Positions 1-64,000 of a DNA stretch of 64,000 bases are shown here, piece by piece. The DNA comes from Candidatus Altimarinota bacterium (GTDB lineage: Bacteria > Patescibacteriota > Gracilibacteria > JBDHUY01): contig JBDHUY010000012.1 of NCBI GenBank assembly GCA_039809385.1, forward strand, positions 1 to 64,000, written 5' to 3'. The notes below the pieces were generated by a model that searched no databases, was not told the origin of the DNA, and saw nothing but the letters and a program-made list of their open reading frames with translations. The number at the start of each line of letters is the position of its first letter. The first letter of the stretch is position 1. The position numbers were made by a program, and so were the translations under genes.

Positions 1-381
1 TTCTTAACAGTTTTCTAATCTGCGCTTCCGATGGGATCTGGTGCAATAATGCAATCATACTCGCAAGGATAAGAATAAACTATTCTTACTCTATCCTTGT
101 TCCATCTCCTTCAGAATACCCGAAAAAATCGTGTAGACTTTTACTTATCGCGTACGTTATCATACCAGTGTTGTTAGGAAGTAATGTCCCGGACCTTTCT
201 GATAGGTCTACAAAATTTTTTGGGGCATTATTTCCGTGTCAACCAAAATCTCCCTCTTTTTCCTCTTTTCGCATGCCAAAATATACCACTATTGCTTAGT
301 AGTAAAACAAAATCCCCTCCTCACCTTTTTAGGTTTTCAGGAATCTCCTATACAGCTCTTTAGTTTTCTTAATATACCCGT

Positions 382-834
382 ATGTTAAAAGGCGTAGACT
401 ATATCGGTGTCGGAGTCGGGGCGGTCATTCTTTCGAGTGACAAAAAGATCTTTCTTGCTCAGCGAGGTGTGAAAGCCAAGAACGAACGGGGACACTGGAG
501 CGTCCCCGGCGGCGGAGTCGACTGGGGTGAACGACGTGTCGCGGCCGCGGTGCGGGAGGTGCAGGAAGAGCACGCTTGTCTGGTCGAGGTGGTGCGTGAA
601 ATCGGAACAATCGATCATATTATCCCGGACGAAAGCCAGCACTGGATTACTACTATGTTTCTCTGTAAGCTCGTTCAAGGCGAGCCGCTTATCAACGAGC
701 CCGAAAAATGCGTGGCGATCGGATGGTTTGATCTGACCGAAGTGACCTCGCTCCCGCTGGCCAGTTATATGTATACTTTGCTGGATTTGCTACGGGAGCA
801 GTATCCGAATGGACTTCCCGATTTACCCAAATAA
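382..834 (+). CDS. NUDIX hydrolase
   Basis: Nudix box GGGVDWGE...AAVREVQEE. Confidence 0.9.
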   Translation: MLKGVDYIGVGVGAVILSSDKKIFLAQRGVKAKNERGHWSVPGGGVDWGERRVAAAVREVQEEHACLVEVVREIGTIDHIIPDESQHWITTMFLCKLVQGEPLINEPEKCVAIGWFDLTEVTSLPLASYMYTLLDLLREQYPNGLPDLPK

Positions 835-924
835 GCAGCGTAGTACGAACGTGTTCGGGCTAAATATCAGCCATTTTCGTCATAATTGAAAACTAGACCC
901 GTTACAGCAAATCGAACGTAAATT

Positions 925-1758
925 TTAAGGATTTACCGCGGATGAAGATGTTTTCGGCGTGATATTCACAAACGGCACGCTGTCTTTCGTCACTACCTGC
1001 GGTAAGACTCCGTTCCATTTTTCCAGCGCGCGCAGCTCCAGAATCTCGGGTTTGGAGGTCAGCGCTTCGGATTCAATGCGGATGGCTTCGGCTTTTCCCT
1101 TGGCTTCGGCAATACGCTGGTCGGCTTCGAATTTGATCTGCTCCAGTTTATTCTTGGCAGCCAGAGCGTTCTGTTCGGCTGTGACTTTGGACTCGATGGC
1201 GAAATCAAATGATTCGGAGAACTGAAAGTTCACGATGTTGAAATCGTCAGTCAAAATTCCGCGCCCGTTCAGTTTTTGCGTAAGCAGCGTCTTGACTTCA
1301 TCCCGTACCAGTTCGCGCTTGGTAATGAGTTCCTCGGCCGTGAAGCGGGCGGTCGCGGCTTTGACCGATTCCTGTAACGCCGGATCGATCAGGCGTTCTT
1401 TGTAATTTTCTCCGACTTCCTGATAGATGAGAGCTACTTCGTTGGGATCGATATGGAAGTTGAGCGCCACGGTCGACTGAATCGTTTGCAGGTCTTTGGA
1501 GGCTGCGCTCGATTCGACCTGTTCTTTCTGGATTTTTATATCGGCAATGATCACGTCTTCGGCAAACGGAAGTTTGAAATAGAGTCCTTCGTTTAATATC
1601 GTACCGGTGACCGCTCCGAACCTGAGCAGAATCCCACGTTCCCCCGCGCCCACGGTGCCGACGCTGTTGCCCAGAACTACCAGGGCAATAAAGACCAGCG
1701 CGATCAAAGGAATAATCCACTTGAAACGATTGTTGGACGGGTAGACGGTCGTAGCCAT
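925..1758 (-). CDS. SPFH/prohibitin (band 7) family membrane protein
   Basis: N-terminal TM, GERGILLRFG, EGLYFKLPF, ASKDLQ, AEA-rich coiled coil; start moved to ATG 1758. Confidence 0.9.
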   Translation of the reverse strand: MATTVYPSNNRFKWIIPLIALVFIALVVLGNSVGTVGAGERGILLRFGAVTGTILNEGLYFKLPFAEDVIIADIKIQKEQVESSAASKDLQTIQSTVALNFHIDPNEVALIYQEVGENYKERLIDPALQESVKAATARFTAEELITKRELVRDEVKTLLTQKLNGRGILTDDFNIVNFQFSESFDFAIESKVTAEQNALAAKNKLEQIKFEADQRIAEAKGKAEAIRIESEALTSKPEILELRALEKWNGVLPQVVTKDSVPFVNITPKTSSSAVNP

Positions 1759-1915
1759 AGGCAGAAAATGAAGAGGTAAAATTGCTTGTGAGACTAATTG
1801 TATACTACTGTGCATTTGCAGGTTGGCAAGCATTATTAATAAAGCACTGGTATTTGTTTTAGCTCTTTAAATATATCTTTTGCTGATTTTTTTGAAGTAA
1901 TAAATATAGAACTAT

Positions 1916-1944
1916 TTGCAATACATCGTAATACCAAGTATCCT
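1916..1944 (+). promoter_or_regulatory. Putative sigma70 promoter of the CopG/ParE TA operon
   Basis: TTGCAA-17nt-TATCCT. Confidence 0.45.
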
Positions 1945-1975
1945 ATAAGCATCCTTCGTATTCTTTCTTACCTCC

Positions 1976-2263
1976 ATGCATAAAACACTCACTAAAAAAA
2001 CGATTACGCTCCGTATCGATCAGAAACGTAAAAATGCTCTCGATTTATTAGCTAACAGTCTGGATCGGGACCGGAGCTATATCATTAACCAGGCGATCGA
2101 TGAATATCTGAATGTTCATCAATGGCAAATTGCAGAGATTCAAAAAGCTCTTCAAGAAGCTAGATCAGGAAAATTTGCTACCGAAAAAGAAGTGCAGTCA
2201 TTTTTTAAGCAATGGTCTCATGCAGCTTACATGGCTGAAAGCAGCGTTAAAAAACATAGATGA
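1976..2263 (+). CDS. CopG/RHH-family antitoxin
   Basis: ITLRID...LDRDRSYIINQAIDEYL...WQIAEIQKAL; upstream of and overlapping a ParE toxin. Confidence 0.85.
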   Translation: MHKTLTKKTITLRIDQKRKNALDLLANSLDRDRSYIINQAIDEYLNVHQWQIAEIQKALQEARSGKFATEKEVQSFFKQWSHAAYMAESSVKKHR

Positions 2264-2501
2264 TATTGCCGAATATATTGCTGCAGATAACACCGAAGCA
2301 GCTTTTGCGTTGGTTGCTAGAATAAAACGAGCTAGCAAATATTTAACTGTACAACCATATATGGGCCGTAACGGCCGTGTAAGTGGTACCAGAGAATTAA
2401 TTATTGTCGGTACTTCTTATTTCTTAGTATATCGCATTTACAAAAACAAAATTGAAATCTTGCGCGTACTCCATCGGGCTCGCGCCTGGCCGCCAAGTTG
2501 A
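2220..2501 (+). CDS. RelE/ParE family toxin
   Basis: MQLTWLKAALKNIDDIAEYIAADN...PYMGRNGRVSGTREL...EILRVLH; start at ATG 2220. Confidence 0.9.
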   Translation: MQLTWLKAALKNIDDIAEYIAADNTEAAFALVARIKRASKYLTVQPYMGRNGRVSGTRELIIVGTSYFLVYRIYKNKIEILRVLHRARAWPPS

Positions 2502-2624
2502 CTATTTCTTTGAAATAATAATAGCACTTGTTCGGATTGTTTACTTTTTGAAAGAATGGGTAGTTTTACCTTGTTCTTTTTCAAAATAAGTCGGTATAAT
2601 AAAAAGATAGTTATCATAAATGGT

Positions 2625-4880
2625 ATGTCGAAAACTCTGCGTCGGAAACCTGTCGATACATTTCCCGAGGATTATATTCATGAGCAAGCGGAGGGAGACC
2701 AGTCAGTAGCACGTTCTCTTATGTATGAGCTGGCGCGAACCAGCCGGCGCAAGATTCTGGCTCTGATGCGGCCGGGAGGTTCTCATAAAGCCCAAGATTT
2801 TGATGCTGAACTTGCAGAAAAAGCCGCCCGTATTTCAGATGCCGGTTTATCGGTTGAGGAAATTGTCGCGATGGTGAAAGAGTCTGCCGAGGCCCGTAAA
2901 GAGCCGTATCTATCCTTTGGGGCTCGGGTTTTGCCCTACTTGGGAAATGAAGCAAAAGAACGGTTTGAGGATGATCTGTGTAACTATTTATCCGAACTTT
3001 TTCTGGATGGCTACGAATCTCCGGAAGAAATCGAATCTATTGCTACTATTCTCAAGGGGTTGCGTAATGCCGGATATGCCGACTATATCGCTATCTGGGC
3101 TTTGTTTGCGCCGGGTGGCGAGGAGAAACGACGGGAATCGCTGAACAATTGGCGTTTTTTCAAAAAAGGTGCTCTGAAAGCATTACAAGAGTATAGGGAT
3201 ACTACTTCCTTTGAGGACATGGAAAACGAACTTCTTGAAAAAAAGTGTTTACCGGGTGCTAAGCAAAAACTGCTGGACATGAAAGGAACAGATGAGAGAT
3301 CCTACCAAATGATCACGCAACAACTGGCTTTTGCCGCTAAGGCTTTTTTTGTAGTCGATGAATATGGCAAAAAAAATAGATTTCTCGATTATAAGCATGG
3401 AAGTATTGATTGCAATGACCATGTACCTATAAGTCAGGTAGTATCCTTGCTTACGAATCAGCAGATTTTTAAAGAACTCGATACTGATCAGCACGTATCA
3501 TTATTGTTAACCGATACTAATTTTGTGCTGGATACGTATGACGGTAAGGTCTGTCTTTTGCAAGAACATGTATTTAGAAGGTATAACGAACAAAGGCCTA
3601 GTACCGGCAGCTCTACGTATTTTTATCGTTTCGGCAACAGCCACTATATTATTGATAACGGACTTGATGCGACTGATCATAAATTTCATGTCCCAAAGCC
3701 AGAACTTGATCCTATGGCGGTTCCCGGGTTTCGATTAGTGAAAGAAAAACCCTATGTTGTCCCGCCCTACGAAGATTTGGCAAGTTTGCTTGTTACGATG
3801 TCTCTGAACTATGAGCGACAGCAAAAAGCTTACATAGCACAAAAGATTTATGAAGAACTTGTCCCGAAAATCGTTCCAAATCATGAAGATGCATTGTATA
3901 ACTCTGCTATTGTTAGCAGGGATAATGGACAATTAAAAACTTCCCAAGAATTATTATTGAAAACATTGGAAGTAAACCCTTGGTGTGCGAAAGCATATGC
4001 CGAACTAGGAAGTCATTTTCAAAACCAAAACGACCTCGATAGTGCTAAAAAGAATTATCAACAATGCTTGAATATAGATCCGTTTGATTCTTTAAGTCAT
4101 AACCATCTAGGAATTATATTTGAAAGAGAAAGAAATTTTGAAAAAGCAGAAGAACATTATAGGAAGGCAATCCAGTATGCTCCCTCAAATCAAGCTGCTT
4201 ATAATAACTTAGGGAACTTTCTTTTTCATAAAGGTAATAAGTACTATAAAGAATCTAAAGAGATGCTTGCTCAATCATTAAAACTCAACCCTCTGGATAA
4301 AAATGCAAATCTTAATATGGCAAGGCTCTTAACCGAAAGTAAAGAAAAAAATCCTGACAGTTTCTTTATCATTAAAAGATACTTTGAGACTGCGCTTTTT
4401 AACGGCTATGAAGATTCCTTTTTGTGGACCGAATATGGTAACTTTTTACGAAACTCGATGGACCTTTTTACGGCATCCATATCTCTTAATCATTATTTTT
4501 CCGAATCTATCAAGGCATATATGCACGCTATAAAAATTGATGATAAAAATGCTAACACGTGGTTTGGGTTAGGATGGATTTATCAATTCGCTGATAATTT
4601 CATAGATTTGGAGAAAGCTAAAGAGTGTTACGAAAACTCCATTAATCTAAATGACACTTCCGGGGCATATACAAACTTGGCATGTATTTATGAAAGAAAC
4701 GGAGATGACTTTTTTCAACAAGGACGTTTCTTAGATGCACGAATTTCTTTTGAGAAAGCTGTACATCTTCAAAAAAAAGCACTCAAAATACATCCTCAGA
4801 ATAGATCTGCAATAGGGAACTTACCTATTTTCGAAAAGAAACTTCAAGATACGCTTCAAAGACTTAGTCAGATACAATAA
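2625..4880 (+). CDS. TPR-repeat protein with unknown, possibly transglutaminase/papain-like, N-terminal domain
   Basis: Multiple TPRs in the C-terminal half (AYAELG, SHNHLG, AYNNLG, AYTNLA); C...H...D pattern upstream. Confidence 0.75.
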   Translation: MSKTLRRKPVDTFPEDYIHEQAEGDQSVARSLMYELARTSRRKILALMRPGGSHKAQDFDAELAEKAARISDAGLSVEEIVAMVKESAEARKEPYLSFGARVLPYLGNEAKERFEDDLCNYLSELFLDGYESPEEIESIATILKGLRNAGYADYIAIWALFAPGGEEKRRESLNNWRFFKKGALKALQEYRDTTSFEDMENELLEKKCLPGAKQKLLDMKGTDERSYQMITQQLAFAAKAFFVVDEYGKKNRFLDYKHGSIDCNDHVPISQVVSLLTNQQIFKELDTDQHVSLLLTDTNFVLDTYDGKVCLLQEHVFRRYNEQRPSTGSSTYFYRFGNSHYIIDNGLDATDHKFHVPKPELDPMAVPGFRLVKEKPYVVPPYEDLASLLVTMSLNYERQQKAYIAQKIYEELVPKIVPNHEDALYNSAIVSRDNGQLKTSQELLLKTLEVNPWCAKAYAELGSHFQNQNDLDSAKKNYQQCLNIDPFDSLSHNHLGIIFERERNFEKAEEHYRKAIQYAPSNQAAYNNLGNFLFHKGNKYYKESKEMLAQSLKLNPLDKNANLNMARLLTESKEKNPDSFFIIKRYFETALFNGYEDSFLWTEYGNFLRNSMDLFTASISLNHYFSESIKAYMHAIKIDDKNANTWFGLGWIYQFADNFIDLEKAKECYENSINLNDTSGAYTNLACIYERNGDDFFQQGRFLDARISFEKAVHLQKKALKIHPQNRSAIGNLPIFEKKLQDTLQRLSQIQ

Positions 4881-7173
4881 TCGACACCTGATCGCTTTGT
4901 CCTCCCCCGCGGGCCTCGATCTCGAAATTCCCGGTGCGCAACTCCCAGGCGACCTCGTCGCCCGTACCGATCAAAGTACCGTTGACGAACCATTCCACCT
5001 GTTTGATATCGCCCGAATGAAACGCGCGTAAGCTCACTTTTTGATATTGTAGCGGCACTTCGGGATTGATCCGAAACTCGTCCAGATGCTGCGGATTCTC
5101 GATTTTTAAATATTTCTTACTTACCGCTGCGGTATCGACCGGATAGCCTTTCTTTTTTGCCCACGGAATGAGCTCCGGCGGCAGCGACAGGGTGAGTTGA
5201 CCCTGCTGCATCTGCCACAGATCGTCGGTTTCGGTCGGCTCTTTTCCTCGCAAAAATACCTCGGTGCGTCGCTCGGGACAAAAGCTGGCTGGCAGTTTTC
5301 CCGAAGGGAGACAGATCTCCTTGTTCACCAGGCCGTCGGGTTTTTCAAAAGCCGGATTGCCGTAAAGTTTGACCAGTTCCATGACAGTATCGTGAAAGAT
5401 CGGCCCGGCCCCTTCCACGCCTGAAATATTGATCATACTGCTCCCGTCGTTGTTGCCTACCCAGACTCCAGCCGTGAAGCGCGGCGAATACCCCACTACC
5501 CAGTTGTCGCGGAAATTCCGGGAGGTCCCGGTCTTGGCCGCGATGTTGGGAATATTCAGTGCCGAATCGGCGCCGAAGGAAGGAACGCGCGCGCCGTTAT
5601 CCGATAAAATACTCGTGATCAGGTAACTTAGCTGTGGCGACAGCACGGTTTTTTCATCGGTTTCGGCGTCCGCAAGATCGATCGTTTTTCCATTTTCGTC
5701 GATAATCTTGAGAATGTTTTTGGATGCTATTTTTTTGCCCGCGTTGGCGAACACACTGAAGGCGGTCACGAGATCAAAAAGGCGAACCTCGCCGTCGCCC
5801 AGTGTTAGGGCCAGTCCGTAAAAGTCGCCGTCCTTGTCCAGGCTGCTCATTCCCATCTCCCGCGCCAGCCGTAAGACCGCGCCGGTTCCGGCATACTGCA
5901 GAGCTTTCACCGCCGGGATATTGTACGAATTGGCCAGCGCGTCGCGTACCGTGACTAATCCGTGGAACTGCTGGTCGAAGTTTTTTGGTGTATACGGCGT
6001 ACCTTCTTCGGTCATGAATTTGACTGGAAGATCGGTTATCGTCGTGGCGTTGGTCCAGCCTTTTTGTAACGCCGCAGCATACGTAATCGGTTTAAGCGTC
6101 GATCCGGGTTGCCGTAGTCGGAGCGTCACATTGACCTGTCCGTCGATCGAGTCGTCGTAAAAATCTTTCGAGCCTACCATAGTCACAATCTCTCCCTGCT
6201 GGTTGATCACTAGCACCGCGCCGTTGCCGGCCTTCTTATCGGCTACCCGTTCCAAATTGCGCCGGATGATCCGTTCGACTTCGTCGTTGAGATAGACGTC
6301 CAGTGTGGTGGTGATCGTGAGTCCGCCGTAGAAAAGTTTTTCTTTGCCCAGTTTCTTTTCCAGCTCGTCTAACAAGTAATCGATAAAATGCGGCGCTTTC
6401 TTGGTGGTACGGACGCGCGACAACTTTACCCCTTCTTCCAGCGCGGTTTGGGCGGTTGTCGCGTCTAGCCAGTTGTTCTTTACCATCCGTTCTACTACCT
6501 CTTTCTGTCTTTTTTGACTTTCCTCGAGGTTGGTGAGCGGGTTATAGCGCGAAGGATTTTGCGGAATGCCGGCCAATAGGCTCATTTCGGCGGTGTCCAG
6601 ATCGTAGAGGTGCTTGCCGAAATAGCCGAGCGAGGCGGCTTCGGCGCCGTAGGTCAGGTTGCCGTAGTAAACCGTATTAAGATACCGTTCCAAAATCTGT
6701 TCTTTCCCGGATATCTGATTCAGCCGGATGGCGTAGAGCGACTCGATCAGTTTATTCTGCCAGGTGCGCTCGCGGTCGGTCCCGAGCAAATTGCGGACCA
6801 CCTGCTGGGTAATCGTCGAACCGCCCGACACGATCTCCTGGTTTTTCGCATTGAGCCACACTGCTCGCAAAACCGCCCAGACATCGATGCCAAAATGGGA
6901 ATAATAGTTATTATCTTCGGCTGCTAACGTGGCTTGTATAAACGTTTCCGGAATCTTTTCGAATGGCAGGAAATTCTTTTTGCCTTCGTCGGGCTGCAGT
7001 ATCTCGTAAAGCAGCACGCCGTTGCGGTCATAAATTTTTGTGTTCTGGCGCGCTTTTTGTAAAATGATTTCCTGCGGTAGCGGCAGAAAATACATCACAT
7101 AGATCAAAAAGCCTCCCAGCAGGGCGATTCCCATGGCAAGGGGAGCGATTGTTTTTTTGATGATACGTTTCAT
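4864..7173 (-). CDS. pbpC: Bifunctional transglycosylase/transpeptidase, PBP1C-like
   Basis: AAEDNNYYSHFGID, GGSTITQQ, SxxK (STLK), SxN (SYN), KTG; C-terminal beta domain (VEWFVNG). Confidence 0.8.
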   Translation of the reverse strand: MKRIIKKTIAPLAMGIALLGGFLIYVMYFLPLPQEIILQKARQNTKIYDRNGVLLYEILQPDEGKKNFLPFEKIPETFIQATLAAEDNNYYSHFGIDVWAVLRAVWLNAKNQEIVSGGSTITQQVVRNLLGTDRERTWQNKLIESLYAIRLNQISGKEQILERYLNTVYYGNLTYGAEAASLGYFGKHLYDLDTAEMSLLAGIPQNPSRYNPLTNLEESQKRQKEVVERMVKNNWLDATTAQTALEEGVKLSRVRTTKKAPHFIDYLLDELEKKLGKEKLFYGGLTITTTLDVYLNDEVERIIRRNLERVADKKAGNGAVLVINQQGEIVTMVGSKDFYDDSIDGQVNVTLRLRQPGSTLKPITYAAALQKGWTNATTITDLPVKFMTEEGTPYTPKNFDQQFHGLVTVRDALANSYNIPAVKALQYAGTGAVLRLAREMGMSSLDKDGDFYGLALTLGDGEVRLFDLVTAFSVFANAGKKIASKNILKIIDENGKTIDLADAETDEKTVLSPQLSYLITSILSDNGARVPSFGADSALNIPNIAAKTGTSRNFRDNWVVGYSPRFTAGVWVGNNDGSSMINISGVEGAGPIFHDTVMELVKLYGNPAFEKPDGLVNKEICLPSGKLPASFCPERRTEVFLRGKEPTETDDLWQMQQGQLTLSLPPELIPWAKKKGYPVDTAAVSKKYLKIENPQHLDEFRINPEVPLQYQKVSLRAFHSGDIKQVEWFVNGTLIGTGDEVAWELRTGNFEIEARGGGQSDQVSIIVSD

Positions 7174-7373
7174 GACAACCGGATCAGTGTAAAATGCCAA
7201 ACTTGTTATGAGGAGAGATCCTGCCCGCCCTGGCGGGACGAACGAATGAAAAGCGAAAAATAGGGGGACAGCTGCTCAGTAGCTTCTACTTCACTGCTCT
7301 ATAGCCTTTGAAGGTGATGGGAGCCTTTTGCTTTTTTGGCGCTGTGAGCTGACTGCTGTCAGCTGGTTGTTTC

Positions 7374-8078
7374 CTACCGTTTTCCGCCGACTTTTTCGCA
7401 ACGGCTGCGTAGCGTTTGATCTTCGATTTTGGCACAGATCTCCGGATTGCGCGTCTGGGAAGCTATTTTCAGATAAACGGTGTTTTTGCACTGATTTTTG
7501 ACCATAGCGTTGACGATAGGATTGCAGTCTTCGTCCTTGTTTTCCTGAACCGCTTTGGAAAAATAGTAGTTGTCCTTACAGCGCTCTTGCTGATCGCTGC
7601 GGATAACTTTGTCGCAATAGGAGATATCTTTCCGGGTTACCGCCAACGTGCTGTATACCTGCGATTCGCACGATATGCGACTCTTTTCAGACAGCGCCGA
7701 ACATTTGGCGATATCTTTGGCCGAGACGGCGATCTTGGTCGTAACCGACTCCAGACAGTTCTCGCGCTGGACCGCCTGCGTGATCATATCGCAGTATTCG
7801 GGTTTGCTCTCGATATTGGCTTTGATCTGGCGGACACTGTTTTTACACTCTTCGTGTAAACCTTTGTTTTTCATGTTCTCGCAGAGTTTTTCGTCACGTT
7901 TGCGTAACGCTTCGGTGCGGATATTTTGTTCCTGCTGCTCAGGGCTTACCGGCATATTGCCGTTTATGACGCTGCCGGTGCCGCTCGGATTTTCGGGCGT
8001 TGCCGGCGGTGTGGTACCGCAGCCGCTCAGGAGAACGAGAAAACCAATGATAAAGATGCCAACAATATTTTTTCTCAT
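7374..8078 (-). CDS. Lipoprotein with six Cys-pair repeats
   Basis: Signal peptide with LSGC lipobox; repeated C-x(10-11)-C units about every 29 aa. Confidence 0.75.
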   Translation of the reverse strand: MRKNIVGIFIIGFLVLLSGCGTTPPATPENPSGTGSVINGNMPVSPEQQEQNIRTEALRKRDEKLCENMKNKGLHEECKNSVRQIKANIESKPEYCDMITQAVQRENCLESVTTKIAVSAKDIAKCSALSEKSRISCESQVYSTLAVTRKDISYCDKVIRSDQQERCKDNYYFSKAVQENKDEDCNPIVNAMVKNQCKNTVYLKIASQTRNPEICAKIEDQTLRSRCEKVGGKR

Positions 8079-8175
8079 ACGATACAAATAACAGATTATG
8101 TGGGATGCGGAAGTATTATAGCGGTTTTGTTGTTATGATCCACCGAAAGTTTGGGAAACGGGACAGGAGTATTAA

Positions 8176-8342
8176 AAAGCTCAAATACCAAAGTTCAAAT
8201 GACAGAAGAATCCTAAATATCTAAGCTCAAAAAAACTGCCACAAACAAGTATGATGCATATCTACTATGTTTGATATTGGACATTTGAGTTTTGACATTA
8301 TTTTGTCATTTGGTCCGCCGTGGCGGATTGAACTTTGGTATT
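8176..8342. repeat. 7-bp-periodic (CAAA/TTTG) palindromic intergenic element, copy A
   Basis: AATACCAAAGTTCAAATGACA (8184-8204) is inverted at 8304-8342, where it is interrupted by an 18-bp insert. Confidence 0.75.
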
Positions 8343-8357
8343 ATTCGGCCAAGTTAG

Positions 8358-9725
8358 TTAGATGCTAATCTCTTCTGTCGCTATAACTTTGCGGTTTGAA
8401 AGGGACTGTTCCATCACCCCGGCACCGACAAAGAGCGTCAATAAAAAATAGGGCAGCAACAGCGAATTCACGAAGAGGCTGTGCACCAGCAGGGCCAGAC
8501 TTCCCAGTAGCAGCCCGTAGCCGGTATTGCGTTGAGTTTGGGAAAAAACGCGCTCGTGAGCCGCTCGGTAAAATAAGCTCAGGGTTTGCCAAAAAAGAAT
8601 CGCGAACAAACATAATCCGAGCAGTCCGGTGGTTGACAGGATGGTCAAAAAACTGCTGTCCGCCCCGCTGGCCGAATGGATCTCGGGGCTGGATGCCATA
8701 CCGTTATGGTATTTATAAAAACGCAACGTGTTGTAGCCGACGCCCAAGATCGGATTGTCGCCAAAGATTTCCAAAGCCTGCTGCCACGATTCGATGCGAA
8801 GCCGCGCCGTCTCGTCCAGCGTATAGTCGAGTGAGTCGGTAGCGAACGCAAAGGTGCTCTGATACAGGCTTTCGATACGCTCCTGGGCCCGCGGTACGGC
8901 CAGGCCAAAGATGAGACCCAGGATGACCGTTCCTGCCAGCAAACGCGGCGAACGTAGCACGCCGGTTAGAAACAAGCCGACAAAGAGGGTGAGGTAGGCG
9001 CTGCGCGAATAGGTGAGGTAGAGTGCGGCTAGAATGATGAGACTGGAAATCACAACCCACAGCCAGGGCTTTTTTTCTTTGCGGGTCGCTCCGAATAAGA
9101 GGTTTAACAACACAATCAAAACGAAGGCTAAAAATCCGCCTAAGAAGTTCGGATCGAACCAGGTCGACAACAAACGTCCGATATGGGGATCCCAGCCGTT
9201 AACGGCCATGAACGTAAAATCCGGGACGACAAAAAGTTGCACGAAACCGATCAGACTGAGCGCCGCGGCCGCCAGCGTTAGTATCTGTATATATCTCGAG
9301 AGTTTGAACGGTTCGTTACGGGCAATCACATAGATCAGTGCATAGCCTCCCAGCCGGATCAGATAAAACAGGCTCTGCAGATTTTCGCTTAACGTATAGG
9401 AAAAGCTGTTAAAGAGCAGCGAAATGGCCGCCACGAGCAGGAACAGAATGGCCAATTGTCCGACAGGTCCCAGATGTACCTTTTGCCGGGTAGCGATTCG
9501 TTTCAGACACCAGAGTCCGCCAACTCCCAGCACCGCCATATCGAGGGCCAGTACTTCCAGCCCCAGACCGGGAATGGTTATCCGGGCCAGTTCGCCCAGT
9601 ACCAGTAGCACAAACAGCAGCGGAATGCTGCGGCCGGGTTTTTGCCAGAGAAGTATCGAAAGCAGCAGTACAGCGCCAATAGCAGCGACTAGGAGCAGAA
9701 ATGTCATATAGGGAAGCGACCACAT
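8358..9725 (-). CDS. O-antigen ligase / Wzy_C family membrane protein
   Basis: Many TM helices; RLLSTWFDPNFLGG, LTYSRSA, R...WQQAL...NPILGVGYN; start uncertain. Confidence 0.85.
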   Translation of the reverse strand: MWSLPYMTFLLLVAAIGAVLLLSILLWQKPGRSIPLLFVLLVLGELARITIPGLGLEVLALDMAVLGVGGLWCLKRIATRQKVHLGPVGQLAILFLLVAAISLLFNSFSYTLSENLQSLFYLIRLGGYALIYVIARNEPFKLSRYIQILTLAAAALSLIGFVQLFVVPDFTFMAVNGWDPHIGRLLSTWFDPNFLGGFLAFVLIVLLNLLFGATRKEKKPWLWVVISSLIILAALYLTYSRSAYLTLFVGLFLTGVLRSPRLLAGTVILGLIFGLAVPRAQERIESLYQSTFAFATDSLDYTLDETARLRIESWQQALEIFGDNPILGVGYNTLRFYKYHNGMASSPEIHSASGADSSFLTILSTTGLLGLCLFAILFWQTLSLFYRAAHERVFSQTQRNTGYGLLLGSLALLVHSLFVNSLLLPYFLLTLFVGAGVMEQSLSNRKVIATEEISI

Positions 9726-9908
9726 AAATTCTGAAGAGGAATGAAAAAACACTATAGCGCGATCATAGCGCGGGGTGAACCAAAATACAACCACGGTTTT
9801 TGAGGCTGAACATGAAGCGATATGCTTCTTTTTGCGCGGATTTTATATTTTTCTTAGGTTCGTTTGCTACGCTGGACGCGTCTTTATTCTTTCTTGTCGT
9901 ATGTGCGT

Positions 9909-10595
9909 ATGTCGCTTCAACTCTTACGTGAAACACCGCCCCCTGCTTTCCTGATGCCGCGCGAAAAAATGGAACAGTTCGGGGTCGATGCGCTGAGCGA
10001 TGCCGAGCTGCTCTCGGTGTTGCTGGGTACCGGCTACAAGGGGCTCGGTGTGGCGGATCTGTCGAACCACTTATTGTCCCGTTTCGGGAATCGCGGATTG
10101 TTCCAGTTTCGTTCACTCGACCAGATCCGGCGCGAGACCGAACTTCCATTTGTGAAGTCATGTTTGTTGCTGGCGTTGTCCGAAATGGTACGGCGTCTGA
10201 CGCTGCGCGACGAAAGCCAGCTGAAATCTCCGCAGCAGGTATATGAGTATATGCGGGCGGAGTGTGCCCGTTCGACGTTTGAAAAGCTGTATGTGATTTG
10301 CGTGGATCACCAGCGGCGGGTGCTGTTTTGCGGACCCGTGGCGCAGGGGAAGCCGAATACGGTGCAGGTCAGTCTGGCGGCGGTGTTGCATCATCCGATC
10401 CGGCTAAATTCGCAAAATATCTATCTGGTGCACAATCATCCCCGCGGCGAGGTGCGGCCTTCGCCGGAGGATCTGGAGTTTACGCGGCTAGTCGAGCGCG
10501 AGGTGCGTACGTTTGGGATTACGCTGGACGATCATCTGATTCTGGGGGAGGATGCTTTTTTCAGTTTTGCGCAGGAGTCGCTGCTGGGGAAGTAA
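9909..10595 (+). CDS. radC: RadC (UPF0758) JAB-domain protein
   Basis: PREKM...ALSDAELLSVLLGTG; HNHPxG...PSxED...DHLI. Confidence 0.9.
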   Translation: MSLQLLRETPPPAFLMPREKMEQFGVDALSDAELLSVLLGTGYKGLGVADLSNHLLSRFGNRGLFQFRSLDQIRRETELPFVKSCLLLALSEMVRRLTLRDESQLKSPQQVYEYMRAECARSTFEKLYVICVDHQRRVLFCGPVAQGKPNTVQVSLAAVLHHPIRLNSQNIYLVHNHPRGEVRPSPEDLEFTRLVEREVRTFGITLDDHLILGEDAFFSFAQESLLGK

Positions 10596-10772
10596 TACCG
10601 CTTCGCAATAAAAAAGATAACCCGAGTCATTTCTTAAGCTTATTGTCAAAGCTTTTGACTCTCGTATAGCTTTGCAGTATTTATATGTTTTTTAAATGCA
10701 AATTGGTATAATATTTCGCGGGTATATTTGTCGGAAATGGCCGAATAGGGTATACTTTTTGGGTGGGTCGCA

Positions 10773-10801
10773 TTGACAGGCTCACAGCTCTTTGCTACGT
10801 T
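10773..10801 (+). promoter_or_regulatory. Putative promoter for the tRNA-Gln transcript
   Basis: TTGACA-17nt-TACGTT with extended -10 TG. Confidence 0.55.
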
Positions 10802-10940
10802 CGTTGTGCTCTGTCGGGGTGTGTGAGTAATGTCTTTCTCCCGAACTGGGAACTTCATCCATGGAGAGTGGTCCCGCCATCGGCGGGATAAGGCATTTCC
10901 AGGACAGATTTTCTCTTTCTCCAAACTCGCATCTCATCAA

Positions 10941-11015
10941 TGGGGAGTGGCCAAGCGGTAAGGCAGCGGACTTTGAATCCGCTATTCGGGGGTTCGAATC
11001 CCTCCTCCCCAGCCA
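10941..11015 (+). tRNA. tRNA-Gln(TTG)
   Basis: Acceptor TGGGGAG/CTCCCCA, anticodon arm GCGGA-CTTTGAA-TCCGC, T-loop GGTTCGAATCC, encoded CCA. Confidence 0.97.
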
Positions 11016-11045
11016 ACATGGTAAAAATCCCATACATGTTAGGTG

Positions 11046-11086
11046 TTAACATGTATTTAACGTGTATTTAACGTGTACTTAACATG
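11046..11086. repeat. 11-bp tandem repeat TTAACRTGTAY (three full copies and one partial)
   Basis: ttaacatgtat ttaacgtgtat ttaacgtgtac ttaacatg. Confidence 0.85.
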
Positions 11087-11281
11087 ATCCAGATCTATGC
11101 TATGTCCTGAGTAATGTTTCTCCTCTACTTCAAAATTATGCTTTAGTTTCTAATTGTTGTACTAGAGAAATGGCTTTAAAGAGGCATTTTACTGCCATCA
11201 CTAGTACATGTCTAGTACAATTCTATTTTACTCTTTGATCTTCTGAAAAGTAGCTGAGGTCAATAAGATAACAAAGCTAAA

Positions 11282-11632
11282 TTAAAAGTCAAAATGAAGC
11301 TTCAAATAAAGCTTTACATCCTTTAGTACCTTTTCTTCCATAGTCCCAATCCTCTTTACAAAACACTGCGGATCAAACGAAACAATACTATGAACTTTGA
11401 GTATAGAATCAGTAAAAAGCCGATTCTCCTTCGTTTTGCCCACTAATAGATCGTCCTGCAAACAGTTGGATATATTGGAGGTGATTGGAATGACTGTTAT
11501 GAGATTTGATTTTTTAATCTGCATATCAGATTCTACCACCAAAGCTGGTCGGCATTTTTGAAATTCATGCCCAGTACTGGGATCAAAATTAACAAGGTAA
11601 ATATGACCGTACAAAATTTCGCTTTTATTCAT
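11282..11632 (-). CDS. PemK/MazF family toxin
   Basis: GHIYLVNFDPSTGHEFQKCRPALVV...VIPITS; 4-nt ATGA overlap with the upstream antitoxin. Confidence 0.9.
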   Translation of the reverse strand: MNKSEILYGHIYLVNFDPSTGHEFQKCRPALVVESDMQIKKSNLITVIPITSNISNCLQDDLLVGKTKENRLFTDSILKVHSIVSFDPQCFVKRIGTMEEKVLKDVKLYLKLHFDF

Positions 11633-12471
11633 GAGAGGTTCTGATAATAATCATATTCCTGAGCCGATACTTCTCCGATTTCTTGAAGAATATCGTTTCC
11701 AGTGGCTTGGTAAAGCATCTCGTCATAATCCTTTCTGGCATACGGTAATGTGCGCTCGTACACCAGGTAATAATCTATAACATCTTTATCCTGGCTAAGT
11801 TTCCAGGGCATATCGCCATGAACATACTGCTCAATATGTGTAGCATTCATATCGGAGAGTCGTGCCAAAACGTCATTGATCGTAGCAATGAAAGGAATAA
11901 GTACTTTAATATCACTATCGGTTAAGGCGATATATCTTTTTTGAACTTTATTATAGTAGCTTTGGGTTATAATTGTCAGTTCACTGTTCTCTTTCATCAT
12001 TTCAATGACTTTCATATACTGGGCGGCATACGGTACAGGGCCATGCTGAAGTTTGACATATTGCATACCAGTGACAGGTTTTCCATACATCTCAAAATAG
12101 TCGAAGTCTATGAAATATAAGAGTTTGTACAATACTGTCTCGCCAACGTTCGGTTTTCCTCCGCATTTTTCAAGGATATACAGAATTAAATTACGCAGGA
12201 TATTTTGATTAAATTTAAAAGATGCACGCTGTTTTCTTGTTTTAATAAAAGTCTTTGCCGGTTCTTCTATTCTCAGCAAACTATCGGTCGATATGCCAAA
12301 GATCCCAGCTAGTTGGGACAATTCGAGTGCATCCACGCTGCGCCGACCTCGTTCAATATCCGAGATTGCAACGCGAGAAAGGTCGAGTTTTTGAGCAATC
12401 TCTTCTTGCGAAAATCCCAATGATTCTCGAAGATCTTTGATTTTCTGGCCAAGTTGGTACTGAGTGATCAT
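11629..12471 (-). CDS. XRE HTH + DUF4065 (Panacea/SocA-like) antitoxin
   Basis: N-terminal HTH_3 (SQEEIAQKLDLSRVAISDIERG); LYKLLYFIDF...HGPVP...H..PW. Confidence 0.85.
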   Translation of the reverse strand: MITQYQLGQKIKDLRESLGFSQEEIAQKLDLSRVAISDIERGRRSVDALELSQLAGIFGISTDSLLRIEEPAKTFIKTRKQRASFKFNQNILRNLILYILEKCGGKPNVGETVLYKLLYFIDFDYFEMYGKPVTGMQYVKLQHGPVPYAAQYMKVIEMMKENSELTIITQSYYNKVQKRYIALTDSDIKVLIPFIATINDVLARLSDMNATHIEQYVHGDMPWKLSQDKDVIDYYLVYERTLPYARKDYDEMLYQATGNDILQEIGEVSAQEYDYYQNLS

Positions 12472-12492
12472 GATATATCGTTATAGGCTACT

Positions 12493-12540
12493 ATAATAGC
12501 ATATGTCTGAAAAAATGACAAGATGTAAGAAAATAATACA
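12493..12540 (-). promoter_or_regulatory. Promoter plus two TGTM-N9-KACA operators of the XRE-Panacea/MazF operon
   Basis: Minus strand TTGTCA-17-TATTAT with extended TG; palindromes at 12504-12520 and 12524-12540. Confidence 0.6.
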
Positions 12541-12640
12541 ATCTGTATTGACGCCTATAGTCCAATTTGCCTAGTGTTAGGTTAGATTGCAACTATGTTT
12601 TTGACAATCTCGATTCAGCTACTTTAGTATATACCTAGCC

Positions 12641-12968
12641 TCGGCCAACGCTCTTAAGCTGATCGTTTTTCCGGTGAAGGATGTGGAGCAGGCGAAGGGG
12701 TTTTATACGGCGTTTTTGGGAGTGGAGCCGTATGTGGATGGTCTACTATGTGGGGTACAAGCTGGACGGGATGGAAGTAGGTCTGGATCCGAACGGTCAG
12801 GCGGTGGTGAGTTATATCGACGTGGAGGATATTCAGGCGAGCCTGAAAACTCTGCAGGAGGCCGGGGCGGAAGTGGTGATGGATCCTCGGGATGTGGGCG
12901 GTGGGCTCTTGATAGCGCAGGTAAGGATGGAGGGGAATGTGATGGGGGTGAGGCAGGGAAAGCGGTAG
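12641..12968 (+). pseudogene. VOC/glyoxalase family pseudogene
   Basis: N-part LKLIVFPVKDVEQAKGFYTAFLGVEPYVDG and C-part YYVGYKLDGMEVGLDP...DVGGGLLIA lie in different frames (shift near 12743); no ATG at the expected start. Confidence 0.8.
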
Positions 12969-13275
12969 AACTTTGAGTAATATCTTTCAGTTCTATAACA
13001 TTCTATAACCATAAGCCACTATCAAAATCCTATATTTAAGCCAATATATTGATGTTTCTATATCTTTTCTATAACATTTTCTATATAGAGTTTATATACT
13101 ATTTTCTATTGGTTGCTCTTACGAAAGCCGGTTTAAATTATTTTCTATATAAATCTCTATCTATTTTCTTAAATTATCCAATATTCTCCAGATTGAGGAT
13201 CTTAAAAAACCAGATAATTTACATATGTCAAGTAATTCCTTTTGTACTATTGACACAGGTATGATATTATTACAA

Positions 13276-13369
13276 AGCCTTAATTTAAGGCTGAAACAGG
13301 GGGATTTGCCTTTGGCTTATCCGGTGCCGGAGCTTTTCTAAAAGTTGTTGAGCTTATCAACAGCTTTTA
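13276..13369 (+). ncRNA. Candidate small structured RNA convergent on the DUF3800 operon
   Basis: TTGTAC-17-TATTAT with extended TG (13242-13270), then hairpins at 13276-13292, ~13302-13331 and 13339-13369 followed by a T tract. Confidence 0.45.
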
Positions 13370-13798
13370 TTTTATCCGACGTACAGAAGGAGATTTTTTA
13401 AATCTACCAATCTCATTATGATTTTTACGATAAGCGGTAATGATATAAAGATTCCCAGCATTTTCCTCCCCTAAAAAAACGCAAAATTTCTCATATGTGT
13501 ATATATAAACTCTCTCACTTCGCTTCTTACCACTATTATATTGTTCATAAACTTCGATATTCGAGACAGAGCACAAAATAATTTCCCGAATCCATAGCAT
13601 TCTTTTAGCTAACCAGATATCAAAATAAGGGGTTGCGCTTTTTTTGTCACGAAAGAAAATATGTCGAAAATGCCCTTCTTTGACCTTTACTATTTTTTGA
13701 TCATGGGTATAGAGGATCGAACTTACAAAATGTTGTTTGAATAAATCAAAGAATTTTTGTTCCGTAGTGGCCTCAACCAAAGGAAGTTTCTTGCTCAT
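13367..13798 (-). CDS. Hypothetical protein, possible BECR-fold (RelE/barnase-like) RNase
   Basis: 143 aa, basic; HFRHIF...KRMLWIREII...LYIITAY pattern; 4-nt overlap with the DUF3800 gene. Confidence 0.55.
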   Translation of the reverse strand: MSKKLPLVEATTEQKFFDLFKQHFVSSILYTHDQKIVKVKEGHFRHIFFRDKKSATPYFDIWLAKRMLWIREIILCSVSNIEVYEQYNSGKKRSERVYIYTYEKFCVFLGEENAGNLYIITAYRKNHNEIGRFKKSPSVRRIK

Positions 13799-14493
13799 TT
13801 ATTCCAGATCCAGAAAATATTAAACTTAGAATCATAGAGTTTTGAACCAAAACACAGATCCTGTTTACCTAATTTATTCGCAATGTATCGAATGAGCGAG
13901 TTTTTGAATAGGTTCTCCTTCTTATTTTTCTCATTAAAAGCGTAATTTACTGCTCCTGTAAAAAAATCACTTATTTGGATAAACACATTTTCCTTTGAAT
14001 CGTATTCTTGAATATGTTTTATATGAAATGGATTTTCGCGGCATTGGGCCTCATAATTCAGGAAGCTATTCAATGAGGAAATACGGGATTTATCTTTCTT
14101 TGGGCGTTTATCAATCAAGATATAGTATTCATTTTCATCTATCAGGTGCTTTTTAAGTAAAAAGTAGTAAAATTTGTAGAAAGATAATTCTTCATCATTT
14201 TGATGGAATGCCTCCAGATTTCTTTTTTCTTTATCAACAACAATTGCCCAAAAAGTCGCTTCTTTTTCCTTAAAAAAAATATCTATTACCTCTTTATAAA
14301 ATTTTTCAGTCATGGGAGACGATTTTCTCCACTTTATTTCCGAGTGAATTTTATATGTATTCTTTACTTGATTTATTGCGTCTTTGAATTCTGTCTTGAG
14401 AGTTCGGGGAAAAACAAAAGCACCGATCACAAAATATTTATTTTGTATATTAGTGACTGAGCTTTCATCGCAATAGACATTGAACTGCTTCAT
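13795..14493 (-). CDS. DUF3800 domain protein
   Basis: N-terminal VYCDES, central ILID, C-terminal DSK...IQISD (QxxD). Confidence 0.85.
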   Translation of the reverse strand: MKQFNVYCDESSVTNIQNKYFVIGAFVFPRTLKTEFKDAINQVKNTYKIHSEIKWRKSSPMTEKFYKEVIDIFFKEKEATFWAIVVDKEKRNLEAFHQNDEELSFYKFYYFLLKKHLIDENEYYILIDKRPKKDKSRISSLNSFLNYEAQCRENPFHIKHIQEYDSKENVFIQISDFFTGAVNYAFNEKNKKENLFKNSLIRYIANKLGKQDLCFGSKLYDSKFNIFWIWNK

Positions 14494-14518
14494 AAAAGTT
14501 TAAGTAATGTAATTTTCG

Positions 14519-14647
14519 TTAAATCCATTTCTTCGTCTTCTCCTCAATCTTCTCCATCAACTTCATCCTAGCTGTAGTATTTAGCAAGCCTTCTTTGAAT
14601 TCAAAGTTTTCGGATTCTTGCCAAGAAGGAGTTGCGAAAGAGTTCAT
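14519..14647 (-). CDS. Possible 42-aa small ORF, not in the ORF track
   Basis: MNSFATPSWQESENFEFKEGLLNTTARMKLMEKIEEKTKKWI; starts 4 nt after the hsdS stop. Confidence 0.4.
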   Translation of the reverse strand: MNSFATPSWQESENFEFKEGLLNTTARMKLMEKIEEKTKKWI

Positions 14648-14651
14648 AGAG

Positions 14652-16052
14652 TCAATCGATGGTTAACTTTTTTACTTCGTTGTCGATCCATTTTTCTGCG
14701 GTTTGTTCGTCTTTTTCAATTGCCATTTCGACGCCTTGTTTTGCGACTTCGAGGAGAGCTTTTGATAGGTTTTTGGTTGTGTACATTTGGGAAATTTTTT
14801 CTTTGATTGTATTTTGGGTATCTATACTAATCTTGGGCAATACTATTTTGCAAAACTCATCTTTTCCTATTGCGGTTAAGATGGTTCCTTTACAACCTCT
14901 TTTGAGTTGCATCTGTCCAACTTTGGTTTTGAGCAAAACCAAAAGCGTTTCAGAATTTATGTGATCTGAATTGATGACAAAGAAGCCTGTTGAGCAAAGT
15001 GCATTTTTCCAATCTTCTGTTATGAGTGCAATACTTTCTAAAGAGCCTTCAATTGATGAAACGATCACATCGCCTTTTTGCACTTTGCGACGTGCTCTGG
15101 ATGGTAATTCGTTTCCAAGACTTTCTGTATACCCAGTGATTTCACCGTTTGAGGCGATGTTGGCGAGTTCAATATATTTATAGTTCTCATTCTCTTTTGG
15201 TGTAAAATTTCTATCTTTGACTTGTACTAAGCCGCCTAGTTCATTAATTCCATATTTATACTTTTTTAAGATCTCAGTAAGTGCTTCGTACTTGGGTTGA
15301 AAGTAATCTGCGTCAAAGTGCTCTGCTTGTTCTGTATTGGAAAAGTTTTGGATAAAAGTAAGTTGGTGGTTTGGTTTCCAGTCTAAAAGTTCGAGTTCGG
15401 AAAGGAGTAGCTGTTCAGCTTGTAAATAAAAACTTTGAGATTTATGCATGTGGTCTATTGAACTCTCAAATAGTTTACCAAGCATTTCTTGAAACTTTTG
15501 ACTAAAAATAGGGATCTCAATATTTCGACCATCAGTAAGATTTAAATGCATCTGAATATTGCCAGTGAACCATCTTTTCATTTGTAAGAAGCCATATTGA
15601 GAGTTCAAAAATAATACTAGGTAGTGACTCTTTACTTCTGAGTCAGCTCTTAATTTTACGGCAATAGTATCTTGAGATACATTGCAATTTCTTAAGTTTA
15701 CGAATGAAGCAGCAGGATATGCTGTTTTTGAAAGAATTATATCTCCTCGATTTAAGGAAGTCTTTTTGTTATTAATATCCTCACTTTCTGGAATATGAAT
15801 AATATCATTTTCAGATATGATCATATTCTTTAGGTTACTAATTCTAACGAATGGAATACCACCTCTTTCCATATAACAACTTGCTTTTATATCAAAGATT
15901 CCTTTTACAAATAGTGAACATTCTTTTCGCAAAGTGGTAAATCTATGCTTTCTTATTTGCTCTTCTATATCAAAAAATAATGGCCAATAAGCTTCCGCAT
16001 CCAATCTCATATCACTCACTAAACTATTCTTATTTATAATTGAATATTGCAT
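14652..16052 (-). CDS. hsdS: Restriction-modification specificity subunit with two TRDs
   Basis: RLDAEAY and HFDADYFQPKY conserved spacers, GDIILSKT and GDVIVSSI motifs, IEIP/IVLP. Confidence 0.85.
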   Translation of the reverse strand: MQYSIINKNSLVSDMRLDAEAYWPLFFDIEEQIRKHRFTTLRKECSLFVKGIFDIKASCYMERGGIPFVRISNLKNMIISENDIIHIPESEDINNKKTSLNRGDIILSKTAYPAASFVNLRNCNVSQDTIAVKLRADSEVKSHYLVLFLNSQYGFLQMKRWFTGNIQMHLNLTDGRNIEIPIFSQKFQEMLGKLFESSIDHMHKSQSFYLQAEQLLLSELELLDWKPNHQLTFIQNFSNTEQAEHFDADYFQPKYEALTEILKKYKYGINELGGLVQVKDRNFTPKENENYKYIELANIASNGEITGYTESLGNELPSRARRKVQKGDVIVSSIEGSLESIALITEDWKNALCSTGFFVINSDHINSETLLVLLKTKVGQMQLKRGCKGTILTAIGKDEFCKIVLPKISIDTQNTIKEKISQMYTTKNLSKALLEVAKQGVEMAIEKDEQTAEKWIDNEVKKLTID

Positions 16053-16054
16053 AG

Positions 16055-17005
16055 TTATTTTGAATCTTTACTTTTTTGTAAAGAAGTTACGCCCTTGAGT
16101 TCACTTTCAATAATATTTGTTGCTGCAGTTCTAATTCCAACCAAAAGCTTCATCGCCTCTTTTACTTTCTGATCATCTTTATCTTTTGCTTCCCTCATTA
16201 ATCTTTCGAATGTATCCCACACTTTTTTATAATTCTCCATAACTGCGAAAAGCTCATTTTCTATTTCTGCATTGGCTCGTTCCACTTTTAACCCGATTTC
16301 GGATGCCTCCTTGAAGTCAATACAATATCCATGATCAGGATATCCAGTGACCAGTTTCTCTGCTATTTTTTGTATAACTTCATCACTATCTTTCTTGAAC
16401 ATTCTTGCTTTGAGCAATTTAAAAAGATAGTCTTTTCCAGTCTCCAAAGATTTTAAATGTTCTCCTAATTGTAACGGCGAAGGCAATTTTGCAGCTAATG
16501 TCTTTACAAGCTCTGCATGACCTTTCTTACTCTCGTCTGAAAGAAAATCCATCATGTGTTTAATAGCAAGAGGACTAAATCTTGGCCCACCGTCGATATC
16601 TCTAATTTGAGGATCCATTGGTCCTAGCTCTGAAATTTCTGAAAAAATGATTTTATCAGCTGCACTTGCAAGTAATGTTGCAGCGCTTTTTGCCTCTCTT
16701 AAAATATAAATATATAACTCTTCAGAAGCATAATCTTGTAGTAACCGACCAATATGAAACGCAGTGTGAGCATCACCTCCGTATGAGTAAAGAAGTACGT
16801 GCAATCGTTTTTGCTTCCCTATCTTCTTAAGGTCTGGAAAAACCTCAAACAAGACATCTTCATCTATACTCGTGAGAGGTGGAATAATTAAAGGATAGAT
16901 AAGACAATCAACTTTTTCTCTAAGTTTATTTAGAGAATTCTCAAACTCCTTTATCAAATCTTTTTTACTTTCTATCATTACCGGATTTTTAATGGGTTCT
17001 TTCAT
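16055..17005 (-). CDS. ClpP/crotonase-like serine protease (SDH_sah family)
   Basis: LLYSYGGD, AKSAATLLA (catalytic Ser), SELGPMDPQ, HGYCIDFKEA..IGLKV. Confidence 0.85.
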   Translation of the reverse strand: MKEPIKNPVMIESKKDLIKEFENSLNKLREKVDCLIYPLIIPPLTSIDEDVLFEVFPDLKKIGKQKRLHVLLYSYGGDAHTAFHIGRLLQDYASEELYIYILREAKSAATLLASAADKIIFSEISELGPMDPQIRDIDGGPRFSPLAIKHMMDFLSDESKKGHAELVKTLAAKLPSPLQLGEHLKSLETGKDYLFKLLKARMFKKDSDEVIQKIAEKLVTGYPDHGYCIDFKEASEIGLKVERANAEIENELFAVMENYKKVWDTFERLMREAKDKDDQKVKEAMKLLVGIRTAATNIIESELKGVTSLQKSKDSK

Positions 17006-17053
17006 AGGGTTTTTAATAAAAATAGCTTGATTATTTACGTTCTACCTAGATTA

Positions 17054-17815
17054 TCAAGGTTTAATAATAACTACAACATTCAAATGACCTCTACTACCGG
17101 ATAAATCTTTTACTAAACCCTCTGGATTTACAATGAATCCATGTGGATCATAAATAAAACATATCAAATTCTTACAGTCAGGATGACTTTTGTATCTTTC
17201 AATATCAACAATTAATTGATCACCAATCTCTTTATCTCTTAGCTTATTCCGAGTCATCTTAACTTCAATAACGGTTTCAATTTCTTTAATAATAATATCC
17301 ATTCTAGCTGATTTTCCAGCAGAGCTTGGCGTACATTCTTCTCTTCTAATATCCATAATTTTTATTTTTAATAATGCATGAACTAAATCCTGAACATCAT
17401 ACTCATCATTTATACTCAATGTAGGTCTATGGTCATATCTATTTCTTAGTTGCCTTTCTACATTATAAAAATTATGGAGTACTTCTAAAATAAAAGAAAA
17501 AAGGTCATTATTTACTGGTGTAGGTGCAAATTGTTGTACTTCATCCAGCATAGAAGTCAAAATCGCCTTTGCATCATCCAGTCCCGAACAATAAACTCCT
17601 TGATAATAAGAATCAGGCATCCCGGTAGATGTGACCATCGGAAAATAGTGTATATTATCAAAATCTTTTACTTGAGTTGAGTTTTCTTTAAAGACATTCT
17701 CTAATAGAGATCTCGTCTTTCTTTTCCAAGCCTTAAATTCGGGTGAAAAATATTTTGTCGCCTTAAGTTCTTCTATCTTATCGATTTGTTTTTGCAATAT
17801 AGTGATTCTATCCAT
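17054..17815 (-). CDS. PD-(D/E)XK nuclease domain protein (REase DpnII-MboI-like C-terminus)
   Basis: DEYDVQDL...REE...RMDII...IEVKM...QLIVDIERY...CFIYDP. Confidence 0.75.
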   Translation of the reverse strand: MDRITILQKQIDKIEELKATKYFSPEFKAWKRKTRSLLENVFKENSTQVKDFDNIHYFPMVTSTGMPDSYYQGVYCSGLDDAKAILTSMLDEVQQFAPTPVNNDLFSFILEVLHNFYNVERQLRNRYDHRPTLSINDEYDVQDLVHALLKIKIMDIRREECTPSSAGKSARMDIIIKEIETVIEVKMTRNKLRDKEIGDQLIVDIERYKSHPDCKNLICFIYDPHGFIVNPEGLVKDLSGSRGHLNVVVIIKP

Positions 17816-17818
17816 AAT

Positions 17819-19909
17819 TTATTTCCAAAAAGTTAATTCCTCCAACTTTGCCCACTCAATAAACTTCTCCGCCACCCCATCCATCAACTCGCCATTTTGA
17901 TTATGCAAATCATGATCGAGAATCATATGACTATGCTTATCCAGCCTTGCCTCCCCATTCGCATTCTTCAGGAAAATATAATCCCCCGAATTATCCTTCC
18001 CCGACTTTTCCGAAACCGCAAAGAAAATCGGATAGTCAGCCTTTCTCGGACATAACGGACCTGCCTTGGGATCATCATTCCATTTCTGCACAAAAAGCAC
18101 ACTCGTCTTTGTCCCCGTATGCGGCTTAAACGTATTCACATGCAACCCCACCACCGCCAGGATTCTCGCCCTTTCAGCAATATACTCCCGAATATCCTTA
18201 TCCGACGTATTGTTGAAACGCCCCTGCGGCAACACAATCGCCATTCGTCCCCCCGGTTTAAGAAAATTCAGATTCCTTTCAATAAACAAAATATCCCGTC
18301 CCACTTTTGACTTGGGCTTTCTCTTTTCATTATAACCAAGATCGTATTTGTGAATAATACGAGATTCTTTGATATCCCCGGCAAACGGAGGATTCGCCAT
18401 CAAAATATCGAAATTAAATTCCTTGTAAGAAGTCGGATCTTTTCGAAGGGCTTCCAATCTTTTTAATCCAGCACCGTACACTTCCAGCCACTCACGATTT
18501 TGAATCGTTTCATGCCAGCGGTCATAATCGAGATTATTCAGATGTAGCACATTCGTGTTTCCATCTCCCGCGATCAGATTCAGCGTACGAGCTACCCGTA
18601 CCACTTTTTCATCGAAATCAATACCAAATACCTTTAATACATCCTTTTTCTCTTGCTCCGAAATATCCGTGTTTTCAAACAAATGTCCGGTAATATGGAA
18701 AATCGTATGAACGGTAAACCCGCAAGAACCGGCGGCTGTATCAATCATATACTCGCCGGCTTTGGGATTGAGCATTTTGACGCACATATCGATCACATGT
18801 CGCGGCGTAAAATATTGCCCCTTTTCGCCCCGCGCTGACTTATTGACCAAATACTCAAAGGCCTCATCAATAACCTGAAGGTTGGAGTTAAACAGTTTTA
18901 TATTTTGGATATACGAAACAACGGTAGATAGATGCGATGACGAAAGCTGAATCTGACTGCTGCTGTCAAATACACCCGGCCATTTCTCTTTAGCTTCATC
19001 AAACAGCTTTTGAATCTTCTTTTTCAACTCCGCTTCGGACTGGCCGGTATTTCGAAACTCCAAAACTCGAAATCCTGAATCATCAATGGCTGCAATATCG
19101 TCTTTCAGCGTATCATGCGAACGTTCTACTTTGCCTTCATAAGGCACAGTTGGCTGGGCAATCGTAATACCTTTCTTGCTTTTCAATATGCGATTAATAA
19201 ATTCTTTATCGGCGCGGCTTTCAGATTCATCATATAATTTCGCAAATATCAACTTAAACACCTCTTCAAAAACATCTACCCCCGCATTCGCCAGCACTTC
19301 GTCTTCCATTTCTTGAATAATAGTCTTGAGAGACTTTCCTTCGTTGGGAATCTTGTCTTTGATAATCAGGTCTTTGAGCGTAAAACGCTCTTGTAAAATA
19401 TCCGCAAGTGTTTGATCGGCTTTGGGAATATCGGTAATGTCCTCAAAATAATTGGGGTCTTTGCGATGATAATGAGAAATCTGACCGCCATTCGTCCATA
19501 CGGCTATGGGTGCTCCCGTAGCATTGGTATAGGACCGCAGCTGGCTTTTTCCATCCTGCAGTTTCGGCTTTTTTACTTCGACTATAATATATTCGACCTC
19601 CGGGCGATCTTTATCCAATATCACGATATCGGCCGATTTAATCTCGCGACCAAAATGCACCGGACGCTCTAATCTAATCCTTTCTTTGGGATAATTATAC
19701 TCCTGTACTATTTTCATGACATACAGCTGACGAACAATCTCCTCGGGTTTCAGCAATATCTCTTTGTCACGAATGATACACGAAATATAATATTTCCCTT
19801 CCCGGACAATGATTTTTTTCTCAAGTGCATGAGTAAGTTCCGGATCAAACAAGGATAAACTATAGCTTGAGTCTTTTATGATAGCATGGAGTAGCTGGGA
19901 GTCGGGCAT
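17819..19909 (-). CDS. Fused restriction endonuclease (HsdR_N-like) + N6-adenine methyltransferase, Type IIG/IIB-like
   Basis: N-terminal PEEIVRQ...ADIV...IVEVKK...QLRSY; GQYFTPR, motif I DTAAGSCGF, motif IV NPPF. Confidence 0.9.
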   Translation of the reverse strand: MPDSQLLHAIIKDSSYSLSLFDPELTHALEKKIIVREGKYYISCIIRDKEILLKPEEIVRQLYVMKIVQEYNYPKERIRLERPVHFGREIKSADIVILDKDRPEVEYIIVEVKKPKLQDGKSQLRSYTNATGAPIAVWTNGGQISHYHRKDPNYFEDITDIPKADQTLADILQERFTLKDLIIKDKIPNEGKSLKTIIQEMEDEVLANAGVDVFEEVFKLIFAKLYDESESRADKEFINRILKSKKGITIAQPTVPYEGKVERSHDTLKDDIAAIDDSGFRVLEFRNTGQSEAELKKKIQKLFDEAKEKWPGVFDSSSQIQLSSSHLSTVVSYIQNIKLFNSNLQVIDEAFEYLVNKSARGEKGQYFTPRHVIDMCVKMLNPKAGEYMIDTAAGSCGFTVHTIFHITGHLFENTDISEQEKKDVLKVFGIDFDEKVVRVARTLNLIAGDGNTNVLHLNNLDYDRWHETIQNREWLEVYGAGLKRLEALRKDPTSYKEFNFDILMANPPFAGDIKESRIIHKYDLGYNEKRKPKSKVGRDILFIERNLNFLKPGGRMAIVLPQGRFNNTSDKDIREYIAERARILAVVGLHVNTFKPHTGTKTSVLFVQKWNDDPKAGPLCPRKADYPIFFAVSEKSGKDNSGDYIFLKNANGEARLDKHSHMILDHDLHNQNGELMDGVAEKFIEWAKLEELTFWK

Positions 19910-20201
19910 ATATCAAAATAACTCGAAGTAATTTATACAAATTATATCCTAGCTTTTTTCATATGCCTTTGCAAAAAATCGACCCTAAGAAAATTTTATT
20001 AATACCTCTCCTTTGGGCCTAATGAAAATCATAACTCAGTTACAAAGCATAGTAAGCATCAATTTATCCAATTTTTTAAGGACGCTGATTACAAGAAAGC
20101 AAATTCCCTTTTACCTTCCACAAGCCCCCATCACCCCTATTGCTTCCTCTAGTATACTATAATATACTACAAAGTACCATCTCTACTATAGTACAATATA
20201 C

Positions 20202-21623
20202 ATGAATCCTGACCTCGTCCCCTATCTTCAGCAACAGATCCGCACCGCCGACCGGCGGCTGCGCCGGTTTACGCATGATCCGGGCGGCAAAGCCTATCCG
20301 GGCCGCTTCATCTTTAAAAAAATCGAGAAATATATCAACGACTTTCTGCTCAAAAAAGCCGGCCCAAAAATGGTCATTATCCCCGGTTTTCGCGGGGTAG
20401 GCAAAACTACCCTCATGGCCCAGATCTGCCGTACCTTTCAAACCAACCATCAAACCCTCTTTCTTTCCGTCGAGGATGCCAAAAATCTCTTTGACGTCGG
20501 GATCAGCGAGCTCATGACCGCGTACGAGAGCATCCTGGGCCAGGATCTGGAAAGCGTCACCACCCCCATCCTGATCTTTTTGGATGAAATCCAAAGCGAT
20601 CCGAAGTGGTCGGTAACGCTCAAGTCCCTGTTTGAAAAAACGAGCAACGTCTTTTTTTGCTGCACCGGTTCCTCGGCCGTGATGCTCCAGACCACCAGCA
20701 ACCTGGCCCGCCGCGCCGTGTTTGAAAAAATGCCGCCGCTGTGCTTCACCGAATTTGAGATGATCAAAAACAATATCTATCCCGTTCCGGGCCTCAAAGA
20801 GAACTTGCGTCAAGCTGTTTACTTTTCCGCCAACGCCGATCAGGCCTACCAGCATTTAAAAGAGCTCCAGAAGGACGTTCATCAATACTGGATCAAAGCC
20901 GACCGGCACGATATCAAAAAATTCGTTTCGTACGGCACCCTGCCCTTTTCGTTCATGATGCCGAACGAAGTCGCGGTCTACGATTCGATCTCGCTGCTCC
21001 TGGACAAGATCATCAAACTCGACCTGCCCGCTTTAGGGAGCTTCGATATCCAGACGCTGGGGGCGGTCAAACGCATCCTCTTTGCCATCGCCGAAAACGA
21101 TACCACCAGCCTCAAATTGCTCGAAGAACGCTTTGGGATCAACCGCCTCACCATCGCCAATATCTTCGACGCGCTTGAAAAAGCCGAGGTGCTGATCCGC
21201 GTCCCGGCCTACGGTTCGAATATGACCGTGGCCAAAAAACCGGTCAAGTACCTGTTTATGACCCCAGCCATCCGCATGTCCTTTTTCTACTTTACCGGCC
21301 AGGAAAATACCTACCTCAGCCGCCAGGGCAAGCTATTGGAAGATCTGATCGGGTCGCATCTCTACCGCGAATTCATCGTCCGGAGCCAGGGCGCGATCCG
21401 CTACGACAGCGCCCAGGGCGGAGCCGATTTTATTTTGCAGATCCAAAACAGCAAACAACTCATCATCGAAGTCGGCCTGGGCAGCAAAGACAAAAAACAG
21501 ATCCTCACCAGCATGAAAAAGATCAATTCCGACTACAACCTGATCTTTTCAGCCGCTTCACTTCAAATAGATCAAGAATCAAGAACAGTGTCGGTTCCGC
21601 TGGAGTATTATTTGTTGATGTGA
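20202..21623 (+). CDS. AAA_14 ATPase with DUF4143-like C-terminus
   Basis: Walker A GFRGVGKT, Walker B FLDEIQ, TGSSA, C-terminal ADFIL...IEV. Confidence 0.85.
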   Translation: MNPDLVPYLQQQIRTADRRLRRFTHDPGGKAYPGRFIFKKIEKYINDFLLKKAGPKMVIIPGFRGVGKTTLMAQICRTFQTNHQTLFLSVEDAKNLFDVGISELMTAYESILGQDLESVTTPILIFLDEIQSDPKWSVTLKSLFEKTSNVFFCCTGSSAVMLQTTSNLARRAVFEKMPPLCFTEFEMIKNNIYPVPGLKENLRQAVYFSANADQAYQHLKELQKDVHQYWIKADRHDIKKFVSYGTLPFSFMMPNEVAVYDSISLLLDKIIKLDLPALGSFDIQTLGAVKRILFAIAENDTTSLKLLEERFGINRLTIANIFDALEKAEVLIRVPAYGSNMTVAKKPVKYLFMTPAIRMSFFYFTGQENTYLSRQGKLLEDLIGSHLYREFIVRSQGAIRYDSAQGGADFILQIQNSKQLIIEVGLGSKDKKQILTSMKKINSDYNLIFSAASLQIDQESRTVSVPLEYYLLM

Positions 21624-21683
21624 GGATAGCGAAAAACGGACGTTTCTATCCATCATTTCAGTCGTCGACAAATTGTCGGCAAC

Positions 21684-22742
21684 TCAATTGTTTATTCTTT
21701 TTGACGTGCGCACAGTCTTTTCTTTCTTCAAAGCACCTTTCAACATCTTTTTCACCTCTTTCTCAAAATCCGACTCCACCACCTGCGTCCTATTAAACAC
21801 CTCATATTCATCCAAAGCCTTTTGGTGAGCCCGCTCCATCGAAATCTCCCCGTTGCCGTGCAGAATACGATATTCGTTAAAGCTCAAAAACTTATTCACG
21901 CTCTCCGCAAATTGAGCCATCGTAAACGTCTGGTGATTCTCGATCACATTTTCAACATAATCAAAAAAAGCCGAAACCGTGCGCTCCAGTTTCTTAATAT
22001 CCTTTTCAGACAAATAATTCTTGGCCACCTTCACATCCGAAGCCAGGACCCGACTCCCCGGCCCTCCTTTCCAGGTCGTCAGGCCCATATGCTCTTTTGT
22101 GCTATCGGCATGCGTATAAATAATCTCCGCCGCCGTCTGGCCAGTGATGGCATAGTGAAATTTATTTTGCACTGTAGCAAAAAAATCCTTCGTTACCGCC
22201 GAATGCGGATCATAATCGGTACTGCATTCCGCAAAAATATCCGTGATCTGCAGATAGATCCTACGCTCGCTCGCCCGGATCGAACGGATCCGCTCCAGCA
22301 ATTCGCGGAAATAATCTTTCCCGAAAAAACGCTCCCCCTGCTTCAAGCGTTCGTCATCCATCGCAAAACCCTTTATCATATATTCCTTCAAAACCTGGGT
22401 CGCCCAGATCCGAAACTGCGTCGCGCGAGCGGAGTTGACCCGGTAACCAACGGAAATAATCGCATCCAGATTATAAAAATGAGTTTCATAGGATTTCCCG
22501 TCATTGGCAGTTATTCGAAATTTTCGAATAACTGAATCCTCCTGTAATTCAGCACTTTTAAAGATCTCTTTGAGGTGATAGTTAATGGTATTCACCTCTA
22601 CTCCAAACAATTCCGCCATCATTTTTTGGGTGAGCCACAAACTTTCATCTTGCAAAAAAACTTCAAGCTTCACGTCACCGTGAGGCGTCGTATAGAAAAT
22701 AAAGTTCGACAATTGCGTACCGGCAGCGTTGCTTTTTACCAT
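21684..22742 (-). CDS. Virulence RhuM family protein
   Basis: WLTQKMMAELF, YNLDAIISVGYRVNS.RATQFR.WAT, RIRSIRASER. Confidence 0.92.
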   Translation of the reverse strand: MVKSNAAGTQLSNFIFYTTPHGDVKLEVFLQDESLWLTQKMMAELFGVEVNTINYHLKEIFKSAELQEDSVIRKFRITANDGKSYETHFYNLDAIISVGYRVNSARATQFRIWATQVLKEYMIKGFAMDDERLKQGERFFGKDYFRELLERIRSIRASERRIYLQITDIFAECSTDYDPHSAVTKDFFATVQNKFHYAITGQTAAEIIYTHADSTKEHMGLTTWKGGPGSRVLASDVKVAKNYLSEKDIKKLERTVSAFFDYVENVIENHQTFTMAQFAESVNKFLSFNEYRILHGNGEISMERAHQKALDEYEVFNRTQVVESDFEKEVKKMLKGALKKEKTVRTSKRINN

Positions 22743-22942
22743 AATGATCTCTTACATATAAAAACTCCGCCTCCTGATTCTAATCTTGTTTGAGGCTCTT
22801 TGCAAAGCGGAGAGATAAGAAAAACCTAAAATCGATACCTACTTTTTTGCAAAACCGATGCGCTTTATGGAAACACATCCAAACTGGGAGTGGGAAAGAT
22901 TTTTCCCACTCCCAGTTCATTTTTTTGCATACGAAGAAACGT

Positions 22943-23230
22943 CTAATGTATCTGAAAAATCTCCCGTCTTCCCGTCAGGTACATCTCGGTATACCCGCTC
23001 ATCTTCTTGGCCGTTTCGGGGTCCATATTCTTATACGACTCTCCCATCTTTTGCCATTCCTCCAGATTCTCAACCGTCATTTCCATCACTACCGTATTGT
23101 ACGGTCCCACCAGATCGGTCATGATCCGGGTTTTGCCCAGTTCCTCGGGGCTGGAAACCTCCTTCATCAGCTTCACGAACTTGCTCGCCTGGCCCGGCTT
23201 GCAGGTAAAGATCTCGCGTACTAAGAGCAT
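22943..23230 (-). CDS. Small NIPSNAP/dimeric alpha-beta barrel-like protein
   Basis: VREIFTCKPGQA...RIMTDLVGPYNTVVME...GRREIF. Confidence 0.6.
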   Translation of the reverse strand: MLLVREIFTCKPGQASKFVKLMKEVSSPEELGKTRIMTDLVGPYNTVVMEMTVENLEEWQKMGESYKNMDPETAKKMSGYTEMYLTGRREIFQIH

Positions 23231-23553
23231 AGGGAGAAAAAGTGAGAAAATAAAAACGACAAACAGTCAAAAGAAGCAATCCTCTTTATCCGCTTCTGCT
23301 CTTCCTCCATTTTGCAGGTATTTCGAAAGAAATTTCTCCTGTGAGACAGTCTACTATAATCCGCGCACTCTGGCAAAACCTCCGCTGGTTTCCTGTGAAA
23401 GAATCCGCGGTCTTGATAAACAACAACTCATAATCGTTGTCATGACACGTACGTGAGGAGACGTCAATCGAAACTCCCAGACCGGCTTGGCCCGGGAGCC
23501 AAATTTTTCTATGCTGCTAGCGTTGGCGGTATTTTAAAAATTTATAAATTTTT

Positions 23554-24246
23554 ATGACCTATTCTGTCGAGTCCGCGGAAAATTTTTCGGTGCCGCAAAC
23601 ACCTATGCTTTCTACAGCCGATACCGATCTTCTTTCCGGTTTTCGGGGGAACTTTCACCGTATCGTGGCTACCCTCGCGCTGCTTGCCACACCACTTGCT
23701 CCGGCCCTCCCCGCTGCCGCCCATCCGCTCTCTACTCACGACGCTGTCGCAGTTTCAAGTCCCGTAGCGGATAAAACTCTGGCCGAGAACAAAGAACGAA
23801 AAAAACTTACCGCGCAGCAAAAAGAAGAACTTGGTCAAACGCTTGGAGCCGAGTTTCTTCAAAAATATCCGCAGTACCGCCCTTATTCCATAGGACAGAT
23901 CGATGGAGGGAAGACCCTGATTGTCATCTTCATAAGCGGCTCTGATAAGCTCAATGTTCCCGACACACGGGTCGCGGTACTCCTTCACAAACTGGATCCT
24001 AAAAAAGACGAAGACCCAACCAAATACTTTCTGGATGCAGCCTATCAGCCGGGTCAGTCTACCCTGATACATCAGATCGTTCTGGCGGGCAAGAACCCGG
24101 ATGGGAAATCGTGGGAACTCTATTTACCTATGGATGCTTCGACATTAAAAACACAAGGCTCGAATATTACAACAGTACCTTCTGCTTGCCAAAATCCTCC
24201 TTGCTTCAGAGGGAGTCCCATTACGAGCCTCAAGGACGACAAATAA
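23554..24246 (+). CDS. Hypothetical secreted protein
   Basis: Hydrophobic Ala/Pro-rich signal-like segment; no recognisable domain. Confidence 0.55.
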   Translation: MTYSVESAENFSVPQTPMLSTADTDLLSGFRGNFHRIVATLALLATPLAPALPAAAHPLSTHDAVAVSSPVADKTLAENKERKKLTAQQKEELGQTLGAEFLQKYPQYRPYSIGQIDGGKTLIVIFISGSDKLNVPDTRVAVLLHKLDPKKDEDPTKYFLDAAYQPGQSTLIHQIVLAGKNPDGKSWELYLPMDASTLKTQGSNITTVPSACQNPPCFRGSPITSLKDDK

Positions 24247-24352
24247 TAATATAAAACGTGGCTCCTGTATCGAGCCGATTGTTGGCGTTATCTGGTTTAC
24301 CCTGCGCGCAAAATACGCTACCATACAATATTGTATCGTAGCTTTTTTGCCA

Positions 24353-25234
24353 ATGCGCAGACCTCCCGAACATACTTCACCTGAATCCGGTATTATCCGG
24401 ATAGATCTTCCTACCGAGCCCCAAATTATCGGTGCGATTCGTAACCGATTGCTCCAGCGTCAAGGTCAGGAATTTGTACGCAAAATCATCAATGCGGTTG
24501 AAAAGAAAGAATTTCTCCGGAAGGATTTTAGCATCACCCAGTCGCCCGACCAGCGCTACTACCGTATCTTTCATCCCCGTCTGTCGGAATTCTTGGAGGA
24601 AACACCGTATATCTTGGATATAGGTGCCGAAGGCGACACGAATACCTTAGCGAGTTTTCATCCTTGGACACGCTATACGACGGTGCCATTGTTTGTAGAG
24701 CATTTCTGCGATCAATTCCTGCTGTCGATCGGTTTTTTCGATACTGCCAAGCAACAAAATTCCTGGATCCTGCGACCGATCGAATATGAAGAGTTGGCTG
24801 CCCGGAGTATTTTCAATATAGCCAAAGATCTGGAATTGTTACCGCCCCAGTCCGTTTCGCCGCAAGGCTTATCGTCCGATCAATTCGATTTGATCCGTCT
24901 CGATTGGCAGCTATCCCGGGATGGAGAGTGGATTCATATCCCCAGTATTTCGTTTTCCAGCGCGACGCGGCGTTCCGCTACAACCCCAAGCCGTGGCCAG
25001 ACGCCGCACCGTTTTCGCGAATTCCAGTTTGCCCCTATCACGGAAGACCAGATTAGAGAAGTCTTAGCGAGCCGGGAAGGGGTCATATATCCTACCTATC
25101 CGACCGACGGTAAAGCCACGCTCCTGCGCCTTTTCAAGCCCGACCCGGTAATAAACGCGATCTTTTATCCAACGTTTGAACCTCAAGAGCAGCAACAGAT
25201 TTTCCGGAATGAGATCCTAAAGCAGATTATCTAA
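24353..25234 (+). CDS. Hypothetical protein
   Basis: ~290-aa ORF, no recognisable motif. Confidence 0.55.
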   Translation: MRRPPEHTSPESGIIRIDLPTEPQIIGAIRNRLLQRQGQEFVRKIINAVEKKEFLRKDFSITQSPDQRYYRIFHPRLSEFLEETPYILDIGAEGDTNTLASFHPWTRYTTVPLFVEHFCDQFLLSIGFFDTAKQQNSWILRPIEYEELAARSIFNIAKDLELLPPQSVSPQGLSSDQFDLIRLDWQLSRDGEWIHIPSISFSSATRRSATTPSRGQTPHRFREFQFAPITEDQIREVLASREGVIYPTYPTDGKATLLRLFKPDPVINAIFYPTFEPQEQQQIFRNEILKQII

Positions 25235-25412
25235 ATTCGTATCGATACAGTGAAGCTTCTCTCTTTTTTTCAAGACCTTCTTTTTTCCGAGTTCGTGAGA
25301 TTAAAAAGCTATCTGAGAAGTTTTCTTTGCCGTAGTTTGCCCCCGAATAGAGTATAAAAGACAATAAAGGCAACAACTCCGAGAACATATCTGTTAGTAA
25401 ATATTTGAAATA

Positions 25413-25479
25413 AGATGTAATAATATTTTACATCTACCATGTAATTATATTTGACATGTTTTTGAAAAAGCCTTATGCT
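25413..25479 (+). promoter_or_regulatory. Promoter plus two TGTA-N9-KACA operators of the second XRE-Panacea operon
   Basis: AGATGTAA-N7-TTACATCT (25413-25435); second site 25440-25456 overlaps the -35; TTGACA-17-TATGCT. Confidence 0.65.
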
Positions 25480-25509
25480 GGATACAGCATATATGATAGC
25501 CTAATTTTT

Positions 25510-25680
25510 ATGGCAAAAAATAAACCACTAGGTGACAATGCGAGAGTAGGAGCGGTGAGAAACAGATCTCAGTTTAAAAACCCAGTAACAGATTTGTGGG
25601 TAAAAAGAGACGATATAACGGGCCAGTTTATGGATAACAAAACCTCTGGCGGATTTTTCAAAGGAGTAAGAAAAAAATAA
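25510..25680 (+). CDS. Small basic hypothetical protein (56 aa)
   Basis: MAKNKPLGDNARVGAVRNRSQFKNP...WVKRD...GQFMD...FKGVRKK; first gene after the promoter. Confidence 0.7.
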   Translation: MAKNKPLGDNARVGAVRNRSQFKNPVTDLWVKRDDITGQFMDNKTSGGFFKGVRKK

Positions 25681-25703
25681 CTGCTTCATCATCAAAAACC
25701 ATC

Positions 25704-26489
25704 ATGCTTTACCGATACACACTGCTTCTCAAAAAAATGAGAACCCGTTTAGGATTCTCACAGGATTTCGTCGCAAAAAAGATCGGAGTATCCAGACCGA
25801 CCTATATTCAAATCGAAAATGCCAAGACTGAAATGACTCTATCCCAAGCCGAAATAATATCGGACTTGTTTGGCATTTCTTTACAAGATCTCATGCAAGG
25901 AAAAGAGCCTTTGACATACAGGGTCGTGCTTGAGAATGAGAAGAAAAAAGATCAAAAAAAAGAGGAGATACGAATCAGCGTTCCGCAAAGAAACGTGAAA
26001 AAGTTCAAAGAAATTCTACTCTATATCTTGAGTAAAGTCGGGGCAAAGCCAAACGTAGGAGAAACGGTATTATACAAATTATTATACTTTATTGATTTTG
26101 ATTATTACGAAAAGTTTGAAACGCAACTGATTGGTGCAAAATACATAAAAAATCACCACGGACCTACTCCGGTAATGTTCCAGAAGGTGGTTGATCAAAT
26201 GAAGGAAAATAATGAGATTGAAGAAGTAAAGAGTAAATACTTTCAATATGATCAAAAGAAATTTCTTCCTCTCAGAAAGTCAAACCTGGCAGACTTCTCG
26301 GCTCAAGAATTGGAAATAATCAACGACGTATTACGTCGCTTGTCGGATAAAACAGCAAAAGAACTCAGTGAATACTCACATAACGATATCCCATGGCTGA
26401 CAGCCGAAGCGGGAAAAGCTATTGATTACGAAGCTGTCTTCTATCGGACCGATCCATATTCTGTAAGAAAATACGAAGATGGAGTATAG
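25704..26489 (+). CDS. XRE HTH + DUF4065 (Panacea) antitoxin
   Basis: HTH_3 N-terminus; KPNVGETVLYKLLYFIDFDY...HGPTP...SHNDIPW. Confidence 0.85.
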   Translation: MLYRYTLLLKKMRTRLGFSQDFVAKKIGVSRPTYIQIENAKTEMTLSQAEIISDLFGISLQDLMQGKEPLTYRVVLENEKKKDQKKEEIRISVPQRNVKKFKEILLYILSKVGAKPNVGETVLYKLLYFIDFDYYEKFETQLIGAKYIKNHHGPTPVMFQKVVDQMKENNEIEEVKSKYFQYDQKKFLPLRKSNLADFSAQELEIINDVLRRLSDKTAKELSEYSHNDIPWLTAEAGKAIDYEAVFYRTDPYSVRKYEDGV

Positions 26490-26853
26490 GCAAACACTCG
26501 AGTTTGAAAAAGAGTTCAGGAGACTGTGTCGCCGCTTTCGCTCATTGGAAGAAGATTTAGAAGGAGCGAAAAGAAATGCAATTGAGTTATATCACATACT
26601 CCAAAAAAACAATAATAGCATATTTCCTATTCCTGGGTTCTGTTTTGATGATATCCTCATTTGCAAACTGAAAAAGTTTGCCTGCAAATCGTTAAAAGGA
26701 CGCGGGGTTCAAAGCGGAATACGAATTATCTATGCTTTCTATCCCGAAACAACGAGCGTTGAATTTCTTGAAATATATTTTAAAGCCGACAAGGAGAATG
26801 AGAATAGAGAAAGAATAAAAATGTACTTAAATCGATCTTGGAATAAAGGATGA
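26479..26853 (+). CDS. RelE-superfamily toxin
   Basis: EFEKEFRRL, KGRGVQSGIRIIYA, EIYFKADKENE; overlaps the antitoxin stop. Confidence 0.75.
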   Translation: MEYRQTLEFEKEFRRLCRRFRSLEEDLEGAKRNAIELYHILQKNNNSIFPIPGFCFDDILICKLKKFACKSLKGRGVQSGIRIIYAFYPETTSVEFLEIYFKADKENENRERIKMYLNRSWNKG

Positions 26854-26951
26854 TTCAATATAGGAAGAAATTTGATCTTGGTAATTCGCCTTAGCATCTC
26901 AGCATATAACAGCGGTTAATTCCAGTAACCAACTGAGGATTAAACTTCAGT

Positions 26952-28709
26952 CTAGCTCTCCCGTTTTCCCGCCAGCAACATCTCCATCGCATGCTCCATC
27001 GAACCGGCCGGCGTAATTTCGCCCGCATTGATAAAAAAGATCTGGTCGGCGTTTTTGATCGTGTTCAGACGGTGCGCGATGATCACCCGGGTCGTGGTAG
27101 CGGGGAGTTTTTCTAAAATATCCTCCAGCATTTTCTCGGTCACCGTATCGATATTGGCCGTAGCCTCGTCCAAGATCAGCAGTTCGGGTTGACGCAGTAC
27201 CGCGCGCATAAACGCAATTAATTGCTTCTGTCCCAGGCTCACGCTGTTGCCGCTGGTCACCACCGGCGTATCCAGCCCCTGGCCAAAGCGCGACAAAAGT
27301 TGCGAAAGATTGACTTCCTCTAACAGTCGTTCCACCTGCGTGTTGGTATAATCCCGATACGTCGCGTTGCCGTAGAGGATATTGTCGCGTACCGTCCCGG
27401 TGAACAAAAATGGGTCTTGTAGAATAAAACCGATCTTGCGGGCGCGTTCCTCGGGAGTGTACGAGCGGATATCCCGTCCCGACAATCTGACCATCCCTTC
27501 TGACGGATCGTACAGTCGTGCCATCAGCGAAGCCGTCGTTGTTTTACCCCCGCCGGTAGGACCGACCAGGGCGTAGGTTTTGCCCTGCTTAAGCGTAAAG
27601 TCGACATGCTGTAACACCGCTTTGCCGTCGGGGTAATGAAACGCTACGTCGGTAAAAGAGAGCAACACATCTGTCCGGTCGTTTTGGAGTTCGGACGGGA
27701 TCACCGGCATATCGGATTCCAAAGCCAGTACTTCGAAAATCCGGTCGAACGCAGCCAGTGCCAGTTGCAGTGATGACCAGATCGTCGAAAGCTGTCGCAT
27801 CGGAAAATAGAAATTGTTTACATATAACAGGTATCCCACCAGCAGGCCCAACGTCAGATTTTCCTCCGTTATCAACAGCAGACCAAGCAGTACCGTTACC
27901 AGCTGGGCCAGATGCGCCGCCAGACCGTACAGCGGCAAAAAAACATTGTTGGCCGCGCCGGCTTTGAGCGAGGCGCGGAAATTTTCCTCATTCGCCGTAC
28001 TAAACTTCTCCCGAAAATAATCGGTGCGATTAAAAGCCACGATCACCCGGAAATTGCTCAAGCCTTCCTGGATCGCGGAACTCATGGCACCGGTAGCCTG
28101 TAAACTAACCGCATTACGGCGTCGTACCCAGCCGGACAAAAGCTGCGACAACACGATCGCCCCCAAAGCTGGCAGCAGTGTCGTTACTCCCAGACGAATA
28201 TTGAGCGACAGTAAAAAAATACCCGCCCCGCTCATGACGAAAAAATTCCCGACAAACTGCATCAGCGCCTGCGAAAAAAACTGGTTGAGTTTATCGGTAT
28301 CGTTATTGATGCGCGAGATTAGATCGCCGGTTTTGTTCTGGTTGAAAAATGCTACCGGCAGCTCCTGGAGCTTGTTAAAAATACTGTTCCGCAAGCTGAA
28401 CAGAATCCGCCGACCGACGCCGCCCATGATCTTGGTTTGCAGGTAGCTGGCAGCCAGGCCGACGACAAAGATGCCGAGTAAGACAGCGCTCCATTGTACG
28501 ATACCGTAAAAATCCCGAATCGGTACATAGGTGTCCAGGGTATAGCCGATGATAACCGGAGCCAGCAGTGTCGAGAGCGAATTGAAGAAAATGGCGATAA
28601 ACGCCAAGATCAGACTTGTGCGTTCTTCCCGAATAAATGGCGCCATGCGCCTGAAAGCGACTAGCAGTCCCCCCTGCTGCGGCCGGGATGTATTAAGCGT
28701 GTAATTCAT
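26952..28709 (-). CDS. ABC exporter (TMD+NBD), heterodimer subunit
   Basis: Walker A GPTGGGKT, signature SLGQKQ, Walker B ILDEAT, IAHRL. Confidence 0.92.
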   Translation of the reverse strand: MNYTLNTSRPQQGGLLVAFRRMAPFIREERTSLILAFIAIFFNSLSTLLAPVIIGYTLDTYVPIRDFYGIVQWSAVLLGIFVVGLAASYLQTKIMGGVGRRILFSLRNSIFNKLQELPVAFFNQNKTGDLISRINNDTDKLNQFFSQALMQFVGNFFVMSGAGIFLLSLNIRLGVTTLLPALGAIVLSQLLSGWVRRRNAVSLQATGAMSSAIQEGLSNFRVIVAFNRTDYFREKFSTANEENFRASLKAGAANNVFLPLYGLAAHLAQLVTVLLGLLLITEENLTLGLLVGYLLYVNNFYFPMRQLSTIWSSLQLALAAFDRIFEVLALESDMPVIPSELQNDRTDVLLSFTDVAFHYPDGKAVLQHVDFTLKQGKTYALVGPTGGGKTTTASLMARLYDPSEGMVRLSGRDIRSYTPEERARKIGFILQDPFLFTGTVRDNILYGNATYRDYTNTQVERLLEEVNLSQLLSRFGQGLDTPVVTSGNSVSLGQKQLIAFMRAVLRQPELLILDEATANIDTVTEKMLEDILEKLPATTTRVIIAHRLNTIKNADQIFFINAGEITPAGSMEHAMEMLLAGKRES

Positions 28710-30450
28710 ACTGCTGCGTGCTATGTTGAGAGAGATAAATCTGGGCATACTCGGGAGACGTTTGCAATAAATCCCGATGGCTGCCCGTAGCCAGGATTTC
28801 GCCTTCCATTAGCAGAATGATCTGGTCGTAATCCTGAACCGAGGCGATCTTTTGGGTTACCGAAATCAGTGTAATCCCGGGATACTTGCGGCGCACGTTG
28901 TCGAGAATCTTTTTTTCGGTATTCGCATCCACCCGGGCCGTAAAATCGTCCAACAGTAAAACCCTGGGATCGAGCGCCAGTGCGCGGGCCAGCATGATAC
29001 GCTGTTTTTGGCCTCCCGACAGCGAGGTGCCGCGCTCCGAAATGACTGTATCGAGACCTGCGGGCAGGGTGTCTATAAAATCATGCAATTCGGACGTGTC
29101 GATCGCTTTTTGCAACGCCTCAGCGCTGACGTTTTGATTGAAAGCGATATTTTCACGCAGAGTAAGGTTAAAGATGATGCTGTCCTGAAACACGAATCCG
29201 ACCTGGCAGTGCAGCTTTTCCTTGTCGTAGAGATCAAGTTCCGTCCCGTCGTAACGAATCCGACCCGCAGTCGGTTTGACCAGTCCGGTAAGCGCGTACA
29301 TCAGCTGGGTTTTGCCCGCGGCGGTCGGACCGATGATGGCGGTTCGGGTGCCGGCTTCGACGCTGAACGAGATATCCCGCAGCGCCGTTTTTTCGCCAAA
29401 AGCCAGTGTCAGCGTATCCACTTCGATACGGCCGGTAAGGTCTTGTATAACCGTTCCGGTTTCTCTGCTATCGGGAGCATCCAGCACCATCGCTATGCGC
29501 TGGTAAGATGCCGAGGCTTGCGCGATGACGTTGGTCATGATGCCGATCAGCAGCACCGGAAATATGAGCACGGCCAGATAGTTATTGAAAGCGCTGAAAT
29601 CCCCGATCGTCATACTCCCGGAGACCAGATAGTGACCGCCCAGCGCCAAAATGATCAGCGTCGCCATATTGGTGGCAAAGGTAATTGCGGGAATAAGCGC
29701 GGCAAACAACGCCAGAATGCGTAAGCTGATCTCCCGGGCACGGGTATTGGCTTCGACAAATTTCTGATACTCGTAGTACTGGGAATTGAGCAGCCGAATC
29801 AGCGCCGCACCCAAAATACTTTCGTTGATCACTTTGTTCAGCCAGTCGATCGCCTCCTGGGCTTTTTTAAACAATTTCCGTACCCGGCTAAAGACCAGAT
29901 AAAAGGTGACTCCCAAAAACGGTACGATCACCAGCACCGCCAGGGCCAGTTTCCAGTTGATCAGAATGAGCAGCGTACTGGCGCCGATGATCAGTACTCC
30001 CGAAGAGATGAGCGCCGAGATCGCCTGCGCTACAAAGTTTTTTACCGCATCGACATCCGAAGTCAGATTGGTCAGCAGCTTGGCCGGCGTGATCTCTTCG
30101 ATCGTGATAAAGGTCTGGCGCGAAATTTTATCCGCCAGGCGGTTCCTGAGATCCCGGGCTACCCGTTCCGATGCGTAGATCTGTACCATGCTCTGGACAT
30201 AGGTGAGCAGGAAAAACATGCTTGCTACCAGGCCGAATTCGACCACAAATGTTACCATGGCAAACGTCCCCGCCACATAGCTGTCGATTGCTCCGGCGAT
30301 CATTTTCGGAACGACCAGATTGAGAGCGTTCGTCACCAGAGTCAAGATGACCAGCAACGTGAGCGGAAATTTGTATGGAGACAGTAAAGAGAGCAGGCCC
30401 GCTTGGCGGGACGCCTTGTAATCGGGATTGTGACGCAGGGTGGAGGACAT
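28693..30450 (-). CDS. ABC exporter (TMD+NBD), heterodimer subunit with degenerate site
   Basis: GPTAAGKT, LSGGQKQR, degenerate Walker B LLDD and switch Q (VTQK). Confidence 0.92.
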   Translation of the reverse strand: MSSTLRHNPDYKASRQAGLLSLLSPYKFPLTLLVILTLVTNALNLVVPKMIAGAIDSYVAGTFAMVTFVVEFGLVASMFFLLTYVQSMVQIYASERVARDLRNRLADKISRQTFITIEEITPAKLLTNLTSDVDAVKNFVAQAISALISSGVLIIGASTLLILINWKLALAVLVIVPFLGVTFYLVFSRVRKLFKKAQEAIDWLNKVINESILGAALIRLLNSQYYEYQKFVEANTRAREISLRILALFAALIPAITFATNMATLIILALGGHYLVSGSMTIGDFSAFNNYLAVLIFPVLLIGIMTNVIAQASASYQRIAMVLDAPDSRETGTVIQDLTGRIEVDTLTLAFGEKTALRDISFSVEAGTRTAIIGPTAAGKTQLMYALTGLVKPTAGRIRYDGTELDLYDKEKLHCQVGFVFQDSIIFNLTLRENIAFNQNVSAEALQKAIDTSELHDFIDTLPAGLDTVISERGTSLSGGQKQRIMLARALALDPRVLLLDDFTARVDANTEKKILDNVRRKYPGITLISVTQKIASVQDYDQIILLMEGEILATGSHRDLLQTSPEYAQIYLSQHSTQQYELHA

Positions 30451-30573
30451 GCACGGGAGGTTAAAGAAAACGCTGAAATTGATAAAAAAAGGAGAAGAAA
30501 GGGCAGAGCGCGTCTTTGCCGTATGAGGAGGCAGATTCATTCCGTTCTTTGTTTTTTTTGGATAACCTGCTTC

Positions 30574-30999
30574 TTAGAGTACTTCGGACAGTTCTTTCAG
30601 TAACCGGGTCAGACGGAGTGTTTTGTTGGTGCCCAGCTGACGTAACCCTTGTTTCAGACATTGCGCACCTCCCGTAAACGGGATCCGCTTCAATAGATTT
30701 TTGCCCCGTTTCGTAGTCCTCAGCTGGATCTTGCGGCGGTCGCTGACATCGGGGAGTCGTTCCAGTAATTTGAGCCGTTCCAGCGTATCGATCGATGGAA
30801 CCAGCGATGGTGGGCGCATCAGCAGCGTGGCGGATATTTCCTGCAGCGTTCTGTGCTCTTTCGCTATATGCTTCAACACCGAATACTGCAACAGCGTGAT
30901 GCCGGCTTTGTGCTTTACCAATTCTTCTTCCATGTCGCTGCGAATCCGCTTGATCAGCGTCCACAGCAGCTTTTGTACCTCCTGGGTGGAATCAGACAT
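30574..30999 (-). CDS. MarR family regulator
   Basis: ITLLQYSVL...LER.PD.SDRR...TKRG; upstream of the ABC pair. Confidence 0.88.
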   Translation of the reverse strand: MSDSTQEVQKLLWTLIKRIRSDMEEELVKHKAGITLLQYSVLKHIAKEHRTLQEISATLLMRPPSLVPSIDTLERLKLLERLPDVSDRRKIQLRTTKRGKNLLKRIPFTGGAQCLKQGLRQLGTNKTLRLTRLLKELSEVL

Positions 31000-31012
31000 G
31001 AGCGAACTGCTT

Positions 31013-31041
31013 AATTAGTAATCTAATTATTAGATATCTAA
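31013..31041. promoter_or_regulatory. Tandem TTAG-N4-CTAA palindromes, probable MarR operators
   Basis: AATTAGTAATCTAATT and TTAGATATCTAA just upstream of marR; minus-strand TTGACC at 31049-31054. Confidence 0.6.
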
Positions 31042-31277
31042 CTATTTTGGTCAAGCGTTTTTTGTTTTTCAAAAACCTGCCAATCTCCTTTGAATGTAGT
31101 CAAGAGAAACGTTCTTGGGATAATCCTGCTTTTTGCCCCGCCCGGGTGTCCCCGGAGTATCCTGCCGTTTGTTACACGGCACATTGTTCAGTGACAAAAA
31201 GATCGATCGGCTTGTTCCTACGATAAGAAAGTATTACGATCAAAACGTTCTCTGATGTTCATAAACATGACTTCTGT

Positions 31278-31823
31278 ATGAAAAACGCGCTTGTGTTTCA
31301 CGGTACCGGCGACACGCCCGATCGATACTGGTTTCCGTTTGTACGGGATTTTTTGGAGCGGCGCGGCTACGAAGTCTGGCTCCCGGCCCTTCCCAATGCC
31401 GCTACTCCCAATGTGCGCGACTGGCTGTCTTTCGTGCTGGAGCGGGGGCACGTTACCTCCGATACGCTCCTGATCGGCCATTCAGCCGGCTCGCAGCTCA
31501 TTCTAAATCTCTTAGAGACTCTTTCGGAACCGGTTCGTCAAGCCGTACTGGTGTCGGGATATGCCCGGGGCTTGCGGAAAAACGCCCAAACCGAGGAATA
31601 TGCTCCGCTGAATTGGGAAACGATCAAAACCAGAGCCGATCAATTTGTCTTTATCAATTCGGATAACGATCCGTGGGGCTGCGACGACCGGCAGGGGCGT
31701 CTCATGCTCGAACGTCTGGGTGGCATCCTGGTCATTCCGCACGGCGAGGGGCATATGGGCTCGACCAGCTTCTCTCAGCCTTATACCGAATTTCCCTTGC
31801 TGACCCGGTTGCTGGATGTTTAA
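31278..31823 (+). CDS. YdeN/RBBP9 family alpha/beta hydrolase
   Basis: VFHG, YWFP, GHSAG nucleophile elbow, SDNDP, GH. Confidence 0.9.
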   Translation: MKNALVFHGTGDTPDRYWFPFVRDFLERRGYEVWLPALPNAATPNVRDWLSFVLERGHVTSDTLLIGHSAGSQLILNLLETLSEPVRQAVLVSGYARGLRKNAQTEEYAPLNWETIKTRADQFVFINSDNDPWGCDDRQGRLMLERLGGILVIPHGEGHMGSTSFSQPYTEFPLLTRLLDV

Positions 31824-31835
31824 GCCCGGGATACG

Positions 31836-32155
31836 AAAAAAGACACTGTAACTTGGTAGTCAGGGAGTGTCTTGGTCCGATGAACCTTATAAGCGGCGGT
31901 GTAGTATGGAGTGCCGCTCAAGGCGAATCACCGGAAAATGAAGAGTCACCTTTCTTCGGGTGTCCCCCGACGTTTGCAGTCGGGGTGTCTGCTGCCGTGC
32001 TTTGGTTTGATTATCCCACAAACCGGAAGGGTTGCTTTTGTAGCGACCGGATCCGTCCTGATTCCGAGCTTGACACTGGGTCAATGGAACAGTAAAATAC
32101 GATCAAGCAAATGGTGTTTAAGAAAGTCTTGCTGAAGTTTTCAGGAGACTTTTTT
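31836..32155 (-). ncRNA. Candidate ~320-nt structured ncRNA, family unknown
   Basis: Eight consecutive hairpins; minus-strand TACAAT at 32156-32161; terminal hairpin plus U6 at 31836-31873; strand not certain. Confidence 0.45.
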
Positions 32156-32634
32156 ATTGTAAGTCCTTGCTGGTGAAGCAAAAACTGTATCGCACAGCAG
32201 AGAAAGAGGAAATCGCGAGGGAAATTTTCCCGGCACGAACTGCTCTTTCTCTACTGGTCCAGATTGTCAACGATCGGCAAGGTAAGAAAGCGGCCGCTGT
32301 ATCTCACCTGATTTTTTTTGAGATCTGTGTGTGTTATCAGAAAATTTTGTTTTCAAAACATAGTACTCCCTTCAAAAAAAATGGCAAATATTACCTCTTG
32401 AGCACAGACTATAAAAATGGTGTAATGATAATAGTGTGTACTAAAAGAGCTGTATAAAAGCCAAAAGAACAATTTCTTCATGTTCCCCAACGTCTTTTTA
32501 TTACAGCATTTGAAGAATGGATAGTCAGAAGCACGCATGCCAAGAAAGCTCGCAAGCGTTGCTTAGGGGAAATAGATCGTGCAAAGCAATTTCGCCTTTT
32601 ACGATGGACAATACTCTGAGTCAAAACATGCGAA

Positions 32635-33483
32635 TTACACGACTTGAAAGGGGATTGTCTGGACGACTTTCATCTGTTTCATGCGGGCAAATCGTTCATC
32701 CAGATTATTTTCGAGTATCCACTCGTGATGGGTTTCGGCGATCATGTTTTTATCGTCGACCGAGATCCCCTGCCACTCGAAATCGACGGATACGTTGATA
32801 GCCTGGTCGGGATTTTCGGATGCCTGAAAGTTTTTCGGGGTATGTCCGCTCATCTTTACCCGCTCAGAGATCGAAGCGATCCACTGCTCGAATTTTTCCC
32901 ACGAATCGGTGAGCCTGGTCGTGCTCAAATGCAGTTGGAACGAATCGGCGAGCAGTTCGCGGAAGCGCTCGGCTTTACCTCCCGCGGTTTCGATGCAGTA
33001 GAGCCAGTAGTGCATGAAGGACAACGCGCGGTTAGCCGGGTAGGCGTCGGTAAATAGGGGCGGATCAACCGGACCGGTGGGGATGAGTTTGAGCGAGGTG
33101 AAGACGGGCAGGTCGTTGGCGCGTTTTTTCAGGATGGTGGAATAGCGCAGCGTGTAGCTGTATTTACTCTGGTCGGGACGGATGTTTTGATACAGAATAT
33201 CGGCTTCGAGCGAGAGTGTTTCGGCATCGAGGGGCTTTACTTCGGTTTTTCCGACATGGTGCGCATTCAACCAGCCGTCAAACATTTTTAAGCGATCGCG
33301 TAGACCTTCTTTGCCCTTCGATATACCCAGCTGCGATTCGATCACAACGTCGTCGGCCAGAATATCGAGCTGGTTTCCAAAGCGCGCGTCGTTGATCGGA
33401 CGCTCGTAGATCTGGTACCAGCGGTGGTACTGGGTCAGAGCGAGGTGGGTGGTGGAGATGAATTGGAATGTATTAGACTGCAT
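32635..33483 (-). CDS. Hypothetical protein with two tandem NTF2/SnoaL-like halves
   Basis: Internal repeat HRWYQIYE...ILADDV / HYWLYCIE...LLADSF. Confidence 0.55.
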   Translation of the reverse strand: MQSNTFQFISTTHLALTQYHRWYQIYERPINDARFGNQLDILADDVVIESQLGISKGKEGLRDRLKMFDGWLNAHHVGKTEVKPLDAETLSLEADILYQNIRPDQSKYSYTLRYSTILKKRANDLPVFTSLKLIPTGPVDPPLFTDAYPANRALSFMHYWLYCIETAGGKAERFRELLADSFQLHLSTTRLTDSWEKFEQWIASISERVKMSGHTPKNFQASENPDQAINVSVDFEWQGISVDDKNMIAETHHEWILENNLDERFARMKQMKVVQTIPFQVV

Positions 33484-33562
33484 GTTTTTTAGCAAAAATT
33501 AGCATACCAATAATACGATAAGATACTCTATATTTCGTCAATAAGATATTTTTGATCAATAT

Positions 33563-34226
33563 TCATGAAAAATGTTTTGCCATAAACTGTCCAATTCCTT
33601 CAATCATCTTTAATACATCTTCTTTTGTATAATCAGCAAATTCTCCATGAGCCGCAGCGTTCCCTATATCCAGCCAAGCTTGGCAAAGTCTCCATTGGGG
33701 TTGGGGGTATATACCTTTTGATTTTAAATCATCATTCATTTTAGATGACTTGTCTTTATCATTAAGACCTTCTCTCTTGGCAATCCTTCTAAGTGAATCT
33801 TCAAGAACCACTCTAGCCAAAACCGCTGCGGGGTCTTTATATCCATTTGAATTTAAGTATTTTGCTTCTTCAAGAATATAATCAAATAACTCTCCGGCCA
33901 GAAGAAATTCGTGTCCAATCAAAAAGCCACTTTCTAGATCGTCTAATGAACCTAATAAAAGACCTCCGATGGCATTTACTTCATGTGAATGATAAGTCGC
34001 GATCTGAGTTAATTTCAATAGCTCATTAAATTGAATACTACTTTCTCCAAAAATTATTTTTATAATATTTTTTACTTTTATTAGCCAGGAGTGAAGTGAT
34101 GTTGTGTCATCAATATAATAATATCGCTCCATTTGCATGAGATCGCTCTAATGCTGCTACTTTTTTACCTTCAGCGATTAAATCTCTTAATCGGTCTGCA
34201 TAGAGTTTATTTTTGGTAAGATTCAT
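33563..34226 (-). pseudogene. DUF4145/HEPN-like protein, frameshifted near the 5' end
   Basis: C-terminal AAVLARVVLE...IGNAAAH; an upstream ATG at 34226 (MNLTKNKLYADRLRDLIAEG...) is out of frame with ORF 33563..34138. Confidence 0.6.
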
Positions 34227-34330
34227 AGGAGTATCAATTAACTTCTTATAAGCAAGCTCGCATAAAATAAGCTATTTTAAGTATATTCGTGTTGAAATAA
34301 AATGAAAACTTAGTGAGATTAAAAAACACT

Positions 34331-34467
34331 CGTCATTGCGAGGAAGCTCTAAATATGACTGACAGCAAGAGATTGTCCAGACGAAGCAATCCCTGCCTCC
34401 TGTTAAACCACGCACGAGATTGCTTCGAACCATCTCCGCTACCGCTCCGATGCTTCTCGCAATGACG
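34331..34467. repeat. CGTC-ended REP-like palindrome, copy 1
   Basis: Ends CGTCATTGCGAG / CTCGCAATGACG; inner CGAAGCAATC / GATTGCTTCG. Confidence 0.9.
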
Positions 34468-34493
34468 AAAACGTTGCGGCGGAGCACTGACCA

Positions 34494-34790
34494 TTAGACA
34501 AGCTCATCACCCAAATCCCTCCATTCCGGATTCATCCCCCGGATCAAATCAATCTTCCGCTGCCGCGAACCAGCCTTGATCTGCTTCTCGCGCCCAATCG
34601 CCTCCTCCATCGTCCCCAGCAATTCATAATAGACCAGTATCTTCACCCGATACCGGCTCGTAAAACTATTCTCATACAATTCCTCCCGATGCTTGAACGT
34701 GCGTGACACCAGATCGCTCGTCACACCTGTATACAGCACATTATGATTCTTGTTCGTCATGATATACACTGCAGGCTGCTTTTGATACAT
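34494..34790 (-). CDS. Small GIY-YIG endonuclease
   Basis: VYIMTN...LYTGVTSDL..R...H...YYE...AIGREKQIK...NPEW.DL. Confidence 0.92.
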   Translation of the reverse strand: MYQKQPAVYIMTNKNHNVLYTGVTSDLVSRTFKHREELYENSFTSRYRVKILVYYELLGTMEEAIGREKQIKAGSRQRKIDLIRGMNPEWRDLGDELV

Positions 34791-34832
34791 AGCTGACAAT
34801 ACAAAGGAAATACGTTGTACAATTCTTGCCCC

Positions 34833-34987
34833 CCTTCCCCGTCATTGCGAGGAAGCTGTGACAGGGCTAAAAGCTCAGGGCCTGGCAGACGAAGCAATCT
34901 CATCCGTGGCCAAACGAGAGGCAGAGATTGCTTCGTCGTATTTCTTCCGCTTCGCTCCAGAAATCCTCTTCGCAATGACGGGGAAGG
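34833..34987. repeat. CGTC-ended REP-like palindrome, copy 2
   Basis: Perfect 18-bp inverted ends CCTTCCCCGTCATTGCGA / TCGCAATGACGGGGAAGG; inner GACGAAGCAATCTC / GAGATTGCTTCGTC. Confidence 0.9.
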
Positions 34988-35064
34988 AAAGGTTTACCCC
35001 ATTTCAAGGATTGCTATAATAGACCCATCACGAGCGGAAAAGATCACCCCATAAGGTGTCGTCC

Positions 35065-35581
35065 TTACGGGACCTTTTCTTTATGCCCGGAAACAAGCTT
35101 CTTTTTCAGAGTATTGATAAATCGTAGATAGGGCAAAAAAATCTTGAATTTCAACAGAGCCGAAAATTTCTTCTCATTGGGAACCATAATCACTTTAAGT
35201 TTCTGCTGCTCCAAAAGATACTTCGCGAGACAATGAAAATCACCGTCTCCGGTAACCAAAACCGCCCCATCGTAATTTGGAAATTCAATCATCGCCTGCA
35301 ATACCATTTCGACATCACAATTTCCTTTCGTAGTACCATCTTTGTAGCGGAGCGTTGGCCGAAAAATACAGATAAATCCCGCATCCTGCAGATATTTATA
35401 CAAATCATTGTTTCCTTCCACATATCCGATGAATAAAAAAGCCTTCGATACGTCATATTTTTCCGTCAGATAAACACGAAAGCGTCGAAAAATCGAGCTT
35501 CCAGCCGAGCTCACGCACACTCAGGTTCAGATTTTAACTGTCGATAAAAGCGTAGCTGTTTTGCCGGGATGAAGAAGTCAT
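35065..35581 (-). pseudogene. NYN (LabA/DUF88) domain nuclease pseudogene
   Basis: MTSSSRQNSYAFIDS*NLNL (in-frame TAA at 35534-35536), then a +1 frameshift in the run at 35488-35492; KGNCD and VTGDGDF motifs. Confidence 0.85.
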
Positions 35582-35699
35582 ACAAACATGCTTCGATAGA
35601 AAACAACAATTCTGCGAGAGAACTGCTTTCAGTATATACGGAAAGAGAGAAAAATAAAAAATGACTTTCCTAACAAAGCCACCAATAAACGAAAACCTC

Positions 35700-35847
35700 C
35701 GTTATTGCAAGGAAGCTCTAAATATGACTGATCATAAGAAATTTTCCAGACGAAGCAATCCCCGCCGCTTATGTTCACTCCGCACGAGATTGCTTCGTCT
35801 TCTCATTTCAGCACTTTTAGCGCTGTAAAAGCTTCCTCGCAAAGACG
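35700..35847. repeat. CGTC-type REP-like palindrome, degenerate copy 3
   Basis: CGTTATTGCAAGGAAGCTCTAAATATGACTGA...GACGAAGCAATC...GAGATTGCTTCGTC...CTCGCAAAGACG; closest to copy 1. Confidence 0.85.
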
Positions 35848-35854
35848 GCGAAAA

Positions 35855-36283
35855 CTATCCATGCAACAGCACATTGCCACGTTCATCGATGGTCCAGAAC
35901 GGATTATACGCCACCTCCCACAGATGTCCGTCCAAGTCCCGGAAATAGCCGCTATACCCGCCCCAGAAAACTTTTTGAGGCTGTTTGACCGGACTGGCTC
36001 CCAGCGTCTGAACTTTCTCAAAAAAAGCATCGACCGCTGTTTCACTCTCCAGATTGATCGCCAGAGCAATACCCGAAAAACCGCTTCCTTCCGGAGAAAC
36101 GGTCGCATCCTCCGCCAGCAAATGCCGCGGATAGAGCGCAAAGACAAAACTGCCCATCGGGAAAAATGCCACGTCGTCGGTGGCCGTCGCCGTAGTCTGC
36201 CAACCGAGTCCATTTTTATAAAAATCGAGCGCGCGGGGAAAATCTTTCACGCCAAGAGTGATAACGGTGGGTTTTGAAGGCAT
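35855..36283 (-). CDS. VOC/glyoxalase family protein
   Basis: ITLGVKDF.RALDFY..GLGW; FWGGYSGYFRDLDGHLWEVAYNP. Confidence 0.9.
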   Translation of the reverse strand: MPSKPTVITLGVKDFPRALDFYKNGLGWQTTATATDDVAFFPMGSFVFALYPRHLLAEDATVSPEGSGFSGIALAINLESETAVDAFFEKVQTLGASPVKQPQKVFWGGYSGYFRDLDGHLWEVAYNPFWTIDERGNVLLHG

Positions 36284-36405
36284 ATCAAACAATGAGTGGA
36301 TAATCGATGCCAGTAAACTATACGATCATCCGAAAGTAAAGCTCCAGAGGAGGAAAATACCGCCATAGATCGTGGGAAAATAATTCGAATAGTCCATATA
36401 TGTGC

Positions 36406-36448
36406 TTGACTTCGTTTTTTTGTAATGCTACCTTGTTTACACAAGGTA
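36406..36448 (+). promoter_or_regulatory. padR promoter with overlapping palindromic operator
   Basis: TTGACT-17-TACCTT; TACCTTGT-N4-ACAAGGTA at 36429-36448. Confidence 0.65.
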
Positions 36449-36469
36449 CTATTTTACGAAAACAATGCT

Positions 36470-36781
36470 ATGGAAGAAAAACTTGGTCCGATCCGCAAAG
36501 GGCTACTGGAATTGGTGGTTTTGAAGATTATCTCGAATAAAAAAGTCTATGCCGCCGATATTCTCGAACGCCTCAAAAAAACCGAATTCGAAACCCAGGA
36601 AGGAACGCTGTATCCGTTGTTATCCAGGATGCGCCGGGAAGGCAGCGTGGAATACGAATGGGTCGAATCCGAAGCCGGGCCGCCGCGCAAGTACTATCGT
36701 CTGACCAAAGCCGGACGAGAGCAACTTAAATCGCTCCTAGGATATTGGGAAGAACTGCACGAGATTATCGAAAAGATGTAA
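36470..36781 (+). CDS. PadR family regulator
   Basis: RKGLLELVVL, EGTLYPLLSR, GPPRKYYRLT. Confidence 0.92.
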   Translation: MEEKLGPIRKGLLELVVLKIISNKKVYAADILERLKKTEFETQEGTLYPLLSRMRREGSVEYEWVESEAGPPRKYYRLTKAGREQLKSLLGYWEELHEIIEKM

Positions 36782-37008
36782 CTGGGGTGTCGATTCTCGT
36801 AGTAATGAATCATATAGCATCAAGAGGTTATCCCAAGCCTTTATTCTTCTTATATTCAACTAAACCTAAACTCTCAAATCGTTATCCTAATGTCATAGAT
36901 TCCCGCCGGAGTTTATCCTCGCGAATGCGGGGACAGGAACGACATACTCTGGAATACTGGAGCATTACCCTACCATCCTACCCCCTATACCTCTCTAACC
37001 CTATCTCT

Positions 37009-38169
37009 ATGAACAAAGTCATCATCATCAACCTCAACGGCCGGGCCTATAGTCTCGAAGAGGACGGCTATCATCTGCTCAAGAAATACCTCGATCAGTC
37101 GGCTGCCAAACTCGAACAAAACCCCGACAAAGATGAAATTCTTGCCGATCTTGAGCAGGCTATCGCCGATAAATGCGAGCATTTTCTCCATCCGAATAAA
37201 ACGGTCGTGGAGACAAAAGAGGTGGAGCAGATCCTGACAGAAATGGGCCCCGTCGAGACCGGAGCCGCAGAGAATGACACCAAACCGGAAGACGACCAGC
37301 AGCAACAAAGTAAAGAGGAGGCTCCCAAACGTCTCTACCAGATTCATGAAGGGGCCTGGATCAGCGGGGTCTGTACCGGTTTGGCCGCTTATTTCAACGT
37401 GGACGTGACCCTGATCCGGATCGCCTTTGTTATAGTCACTATCATTACCCACGGCATTGGTATTCTGGCCTACATCATTATGGCGATCCTGATTCCCTAT
37501 GCCCATACTTCCGAGCAAAAAGCCGAAGCGCGGGGGGTCCCGTTTAACGCCCGGGAGCTGGTGGAGCGGGTTAAAAAAAAGTACGCCCACTTTGACAAAC
37601 AGCACTGGCGCGAACAGAAAAAACAATGGAAAGCCTGGGCCAAAGAGCGTTCGCAAGATTGGCAAAAAAACTGGCAGCAGGACTGGAAACAGAACCAGGC
37701 CCCGCTGGCACGGGCCGGGGTGGGGCTCGGTATGGGATTGGTCTCAATAGCGATGGCCGCCGTATCGCTGCTGTGGGTTGCCGCTATTATTTCAGTGGTG
37801 ACTACCGGCGCGGTATTTGGATTTGTGTTTGTCGGAATTCCGCTCTGGCTTTCCATTCTGATCCTGATCTGCGCTTTTAATATAGTACTGTTACCGCTGC
37901 GCGGTATTCGGGCTTCGGTATACGGCTATTCGCACTATCACCACGACCAGGGGTTCTTCGGCATTCTGGATGCGATCATGTGGTTTTCGTTCATCGGATT
38001 ATCCGGCTGGCTGTTGTGGACGTATGTTCCCCAGACCCAGGTGTGGTGGGAACAACTGACGCACCATGAACAAACGACTTCCGCTCCGCAAAGTTCCATG
38101 ATCGACGCCAATTCCAACGATAACTCCGCTCCTGCGGTCGATTCTGTCCCAAATCAGAACGCGGTATAA
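37009..38169 (+). CDS. PspC-domain membrane protein
   Basis: MNKVIIINLNG...IL.DLE..IA; ISGVCTGLAAYFNVDVTLIR; usual PadR partner. Confidence 0.88.
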   Translation: MNKVIIINLNGRAYSLEEDGYHLLKKYLDQSAAKLEQNPDKDEILADLEQAIADKCEHFLHPNKTVVETKEVEQILTEMGPVETGAAENDTKPEDDQQQQSKEEAPKRLYQIHEGAWISGVCTGLAAYFNVDVTLIRIAFVIVTIITHGIGILAYIIMAILIPYAHTSEQKAEARGVPFNARELVERVKKKYAHFDKQHWREQKKQWKAWAKERSQDWQKNWQQDWKQNQAPLARAGVGLGMGLVSIAMAAVSLLWVAAIISVVTTGAVFGFVFVGIPLWLSILILICAFNIVLLPLRGIRASVYGYSHYHHDQGFFGILDAIMWFSFIGLSGWLLWTYVPQTQVWWEQLTHHEQTTSAPQSSMIDANSNDNSAPAVDSVPNQNAV

Positions 38170-38503
38170 AACTGGAAAAACCAGGAAAACATCATCGGAA
38201 GACTTTTGCTGATATCAAATCGCTCTTTTGCAAAAGAACGTTTCGCTGTTTCCGACATTATTCCAAACTGATTTTCTTCACGTATAATCCTGTTTGTCAA
38301 GCTCAATATAACAGCTCAAAGACTTGTTATAAGTCTTTCGAAGTCATAAGCGACGATTTTTCTTATCTTTTGTTCATAAACATTGTAGTACAATTTTTTA
38401 TCACCATACCGTGGGGTCGTCTCCTGTCGAGATACTGTTTGGGAGAGGAAGATCGATGCGTCGTGAAAGTCCGTATCTTACTTTCATTACTGCCGAACCT
38501 GCT

Positions 38504-41500
38504 ATGTCGGACCCCGTTGCTCCCGGAGACGTATCCAAAATAGAAGATGACACTGCTAGGATAGCAGCACCGATCCCGCTTGAGGTCGTGAGCGAACGTG
38601 GATTCCTTCAACCACAGTTAGAAGAGGTTCTTGGACGTCTCCGAGAAGCTTTGAATAATGATAGGCTTCTCGCCGATCCGGACCAAGTGAGACAATTATT
38701 GAGCGGTATCCAAGGCATGGTCGAGGGGGTTATAAGCAATGAAGAAGCCGCTCGTATCGAATATCAAACGCAGCTGCGGGCGCTTACCGACCGGGTACGC
38801 CAGCTGGAAGAGATCTTGTGCGGGCAATCCAGCCAAAGTGAAATTGTTCGAGTATTCTTCCTGTATGATGGGAGTCGCGGATGCGCAGACAGCTCGTTTC
38901 GAGTACGCCAATCCGGCTCTTCTAACATCTTTGGGGTATACCGAGACGTATTTTCGCGACACGCCTTTTCTGGATCTGGTTCATCCCGATGACCAAACTA
39001 CCACGGTTCTGGCTATGACGCGCCTCAATGGAGGGGGAGAGGTGCATGCTTTTATCAATCGTTACCGCTGCGCTGACGGCCGGTATCTCTATTTTGAGTG
39101 GAAGGCCTATCCTTTAAACGGGAAATATTACGCATTCGCCAATGATGTTACCTATCGCTATCAGAATCCGGTACCGACCAACGAGAGTGAGAATCCGGAA
39201 AAGAAAAAAAGATTCGGGTACTCTATCTGGGAGATAATGAATCCGATTTCCTTCTGGTAAGCGACCAATTTCCGGCTATAAAAAATAAAGAGTTCGAGTT
39301 TGACTGGGTAACCGATAAAACCGGTTTTCTTGTTGCCTTGGAAGATTCTTCGCGAAATTACGATCTCATTTTGGTGGATCATAATATTCCCGGCTATAAC
39401 GGCATGACTGCCTTAAAAAAAACCAAAGAAATTCATCCTGATGTGCCGGTTGTGGTTATTTCGGGGTCGGTTGCCGAGAACGATTTGAGTGAACTTGGTA
39501 ATACTGATGGGACATACTTTGTTTCGAAAAACAATCTTTCCACGGTACTCCAGAATCGAATTACCCAAGCCTGGAATCAATATGTTACGAAATGGAAAGA
39601 AAGAGAATCCCGGCGTGTCCTGCGATATCGTAACGAACGTTATCATACCTTGATCGAGAGTCTGGAAGACATGGTCGTTTTGCAGCTCAATGCCTCCGGG
39701 CAGATCCAGAATTGGAGTAGCGTCGCCGAGCGTATTGAAGGGTTCCGGTCCTCCGAGATCATCAATCAATCGATCGAAAGTTTTTATACCGATGCCGACG
39801 TAGCAGCGGGTATACCTCAAAAACATCTTGAAATAGCGAGTAAATTACCGTCTGGAAGGTTCGAAGAAACACGGGGGATTCGCAAGCGCAAAGACGGATC
39901 ACAATTTGATGCTCATACGACCATAAAAGCTATCAAGAACGAGCAAGGGAAAGTCGTCGGGTTTTCTTTTGTATTGCGTGATATTACCCTTTCGGTCAAA
40001 GACCGAGACCAGATTGTGCAACAGGCTGAACTGCTAGATCAGGCTCAAGACGGCATTTTGAAAATCTCCCTCGAGGGGAAGATACTGTATTGCAATCAGG
40101 GTGGTCACAAACTGTACGACAAGGATGGGCAAATGATTACCGGAACATCTATCTCAGACCTCCTGTTTCAAGGCAAATTTGAAGAATATCAGCGTATCTT
40201 GGAACAAGTCTTGCGTGAAGGTACGTGGGTTGGTCGTCTCAAGCATGACCGCAAAGTTGTCAAGAGCAGTTGGAGCCTCGTACAGGACGCCAATCATAAC
40301 CCCGTGGGTATTATTCTGATCAATACGGATATTACAGAACAGGTTCAGTTAGAAGAACGGCACTCCCGGGCCATGCGTATGGAGAGTATCGGAGGCCTGG
40401 CTGCAGGAATTGCTCACGACTTTAACAATCTACTAACTTCCGTTGTGGGAGGATTGCCTCTTATTAAGCTATTGATTGGCAAAATAATACATTCTCAAAA
40501 ACCCGGCGTTCCCTTGACTTTCGACGATTTCAAGAAGGTATACGGTCTACTGGACATGATGGAACAAGCAGGACAGGATGCGGCAAAGCTGACCCAACAG
40601 ATTATGGGTTTAGCACGAGATCGTAACGATACGCTGGTCCAGACCCGGCATATCATTACGCAATTAACTGAAATGTATAAAAGTACGTTTCCCAAGAATA
40701 TTGTGATCGAATCTAATTTTTCCCGTGACCTTTGGCCGGTCGTTTGTAATCCGACTGAGATCAGACAAGTTTTGACCAATTTGTGCGTGAATGCCCGGGA
40801 TGCGCTTTTTCCTGACGGTGGAAATCTAAATATACGTTCAGAAAATCGAGTCTTGGATGAAGTTTTTATCTCGACGTCCGGGATTTCCCAACAATTGACT
40901 CCCGGACCGTATGTATGTACTACGGTACAAGATTCGGGCTCCGGTATCGCTCCAGATGTTCTTCCGTATATTTTTGATGAATTCTTTACTACCAAAGGAG
41001 AGGCGGGGAATGGTTTTGGTTTAGCGACCGTTAAGAGTATCTGTGAAAAATACCGGGGAAGTATAATCGTCGATACGAAGCTCAGCGTCGGTACGACATT
41101 TCAAATCTATCTGCCCGCGAAACCTGATGTGAATGAGATGAAAAACGATGCGGAATCGCTTGAATTGCTACGGGGTCACGGTGAACGTATTCTGCTTGTG
41201 GATGATCAGGAATCTATCCGGACTATTACCTCCGAAAATCTTATGATGCAGGGGTATAAAGTTCTGGCGGCCCGAGATGGCACCGAAGCCCTAACTCTTT
41301 TTGTGGAGTCCTTGCAACAGGAAGAAAAAATCCATCTCGTACTGACAGATATGGATATGCCATCCATGGATGGCAATCAGTTAATGACTGCTCTCAAGAG
41401 AATAGATCATGATCTGGAAATCATGATCATGCGAGGCAGTCCTTCGGAATCGAAAACTATTCATCATCCCCAAGATGCTTCTAAAATTTTGAAAAAACCG

Positions 41501-41575
41501 TACACGCTTTTCGAACTTCTTTCTTCGATCCATGAAGTCCTGCAAGTGAATCGAGAAAAACCGACTACTTCTTGA
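38504..41575 (+). pseudogene. Coiled-coil/PAS/REC/PAS/PAS/HisKA/HATPase/REC hybrid sensor kinase split by two frameshifts
   Basis: PAS (VHPDD) in ORF 38739..39260; REC start KIRVLYLGDNESD is in frame with 39338..41575 but has no start codon; H-box IAHDFNNLLT, N box NLCVNARDA, G boxes, C-terminal REC. Confidence 0.75.
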
Positions 41576-41669
41576 GCTTTGAAGAAAGAATAAATGACCT
41601 GCCCTGATTGTTTGTCAGTAACAGTCGGTCTTGATGTAGATCGTTCCAAAATGCGTAGGGTACGAAAAC

Positions 41670-42218
41670 TTACTCCTGCGTTTTCAATAAGTGTTTAAAC
41701 TTCTCTTCGAACTTTTGTAGTTTGGGCGAAATCACGATCTGGCAGTAGGGCTGATACTGATTGTTATCGTAGTACTGCTGGTGGTACGCCTCGGCCGAAT
41801 AGAATTTATCCAGCGCTTTCACCTCGGTCACGATCGGCTGATCGAAAGCATGTTCGGCGGTTAAACGCGCGATAGAATTTTCGGCAGCCTGTTTCTGGTC
41901 TTCGTTCTGGTAGAGAATCACGGAACGGTATTGCGTCCCGCTGTCGTTGCCTTGACGGTTAAGCGTGGTCGGATCGTGGGTATGAAAAAAAACGTCCAAC
42001 AGATCCTGGTACGAAATCTGGGCCGGATCGAATTCGATCTGAATCGCCTCGGCATGACCGGTGTTCCCCATCGATACGCTTTCGTAGGTCGGATGTTCAC
42101 TACTGCCGCCCGCATATCCTGACGTTACGGTAATCACTCCTTTAAGCCGTAAAAACACCGCTTCGGTACACCAGAAACATCCTCCACCAAATACCGCTGT
42201 CTGAATCGGTTCTTCCAT
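41670..42218 (-). CDS. msrA: Peptide methionine sulfoxide reductase A
   Basis: [37 protein letters not shown]. Confidence 0.97.
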
Positions 42219-42519
42219 GCTTTTTAGGTAATGAAAAAAATAAACTGCGTTTATTCTACCTTTTTCACCGGACTATGTCTATTTTCCAGCTTACTCTTGA
42301 ATTATGGTAGAGAAAAAAACTACAATGACGAAGTACGGAGTGAGGAGAACGGAGTCGGGAGGAGGCTCGCCGCTTCACCCGGTGGGGCGGTATGAGTACT
42401 CTATGATAACGTAATACTGTATACTTACACTTGAACCGCGAGAACTTGTTGAAATTTATGGAAATTCATTGGTATCTGTCTTCACTGGCCCCCCGAAGGG
42501 GTATCCGTGCCTTGCTCAC

Positions 42520-42545
42520 GGGCAGACACACGGGTCTGCCGCTAC
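42520..42545 (-). repeat. GTAG-type REP-like palindrome, single copy
   Basis: Minus strand GTAGCGGCAGACCCGTGTGTCTGCCC. Confidence 0.6.
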
Positions 42546-42606
42546 TGGCCGATCACTATCCGCCTGTCTCCCAACTCCCCACACCCTACTCCTAACTTTG
42601 TCTTCC

Positions 42607-43236
42607 ATGTCTTCCCATCATCCCCGTCATACCGATCATCGTAATATCGCTTTGATTGCGGTTGTCCTCATTATTATCATCGCGCTCCTTGTGTGGTATC
42701 TGGTTTCCCGTAACAATCGCTCTTCTCTTTCGACGTATAACGAATTAACAACCAGTAGTGGCTCTGTCGTCGATACCGAGACCGCTACCTGGCCTCTTCA
42801 GGAGAATCCGGCTTTCGGTTATTCGTTCAAACTGCCTTCTGACTGGCAACGCAAAGACTGGCCCGACCGTGTCACCGGCCCGGTGCTGGTGTTTCAAACT
42901 TTTTCCTTGAATCTGCCCGAAGCGACCACCGCTCCGGTCGATCTGATCGACACACTTATATTGCAAGTGGTAGATCGGCCGTTTGAAAAAGTGCTGGAGG
43001 ATCAGCAAAATCTGGAAAATCTCAGTAGAAGCACGATCCTTCTTCCGACCAATAAATCGATTACCAAGCTTTCCGGGATCTGGCCGCGCGATTCGCTTTA
43101 TTCTGAACGACGGCAGTTGTATTTTGCCGCGCCGTTAGGTGGCCGCACGTTGCTCTTGGGGTTGCAAACCGCCAAAACGGGCAATCCGGATCTGGAAAGT
43201 CTGGTTTCAAAGATCGCCACCACCCTGATGTTTTAG
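42607..43236 (+). CDS. Membrane-anchored extracytoplasmic protein, possibly PsbP/Mog1-like
   Basis: Single N-terminal TM; W...N..FGYSFKLPSDW; C-terminal KIATTL.F. Confidence 0.55.
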   Translation: MSSHHPRHTDHRNIALIAVVLIIIIALLVWYLVSRNNRSSLSTYNELTTSSGSVVDTETATWPLQENPAFGYSFKLPSDWQRKDWPDRVTGPVLVFQTFSLNLPEATTAPVDLIDTLILQVVDRPFEKVLEDQQNLENLSRSTILLPTNKSITKLSGIWPRDSLYSERRQLYFAAPLGGRTLLLGLQTAKTGNPDLESLVSKIATTLMF

Positions 43237-43291
43237 TTTTTCGGTTTTTTACACTATTTCCCGTTCTTTTCTACCGGATTCCTCTTTGCCT

Positions 43292-44170
43292 ATGACAGAC
43301 TCGACTGTACTGCGCCTTGGCTATCTTATCTATACCTATGACCGGGTGGACGATGCGCGGATCCAGATGGAAATCGTGAGAAGGCTGTGGGAGCCGGTTT
43401 TCGGCTCCGTTTATCTGGTTCATGCGTTTAACGGGCTGAAGGAGTGGTATGACCGGCCGTATCTCGAAGACGATCTGCTGGTTCAGGACAATCCCGGACA
43501 CTTCGAGGGAGCTGCCAATCTGATCGATGCCGGTATTGCACAACTTTTGACGCGGCAAATCGACTATATCGTCGTGTCGGCGGCAGACACCTGGTGGATC
43601 AAACCGGCGTTTATCGCCGATAAGATCCGCGTCATGCGGCAAACCGGCAAAGTGTTTCTCTCCACCCCGTGGGGACTCAAGGATCAGAATAATCCCAAAG
43701 AGATGGGACTGGCGGGCGATACGTTTGTTTTGGAAGCTGCCTGGCAGCGCGCCTATAACTTTTTCCCGGTGCAGTACCGGGATTTTTATGACCGCTATAT
43801 TGAATTATTGCGCTATCTGGGACGCCAAAACGTTTCATATGAAGCGTTGTTATTTTCCAAATTCGTCAATGCGTGCCATCGTGAAATTATGCCCGCGAAC
43901 GTTGGCATCAAACAGCAGGTTCAAAAACGTATGCTGCTCTTAGAGGAGCGTATCCCGGTGCATACCGCGGTGAACGAGGAAGGCTACTGGGTCCGCCGCT
44001 TTCAGTGGCCAGATATTGGACTGCTGACCGATCACGATCCCGAACCGAAACAGCAAGTTCTCAGAGCCCAAAATTTGGAAGTAGGTCCGTTTTCGCGCAA
44101 ATTGATCGAATCGAACGATCTTGCGTACTATAACGGGCACATGCAACGAACCGTCCGGGGGCCGTATTAG
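43292..44170 (+). CDS. Hypothetical protein, possible GT-A-fold glycosyltransferase
   Basis: LIYTYDR N-terminal strand; DYIVVSAADTW resembles a DxD region. Confidence 0.45.
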   Translation: MTDSTVLRLGYLIYTYDRVDDARIQMEIVRRLWEPVFGSVYLVHAFNGLKEWYDRPYLEDDLLVQDNPGHFEGAANLIDAGIAQLLTRQIDYIVVSAADTWWIKPAFIADKIRVMRQTGKVFLSTPWGLKDQNNPKEMGLAGDTFVLEAAWQRAYNFFPVQYRDFYDRYIELLRYLGRQNVSYEALLFSKFVNACHREIMPANVGIKQQVQKRMLLLEERIPVHTAVNEEGYWVRRFQWPDIGLLTDHDPEPKQQVLRAQNLEVGPFSRKLIESNDLAYYNGHMQRTVRGPY

Positions 44171-44272
44171 CGGTTACTACTACGTTGTCCGGACAAATGT
44201 GTAAGGCTTGGTGATAACTCTCTATCTCTTCGGGTTTTTAAAAAATACCGCTACTATTCCAAAGAATCCATA

Positions 44273-45550
44273 TTATTTAACCTCAGTTTCAATTCCCTGT
44301 GATATGCTTGCAGAGAGTTTTTTATGGTCTTCTAGTTTTCGTAGTAGTCGCTCTTTACAAAGACGTAATTCTGAATTTTCAGGAAATAGTGTCAGTATTT
44401 CTTCATAAATTCTTAAGGCGTCTTCATGTCTTAATAGCTCTTCTAAAAGAATAGCTTTCCGCAGGCGAACATGAATGTTGTTATGAAGATCTGACGCGCA
44501 TTCATAGGCTTGCAGAGCTTCTTCTTTTCGATTCAGTCGTACTAATGTATCGCCCAACCTACAAAGTGTATAAGGGGTGTTGGGTTGAACTGTTAAGATA
44601 CCTTGATATCCTTCTAGAGCTTGTTCGTATAATCCCAACTTTTCTAATATGTTTAAGTACGATATTCGTACGTTGATGTCGCTCGGATCAAGCTCAACCA
44701 CTCTTTTATAAGCTCGTAAGGCTTCTTCATATGCTTTCATCCGGTAGCACAGGTTGGCTTTATCGATCAGATATTGCCTATTTTCGGGATCAAGTCGTAC
44801 TGACTCATTGCACGCTATCAAAGCCTGTCGTAAATTTCCCATTCTGTCTAAATTCTTGGCAATGTGCGACCAGAGTATGGGGTTATTGCTTTCGTCAAGA
44901 AGTAGTATTTTATAGGTATTGACGGCTTTTTCGTAGAGTCTCATCTGTTCGAGTAGAGCTGCTTTCTCATATATCAGATCTCGATTGTTCGGATTAATCT
45001 TTAGTTCTAGATCGCAGACCTTTAGATCTATCTCGTTCAATCCATCCTGATATTCTTGTTCCAAACGTTTTCTGAAGTACATACGTAGAATTTCCGAGGT
45101 TTCTTGATCAAAACCTGCTTCCATTTTCTCTTTTCCCCGCTGATACCACTGTTCTAGCTTAAATTTATATATTCCAATTGCTTTCGCTACTTCCAGACGT
45201 TCCGCTGGGGGAGTTACATGCGATACTCGTTTTGGATCCTTCCCCTTCGCATCCAAAGAGTAAATTCCGGATTGTACTTTATAAATTGTACGCTCAATAA
45301 TCTGCTCTTGTTCTTCAGAAGAAAAGTTTTGAAGCAATCCATCGAGAAGCATCAATAAATCCGTCTCTCCTAATTCAGAGTACAAATCTTGAATTGCACC
45401 TGATACGAGACCAAATCTCTCCTCAGGAGGGAGAAGTTCTAATATCTTTTGTATCCGTTCATATGCCTCATCTGGAGGTAAGTAAGTCTCTTTGCCTTCA
45501 CTATCCCCGTTTCCCGGCAATTCCTTTTGTGTGGGAGTTTCGGCTGACAT
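44273..45550 (-). CDS. TPR-repeat protein
   Basis: About seven TPRs in the C-terminal half. Confidence 0.8.
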   Translation of the reverse strand: MSAETPTQKELPGNGDSEGKETYLPPDEAYERIQKILELLPPEERFGLVSGAIQDLYSELGETDLLMLLDGLLQNFSSEEQEQIIERTIYKVQSGIYSLDAKGKDPKRVSHVTPPAERLEVAKAIGIYKFKLEQWYQRGKEKMEAGFDQETSEILRMYFRKRLEQEYQDGLNEIDLKVCDLELKINPNNRDLIYEKAALLEQMRLYEKAVNTYKILLLDESNNPILWSHIAKNLDRMGNLRQALIACNESVRLDPENRQYLIDKANLCYRMKAYEEALRAYKRVVELDPSDINVRISYLNILEKLGLYEQALEGYQGILTVQPNTPYTLCRLGDTLVRLNRKEEALQAYECASDLHNNIHVRLRKAILLEELLRHEDALRIYEEILTLFPENSELRLCKERLLRKLEDHKKLSASISQGIETEVK

Positions 45551-45688
45551 AGGTAAAATGTAATTTGGTGTAGAAGTCGGCTACTTTAAGCCAGTTTAGT
45601 AAAAAGTGTCAACATTTTGTGTTGTCAGAATAGTAGCATAATATGAAGAAAATGCCAGTCGCATCTGCCTGACGATAGCTATGTTTTT

Positions 45689-47017
45689 CTAGAGCAGCCA
45701 CGTGGCCAGTCCCAAAAACGAGACAAATCCGCCGATATCGGTACAGGTAGTCACAAAAACGCTGGAGGCCAGCGCCGGATCGAGACGCAGGCTTTTGAGC
45801 AAAAGCGGAATAACCGTGCCGCTGATACCGGCAATTAATAAATTCGTGATCATGGCCAGCGCGATTACCACGCCCAGCATCATATTGCCGTTGAAAAGAT
45901 ATGAAATGACCCCGATCAAAAGACCCAGCACCAAGCCGTTCATCAGTCCGATACCAATCTCTTTCATCAAAACTTTTCGCACATCCCGAAATTCCACCTC
46001 TTTCAGCGCGATGGCGCGTACCAGCACCGTGATGGCCTGGGTAGCAGCATTGCCGCCCATGCCCGCCACGATCGGCATATAGGCGGCCAAAATGACCAGT
46101 CGCTGGATGGTATCCTGAAATAACGTTACCACGCTAGCGGCCAGAATGGCTGTTCCCAGATTGACCACCAGCCATGGCAGACGCCTTCTGGCTGAACGAA
46201 ACGACGAGTCGAACACGCTTTCTTCTTTTCCCACGCCGGCCATACGGTACATGTCTTCGGATTGCTCTTCCACCAGCACGTCCACCACGTCGTCGGAGGT
46301 GATCTTTCCCAGCAATTTTCCTTTATCATCGACCACTGGCAGCGCGGGGAGGTCGGCATTTTTAAAGATATAGGCGACTTCCTCCTGGTCAGCCAATACC
46401 GGAACGCTCTTTTGGCCGGTGATCAGGTCGCCGATCTTGGTCTGCGGCGTGGCAATAACCAGGTTTTGCAGCGGGACGTAGCCTTTCAAAACTCCACGAT
46501 TGTCGGTTACGAACACCGTACCTTCATTTTTCAATTCCTTGGCTTGCCGCTGAATCCGTTTGATCGTGTCGAGTACCGAGAAATACTCGGGTACCTTGAT
46601 CAGCTCTTTCTGCATCAGATGTCCGGCGCTCGATTCGGGATACTGCATGATCTCTTCGATCTCCTGCGAATCTTTTTTGGACAGACCGCGCAGGATGATT
46701 TTGCGGCGTTGGGGAGGAATCAGGTACAATACATCGCTGATGTCGTCGGAATCCATCTCTTCGATCAGTTCGCGTACCTCGGGGTTGCTCATAGCTGATA
46801 GGACGTAGCGGCGCGAAAAGTGGTTCAAGTCCCAAAAAACTCCCTGCTTAAGGTCTACGGGGAGGAGACGGAATATCTTTTTTTTGCCGTGGGCGAAAAC
46901 GTTGATATAGTGTGCGACCTCTTCTTTGGATAAACCGCTCAGGAGCTTTTTCAGATCACGGTCTTGGTGCTTATGCAAAAAGGTCTCAATGCTGTCGGCG
47001 AGGTTATCGTGAGGCAT
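45689..47017 (-). CDS. mgtE: Magnesium transporter MgtE
   Basis: MgtE_N (EMDSDD), CBS pair, RLPWL, MGGN, DPALAS.VFVTT.TD. Confidence 0.95.
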   Translation of the reverse strand: MPHDNLADSIETFLHKHQDRDLKKLLSGLSKEEVAHYINVFAHGKKKIFRLLPVDLKQGVFWDLNHFSRRYVLSAMSNPEVRELIEEMDSDDISDVLYLIPPQRRKIILRGLSKKDSQEIEEIMQYPESSAGHLMQKELIKVPEYFSVLDTIKRIQRQAKELKNEGTVFVTDNRGVLKGYVPLQNLVIATPQTKIGDLITGQKSVPVLADQEEVAYIFKNADLPALPVVDDKGKLLGKITSDDVVDVLVEEQSEDMYRMAGVGKEESVFDSSFRSARRRLPWLVVNLGTAILAASVVTLFQDTIQRLVILAAYMPIVAGMGGNAATQAITVLVRAIALKEVEFRDVRKVLMKEIGIGLMNGLVLGLLIGVISYLFNGNMMLGVVIALAMITNLLIAGISGTVIPLLLKSLRLDPALASSVFVTTCTDIGGFVSFLGLATWLL

Positions 47018-47122
47018 GACGGGAAAGCGAAAAAAACGACGATAGTTGCATGGTATCGCGTTTTGTCATGTAAGACAAACCGAACGTTAAAAAAGCGATT
47101 CTTCCGGTTGCCGATTTGGCCT

Positions 47123-47150
47123 TTGACTTTTTCGGGTCAACCAGTAAAAT
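47123..47150 (+). promoter_or_regulatory. Putative tRNA-Glu promoter
   Basis: TTGACT-16-TAAAAT. Confidence 0.55.
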
Positions 47151-47173
47151 ATACCTGCTTTGTAAAAAATTGG

Positions 47174-47248
47174 GGCGCTATCGTCTAACGGTTAGGACAG
47201 CGGATTTTCAATCCGTCAATCGGGGTTCGATTCCCCGTAGCGCTACCA
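47174..47248 (+). tRNA. tRNA-Glu(TTC)
   Basis: Acceptor GGCGCTA/TAGCGCT, anticodon arm GCGGA-TTTTCAA-TCCGT, GGTTCGATTCC, encoded CCA. Confidence 0.96.
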
Positions 47249-47547
47249 TCCTACGCCATAGGCGGAGGATGTCCTTCATAGCCTTAGAGAAGAAGGACTC
47301 ATGATTTGCCCAAGAATCTTTCATGAAGGCTTCGGATGGCGCGGCCGTTAGTCCATAATCTGCGATTTGACCAGGCCTCGGCAATCAGTTGGAGAGGCGA
47401 GTAGCGAGTTTGCAAGAAAGAGACCTCTGAGTGTGAGGCAGTTTTTGTTATTTCTGGTTGAGTGATAATGTATGCTAGCTTTTCCTCTTGGTTCAAACAA
47501 GAGTATACTGTCGTTGGTCCATTTAACTTCCATAACCTCCGTTTCGT

Positions 47548-48030
47548 ATGCTGACCAAGACTGATCTTGAGAGCTACTTTACTAAAGAATCTCAAACGAC
47601 GATTAAAGTAATGCGGGCTTTTCCGGCGGATCAAAAGGATTTCAAACCGCATGAAAAGTCGCAAGAGGCGATTCGGTTGATGTCGACGTTTGTGTTTGAG
47701 ATGTATTTGCTCTCTACGTATTTGTTTGGCGATGAACTGGATCGTGCACGGTTTCAGACGTACCAGCCGGAGAGTGTCGAGGCGGTGATCGGCGATTTTG
47801 AAAAAGAGACTGCCGGTGTGTTGAGTCGTCTTATGACGTTGCCTGACAGCGGTCTTGAAAAGACTGTGGAGTTTGCGGGAACGAAGTTTATGGCGGATGA
47901 GTTTGCGATGATGATGTTGCACGATCAGATTCATCATCGCGGCCAGCTGACGGTCTATGTGCGGATGGCTGGCGGGAAAGTCCCTTCTATTTACGGCCCT
48001 TCGGCGGATGACGAGTCGACGAATTTGTAG
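47548..48030 (+). CDS. DinB family protein
   Basis: DFKPHEKS, H..HHRGQL.VY.R..G.KVPSIYGPSAD. Confidence 0.9.
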   Translation: MLTKTDLESYFTKESQTTIKVMRAFPADQKDFKPHEKSQEAIRLMSTFVFEMYLLSTYLFGDELDRARFQTYQPESVEAVIGDFEKETAGVLSRLMTLPDSGLEKTVEFAGTKFMADEFAMMMLHDQIHHRGQLTVYVRMAGGKVPSIYGPSADDESTNL

Positions 48031-48214
48031 AGGATTTCAAAGCACATTTATCCTGGCTTGAAGTCTGAGTAAGGTGCTATTTACGTCAGATAGTAACTGG
48101 TTTTAGTTACTTCCTGACACAAAATAAACTTCTTCTTGGATGTTTTTTTTGTTAGAATACCAATCTTCTGCCCAGAACAAGGAGAGCAATTATTCCAATT
48201 TGTTCTAGCATGAA

Positions 48215-50035
48215 TTATTGCTTAAGTAATTTTAGTTTGTTATTGGCAAAGTTGAAAAGATTGTTAAAATTGTCTTTTGTTGGTTTTGTCAGAGAGATCT
48301 GTCTTTTTTCAAAAAGAAGCTGGTTTACTGCATAATTGAGATACTCTTTAACTTTTTTCGGACTATTCTTTTTGCATTCATCGTACGACCCTTTTCCAAA
48401 AATAGCTTCATAGATTTCTTGTTGATCGATAATATCGATTAGACCTTCGGTTGCTATCTTTTTATTGAATATATCATTTAGTGTGAATATCTTATCTTTT
48501 ACAAGAGGTCCAAATTCTTTAATGTAGCTGCTTTTTGATTTTACTCCATCATCACCATCGAGTAAAACTATGAAGTCTTTTCCCCACGCAAGGTATAATC
48601 TTATGATTTCATATAGTTTATCTTTCCCGCCTCCCGGATAGAAATTGAGTTTTTGGAGTCTTTTTAAAATAATCTGCTCGAAATATCGAAATGTATACCA
48701 ATCATTTTTCCCTTCTGTAATTACAATATTCGGAATTGGTTCAACTCTACTTGGTTGATATTCTAAACGATCAAGTATGGGTTGAAAGTACGAAATATTA
48801 TCATTTCCTATCCCTTTGCTTACATAAGTATAATATTTGATAGCGGTTATTCTTGCTTGATCTTCTGTATTTAGACTTCCTTGTAAAATTTCATTAGATA
48901 TGCTTTTATTGATACATATATATGCGCCAGACAACCATTTAGGGTTAATCAGGTGATGACTATGTGTTGAGTATACAACAAGTGAATTAGTACTTAATTC
49001 ATATATGGCCTCTAAAATCTTTGCCTGAGCGGACGAATGGAGATTTGAGGCTGGTTCGTCAAGTAGGAAAAGTATATTTTTACTTCTCTTTTTTCGGAAC
49101 TCTGTAAAAAGTAAAAAAGAAAAAAACCATTTAAATCCTTTGCTCCGCTCTCCAACTAAAAATTCTTTCTTTGCTTCTGTTCTGATTTTGAAAGAAATGT
49201 CGAGCTTCCCGTTGGAATATTCAGGATCAAGTTTGATTTCTTTGAAATTTACTTTATCTTTGCCAAAAAGATCTCCCCAACGTTTTGTTATTTTTTCGTC
49301 TAGTGATTTCTCCATTTGAGAAAGGCGATTGCTGGCTGCGTCTTTATCTGATTCCCAAACATTCACAACATGTTTTTGAAAACTCATCCTTTCATCCACA
49401 GATTTAAGTACATCATTCAAAACGAGTTGCCAGATTTTGTTGTTAGTATCATTAATTTCACTGGTTCCTTCTTCACTCTCTTTAATGAAATTTACTTTTT
49501 GAGGTATTTCTAAAACGAAGTCATCGAAGTATAAAATTTCAGGAATGATTTCTAATTTAATATACGAAATCAGTTCTTGCCAAGATTGTTTATCGGCTTG
49601 AGATAGTTCACGTTTTGCATTTTTCATTTTGATGGGAAATGTACACGTACGTCTCGTTTTTTTATATTCGTGAAGTTCATAATCGAAAATTACATCGTAC
49701 TTAAATTCTGGCGGGAATTCTAGTATACCTTTTTTTCCTAGAGTAGACTTCCAGTGATTATCTATCTTGTCTATGTCATCTTTTTCAAATAATAGGCTTG
49801 CACTGATCGTAATACCTCCGGTGAAGTTTATTCCTTTTGGGCGAAATTCATTTAATTGTTCATTGGATGGATCTTCGCTTTTTGTCATGCGATAAAATAA
49901 ATTCATTCCTTCCATAATAGAAGTTTTTCCACTTTCATTAAGCCCAACTAGAGTTATTATCCTATTGTTGATAAGCTCAATATTCACTTCATCTATTCCC
50001 TTAAAGTTTTTTATTATGAAAGATTGATAAATCAT
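48215..50035 (-). CDS. OLD-family ABC-ATPase + TOPRIM nuclease
   Basis: IKNFKG, GLNESGKT, RSKGF signature, LLDEP, STHS; TOPRIM ITEGKND...GGG...LLDGD. Confidence 0.85.
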   Translation of the reverse strand: MIYQSFIIKNFKGIDEVNIELINNRIITLVGLNESGKTSIMEGMNLFYRMTKSEDPSNEQLNEFRPKGINFTGGITISASLLFEKDDIDKIDNHWKSTLGKKGILEFPPEFKYDVIFDYELHEYKKTRRTCTFPIKMKNAKRELSQADKQSWQELISYIKLEIIPEILYFDDFVLEIPQKVNFIKESEEGTSEINDTNNKIWQLVLNDVLKSVDERMSFQKHVVNVWESDKDAASNRLSQMEKSLDEKITKRWGDLFGKDKVNFKEIKLDPEYSNGKLDISFKIRTEAKKEFLVGERSKGFKWFFSFLLFTEFRKKRSKNILFLLDEPASNLHSSAQAKILEAIYELSTNSLVVYSTHSHHLINPKWLSGAYICINKSISNEILQGSLNTEDQARITAIKYYTYVSKGIGNDNISYFQPILDRLEYQPSRVEPIPNIVITEGKNDWYTFRYFEQIILKRLQKLNFYPGGGKDKLYEIIRLYLAWGKDFIVLLDGDDGVKSKSSYIKEFGPLVKDKIFTLNDIFNKKIATEGLIDIIDQQEIYEAIFGKGSYDECKKNSPKKVKEYLNYAVNQLLFEKRQISLTKPTKDNFNNLFNFANNKLKLLKQ

Positions 50036-50195
50036 ATTGCTGCGAATTAGTTCGCCATAATTATGTTGTGATCTCACTATGTTTTTCAGAACTAGCAACT
50101 ATTGTAATAGCTTATCTATTAATATGCAAAACCCGATCCAACTCTCGGCGGCTTTGAATAGTACTTAGCCTTTTATTATGTATTAAACCTCTTCA

Positions 50196-50939
50196 CTAAC
50201 TATCGCACGCACACCCCGGCGCCTTATGACACGTATAACTCCTCGATATGCACGAATCCCCGCACGCCTTTCCTGTTGAACAGTACCTACAGCATACCTT
50301 TTCAGTGACAGGAGGAGCGGTGACAACCTCGGGTTCGGGGGGAGCTACGATTCTCGGAGGAGTCGATGGTTCGGGAACTGGCTGTGAGGAAGCAGAAGGT
50401 AACGATTCACACGCGCTTCCATCTTTATCTGCATCCAACCGGTGTACATCCTTTCCGGTCTGTTCCAGACAATACTCAAAAACTTCCCGGGCCTCCTCGT
50501 GCGAAGCAAAATCGGAGCAATCGTATTTCTCTCCGCTACAATCAAAGAGCGCTATCTCGGCAGGCTTATTTCCTTCATCCAAGACAATCGTGCTTGGAAC
50601 TTCCGCTGGCCTGGATTCGATAACGGTTACCGGGGCAGGCTGCGTTTCTTTTGAGGGCTCATACGTCGTTCCCGATGGCGTCTCCGCTGCAGTAGAATTT
50701 TCAACACTCAGCGCCTTTTCCGGCTCCGGCTGAGTCTTCACTGTTTTGGGTACGCGTACCTTGGGTTTACGTTCCGCCGGGGGAGCCGAATTGCTGTTCG
50801 GAGACGAGGAAAGAGCGTTCACATTTTCAGTCGTATTCAGCCGGGCCGAAAGGTTCCCTGAAGAAGCCGAACAACCCAAAATAGCCAGGCCTCCCAGTCC
50901 CAGCAAAAATGCTGCCAATATGGACAATCTCCTTTTCAT
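50196..50939 (-). CDS. Lipoprotein with Excalibur Ca-binding domain and Cys-rich C-terminal module
   Basis: ILGC lipobox; YDCSDF...DVHRLDADKDGSACE; CCRYCSTGKACGDSCIS...CHK..GCAC. Confidence 0.8.
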   Translation of the reverse strand: MKRRLSILAAFLLGLGGLAILGCSASSGNLSARLNTTENVNALSSSPNSNSAPPAERKPKVRVPKTVKTQPEPEKALSVENSTAAETPSGTTYEPSKETQPAPVTVIESRPAEVPSTIVLDEGNKPAEIALFDCSGEKYDCSDFASHEEAREVFEYCLEQTGKDVHRLDADKDGSACESLPSASSQPVPEPSTPPRIVAPPEPEVVTAPPVTEKVCCRYCSTGKACGDSCISRSYTCHKAPGCACDS

Positions 50940-51184
50940 ACGGGTATGGGTAATGTTCGCAACACCGCAAAAAAATTGTATGATATATCACTGTACCTTA
51001 CCTTTTCGTCTTACCAAAGGCTTTGCGGATAATATGTTTATAAAAAAAATTGCCGTTTTTGTATCGGTATATCTTTCACCATCTCACTCACAAACCTGCA
51101 ATCAGAAAAAAACTCGGGTCGTACTCATGGGGAAACGCTATCGCCGCTGCTCATTGTCTCTCAATGTCTACGCCAAACTATCAG

Positions 51185-51712
51185 TTATTTCGCCGCACTC
51201 TCGCATGCTACCCCGTTGTGATCGCTGTCCAGTTCGTGAATATCTTTCCCGGTCGTTTTCAGACAATAGTCGTATATATGTTGTGCCGTAGCGGGAGTGG
51301 AAAAATCCTCACAGTTGTAGATATCTGCGTTACAGACAATACCCGGATCGGATACTGCGGTCTTTTTTCCATAAGATTCATATCCGTACGAACCTGGCAG
51401 CAAAATGTCACGATCGTTATTATCCGTATTTCGACTACTTATGGGGACAATCTGCTGCATCGGTGTCGGCTGCCCGGCGGATGCGGTAGTGGTATTTTGT
51501 GGAGAAATGGCCATAGCTGACGGACGTACTTTAGGTTTGAGGTGCGGCGGGGTCCCGGGCGCAGCCGGTGGCGCGGTTGTCGATGATGGAGCCGTAACCG
51601 GCGTATTGAGCTGCGCGGACAAGTTATTGCCCGGATGGTAGAGTACCAGCAGTGCTGCCAGAATGATTGCCGTGGTTGCGCCCGTAATTGCTAACGCTCG
51701 TTTGGCTGACAT
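51185..51712 (-). CDS. Secreted Excalibur Ca-binding domain protein
   Basis: N-terminal TM; YNCEDF...DIHELDSDHNGVACE. Confidence 0.8.
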   Translation of the reverse strand: MSAKRALAITGATTAIILAALLVLYHPGNNLSAQLNTPVTAPSSTTAPPAAPGTPPHLKPKVRPSAMAISPQNTTTASAGQPTPMQQIVPISSRNTDNNDRDILLPGSYGYESYGKKTAVSDPGIVCNADIYNCEDFSTPATAQHIYDYCLKTTGKDIHELDSDHNGVACESAAK

Positions 51713-51887
51713 AAAGTTGTACGAAGAAATCATGAAAAATTCGCATGTGTTCATACTACTATACACTTTGTACAACAAAATGCCAAGCAGGAGCAGCTAA
51801 CAATTTCTTAAAAAAAATTGTCCGGCCGTCAGGTCGCTGTTTTGGGTTTGACAATCCGGCCGGACAGATCGTGTTATCCGGCAATAT

Positions 51888-52592
51888 TTATCCCAAATCC
51901 AGCTCGGCCGCTTCGGATCGAATCAGCTCGGCGATCTGTTCCGCTACGAATTCGGGGGTGTCTATCGGAGGAGCCGAGGTATTGTCTCTCTCTCTCAGGA
52001 AATCCGGCTCGGCTTTGGCCGAATTTTTCCCGAAATCGGTTGCCACTAATTTCGGGCGGATCAACGAGACGATAATGCCGTCTTTTTCCAATTCGGTCCG
52101 GGCGGTGAGCGACAGTGCGTTGAGCGCATACTTGGTTGAAGCATATCCTGCCAGGTTCGGATAATAGTTTCGGCTTACCATCGAACTGACGTTTACGATC
52201 ATTCCGCCGCCTTGCCTCCGCATGACGGGTATGACCGCCTGCATGGCTTGCAAAGCGCCCAAAACATTTAGTTCCCAGACAGCGCGATAATCGTCTATAT
52301 CCATGGCCTCGACCGTGGTCCATAATCCTTGTCCCGCATTGTTGATCAGGATATCGATGCGTCCGTATTGCTGTACGGTTTTTTCGACGAGATTTCGTAC
52401 GTCCCGGACTTCTCGCATGTCGGTAGGAACACTCCACGTTCCGGGGAGTTCCGCCTCGATTTCCCGCAGTTTTTCGGCCGAACGGGAAGCCAGTACGATC
52501 CGGCCTCCCTGGTTGGCCAGATGCTGTGCTGTGGCTTTGCCGATTCCCTGAGAAGCCCCGGTGATAACGATGATTTTTCCTGCAATGTCCAT
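51888..52592 (-). CDS. Short-chain dehydrogenase/reductase
   Basis: TGASQGIG, NNAG, NVSS, YASTK. Confidence 0.93.
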   Translation of the reverse strand: MDIAGKIIVITGASQGIGKATAQHLANQGGRIVLASRSAEKLREIEAELPGTWSVPTDMREVRDVRNLVEKTVQQYGRIDILINNAGQGLWTTVEAMDIDDYRAVWELNVLGALQAMQAVIPVMRRQGGGMIVNVSSMVSRNYYPNLAGYASTKYALNALSLTARTELEKDGIIVSLIRPKLVATDFGKNSAKAEPDFLRERDNTSAPPIDTPEFVAEQIAELIRSEAAELDLG

Positions 52593-52758
52593 ATAGCTGA
52601 CATAAAAAAATAAAATTTGTAGGGGGGATGAGGATGGTTTGTCGGATTTTTCCGCCGGAAATACCGACTTCCAAAGAAGTATGTGCCGGACGATTGACTT
52701 TATCCGGATCTCTTCTACACTGATCATAGTACTTCTTGGTTTCCAAAAGCAAGAAGGC

Positions 52759-52787
52759 ACCTAAAAGTACCATACTATCTTTTAGGT
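52759..52787. promoter_or_regulatory. Inverted repeat, probable HxlR operator
   Basis: ACCTAAAAG-N11-CTTTTAGGT between the divergent SDR and HxlR genes. Confidence 0.55.
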
Positions 52788-52802
52788 AACTATTGTTATC
52801 TT

Positions 52803-53165
52803 ATGCTTAAAAACGACGATCCGATTTTACAAAAAGAACGTTTCGTGCGCGAGATTCTCGAACGTGTCGCCGATAAATGGACATTATTGGTTATCGACGC
52901 GCTGGAGGAGGGAACGTTGCGTTTTTCCGCCTTGCAGCGCGCTATCGGCGATGTCAGTCAAAAGATGCTCACCAAAACGTTGCGCGAGCTGGAGCGCGAC
53001 GGGTTAGTGTTCCGGAAGGTTTACCCGGCTGTGCCTCCGCGGGTGGAATACCGTCTTACCCCATTGGGCAGGTCTTTGGGGGCAGCGGTGTGCGGTATCT
53101 GGCAGTGGGCCGAGCGTTCTATGGTCCGGGTTCAAAACGCCCGCCGGCGCTTTGACCGTACATGA
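52803..53165 (+). CDS. HxlR family winged-helix regulator
   Basis: DKWTLLVI, SQKMLTKTLRELERDG, VPPRVEYRLT. Confidence 0.93.
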   Translation: MLKNDDPILQKERFVREILERVADKWTLLVIDALEEGTLRFSALQRAIGDVSQKMLTKTLRELERDGLVFRKVYPAVPPRVEYRLTPLGRSLGAAVCGIWQWAERSMVRVQNARRRFDRT

Positions 53166-53179
53166 CTTGAGAAAAAACA

Positions 53180-54094
53180 CTATCCCCGTCTTTTATGAAA
53201 TAAGACACTCGATTGAGGACTAGAAACGAGGGTAACCTTTTTAGCGGCTTCGAGTAATTTTAGCGTGACGATTACATGTGAAATCTCGTATATATTATTG
53301 AATTTTATGTCGACATAATTGCATACATCGAAAAGTTCAAAGCCCTTCTTGTTGTCAAGTAGCTCCAGTAAATAATTCTCTAGGTCATCGTTGCTGATTC
53401 TTGGATGAACCGCCGTATACAGGACATAGGAACTTCTGGCTTCAGGCGGAAGGGATTCACTCATACTCTGGGGAAATATCGCACCGGTTTTGAGACAAAA
53501 AAGAAACTTCATGCCGTGTTCCAACGAAAAAATATTCAACGGTTGTAGCTGTGATTTTAAAGTTGCTATTTGTTGGGTTGGAGCAATCGTACCATCATCC
53601 TTAGGGTTTAAATCGCTTTTCTTCCTTGCCTTACCAATCCTCGTGGTTTTTACATCTCTCTTTGGAGTAACAGATATTTCTGGCATCGTTATATTCGCAT
53701 CGACAGAAACTATATTGGGGTCTAATAAAAGGGTTGCGATATATCTCTTTACGTCATTGCTTGTTTCTCGTAACAATACCTGTAGCGCTTGGGCAATCAA
53801 CAGATCCTGTTGATCTGCCAGTTTATTGCGTTCTTCCTCCTCTCTCTTTTCGCGCATTCTTCCGTGCACACCATCCAGTGTATTCTTAAAACCATTCTCG
53901 TCCAATTTCCCTAAAAGATTTGTGGCGAATTCCCGTTCGATTCCGTCCAGTACCGTAGCAAGTTTTTGCACACAAGCGATGATTCCGTCCCGAATCGCTG
54001 CGTGGTCCAGTATCTGATTCTTGGCGCGAGAATACATTTGTGCCACAAGTTCCGTGTGTAATCCTGAAACCTCGCTGTATGTGTGAATAGACAT
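53180..54094 (-). CDS. Hypothetical protein
   Basis: 304-aa ORF, no confident domain. Confidence 0.55.
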   Translation of the reverse strand: MSIHTYSEVSGLHTELVAQMYSRAKNQILDHAAIRDGIIACVQKLATVLDGIEREFATNLLGKLDENGFKNTLDGVHGRMREKREEEERNKLADQQDLLIAQALQVLLRETSNDVKRYIATLLLDPNIVSVDANITMPEISVTPKRDVKTTRIGKARKKSDLNPKDDGTIAPTQQIATLKSQLQPLNIFSLEHGMKFLFCLKTGAIFPQSMSESLPPEARSSYVLYTAVHPRISNDDLENYLLELLDNKKGFELFDVCNYVDIKFNNIYEISHVIVTLKLLEAAKKVTLVSSPQSSVLFHKRRG

Positions 54095-54169
54095 GTTCTT
54101 TTGAAAAAAATGTACAAGAAGTACTCCATTGTAGAAAATACCCCTCCACTGTCAACCGTAATTCTGCAA

Positions 54170-55507
54170 TTACCTTGATAAACAACGGTTATCCGGTTTT
54201 TTTCCCGAGTTTTGCAGCAAAGTTTTTCTGCTGTTTTCATATTGAACATACGTTTGTTGCAGATTTTCGTAGCACTGCATCCCTTCTACCCAATCGGGTG
54301 TTGTCTTGATCCCGCAGAGCGTTTTTATAGAAAGTGCGTGGCAGTAATCTATCAATTCTCCCAGGGTTGTCATCGCACCCAGTCGTGTTCTCAAGCATTC
54401 TCGCGCATATTCGGGAAAAGAGGCAAACAGGCGAGCGGTGATCGATACTATCTCGGTTTGGGCGAAAAAATCCGCCAGACGCTGCTCCAGGTATACATTG
54501 CCGAAGCGGCCGCTTTGGTAGGCAAAGCTTTGTTTCCCGCTTTTCTGTACTTCTTCAGGCAAGACCGGCGTTACTTTTATGCCGGTATCGTTCCACAGTA
54601 CGGTAATCGGATTAACACGCCAGGTACTTATATCGGCATCCAGCAGCCTGGAAACATCTTCTATGCTTTCTTGAAATCTTATCAGATCTTTGTCTATTGC
54701 TTCCAGATTTCCCGAAGTCGCTTTCAACATGGCTGCAGTATGCGGGTTATTCTGTGAAAAATTTTTCCAGGTCAAGTATGCCCAATCCAAGGCAATGCGA
54801 TTCCGGATACATATTTCCATCAAATTCTTTCTTTCTTCCGTAGGGCTAAAATGTAATTTGTACTTGTTAATCCAAAAAACGCACAATGCACTTTGTGCAT
54901 CTTCTTGCGTCAATAGTAGTACTTCTTCTTCCTGTAACGGATTATTTTTTAGAATGGGCTTTGTCAGGAATAAATCATTGTTATTCACGAGGAGTATCTG
55001 TCTCTTCTCCGGCTTCGCCCTAATTTCTTTTATGACAAAAATGAAGAGGTATTCCAGGTAGTCTCTATGGTTTTGTGCTATCATCCGATTTAACACTTCT
55101 TGTGTAATCCCGCGAATTTTTTCTTCGGTTTCGATCGACCACCGTATCAGCCGGAGCGTTTGTACATGAATATGCATTTGCAATAGATCCCGGACGGATA
55201 TTTTCTCGTCTTCACTATCTGTCGTACCGTTTGTCTGTGATTCCCCTAGTGTGGTTCGGATATGTGTTGCGATGTCATTGCAAATTTCCTGAAATTCCAG
55301 AAAAATCCACTCTATATCATTTGGCTTCCCCTCTATAATCAGGCCTTTTTTACACAATTCGAGGAGATACGTCGAATCCGATATTGATACTAATTTCAGC
55401 AACAATGATCGTTGGCATAAATTCTGGTACAAGACGTTACGAAGATCATATTCCTCATTTTTTTGGTACAAAATTGTCGGTGCCGTTGTGATGTCGGGCG
55501 CATTCAT
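54170..55507 (-). CDS. Hypothetical protein
   Basis: ~445-aa ORF, no confident domain. Confidence 0.55.
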   Translation of the reverse strand: MNAPDITTAPTILYQKNEEYDLRNVLYQNLCQRSLLLKLVSISDSTYLLELCKKGLIIEGKPNDIEWIFLEFQEICNDIATHIRTTLGESQTNGTTDSEDEKISVRDLLQMHIHVQTLRLIRWSIETEEKIRGITQEVLNRMIAQNHRDYLEYLFIFVIKEIRAKPEKRQILLVNNNDLFLTKPILKNNPLQEEEVLLLTQEDAQSALCVFWINKYKLHFSPTEERKNLMEICIRNRIALDWAYLTWKNFSQNNPHTAAMLKATSGNLEAIDKDLIRFQESIEDVSRLLDADISTWRVNPITVLWNDTGIKVTPVLPEEVQKSGKQSFAYQSGRFGNVYLEQRLADFFAQTEIVSITARLFASFPEYARECLRTRLGAMTTLGELIDYCHALSIKTLCGIKTTPDWVEGMQCYENLQQTYVQYENSRKTLLQNSGKKPDNRCLSR

Positions 55508-55654
55508 ACAACAAAAAGGTACAAATGCTAAGCACAGGTGAGTTACAGACACCTATCATACTAGAGTTTTTGAGACTTCTACGCAAGCGGGGAGACCGTA
55601 CAGGTTAAACGACAAATACCAAAGAAGAAAGCTCGCGTTTCCGGAATCCGGTCG

Positions 55655-56947
55655 TCAGGGAGTCAGGCGGTTGATCATGCGGGGGAACGGAATGGTCTCC
55701 CGTACATGGTGCAGACCGCATACCCATGCCACGATCCGTTCGAGTCCGTAGCCAAATCCGCTGTGCGGCACCGATCCGTATTTGCGCAAATCCAGATACC
55801 ACTGAAACGGTTCCACCGGTAAATTATGCTCTCGTATGCGCGAAAGGAGCGTATCGTGATCGTCCTCGCGCTGAGATCCTCCAATGATCTCGCCGTACCC
55901 TTCAGGAGCCAGCAGGTCACTATTGAGACATACCGACGGATTTTCGGAATCCCGCTTCATATAAAACGCTTTTACCTCGGCCGGATATTTTTCGACAAAA
56001 ATGGGCCGGTCGTATTTCTGAGTGAGTTTGGTTTCGTCGTCGGCCCCGAGGTCATCTTTTTCGCCGATATCCGAGCCCATACCCTGTAGTTCTTTTACCG
56101 CTTCGGCGTGCGTCATACGGATAAACGGTCCTCGTACTTTTTCTAAGGCTTCGATATTTCGTTCCAGCAATCCCAGCTCGTAGCGATTTTCGGTGAGTAC
56201 TTTATGCACGATCGCCAAAATCAGATCTTCCTGAATCTGCATATTCTGTGCATGTTCCACATACGCCGCTTCGGCATCCATCATCCAGAATTCGGTCAAA
56301 TGCCGCCGGGTTTTGGATTTCTCTGCCCGAAATACCGGTCCGAAATCGAAACAGCGTCCCAGTGAAAAAATGGCAGCCTCCAGATAGAGCTGACCCGACT
56401 GGGATAGATACGCTTTGGCCTCCTCGAAATAATCGATCTCGAACAATTCGGTCGTGCCTTCGCAGGCGTTGGGGGTCAAAATCGGAGAATCCAGCTTCGT
56501 AAAACCTTGACTGTTCAGATGTGCGTATGTGGCGTTGATAATCGTGTTTCTGATGCGCTGAATGGCCCACTGGCGCGGGCTTCTCAACCACAAGTGCCGC
56601 AGATCCAGCAAAAAATCGGGGCCGTGCTCCTTTTTGCCGATCGGGTATTCTTCACTGAGTTGTACAATCTTGAGGTCGCTGATTTGCAACTCGAATACGT
56701 CCGTTTTCTTAGGATGCTGTGTCACGGTTCCCGTTACCTCCAGAGAGGATTCAAGCGTCAAGCGCGTAGCCTGTTCCCATACGGTTGCCGAAACTTTGGT
56801 CTCTTCGATCACGCCCTGCGTAAAACCCGACCCGTCGCGTAGTTCCAGAAAATAAATTTTGCCGCTGCCGCGTTTGTTGTACATCCAGCCTTTGACGGTG
56901 ACGGTCTGTCCGACATGCTGGCCGAAATCTTTGATAAAGGTTTGCAT
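55655..56947 (-). CDS. asnS: Asparagine--tRNA ligase
   Basis: OB fold (LRDGSG), RHLWLR, YLSQSGQLYLE, FRAEKSKTRRHLTEFWM, PHSGFGYGLER. Confidence 0.95.
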   Translation of the reverse strand: MQTFIKDFGQHVGQTVTVKGWMYNKRGSGKIYFLELRDGSGFTQGVIEETKVSATVWEQATRLTLESSLEVTGTVTQHPKKTDVFELQISDLKIVQLSEEYPIGKKEHGPDFLLDLRHLWLRSPRQWAIQRIRNTIINATYAHLNSQGFTKLDSPILTPNACEGTTELFEIDYFEEAKAYLSQSGQLYLEAAIFSLGRCFDFGPVFRAEKSKTRRHLTEFWMMDAEAAYVEHAQNMQIQEDLILAIVHKVLTENRYELGLLERNIEALEKVRGPFIRMTHAEAVKELQGMGSDIGEKDDLGADDETKLTQKYDRPIFVEKYPAEVKAFYMKRDSENPSVCLNSDLLAPEGYGEIIGGSQREDDHDTLLSRIREHNLPVEPFQWYLDLRKYGSVPHSGFGYGLERIVAWVCGLHHVRETIPFPRMINRLTP

Positions 56948-57154
56948 AGAAAGAGTAAAAAAACAGCTCCAGTCTAGCAGAAAAAAATATAAAACAAAGC
57001 GGTTTCCTCCCAATTATCTTAATAACTCCCTTTTCCTGTCTTGTGTCCGGAACGTTCTCACGGTACAATGGATTTGTTCGTTTTTTATCATATTACCTTT
57101 ACCGTTGCGGGTATACCTGTATCGGTTTTTTATTTCCTTATTTTAATTCCGCTT

Positions 57155-57661
57155 ATGATGACTAATCGTGAATTTTTCCTTCATCATCTCAAGATAGAGA
57201 CACCGGCTACCATCAATGTGCTGAAGGCCGCCCTTGGCAATAATCTCGAGTATCGCCCGGATCCCAAAAGCAAGTCGGGTCTGGAAATGCTCAAACTCTT
57301 TGCCGGAGAGAGTGGCATGCTGGTAACCTTTATCGAACAAGGAATGGTGGATGTCGGACAGGAAATGGCTATGGATATGACTCCCGAAGAGCTGGTTTCC
57401 CTGTTTGAGAAAAACTGGATGATGTTTCAGGAAAAACTGAGTGAGGTCAGCGACGACGACTGGGAGAATAAAAAGATTTCCATGATGATGGGCGATAAAG
57501 AGGTCTATGCCGATACGATGGTAGGAATGTTGTGGATGCTGTTTCACGATATGATTCACCACCGCGGACAGTTTGCGGCGTATTTGCGCGCCATGGGGGG
57601 GAAAGTCCCTTCTATCTACGGTCCTTCGGCCGACGATCCGGGACCCATGGCAAATATGTAG
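57155..57661 (+). CDS. DinB family protein
   Basis: YRPDPKS, HDMIHHRGQFAAYLRAMGGKVPSIYGPSADD. Confidence 0.9.
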   Translation: MMTNREFFLHHLKIETPATINVLKAALGNNLEYRPDPKSKSGLEMLKLFAGESGMLVTFIEQGMVDVGQEMAMDMTPEELVSLFEKNWMMFQEKLSEVSDDDWENKKISMMMGDKEVYADTMVGMLWMLFHDMIHHRGQFAAYLRAMGGKVPSIYGPSADDPGPMANM

Positions 57662-57691
57662 TATAAAACTTTTCGGGTAACCATATGTATT

Positions 57692-57728
57692 GAAGGCACG
57701 AACTGATCCGGCCAGTTTGTGCCTTTTT
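57692..57728 (+). terminator. Intrinsic terminator after the DinB gene
   Basis: GAAGGCACGAACTG / CAGTTTGTGCCTTT hairpin plus T run. Confidence 0.7.
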
Positions 57729-57817
57729 CATGGTTGCGCCTTCGCGAATAGATTGATTTCTTGTTCGATTTGGGCTACATTTCAGGACGCGTATTTCCGG
57801 TTTGTCATTTTTTTCGT

Positions 57818-58204
57818 ATGATCGAATTTCATTTAACCGACGTCGAGGGAGCCCAATATCGCTTTCAGTTGAAACTCGAGGATCAAATCCTCAAGACGAC
57901 CGTCGAATTTTTGAGTAAAGATCCGGTTGAACAAAAAACGCTCGATCTGAGTACCGACTTGTCGATTCTCGAAATCGGCGAGCAATTTGGCATAGAATTA
58001 CCCTATTCCTGTCGCGCCGGAGCTTGTACTACGTGTCTTTGCAAAGTCGAACAAGGGAAGGACAATCTAAATCAAAATCTCTTGGGTGAACCTATTATCG
58101 ATCTGATGGAGGACGAATTTTTGAGCTGTATCGGCGGTTTTCAGAAAGATCTGCTTGAAGGAGAGGAAAAACATGTTGTGCGGGCTATATGGCAGAATAG
58201 CTAG
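57818..58204 (+). CDS. 2Fe-2S ferredoxin domain protein
   Basis: LPYSCRAGACTTC...LSC. Confidence 0.88.
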   Translation: MIEFHLTDVEGAQYRFQLKLEDQILKTTVEFLSKDPVEQKTLDLSTDLSILEIGEQFGIELPYSCRAGACTTCLCKVEQGKDNLNQNLLGEPIIDLMEDEFLSCIGGFQKDLLEGEEKHVVRAIWQNS

Positions 58205-58343
58205 GAAAAGCAGTTCCCAGTGAATCATAGTTATTTCCGATTTCTCGCGAATCGAAAAAATATCTACATTTGGATTGAGACGGTTCTTTTGTAAGAATGT
58301 CACCTGTTGTGGTATAGTATACAGATAGACCTTCTTTTTCTCT

Positions 58344-58763
58344 ATGAGCGACCAACCGATTCCACCAGCAGGACAAGCGCAAGGAGGCGTCCAGCCACCC
58401 AAACGATCCTTCACCATTCCGGAAGATGTAAAGACTAAATATCCCGACCTGATTGATCTGGTTTTGGGCAGTTCATCCATGAACGACGATGAGCGGCAAT
58501 ACTGGTTTTCGATTTTGCCAATCATGACCGATGAGCAAGTGCAACGATTGCGTGAAATTTTGCTAACCGAAAAACAGAAACTGGCTGAAATCGACGCCAA
58601 ATATCAAAAACAGCTTGATACGATCAACGATCAGCATTTAATCGAATGGCAGTCGATCAAATCAAAACAGCAAAAAGAAAATTTGCAAAAAGCCGAAACT
58701 ACTACGAAAAATGCCGAACAGGCCGAAGAACAGGCGTTGCTCAACGAGCTGGATCAGCTGTAA
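58344..58763 (+). CDS. Hypothetical helical/coiled-coil protein
   Basis: SMNDDERQYWFSILPIMT.EQ..RL.EIL; Q/E/K-rich tail. Confidence 0.7.
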   Translation: MSDQPIPPAGQAQGGVQPPKRSFTIPEDVKTKYPDLIDLVLGSSSMNDDERQYWFSILPIMTDEQVQRLREILLTEKQKLAEIDAKYQKQLDTINDQHLIEWQSIKSKQQKENLQKAETTTKNAEQAEEQALLNELDQL

Positions 58764-58809
58764 GGGAAAACTTACAGCTCATTCGCCGCGGTGCTCAAAT
58801 GTTGGTAGA

Positions 58810-58925
58810 AAGTTCAAATATCAAATGTCAAAACAAGTCCAAAATCCAAATATCAAACATGATACAGAGTTTGAGCTTTGATATTGGGATTTCTTTTGAA
58901 CTTTGTCATTTGGTATTTGATGTTC
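58810..58925. repeat. 7-bp-periodic palindromic element, copy B
   Basis: TCAAATATCAAATGTCAAA (58814-58832) vs TTTGTCATTTGGTATTTGA (58902-58920). Confidence 0.8.
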
Positions 58926-58945
58926 ATTTCGGTTTCTCCTAGATC

Positions 58946-61900
58946 TCATACCTGTTCCTGAGGTGCTTCCAAGAGATTGCGTACCTTATTTTCCAAAACG
59001 CCGCCGCGCGAAATTTTGAAATTGGTCCGGATTACTTTCCCGCCCATGTGAATGATGACTTGCTGTTCTCCGCTGGTTTCTGTTTCCAACACCGACCGTA
59101 GTTCTTTGAGAACCGTCGTGTCAAAACTCTGGGGAATTTCGATAATGTAATCCTCGCTGATTTGCCGCTCGATAAACATAGGCGTATTCTCTTCCGGCAT
59201 AGCCGGTTTCTCAATTTCTTCTTCAATCAGTATCGTAGAGGGAACCGGTTCGCCAGGAATAGTTCCTAGCGAATTTTCTGCTAGAGGTATATTTACGACC
59301 GGTAAGGCTTCGCCTTCGTGTTCGTCTTGCTCCACATTTACTTTTTGCACGACTTTCAGGGTGGGATCGAAAAAACCTTCTTCCTGGGCGTTGGCGATCA
59401 CCTGATCGATGCTCAGAGTTCTGAGTTCGTTGCAGCTCACCTGGAAGCTGCCGTTTCTCCGGTCGAGCCGGCCGCGTATCTTGACCAACGTATCCTCGCT
59501 GACCGTTCCGGGAATCGTTTTGAGCGTTTTGGGAAAAATGACTACTTCGATCAGACCGGTGGGGTCTTCCAGTGTCAGGTACATCATAGCCTCCTTATTT
59601 TTGGTGTACATTTTTTTGACCTTCGTTACCAATCCCATGATCGGAATCTCCTTGCCTGCGTCTTTTTCGCTAATCTTTTCGCTCAGATAGGCTTTTTTTC
59701 CGATATATTTTTTCAGCCCATCCAATGGATGCCCCGAAATATAAAGGCCGAGAAAGGCCTTTTCCCATTTCAGTTTTTCCATAGCAGTTTCGACCGTGCC
59801 GCCGGGGATACAGATCATGTCTACGTCGGTATCCGTTCCCCCCATACTAAACAGGCTGGTCTGCCCGGCCGAGGCGGACAGCTGATGACTTTTGGCCGTT
59901 TCGACGATGATATCCATGACCTGGAGCAGTGCCTTGCGAGGACCGAAGTTATCCATGGAACCGCTTAGAATTAGGGATTCGAGCGATTTTTTATTCAACG
60001 TATCGACCGGAACCCGGCAGGCCATATCTGAAATATCTCGAAAGGGGCCGGTCTTTTCTCGTTCTTCTAAAATAGCCTGGATCGTATTTTCCCCCAGTCC
60101 TTTGATCGCTCTCAATCCGAACCGGATGATCTTGTCGGAGACCATGGTAAAGTTCGAACGCGATTCGTTGATCGACGGGGCCAATACTTCGATACCCATC
60201 TGACGACATTCGTGTACCTCCAGAGCTACCCGATCGGTGTTTTCCGCGTCGCTGGTCAACAGTGCGGTCATGAATTCGGTCGGGTAATGTGCTTTCAAAT
60301 ACGCCGTTTGGTAGGCGATCAATGCGTAACAGGCGGCGTGCGATTTGTTGAAGCCGTAACGGGCAAACGGTGGAAACAATTCCCAGATGGCTTGAGCAGT
60401 CTTTTCGTCGATCCCGTTCTGGACCATCCCCTTCACTAGTTTTTCTCCTTGTTCGTCGAGCAGCGATTTGATCTTTTTTCCGATCGCTTTTCGTAATGTG
60501 TCGGCTTCGGCTAGGGTAAATCCGGCCAGATCGCGGGCGATCTGCATCATCTGCTCTTGATACACGCCAATCCCGTACGTATTTTTCAGAATCGGTTCGA
60601 GGCGCGGATGGATATAGGTAATCTTTTCCAGGCCGTATTTACGTTTAATAAAGGATGGGATCAGTTCCATCGGACCCGGACGATACAGAGCCACCATAGC
60701 GATAATATCGTCGAAACAAGTCGGTTTCAGGTCTTTTAAGTAACGGCGCATGCCTGCCGATTCGAACTGGAACACGCCGGTAGTTTCGCCGCGGGCAAAT
60801 ACCTGATAGGCTTTCGTGTCATCCAGCGGAATGGTAGATATATCGATCCGTTGTTGTTTGACACGTTCGATGATGCTCAGGCAGCGCTGAATAATCGATA
60901 GATTGCGGAGTCCCAAAAAATCTATCTTGAGCAGACCGATCTCTTCTAGAGGTTTGGCTGACAGTTGCGTGATGACCGTACTTCGTTCATTGGGCGGCGT
61001 TTGCAGCGCCGTATATTTGGTCAGCGGTTCTTTGGAAACAATCACCGCGCAGGCGTGTACCGAAATGTGTCGCACAACCCCTTCAAGCTTGAGTGCGATA
61101 TCGAATACCTTTTTATACAGTGGATTTTCTTCGTACAGTTTTTTCAGCTCGACCTGGGTATCGAGGGCTTCTTTGAGCTTCGTTCCGGGCTTTTCGGGAA
61201 TGAATTTGGCTACTTCGTTCAGTTCGCCGAACGAGATTCCCATGGCGCGGCCGACGTCTTTTACCGCTTGTCGTGCCGCTAGTGTCCCGAACGTACTGAT
61301 TTGGGCGACGTGATCGGATCCGTATTTGTCCCGGACATATTCGATAACTTTGTCGCGGCGATTATCGGCAAAATCCATGTCGATATCCGGCATCGAGATA
61401 CGGGCCGGATTCAGGAAACGTTCAAACAGCAGATCGTATTCGAGCGGATCCAGATCGGTAATTCCCAAGACATAGGCTACCAGCGCTCCCGCGGCGCTCC
61501 CGCGACCGGGACCTACCGCGATGCCCTGTTCTTTGGCCCAGTTCACGAAATCCTGTACGATCAGAAAATATGTGTCGAATCCCATCGTATTGATCACGAC
61601 CAATTCGTATTCCAGACGTGCGATCATATTCTGGTGTTTTTCCGCCAAAGCTCCCAGTACTTTCTTTTTGGCTTCGGAAACGCTTTGGTGCGAGAGTTCT
61701 TTCAGTTCTTCCGGTGTAATATCTCCCAGTGATTTTCCGCCCAGATCGTAAACCGGCGCTTCGGCCAGTATGCCGATATCCACATCGGCCAGTCCGATTT
61801 TGTACCGGTTCTCCAGTCCCCAGAAGCACAGTTTGCGCATATAACTCTGGGTCGATTCTTCCGCGGGAACTTCGAAGGACGGGATCAGGTTTTGCCCCAG

Positions 61901-62731
61901 TTTGATATCGACTTTGCAGCGTTCGTTGATTTGCAGTGTATTACTCACCGCTTCGGGAATATCCTGAAACAATTCGATCATCTTTTCCGGAGAGCGAAGC
62001 GAGCAGTCGCACTCCATCATCGAAAACCGCGACGTATCGTCTACGGTCTTATTGGTCTCCACGCACAACAGGATATCCTGGGCAATATTGTCAGTCTGTT
62101 CGATATAGTGCGCGTCACTCGTGGCAACGACCGGGATATTATACCGCTTGGATAATTCCTTGATCGTATTGTTGACTTTCACCTGCTCCGGCATCTGGAA
62201 ATGCGGCTGGAGTTCCAGAAAAAAATTTTCGGCCCCGAAGACGTTCTGGTACTGTCTGATGGTTTTTAACAGCTCTTCCTCGCCTTTTTCGTTATTGATG
62301 GTCTGGGCGATCTCCCCGCCCAAACAACTGCTGAGCGCAATCAGGCCTTTGTGGTATGTTTCCAGCAGATCCCAGTCGATACGGGGTTTGTAGTACATGC
62401 CCTCCATATTGGCCTTGGTGATGAGTTGAATCAGGTTTTCGTAGCCTTCGTTAGTCTCGGCCAGTAATATAAGGTGATAGCGTTTACTGTCGATACTCGG
62501 ATTTTTGGAAAAACGGCTGTTGGGAGTCAGATAGGTCTCGCATCCCAGGATCGGATTGATCCCGTGTTTTTTGCCGGCAATGTAAAATTCTACTGTCCCG
62601 TAGAGCACTCCGTGATCGGTCAACGCTATTCCGGGCGATCCGTGCTCTTTTGCTTTTATGATATATTCTTCGGGCTTCGGCAGCCCGTCGAGCAGGGAAT
62701 AATAGGAATGGTTGTGCAGGTTGACGAACAT
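58946..62731 (-). CDS. dnaE: DNA polymerase III alpha subunit
   Basis: PHP LHNHSYYSLLDG, GPGRGSAAG, FERFLNPAR.SMPDIDMDF, YGFNKSHA, OB fold. Confidence 0.97.
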   Translation of the reverse strand: MFVNLHNHSYYSLLDGLPKPEEYIIKAKEHGSPGIALTDHGVLYGTVEFYIAGKKHGINPILGCETYLTPNSRFSKNPSIDSKRYHLILLAETNEGYENLIQLITKANMEGMYYKPRIDWDLLETYHKGLIALSSCLGGEIAQTINNEKGEEELLKTIRQYQNVFGAENFFLELQPHFQMPEQVKVNNTIKELSKRYNIPVVATSDAHYIEQTDNIAQDILLCVETNKTVDDTSRFSMMECDCSLRSPEKMIELFQDIPEAVSNTLQINERCKVDIKLGQNLIPSFEVPAEESTQSYMRKLCFWGLENRYKIGLADVDIGILAEAPVYDLGGKSLGDITPEELKELSHQSVSEAKKKVLGALAEKHQNMIARLEYELVVINTMGFDTYFLIVQDFVNWAKEQGIAVGPGRGSAAGALVAYVLGITDLDPLEYDLLFERFLNPARISMPDIDMDFADNRRDKVIEYVRDKYGSDHVAQISTFGTLAARQAVKDVGRAMGISFGELNEVAKFIPEKPGTKLKEALDTQVELKKLYEENPLYKKVFDIALKLEGVVRHISVHACAVIVSKEPLTKYTALQTPPNERSTVITQLSAKPLEEIGLLKIDFLGLRNLSIIQRCLSIIERVKQQRIDISTIPLDDTKAYQVFARGETTGVFQFESAGMRRYLKDLKPTCFDDIIAMVALYRPGPMELIPSFIKRKYGLEKITYIHPRLEPILKNTYGIGVYQEQMMQIARDLAGFTLAEADTLRKAIGKKIKSLLDEQGEKLVKGMVQNGIDEKTAQAIWELFPPFARYGFNKSHAACYALIAYQTAYLKAHYPTEFMTALLTSDAENTDRVALEVHECRQMGIEVLAPSINESRSNFTMVSDKIIRFGLRAIKGLGENTIQAILEEREKTGPFRDISDMACRVPVDTLNKKSLESLILSGSMDNFGPRKALLQVMDIIVETAKSHQLSASAGQTSLFSMGGTDTDVDMICIPGGTVETAMEKLKWEKAFLGLYISGHPLDGLKKYIGKKAYLSEKISEKDAGKEIPIMGLVTKVKKMYTKNKEAMMYLTLEDPTGLIEVVIFPKTLKTIPGTVSEDTLVKIRGRLDRRNGSFQVSCNELRTLSIDQVIANAQEEGFFDPTLKVVQKVNVEQDEHEGEALPVVNIPLAENSLGTIPGEPVPSTILIEEEIEKPAMPEENTPMFIERQISEDYIIEIPQSFDTTVLKELRSVLETETSGEQQVIIHMGGKVIRTNFKISRGGVLENKVRNLLEAPQEQV

Positions 62732-62805
62732 AGGAGGTGTGTGAACCGAGTTGATCCGGTTCTATGTAATCATGTAAATAGTCTCTTTTGTACGTGTCGA
62801 ATAGA

Positions 62806-62922
62806 ATCTCAAAACTCAAAGTTCAAATGTTAAAAAAAGTTCAAAATTCAAATATCAAACGTAGTTTTTTGAACCTTGATCTTGGGATTTATTTTGAACG
62901 TTGTCATTTGGTATTTGATATT
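62806..62922. repeat. 7-bp-periodic palindromic element, copy C
   Basis: TCAAA repeats on the left; right arm TTGGGATTTATTTTGAACGTTGTCATTTGGTATTTGATATT nearly identical to copy B. Confidence 0.8.
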
Positions 62923-62976
62923 CGGTTCCGTTTAAGCCCAATGGCAAAATCTTAATACCACTTGTTTCCGGCCCGG

Positions 62977-63537
62977 TCATTCTTTCTCCGGGTACAGCAT
63001 TTTGAAAATGCGATTCATTTCTTTGAGTCCGCGGTGTAACAGGATCCGTACCGCTCCCTCGCTCTTGTCCATGATAGCACTGATTTCTTCGTTCGATAAA
63101 TCATTTATAAATTTTAAAATAACGGCTTGTTTATAATCTTCTTTCAGCATTGACAGAGCTTTGGTCAGTTGTTCTGAAGTAATATTCAGATCGGTCTCCC
63201 GTTCGACTTCCATGTCCGAGTATTCCATCTCAAGTCCCTCGATCTCGTCCAGCGGGATGGTAGTACGATTTTTGCGGTAGTAGTCGATCACCATATTGTG
63301 CGCGATGGTGAATATCCAAGCCCGGAACGAGCCGTTCTTTTGCTCTTTATACGTCTTTATTTTTTCCCATACTTTTACAAACAGGTCTTCACACAAATCT
63401 TCGGCGTCTGGCGGCGACACCTTGAAATACATATACCGGTAGATATCGTTTAAAAAAAGGTCATACAGTACCCCAAACGCTTCCGAATCGCCTCGTTGTA
63501 TGCGCAAAATGAGCTCCCGAACTTGCTGTTCTTCCAC
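62977..63537 (-). CDS. ECF sigma-70 factor
   Basis: GDSEAFG.LY, DAEDL, FRAWIFTIAHN..IDYYR, region 4 EISAIM.KSEGAVR. Confidence 0.92.
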   Translation of the reverse strand: MEEQQVRELILRIQRGDSEAFGVLYDLFLNDIYRYMYFKVSPPDAEDLCEDLFVKVWEKIKTYKEQKNGSFRAWIFTIAHNMVIDYYRKNRTTIPLDEIEGLEMEYSDMEVERETDLNITSEQLTKALSMLKEDYKQAVILKFINDLSNEEISAIMDKSEGAVRILLHRGLKEMNRIFKMLYPEKE

Positions 63538-63789
63538 GATGGGCCGAAGACAAAAAATAAGCGGAGCTATTATAGCGATTCATACAGCTGAAAACCAGCC
63601 GTAACACAGGTTTCTTTTTTTCTCTATCGGATCTTTACTGCAGCAAGAACCTCAATGATTTCCAAATGGATAATTAGAACGATCTCTTTTCTCTATCCTA
63701 CAACTTGCTTTTCTGCTTCACGTTTGTCAACGGGAACGTTTTCGTGTAATTTTCTAAAGATTATACTTCCTGGTATTTTTCCAGTGCCT

Positions 63790-64000
63790 ATGAATTCCGA
63801 ATTGAATATGGTGAAGCTTTTGCGCATATTCTTGGGTCTTTTCGGGGTGACGTTGGCTATCTCAATCCTCTTTCTGGGGATGCGGGCGGTACTGGATGTC
63901 GGCGGTTCCTGTGCCGAAGGCGGCCCATATCAAATTGCGGTCCATTGCCCGAAAGGAACAGCGTGGATGATTCCCCTCTCGATATTTGTCGGTTTGGGAT
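63790..64000 (+). CDS. Membrane protein, truncated by the window end
   Basis: MNSELNMVKLLRIFLGLFGVTLAISILFLGMRAVLDVGGSCAEGGPYQIAVHCP...; open to the edge. Confidence 0.6.
   Translation, partial: MNSELNMVKLLRIFLGLFGVTLAISILFLGMRAVLDVGGSCAEGGPYQIAVHCPKGTAWMIPLSIFVGLG

Follow-up and report, generated by a model that had tools for sequence, protein, structure and literature searches.

To our knowledge, few bacterial non-coding RNAs (ncRNAs) longer than about 300 nt and endowed with well-supported folds have been described, and every one of them that has been studied has led to unexpected biology. The closest described systems are the large 'ornate' bacterial ncRNAs, namely OLE, ROOL, GOLLD, raiA and HEARO, whose functions are either unknown or have recently begun to emerge. 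Two other groups bear comparison: 6S RNA, whose genes occur as two paralogues per genome in some bacteria, and the antisense-controlled structured RNAs, such as the type I toxin-antitoxin mRNAs (hok/sok) and the plasmid copy-control pairs.

The locus described here lies in the genome of a Candidatus Altimarinota bacterium (1.87 Mb in 26 contigs, 45.7% G+C), within the 64,000-nt stretch of contig JBDHUY010000012.1 that was analyzed as a whole (hereafter, the window). We regard it as likely, with good if incomplete confidence, that positions 31836 to ~32353 form a stand-alone gene, read from the minus strand, for a highly structured ncRNA of ~0.5 kb belonging to a family absent from Rfam. A preliminary description, made from the sequence of the region 31836-32161, had proposed a novel ncRNA built of eight consecutive hairpins. 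That proposal was right in kind, as the element is structured and non-coding, matches no Rfam family and has three homologues with covariation, and it was also right about the strand, but wrong about the extent of the RNA.

Like the ornate ncRNAs, in the properties generally attributed to them, the element measures several hundred nt, holds many helices supported by covariation, and combines conserved joining regions and loops with stems of variable length, all in a stand-alone gene of narrow range with possible loop-loop contacts. It differs from them in that it matches none of their Rfam models and shows no link to phages or prophages, as well as in its Peribacteria-like lineage, its two diverged paralogues within a small genome and the promoter-like site embedded in it in antisense orientation. 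With 6S RNA it shares the character of a stand-alone RNA gene of the abundant type with its own (here predicted) promoter and terminator, but it spans ~520 nt against ~185 nt for 6S RNA, and its predicted fold is multi-branched instead of a single rod with a central bubble. As in hok/sok and the copy-control pairs, a long folded RNA is accompanied by a predicted short complementary RNA, with a near-consensus convergent promoter and a terminator of its own; unlike those systems, the element has no conserved ORF, is chromosomal with no plasmid match, would give two RNAs that are both predictions, and lacks the antisense terminator in the third homologue.

The spacer that holds the element (31824-32634) is bounded, according to the list of ORFs and Pfam, by a serine-hydrolase gene on the left and a 286-aa ORF on the right. 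The features of the locus, with the parts of the RNA given from 5′ to 3′, are the following:

31278-31823, plus strand: serine-hydrolase gene, left neighbour, convergent with the minus-strand RNA.
32635-33495, minus strand: 286-aa ORF with no Pfam family above the cut-off, right neighbour.
32382-32387, minus strand: candidate -35 hexamer TTGCCA (TTGAAC in the paralogue, at the same spacing).
32360-32365, minus strand: candidate -10 hexamer TACTAT, 16-nt spacer (TATCAT in the paralogue); predicted start near 32353.
31836-32353, minus strand: predicted full-length structured ncRNA, ~518 nt (~606 nt in the paralogue), from homology limits, covariation and strand tests, the 5′ end coming from the promoter-like site only.
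32262-32352, minus strand: poorly conserved 5′ leader (the paralogues are 35-60% identical here and differ by large indels).
32196-32256, minus strand: long hairpin, variable at the tip and 14 bp long at its base, showing one compensatory change from G-C to A-U.
32162-32186, minus strand: hairpin with an invariant UCACC loop, found in all three homologues, with two compensatory pairs.
32119-32156, both strands: optional hairpin between an A-run and a T-run; as an intrinsic terminator it is good in the plus-strand direction and weak in the other.
31995-32114, minus strand: central domain, from covariance model R1 and the alignment.
32070-32098, plus strand: sigma-70 promoter-like site (TTGACA, 17 nt, TAAAAT; 11 of 12 consensus positions) inside a 21-bp hairpin of the central domain, opposing the RNA.
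31965-31985, minus strand: hairpin kept in position, not in sequence, from comparison of the homologues.
31940-31957, minus strand: 5-bp hairpin with a conserved loop containing GGUG, from covariation in the model of the 3′ domain.
31876-31935, minus strand: interrupted 20-bp helix with an invariant 2-nt bulge, 8 of its 20 pairs changed on both sides.
31836-31873, minus strand: intrinsic terminator, a terminal hairpin in two tiers whose C-rich internal loop (CUCCCUG) is conserved, with U6 after it.

A paralogue with ~75% identity was found by BLAST and nhmmer elsewhere in the same genome (contig C15, 33875-34540), which contains two copies in total according to nhmmer. Homology between the paralogues extends from 31834 to ~32405, that is, ~245 nt past the right edge of the region first delimited, and the two copies have unrelated flanks (genes for FtsW and an SLH-cupredoxin protein around the paralogue, those for the serine hydrolase and the 286-aa protein in the window). 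The third homologue was detected with covariance models of positions 31986-32125 (R1; E 7e-8) and 31834-31992 (R2; E 6e-16) in a Candidatus Peribacteria MAG that belongs to a different genus and is the family's only other genome. Because the contig of the third homologue begins within the element, inside the 3′ end of the 32196-32256 stem, the 5′ third of the RNA rests on the two paralogues only. The comparisons below involve these three distinct sequences, two of them paralogues, which span two genera. In addition, four public DNA runs, from sludge, a hot spring, a bioreactor and aquaculture, have contigs with orthologs of ~95% identity and the same left flank, and in one of these contigs the similarity to the window stops at 32401.

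Searches over a wider range added no homologue beyond this small family. When the element was compared by BLAST with 40 relatives and with 400 class genomes, the only matches outside its own genome were short, A/T-rich and due to chance, and the assembly of the sister genus showed no second copy. Pattern scans gave no match in viral contigs, none and then only the sister-genus MAG in species-representative genomes, and, with exact patterns, 0 and 2 matches in JGI metagenome contigs, both rejected by nhmmer. Model R1 recovered the sister genus as its sole match among 150 relatives. A further model, R3, yielded two weak extra matches in 150 class genomes (E 0.0016 and 0.07), which were rejected because they have neither the conserved motifs nor an adjacent R1 match, whilst a conserved 26-nt pattern, with up to three mismatches allowed, gave five extra matches in 400 class genomes against three for the reversed control, none of them confirmed by R1. 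Collections of phages and plasmids had no match by blastn. Across all these relatives, class genomes and metagenome, viral, phage and plasmid sets, no homologue was found outside the one family.

The folding energy of the region had been proposed as a critical check, to be measured against dinucleotide shuffles, and both strands of 31836-32161 beat these controls: RNAfold gave -111.7 kcal/mol for the plus strand (z -3.05, one of 100 shuffles as good) and -99.3 kcal/mol for the minus strand (z -4.72, none of 100). When the three homologues were compared, the base pairing proved to be conserved and compensatory changes were numerous. Of the 74 base pairs in the models, 23 have both partners changed between the sequences with pairing kept, and in neither domain did any of 500 column shuffles reach the observed value. 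The central domain accounts for 34 of the modelled pairs, with 97.0% of cells paired and 10 pairs in which both partners changed, and the 3′ domain for 40 (97.5% and 13, respectively), these pairing figures being generous, since the alignments used for the counts were fitted to the model structure. Controls in which the partners were slid by one to three columns retained 0 to 4 double-changed pairs in both domains. An automatic re-alignment of the 5′ domain, which misplaced the long hairpin, was left out of the counts.

A less circular test, in which a single paralogue was folded alone and the substitutions of the other one were scored on its pairs, also argues for conserved pairing. Three of four runs gave 16 to 20 double changes that preserve pairing versus ~7-8 for random columns of the same letters (P <= 0.0065), the fourth one (plus strand, paralogue as reference) being not significant (12 versus 8.6, P 0.165), and broken pairs were rarer than random in all four. 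Among the strains with ~95% identity, only two of the 12 substitutions in 31834-32125 fall on paired positions, which make up 51% of the total. One of them converts U.G to C-G, and the other, at 32043, breaks a 3-bp helix of the model (32042-44/32034-36) that has no covariation support.

When judged against the three homologues, the eight stems initially assigned fared unequally. The hairpins are real and the region is indeed rich in them, but two of the eight had been mis-assigned. Compensatory changes back the stem 31840-47/31866-73, and the long stem 31876-97/31913-35 corresponds to the interrupted 20-bp helix with its eight double-changed pairs. The stem 32062-74/32080-89 is likewise confirmed, merely as the tip of the 21-bp hairpin that spans 32045-32104. 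At 31965-71/31979-85 a hairpin occurs in the same place in all three homologues with unrelated sequences, whereas 32004-09/32019-24 is plausible, with one compensatory change in its favour and one mismatch against it, and 32123-36/32140-52 is present in both copies of the genome and absent from the third homologue. The two stems to be replaced are 31947-50/31959-62, where the register that covaries is 31940-44/31953-57, and 32030-36/32042-48, for which the minus strand offers no support; the outermost nucleotides of this stem are taken up in the base of a longer helix, and the variant at 32043 breaks the stem.

The 5′ leader keeps its first 15 nt conserved (32345-32359 region) and contains a small G+C palindrome hairpin (32289-32298), in whose place the paralogue has a different G+C palindrome. 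At the tip of the following hairpin (32196-32256), the paralogue carries an insertion of ~50 nt. The optional hairpin 32119-32156 could end some minus-strand transcripts early. Next comes the central domain, in which closing helices (32105-32114 with 31995-32002) enclose the 21-bp hairpin and highly conserved joining segments. Within the hairpin 31965-31985, two changes that occur together in the orthologs (31972 G>C and 31978 A>G) turn a facing G.A into C-G, and in the loop of 31940-31957 the ortholog variants at 31945 and 31951 leave GGUGA intact. This GGUGA (31946-31950) is complementary to the UCACC of the 32162-32186 loop (32172-32176), ~215 nt apart, and it may be hypothesized, on complementarity without covariation, that the two loops contact each other. 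The invariant single-stranded motifs, which are the C-rich internal loop of the terminal hairpin, a C-rich joining segment of the central domain and the two complementary loops, are candidate functional sites.

With regard to the limits of the RNA, the hairpin at the 3′ end has predicted energies of -11.9, -17.7 and -21.4 kcal/mol in the three homologues, each time followed by U6-U7, a structure of the kind expected for an intrinsic (Rho-independent) terminator and conserved in all three. The U6 noted in the preliminary description after the last hairpin is present at 31841-31836 and is kept, together with the hairpin, in every homologue; the homology between paralogues stops precisely at the end of this U-run. 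A simple terminator scan of 31700-32650 flagged no site, the terminal hairpin being missed presumably because its two-tier stem exceeds the loop limit of the scan. At the other end, in both paralogues alike, the minus-strand promoter-like site (32387-32360 in this copy) has its hexamers 16 nt apart and agrees with the consensus at 9 of 12 positions. None of the listed ortholog substitutions falls inside either hexamer, and both the paralogue homology and the ortholog conservation (to 32401) end ~15-20 nt upstream of the -35 box. This site is probably the RNA's own promoter, of the sigma-70 type.

These limits differ from those first proposed, a complete unit of ~320 nt that would start after a TACAAT box (32161-32156, minus strand) and end at U6. 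The strongest rival explanation, which we nevertheless hold to be unlikely, is that such a unit is right for this copy, positions 32162-32405 then forming a separate RNA that ends at the hairpin 32119-32156. The -10-like box does exist in the sequence, three runs of the ~95% strains read TATAAT there (32159 G>A), and on the minus strand a U-rich stretch follows the hairpin 32119-32156 that could end an upstream transcript. However, the box is not conserved: a 4-nt deletion removes it from the paralogue, and the third homologue lacks the box as well as the neighbouring hairpin 32119-32156, the hairpin 32162-32186 abutting the central domain directly, which indicates an RNA that is continuous across the proposed boundary. 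Moreover, the promoter scan gave no -35 partner for the box, and the hairpin is weak in this orientation (-9.8 kcal/mol), with a poor U-tail. Since homology, covarying helices and the conserved promoter-like site all reach ~32405, a unit of ~520 nt is more likely. Given the TATAAT of the related strains, an extra internal start at the TACAAT box, specific to this copy, is possible within the longer unit.

The minus strand, on which the preliminary description had placed its candidate unit, is the better supported as the functional one, judging from wobble pairs, z-scores and the terminal hairpin with its U6-U7. The z-scores of the 3′ 250-285 nt on this strand were -3.98 for this copy, -5.37 for the paralogue and -3.52 for the third homologue, and RNAalifold consensus energies were lower on it as well. 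Several helices, among them 31884-89/31919-24, 32162-69/32179-86 and the 21-bp hairpin, are complete only with the G.U pairs of the minus strand, of which 26 cells are kept across homologues; in the hairpin 32162-32186, for instance, all 16 cells pair on the minus strand and 13 of them on the plus strand.

A functional RNA on the opposite strand, either entering from the hydrolase gene or starting at 32105 and ending at a T6 terminator (32150-32155), with the minus-strand signals as incidental features, seems to us quite improbable. Its case is built on the 11/12 promoter-like site conserved in the three homologues, the strong terminator of both copies of the genome, the hairpin 32030-36/32042-48, which pairs better on the plus strand (14 versus 11 cells), and the plus-strand fold that also beats its shuffles, with the z of -3.05 given above. 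Against these points, the covarying 3′ domain has weak plus-strand z-scores in all three homologues (-1.27, -2.17 and -1.45 for this copy, the paralogue and the third homologue, respectively), the G.U pairs of several helices become A.C, and the hairpin at the left end has its U-tail on the minus strand only. Furthermore, homology stops to the left of 31836 with no conserved promoter candidate there, and the left gene of the paralogue points away, so that no plus-strand transcription enters from it.

A shorter transcript in the other direction is also possible. The plus-strand promoter-like site is kept at 11/12 in the paralogue, with an 18-nt spacer, and as TTGACG, 17 nt, TATAAT in the sister genus. 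The genome holds 109 sites of this quality, which indicates that canonical promoters are in use, and the site is similar to the promoter in front of the tRNA at 47174. In both copies of the genome, a hairpin plus T6-T7 starts ~20 nt past the predicted antisense start, and the hairpin 32119-32156 reaches -15.6 and -21.6 kcal/mol as a plus-strand terminator in the two copies. Together, promoter-like site and terminator predict an antisense RNA of ~51 nt (~32105-32155), whose existence we consider about evenly balanced and which might set how much of the long RNA is present or how it is processed. On the other hand, both plus-strand hexamers lie in paired stretches of the RNA hairpin, where the single -10 change covaries with its RNA partner, so constraint at the RNA level could explain the conservation of the hexamers. 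A TTGAC/GTCAA palindrome was also considered as the mark of a shared operator and dropped, the genome containing only four such sites, of which one precedes a response-regulator gene.

Two copies in unrelated contexts might also suggest a repeated DNA element, for instance a miniature mobile element or a site of regulation or recombination, with palindromes that act as DNA, and Watson-Crick covariation is symmetric and cannot by itself separate DNA from RNA hairpins. We give this explanation very little credence: the genome has just the two copies, no inverted repeat marks the boundaries, and the phage and plasmid collections and viral contigs contain no match. Moreover, the conserved G.U cells and the asymmetry of the z-scores between strands are at odds with it, as is the coincidence of the homology limits with promoter-like and terminator-like signals.

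Regarding known RNA families, the preliminary description had seen no signature of RNase P, tmRNA, SRP or common riboswitches, and cmscan against Rfam, the check it had named, bore this out. No match at gathering score among the 4227 models of Rfam 15 was obtained in the window except two tRNAs elsewhere, and a permissive scan of 31600-32700 gave best scores of 13-19 bits (E 1.1-9.4) versus gathering scores of 40-80. The RNase P RNA and tmRNA of this genome are located elsewhere (C3:145597-145987, 175 bits, and C8:28716-29154, 92 bits, respectively), which discards both as identities of the element. A cis-regulatory leader, such as a riboswitch or T-box, was also rejected, because no regulated gene is kept downstream on the same strand across loci: a convergent gene follows in the window, ftsW in the paralogue, and an ORF with no Pfam match and then a convergent mgtE in the third homologue.

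Neither 6S RNA (RF00013) nor SRP RNA (RF00169, RF01854) was matched in the region or in the whole genome, and this leaves room for a very divergent housekeeping RNA of one of these types, missed by the standard models in this lineage, an idea that we find very doubtful indeed. The SRP negative is weaker than usual, since RF00169 was found in none of 41 class genomes, that of this bacterium included, and the duplication of 6S genes in some bacteria would agree with two copies. However, neither SRP RNA nor 6S RNA appeared among the permissive-scan matches of the region, listed up to E 10, a multi-branched fold of ~520 nt fits neither the 6S rod with its central bubble nor the small SRP hairpin, and a housekeeping RNA would be expected throughout the class instead of in one family.

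The element is non-coding, as deduced from scattered indels and from the lack of any conserved ORF or Pfam match. ORFs of 56-140 aa do overlap 31836-32161, where none convincing had been seen in the preliminary description, but those in the RNA region have no Pfam match above the cut-off and are not conserved. No ORF on either strand is common to the three homologues, and none has a ribosome-binding site or a conserved hydrophobic peptide; besides, indels of 1-3 nt are spread through the best-conserved stretches, both between the paralogues and among the ~95% orthologs. For these reasons, and despite an architecture that recalls such modules (a long folded RNA with a modest promoter, a short convergent RNA with a strong promoter and terminator, and several copies), it is hardly credible that the element is the structured mRNA of a small-protein gene, whether of a type I toxin-antitoxin-like module or another, under control of the short antisense RNA; the indels in those stretches are frame-breaking.

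In the stand-alone ncRNA reading that we favour, transcription would start near 32353 from the sigma-70-type promoter at 32387-32360. The nascent RNA would fold into the variable 5′ leader, the hairpins 32196-32256 and 32162-32186, the optional hairpin and the central domain with its 21-bp hairpin, and then into three further helices and the two-tier terminal hairpin, which would act as intrinsic terminator at the U6 of 31841-31836. The unrelated neighbourhoods of all three loci, together with the lack of a same-strand gene following in the window, point to action in trans. The product would most likely be a stable folded RNA that works as a protein-binding scaffold or as a regulator, and the C-rich single-stranded motifs that are invariant in its terminal hairpin and central domain could pair with purine-rich targets resembling ribosome-binding sites.

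A last point concerns what such an RNA would mean for these organisms. By comparative evidence from sequence, the RNA is real, new as a family and narrow in distribution, and the narrow range seen so far limits the weight of the finding. Bacteria of the candidate phyla radiation (CPR) have tiny genomes with little spare DNA. One of them keeps here two diverged copies of a non-coding gene of 0.5 kb, and the sister genus keeps at least one, which suggests a function worth the cost. In searches of open-access papers, no structured RNA was found described for the lineage. Two transcripts are predicted from the finding, one long and in sense orientation, the other short and antisense. More tentatively, and as a possibility to which we grant a modest chance, the element may be the founding member of a large ornate RNA class in a Peribacteria-like CPR lineage, a machine or scaffold of ~0.5 kb made of RNA, with a conserved UCACC-GGUGA contact and with its abundance or maturation set by an antisense RNA from a promoter of the stable-RNA type. 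If so, it might take over a role such as the regulation of RNA polymerase or the ribosome, one for which the usual RNAs (6S and canonical SRP RNA) are undetectable in this class of bacteria.

The 5′ part of the predicted RNA, a structured element of about 518 nt on the minus strand (31836-32353), can be compared mainly with the paralogue, the second copy of the element in the same genome (contig C15, coordinates of locus L002). In the sole cross-genus homologue, found in the sister genus, the 5′ third is unassembled because its contig, C111 (L035 1-50), begins within the RNA gene; this assembly is fragmented, with 160 contigs, and 86% complete. The following features of the copies were noted in this region:

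L002 1880-1940 and 2070-2095, paralogue: ~50-nt insertion extending the long 5′ hairpin at its tip, and a further one of 23 nt in the leader
window 32289-32298 and, at the same place in the paralogue, L002 2018-2031: G+C palindrome in the 5′ leader

The larger insertion forms G+C-rich hairpins of its own, and the paralogue insertions look like typical variable-stem expansions. The leader around the palindrome is otherwise A/T-rich, and the palindrome itself differs in sequence between the copies: the window has a NotI-like site, the paralogue another palindrome, of 14 nt, which a terminator scan scored as terminator-like on the minus strand.

Two genes lie upstream of the element, neither of which has a counterpart beside the paralogue:

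32635-33495, minus strand: ORF of 286 aa with no Pfam family above cut-off
33563-34138, minus strand: DUF4145 protein

A G>A change at 32159 turns the minus-strand TACAAT (32161-32156), which the preliminary description placed before the first hairpin, into the consensus TATAAT; it is carried by ~95% identical strains whose contigs come from three public runs. On the opposite strand, the promoter-like site within the element (32070-32098, plus strand) closely resembles a tRNA promoter:

47123-47151, plus strand: TTGACT, 16 nt, TAAAAT, preceding the tRNA gene at 47174-47245

The spacer of this promoter contains GGGTCAA, and CAG precedes its −10. A response-regulator gene on contig C8 is preceded, at ~19850, by a third promoter whose spacer has the TTGAC...GTCAA pattern.

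The bacterial small SRP RNA model (RF00169) matched none of 41 genomes of the class, comprising the genome that carries the window and 40 relatives, several of them closed and rated 96-100% complete; the same search was positive in 12 of 14 control genomes. Neither large SRP RNA (RF01854) nor 6S RNA (RF00013) was matched in the window's genome. One possibility is that SRP RNA in this class has diverged too far to be recognised by current models.
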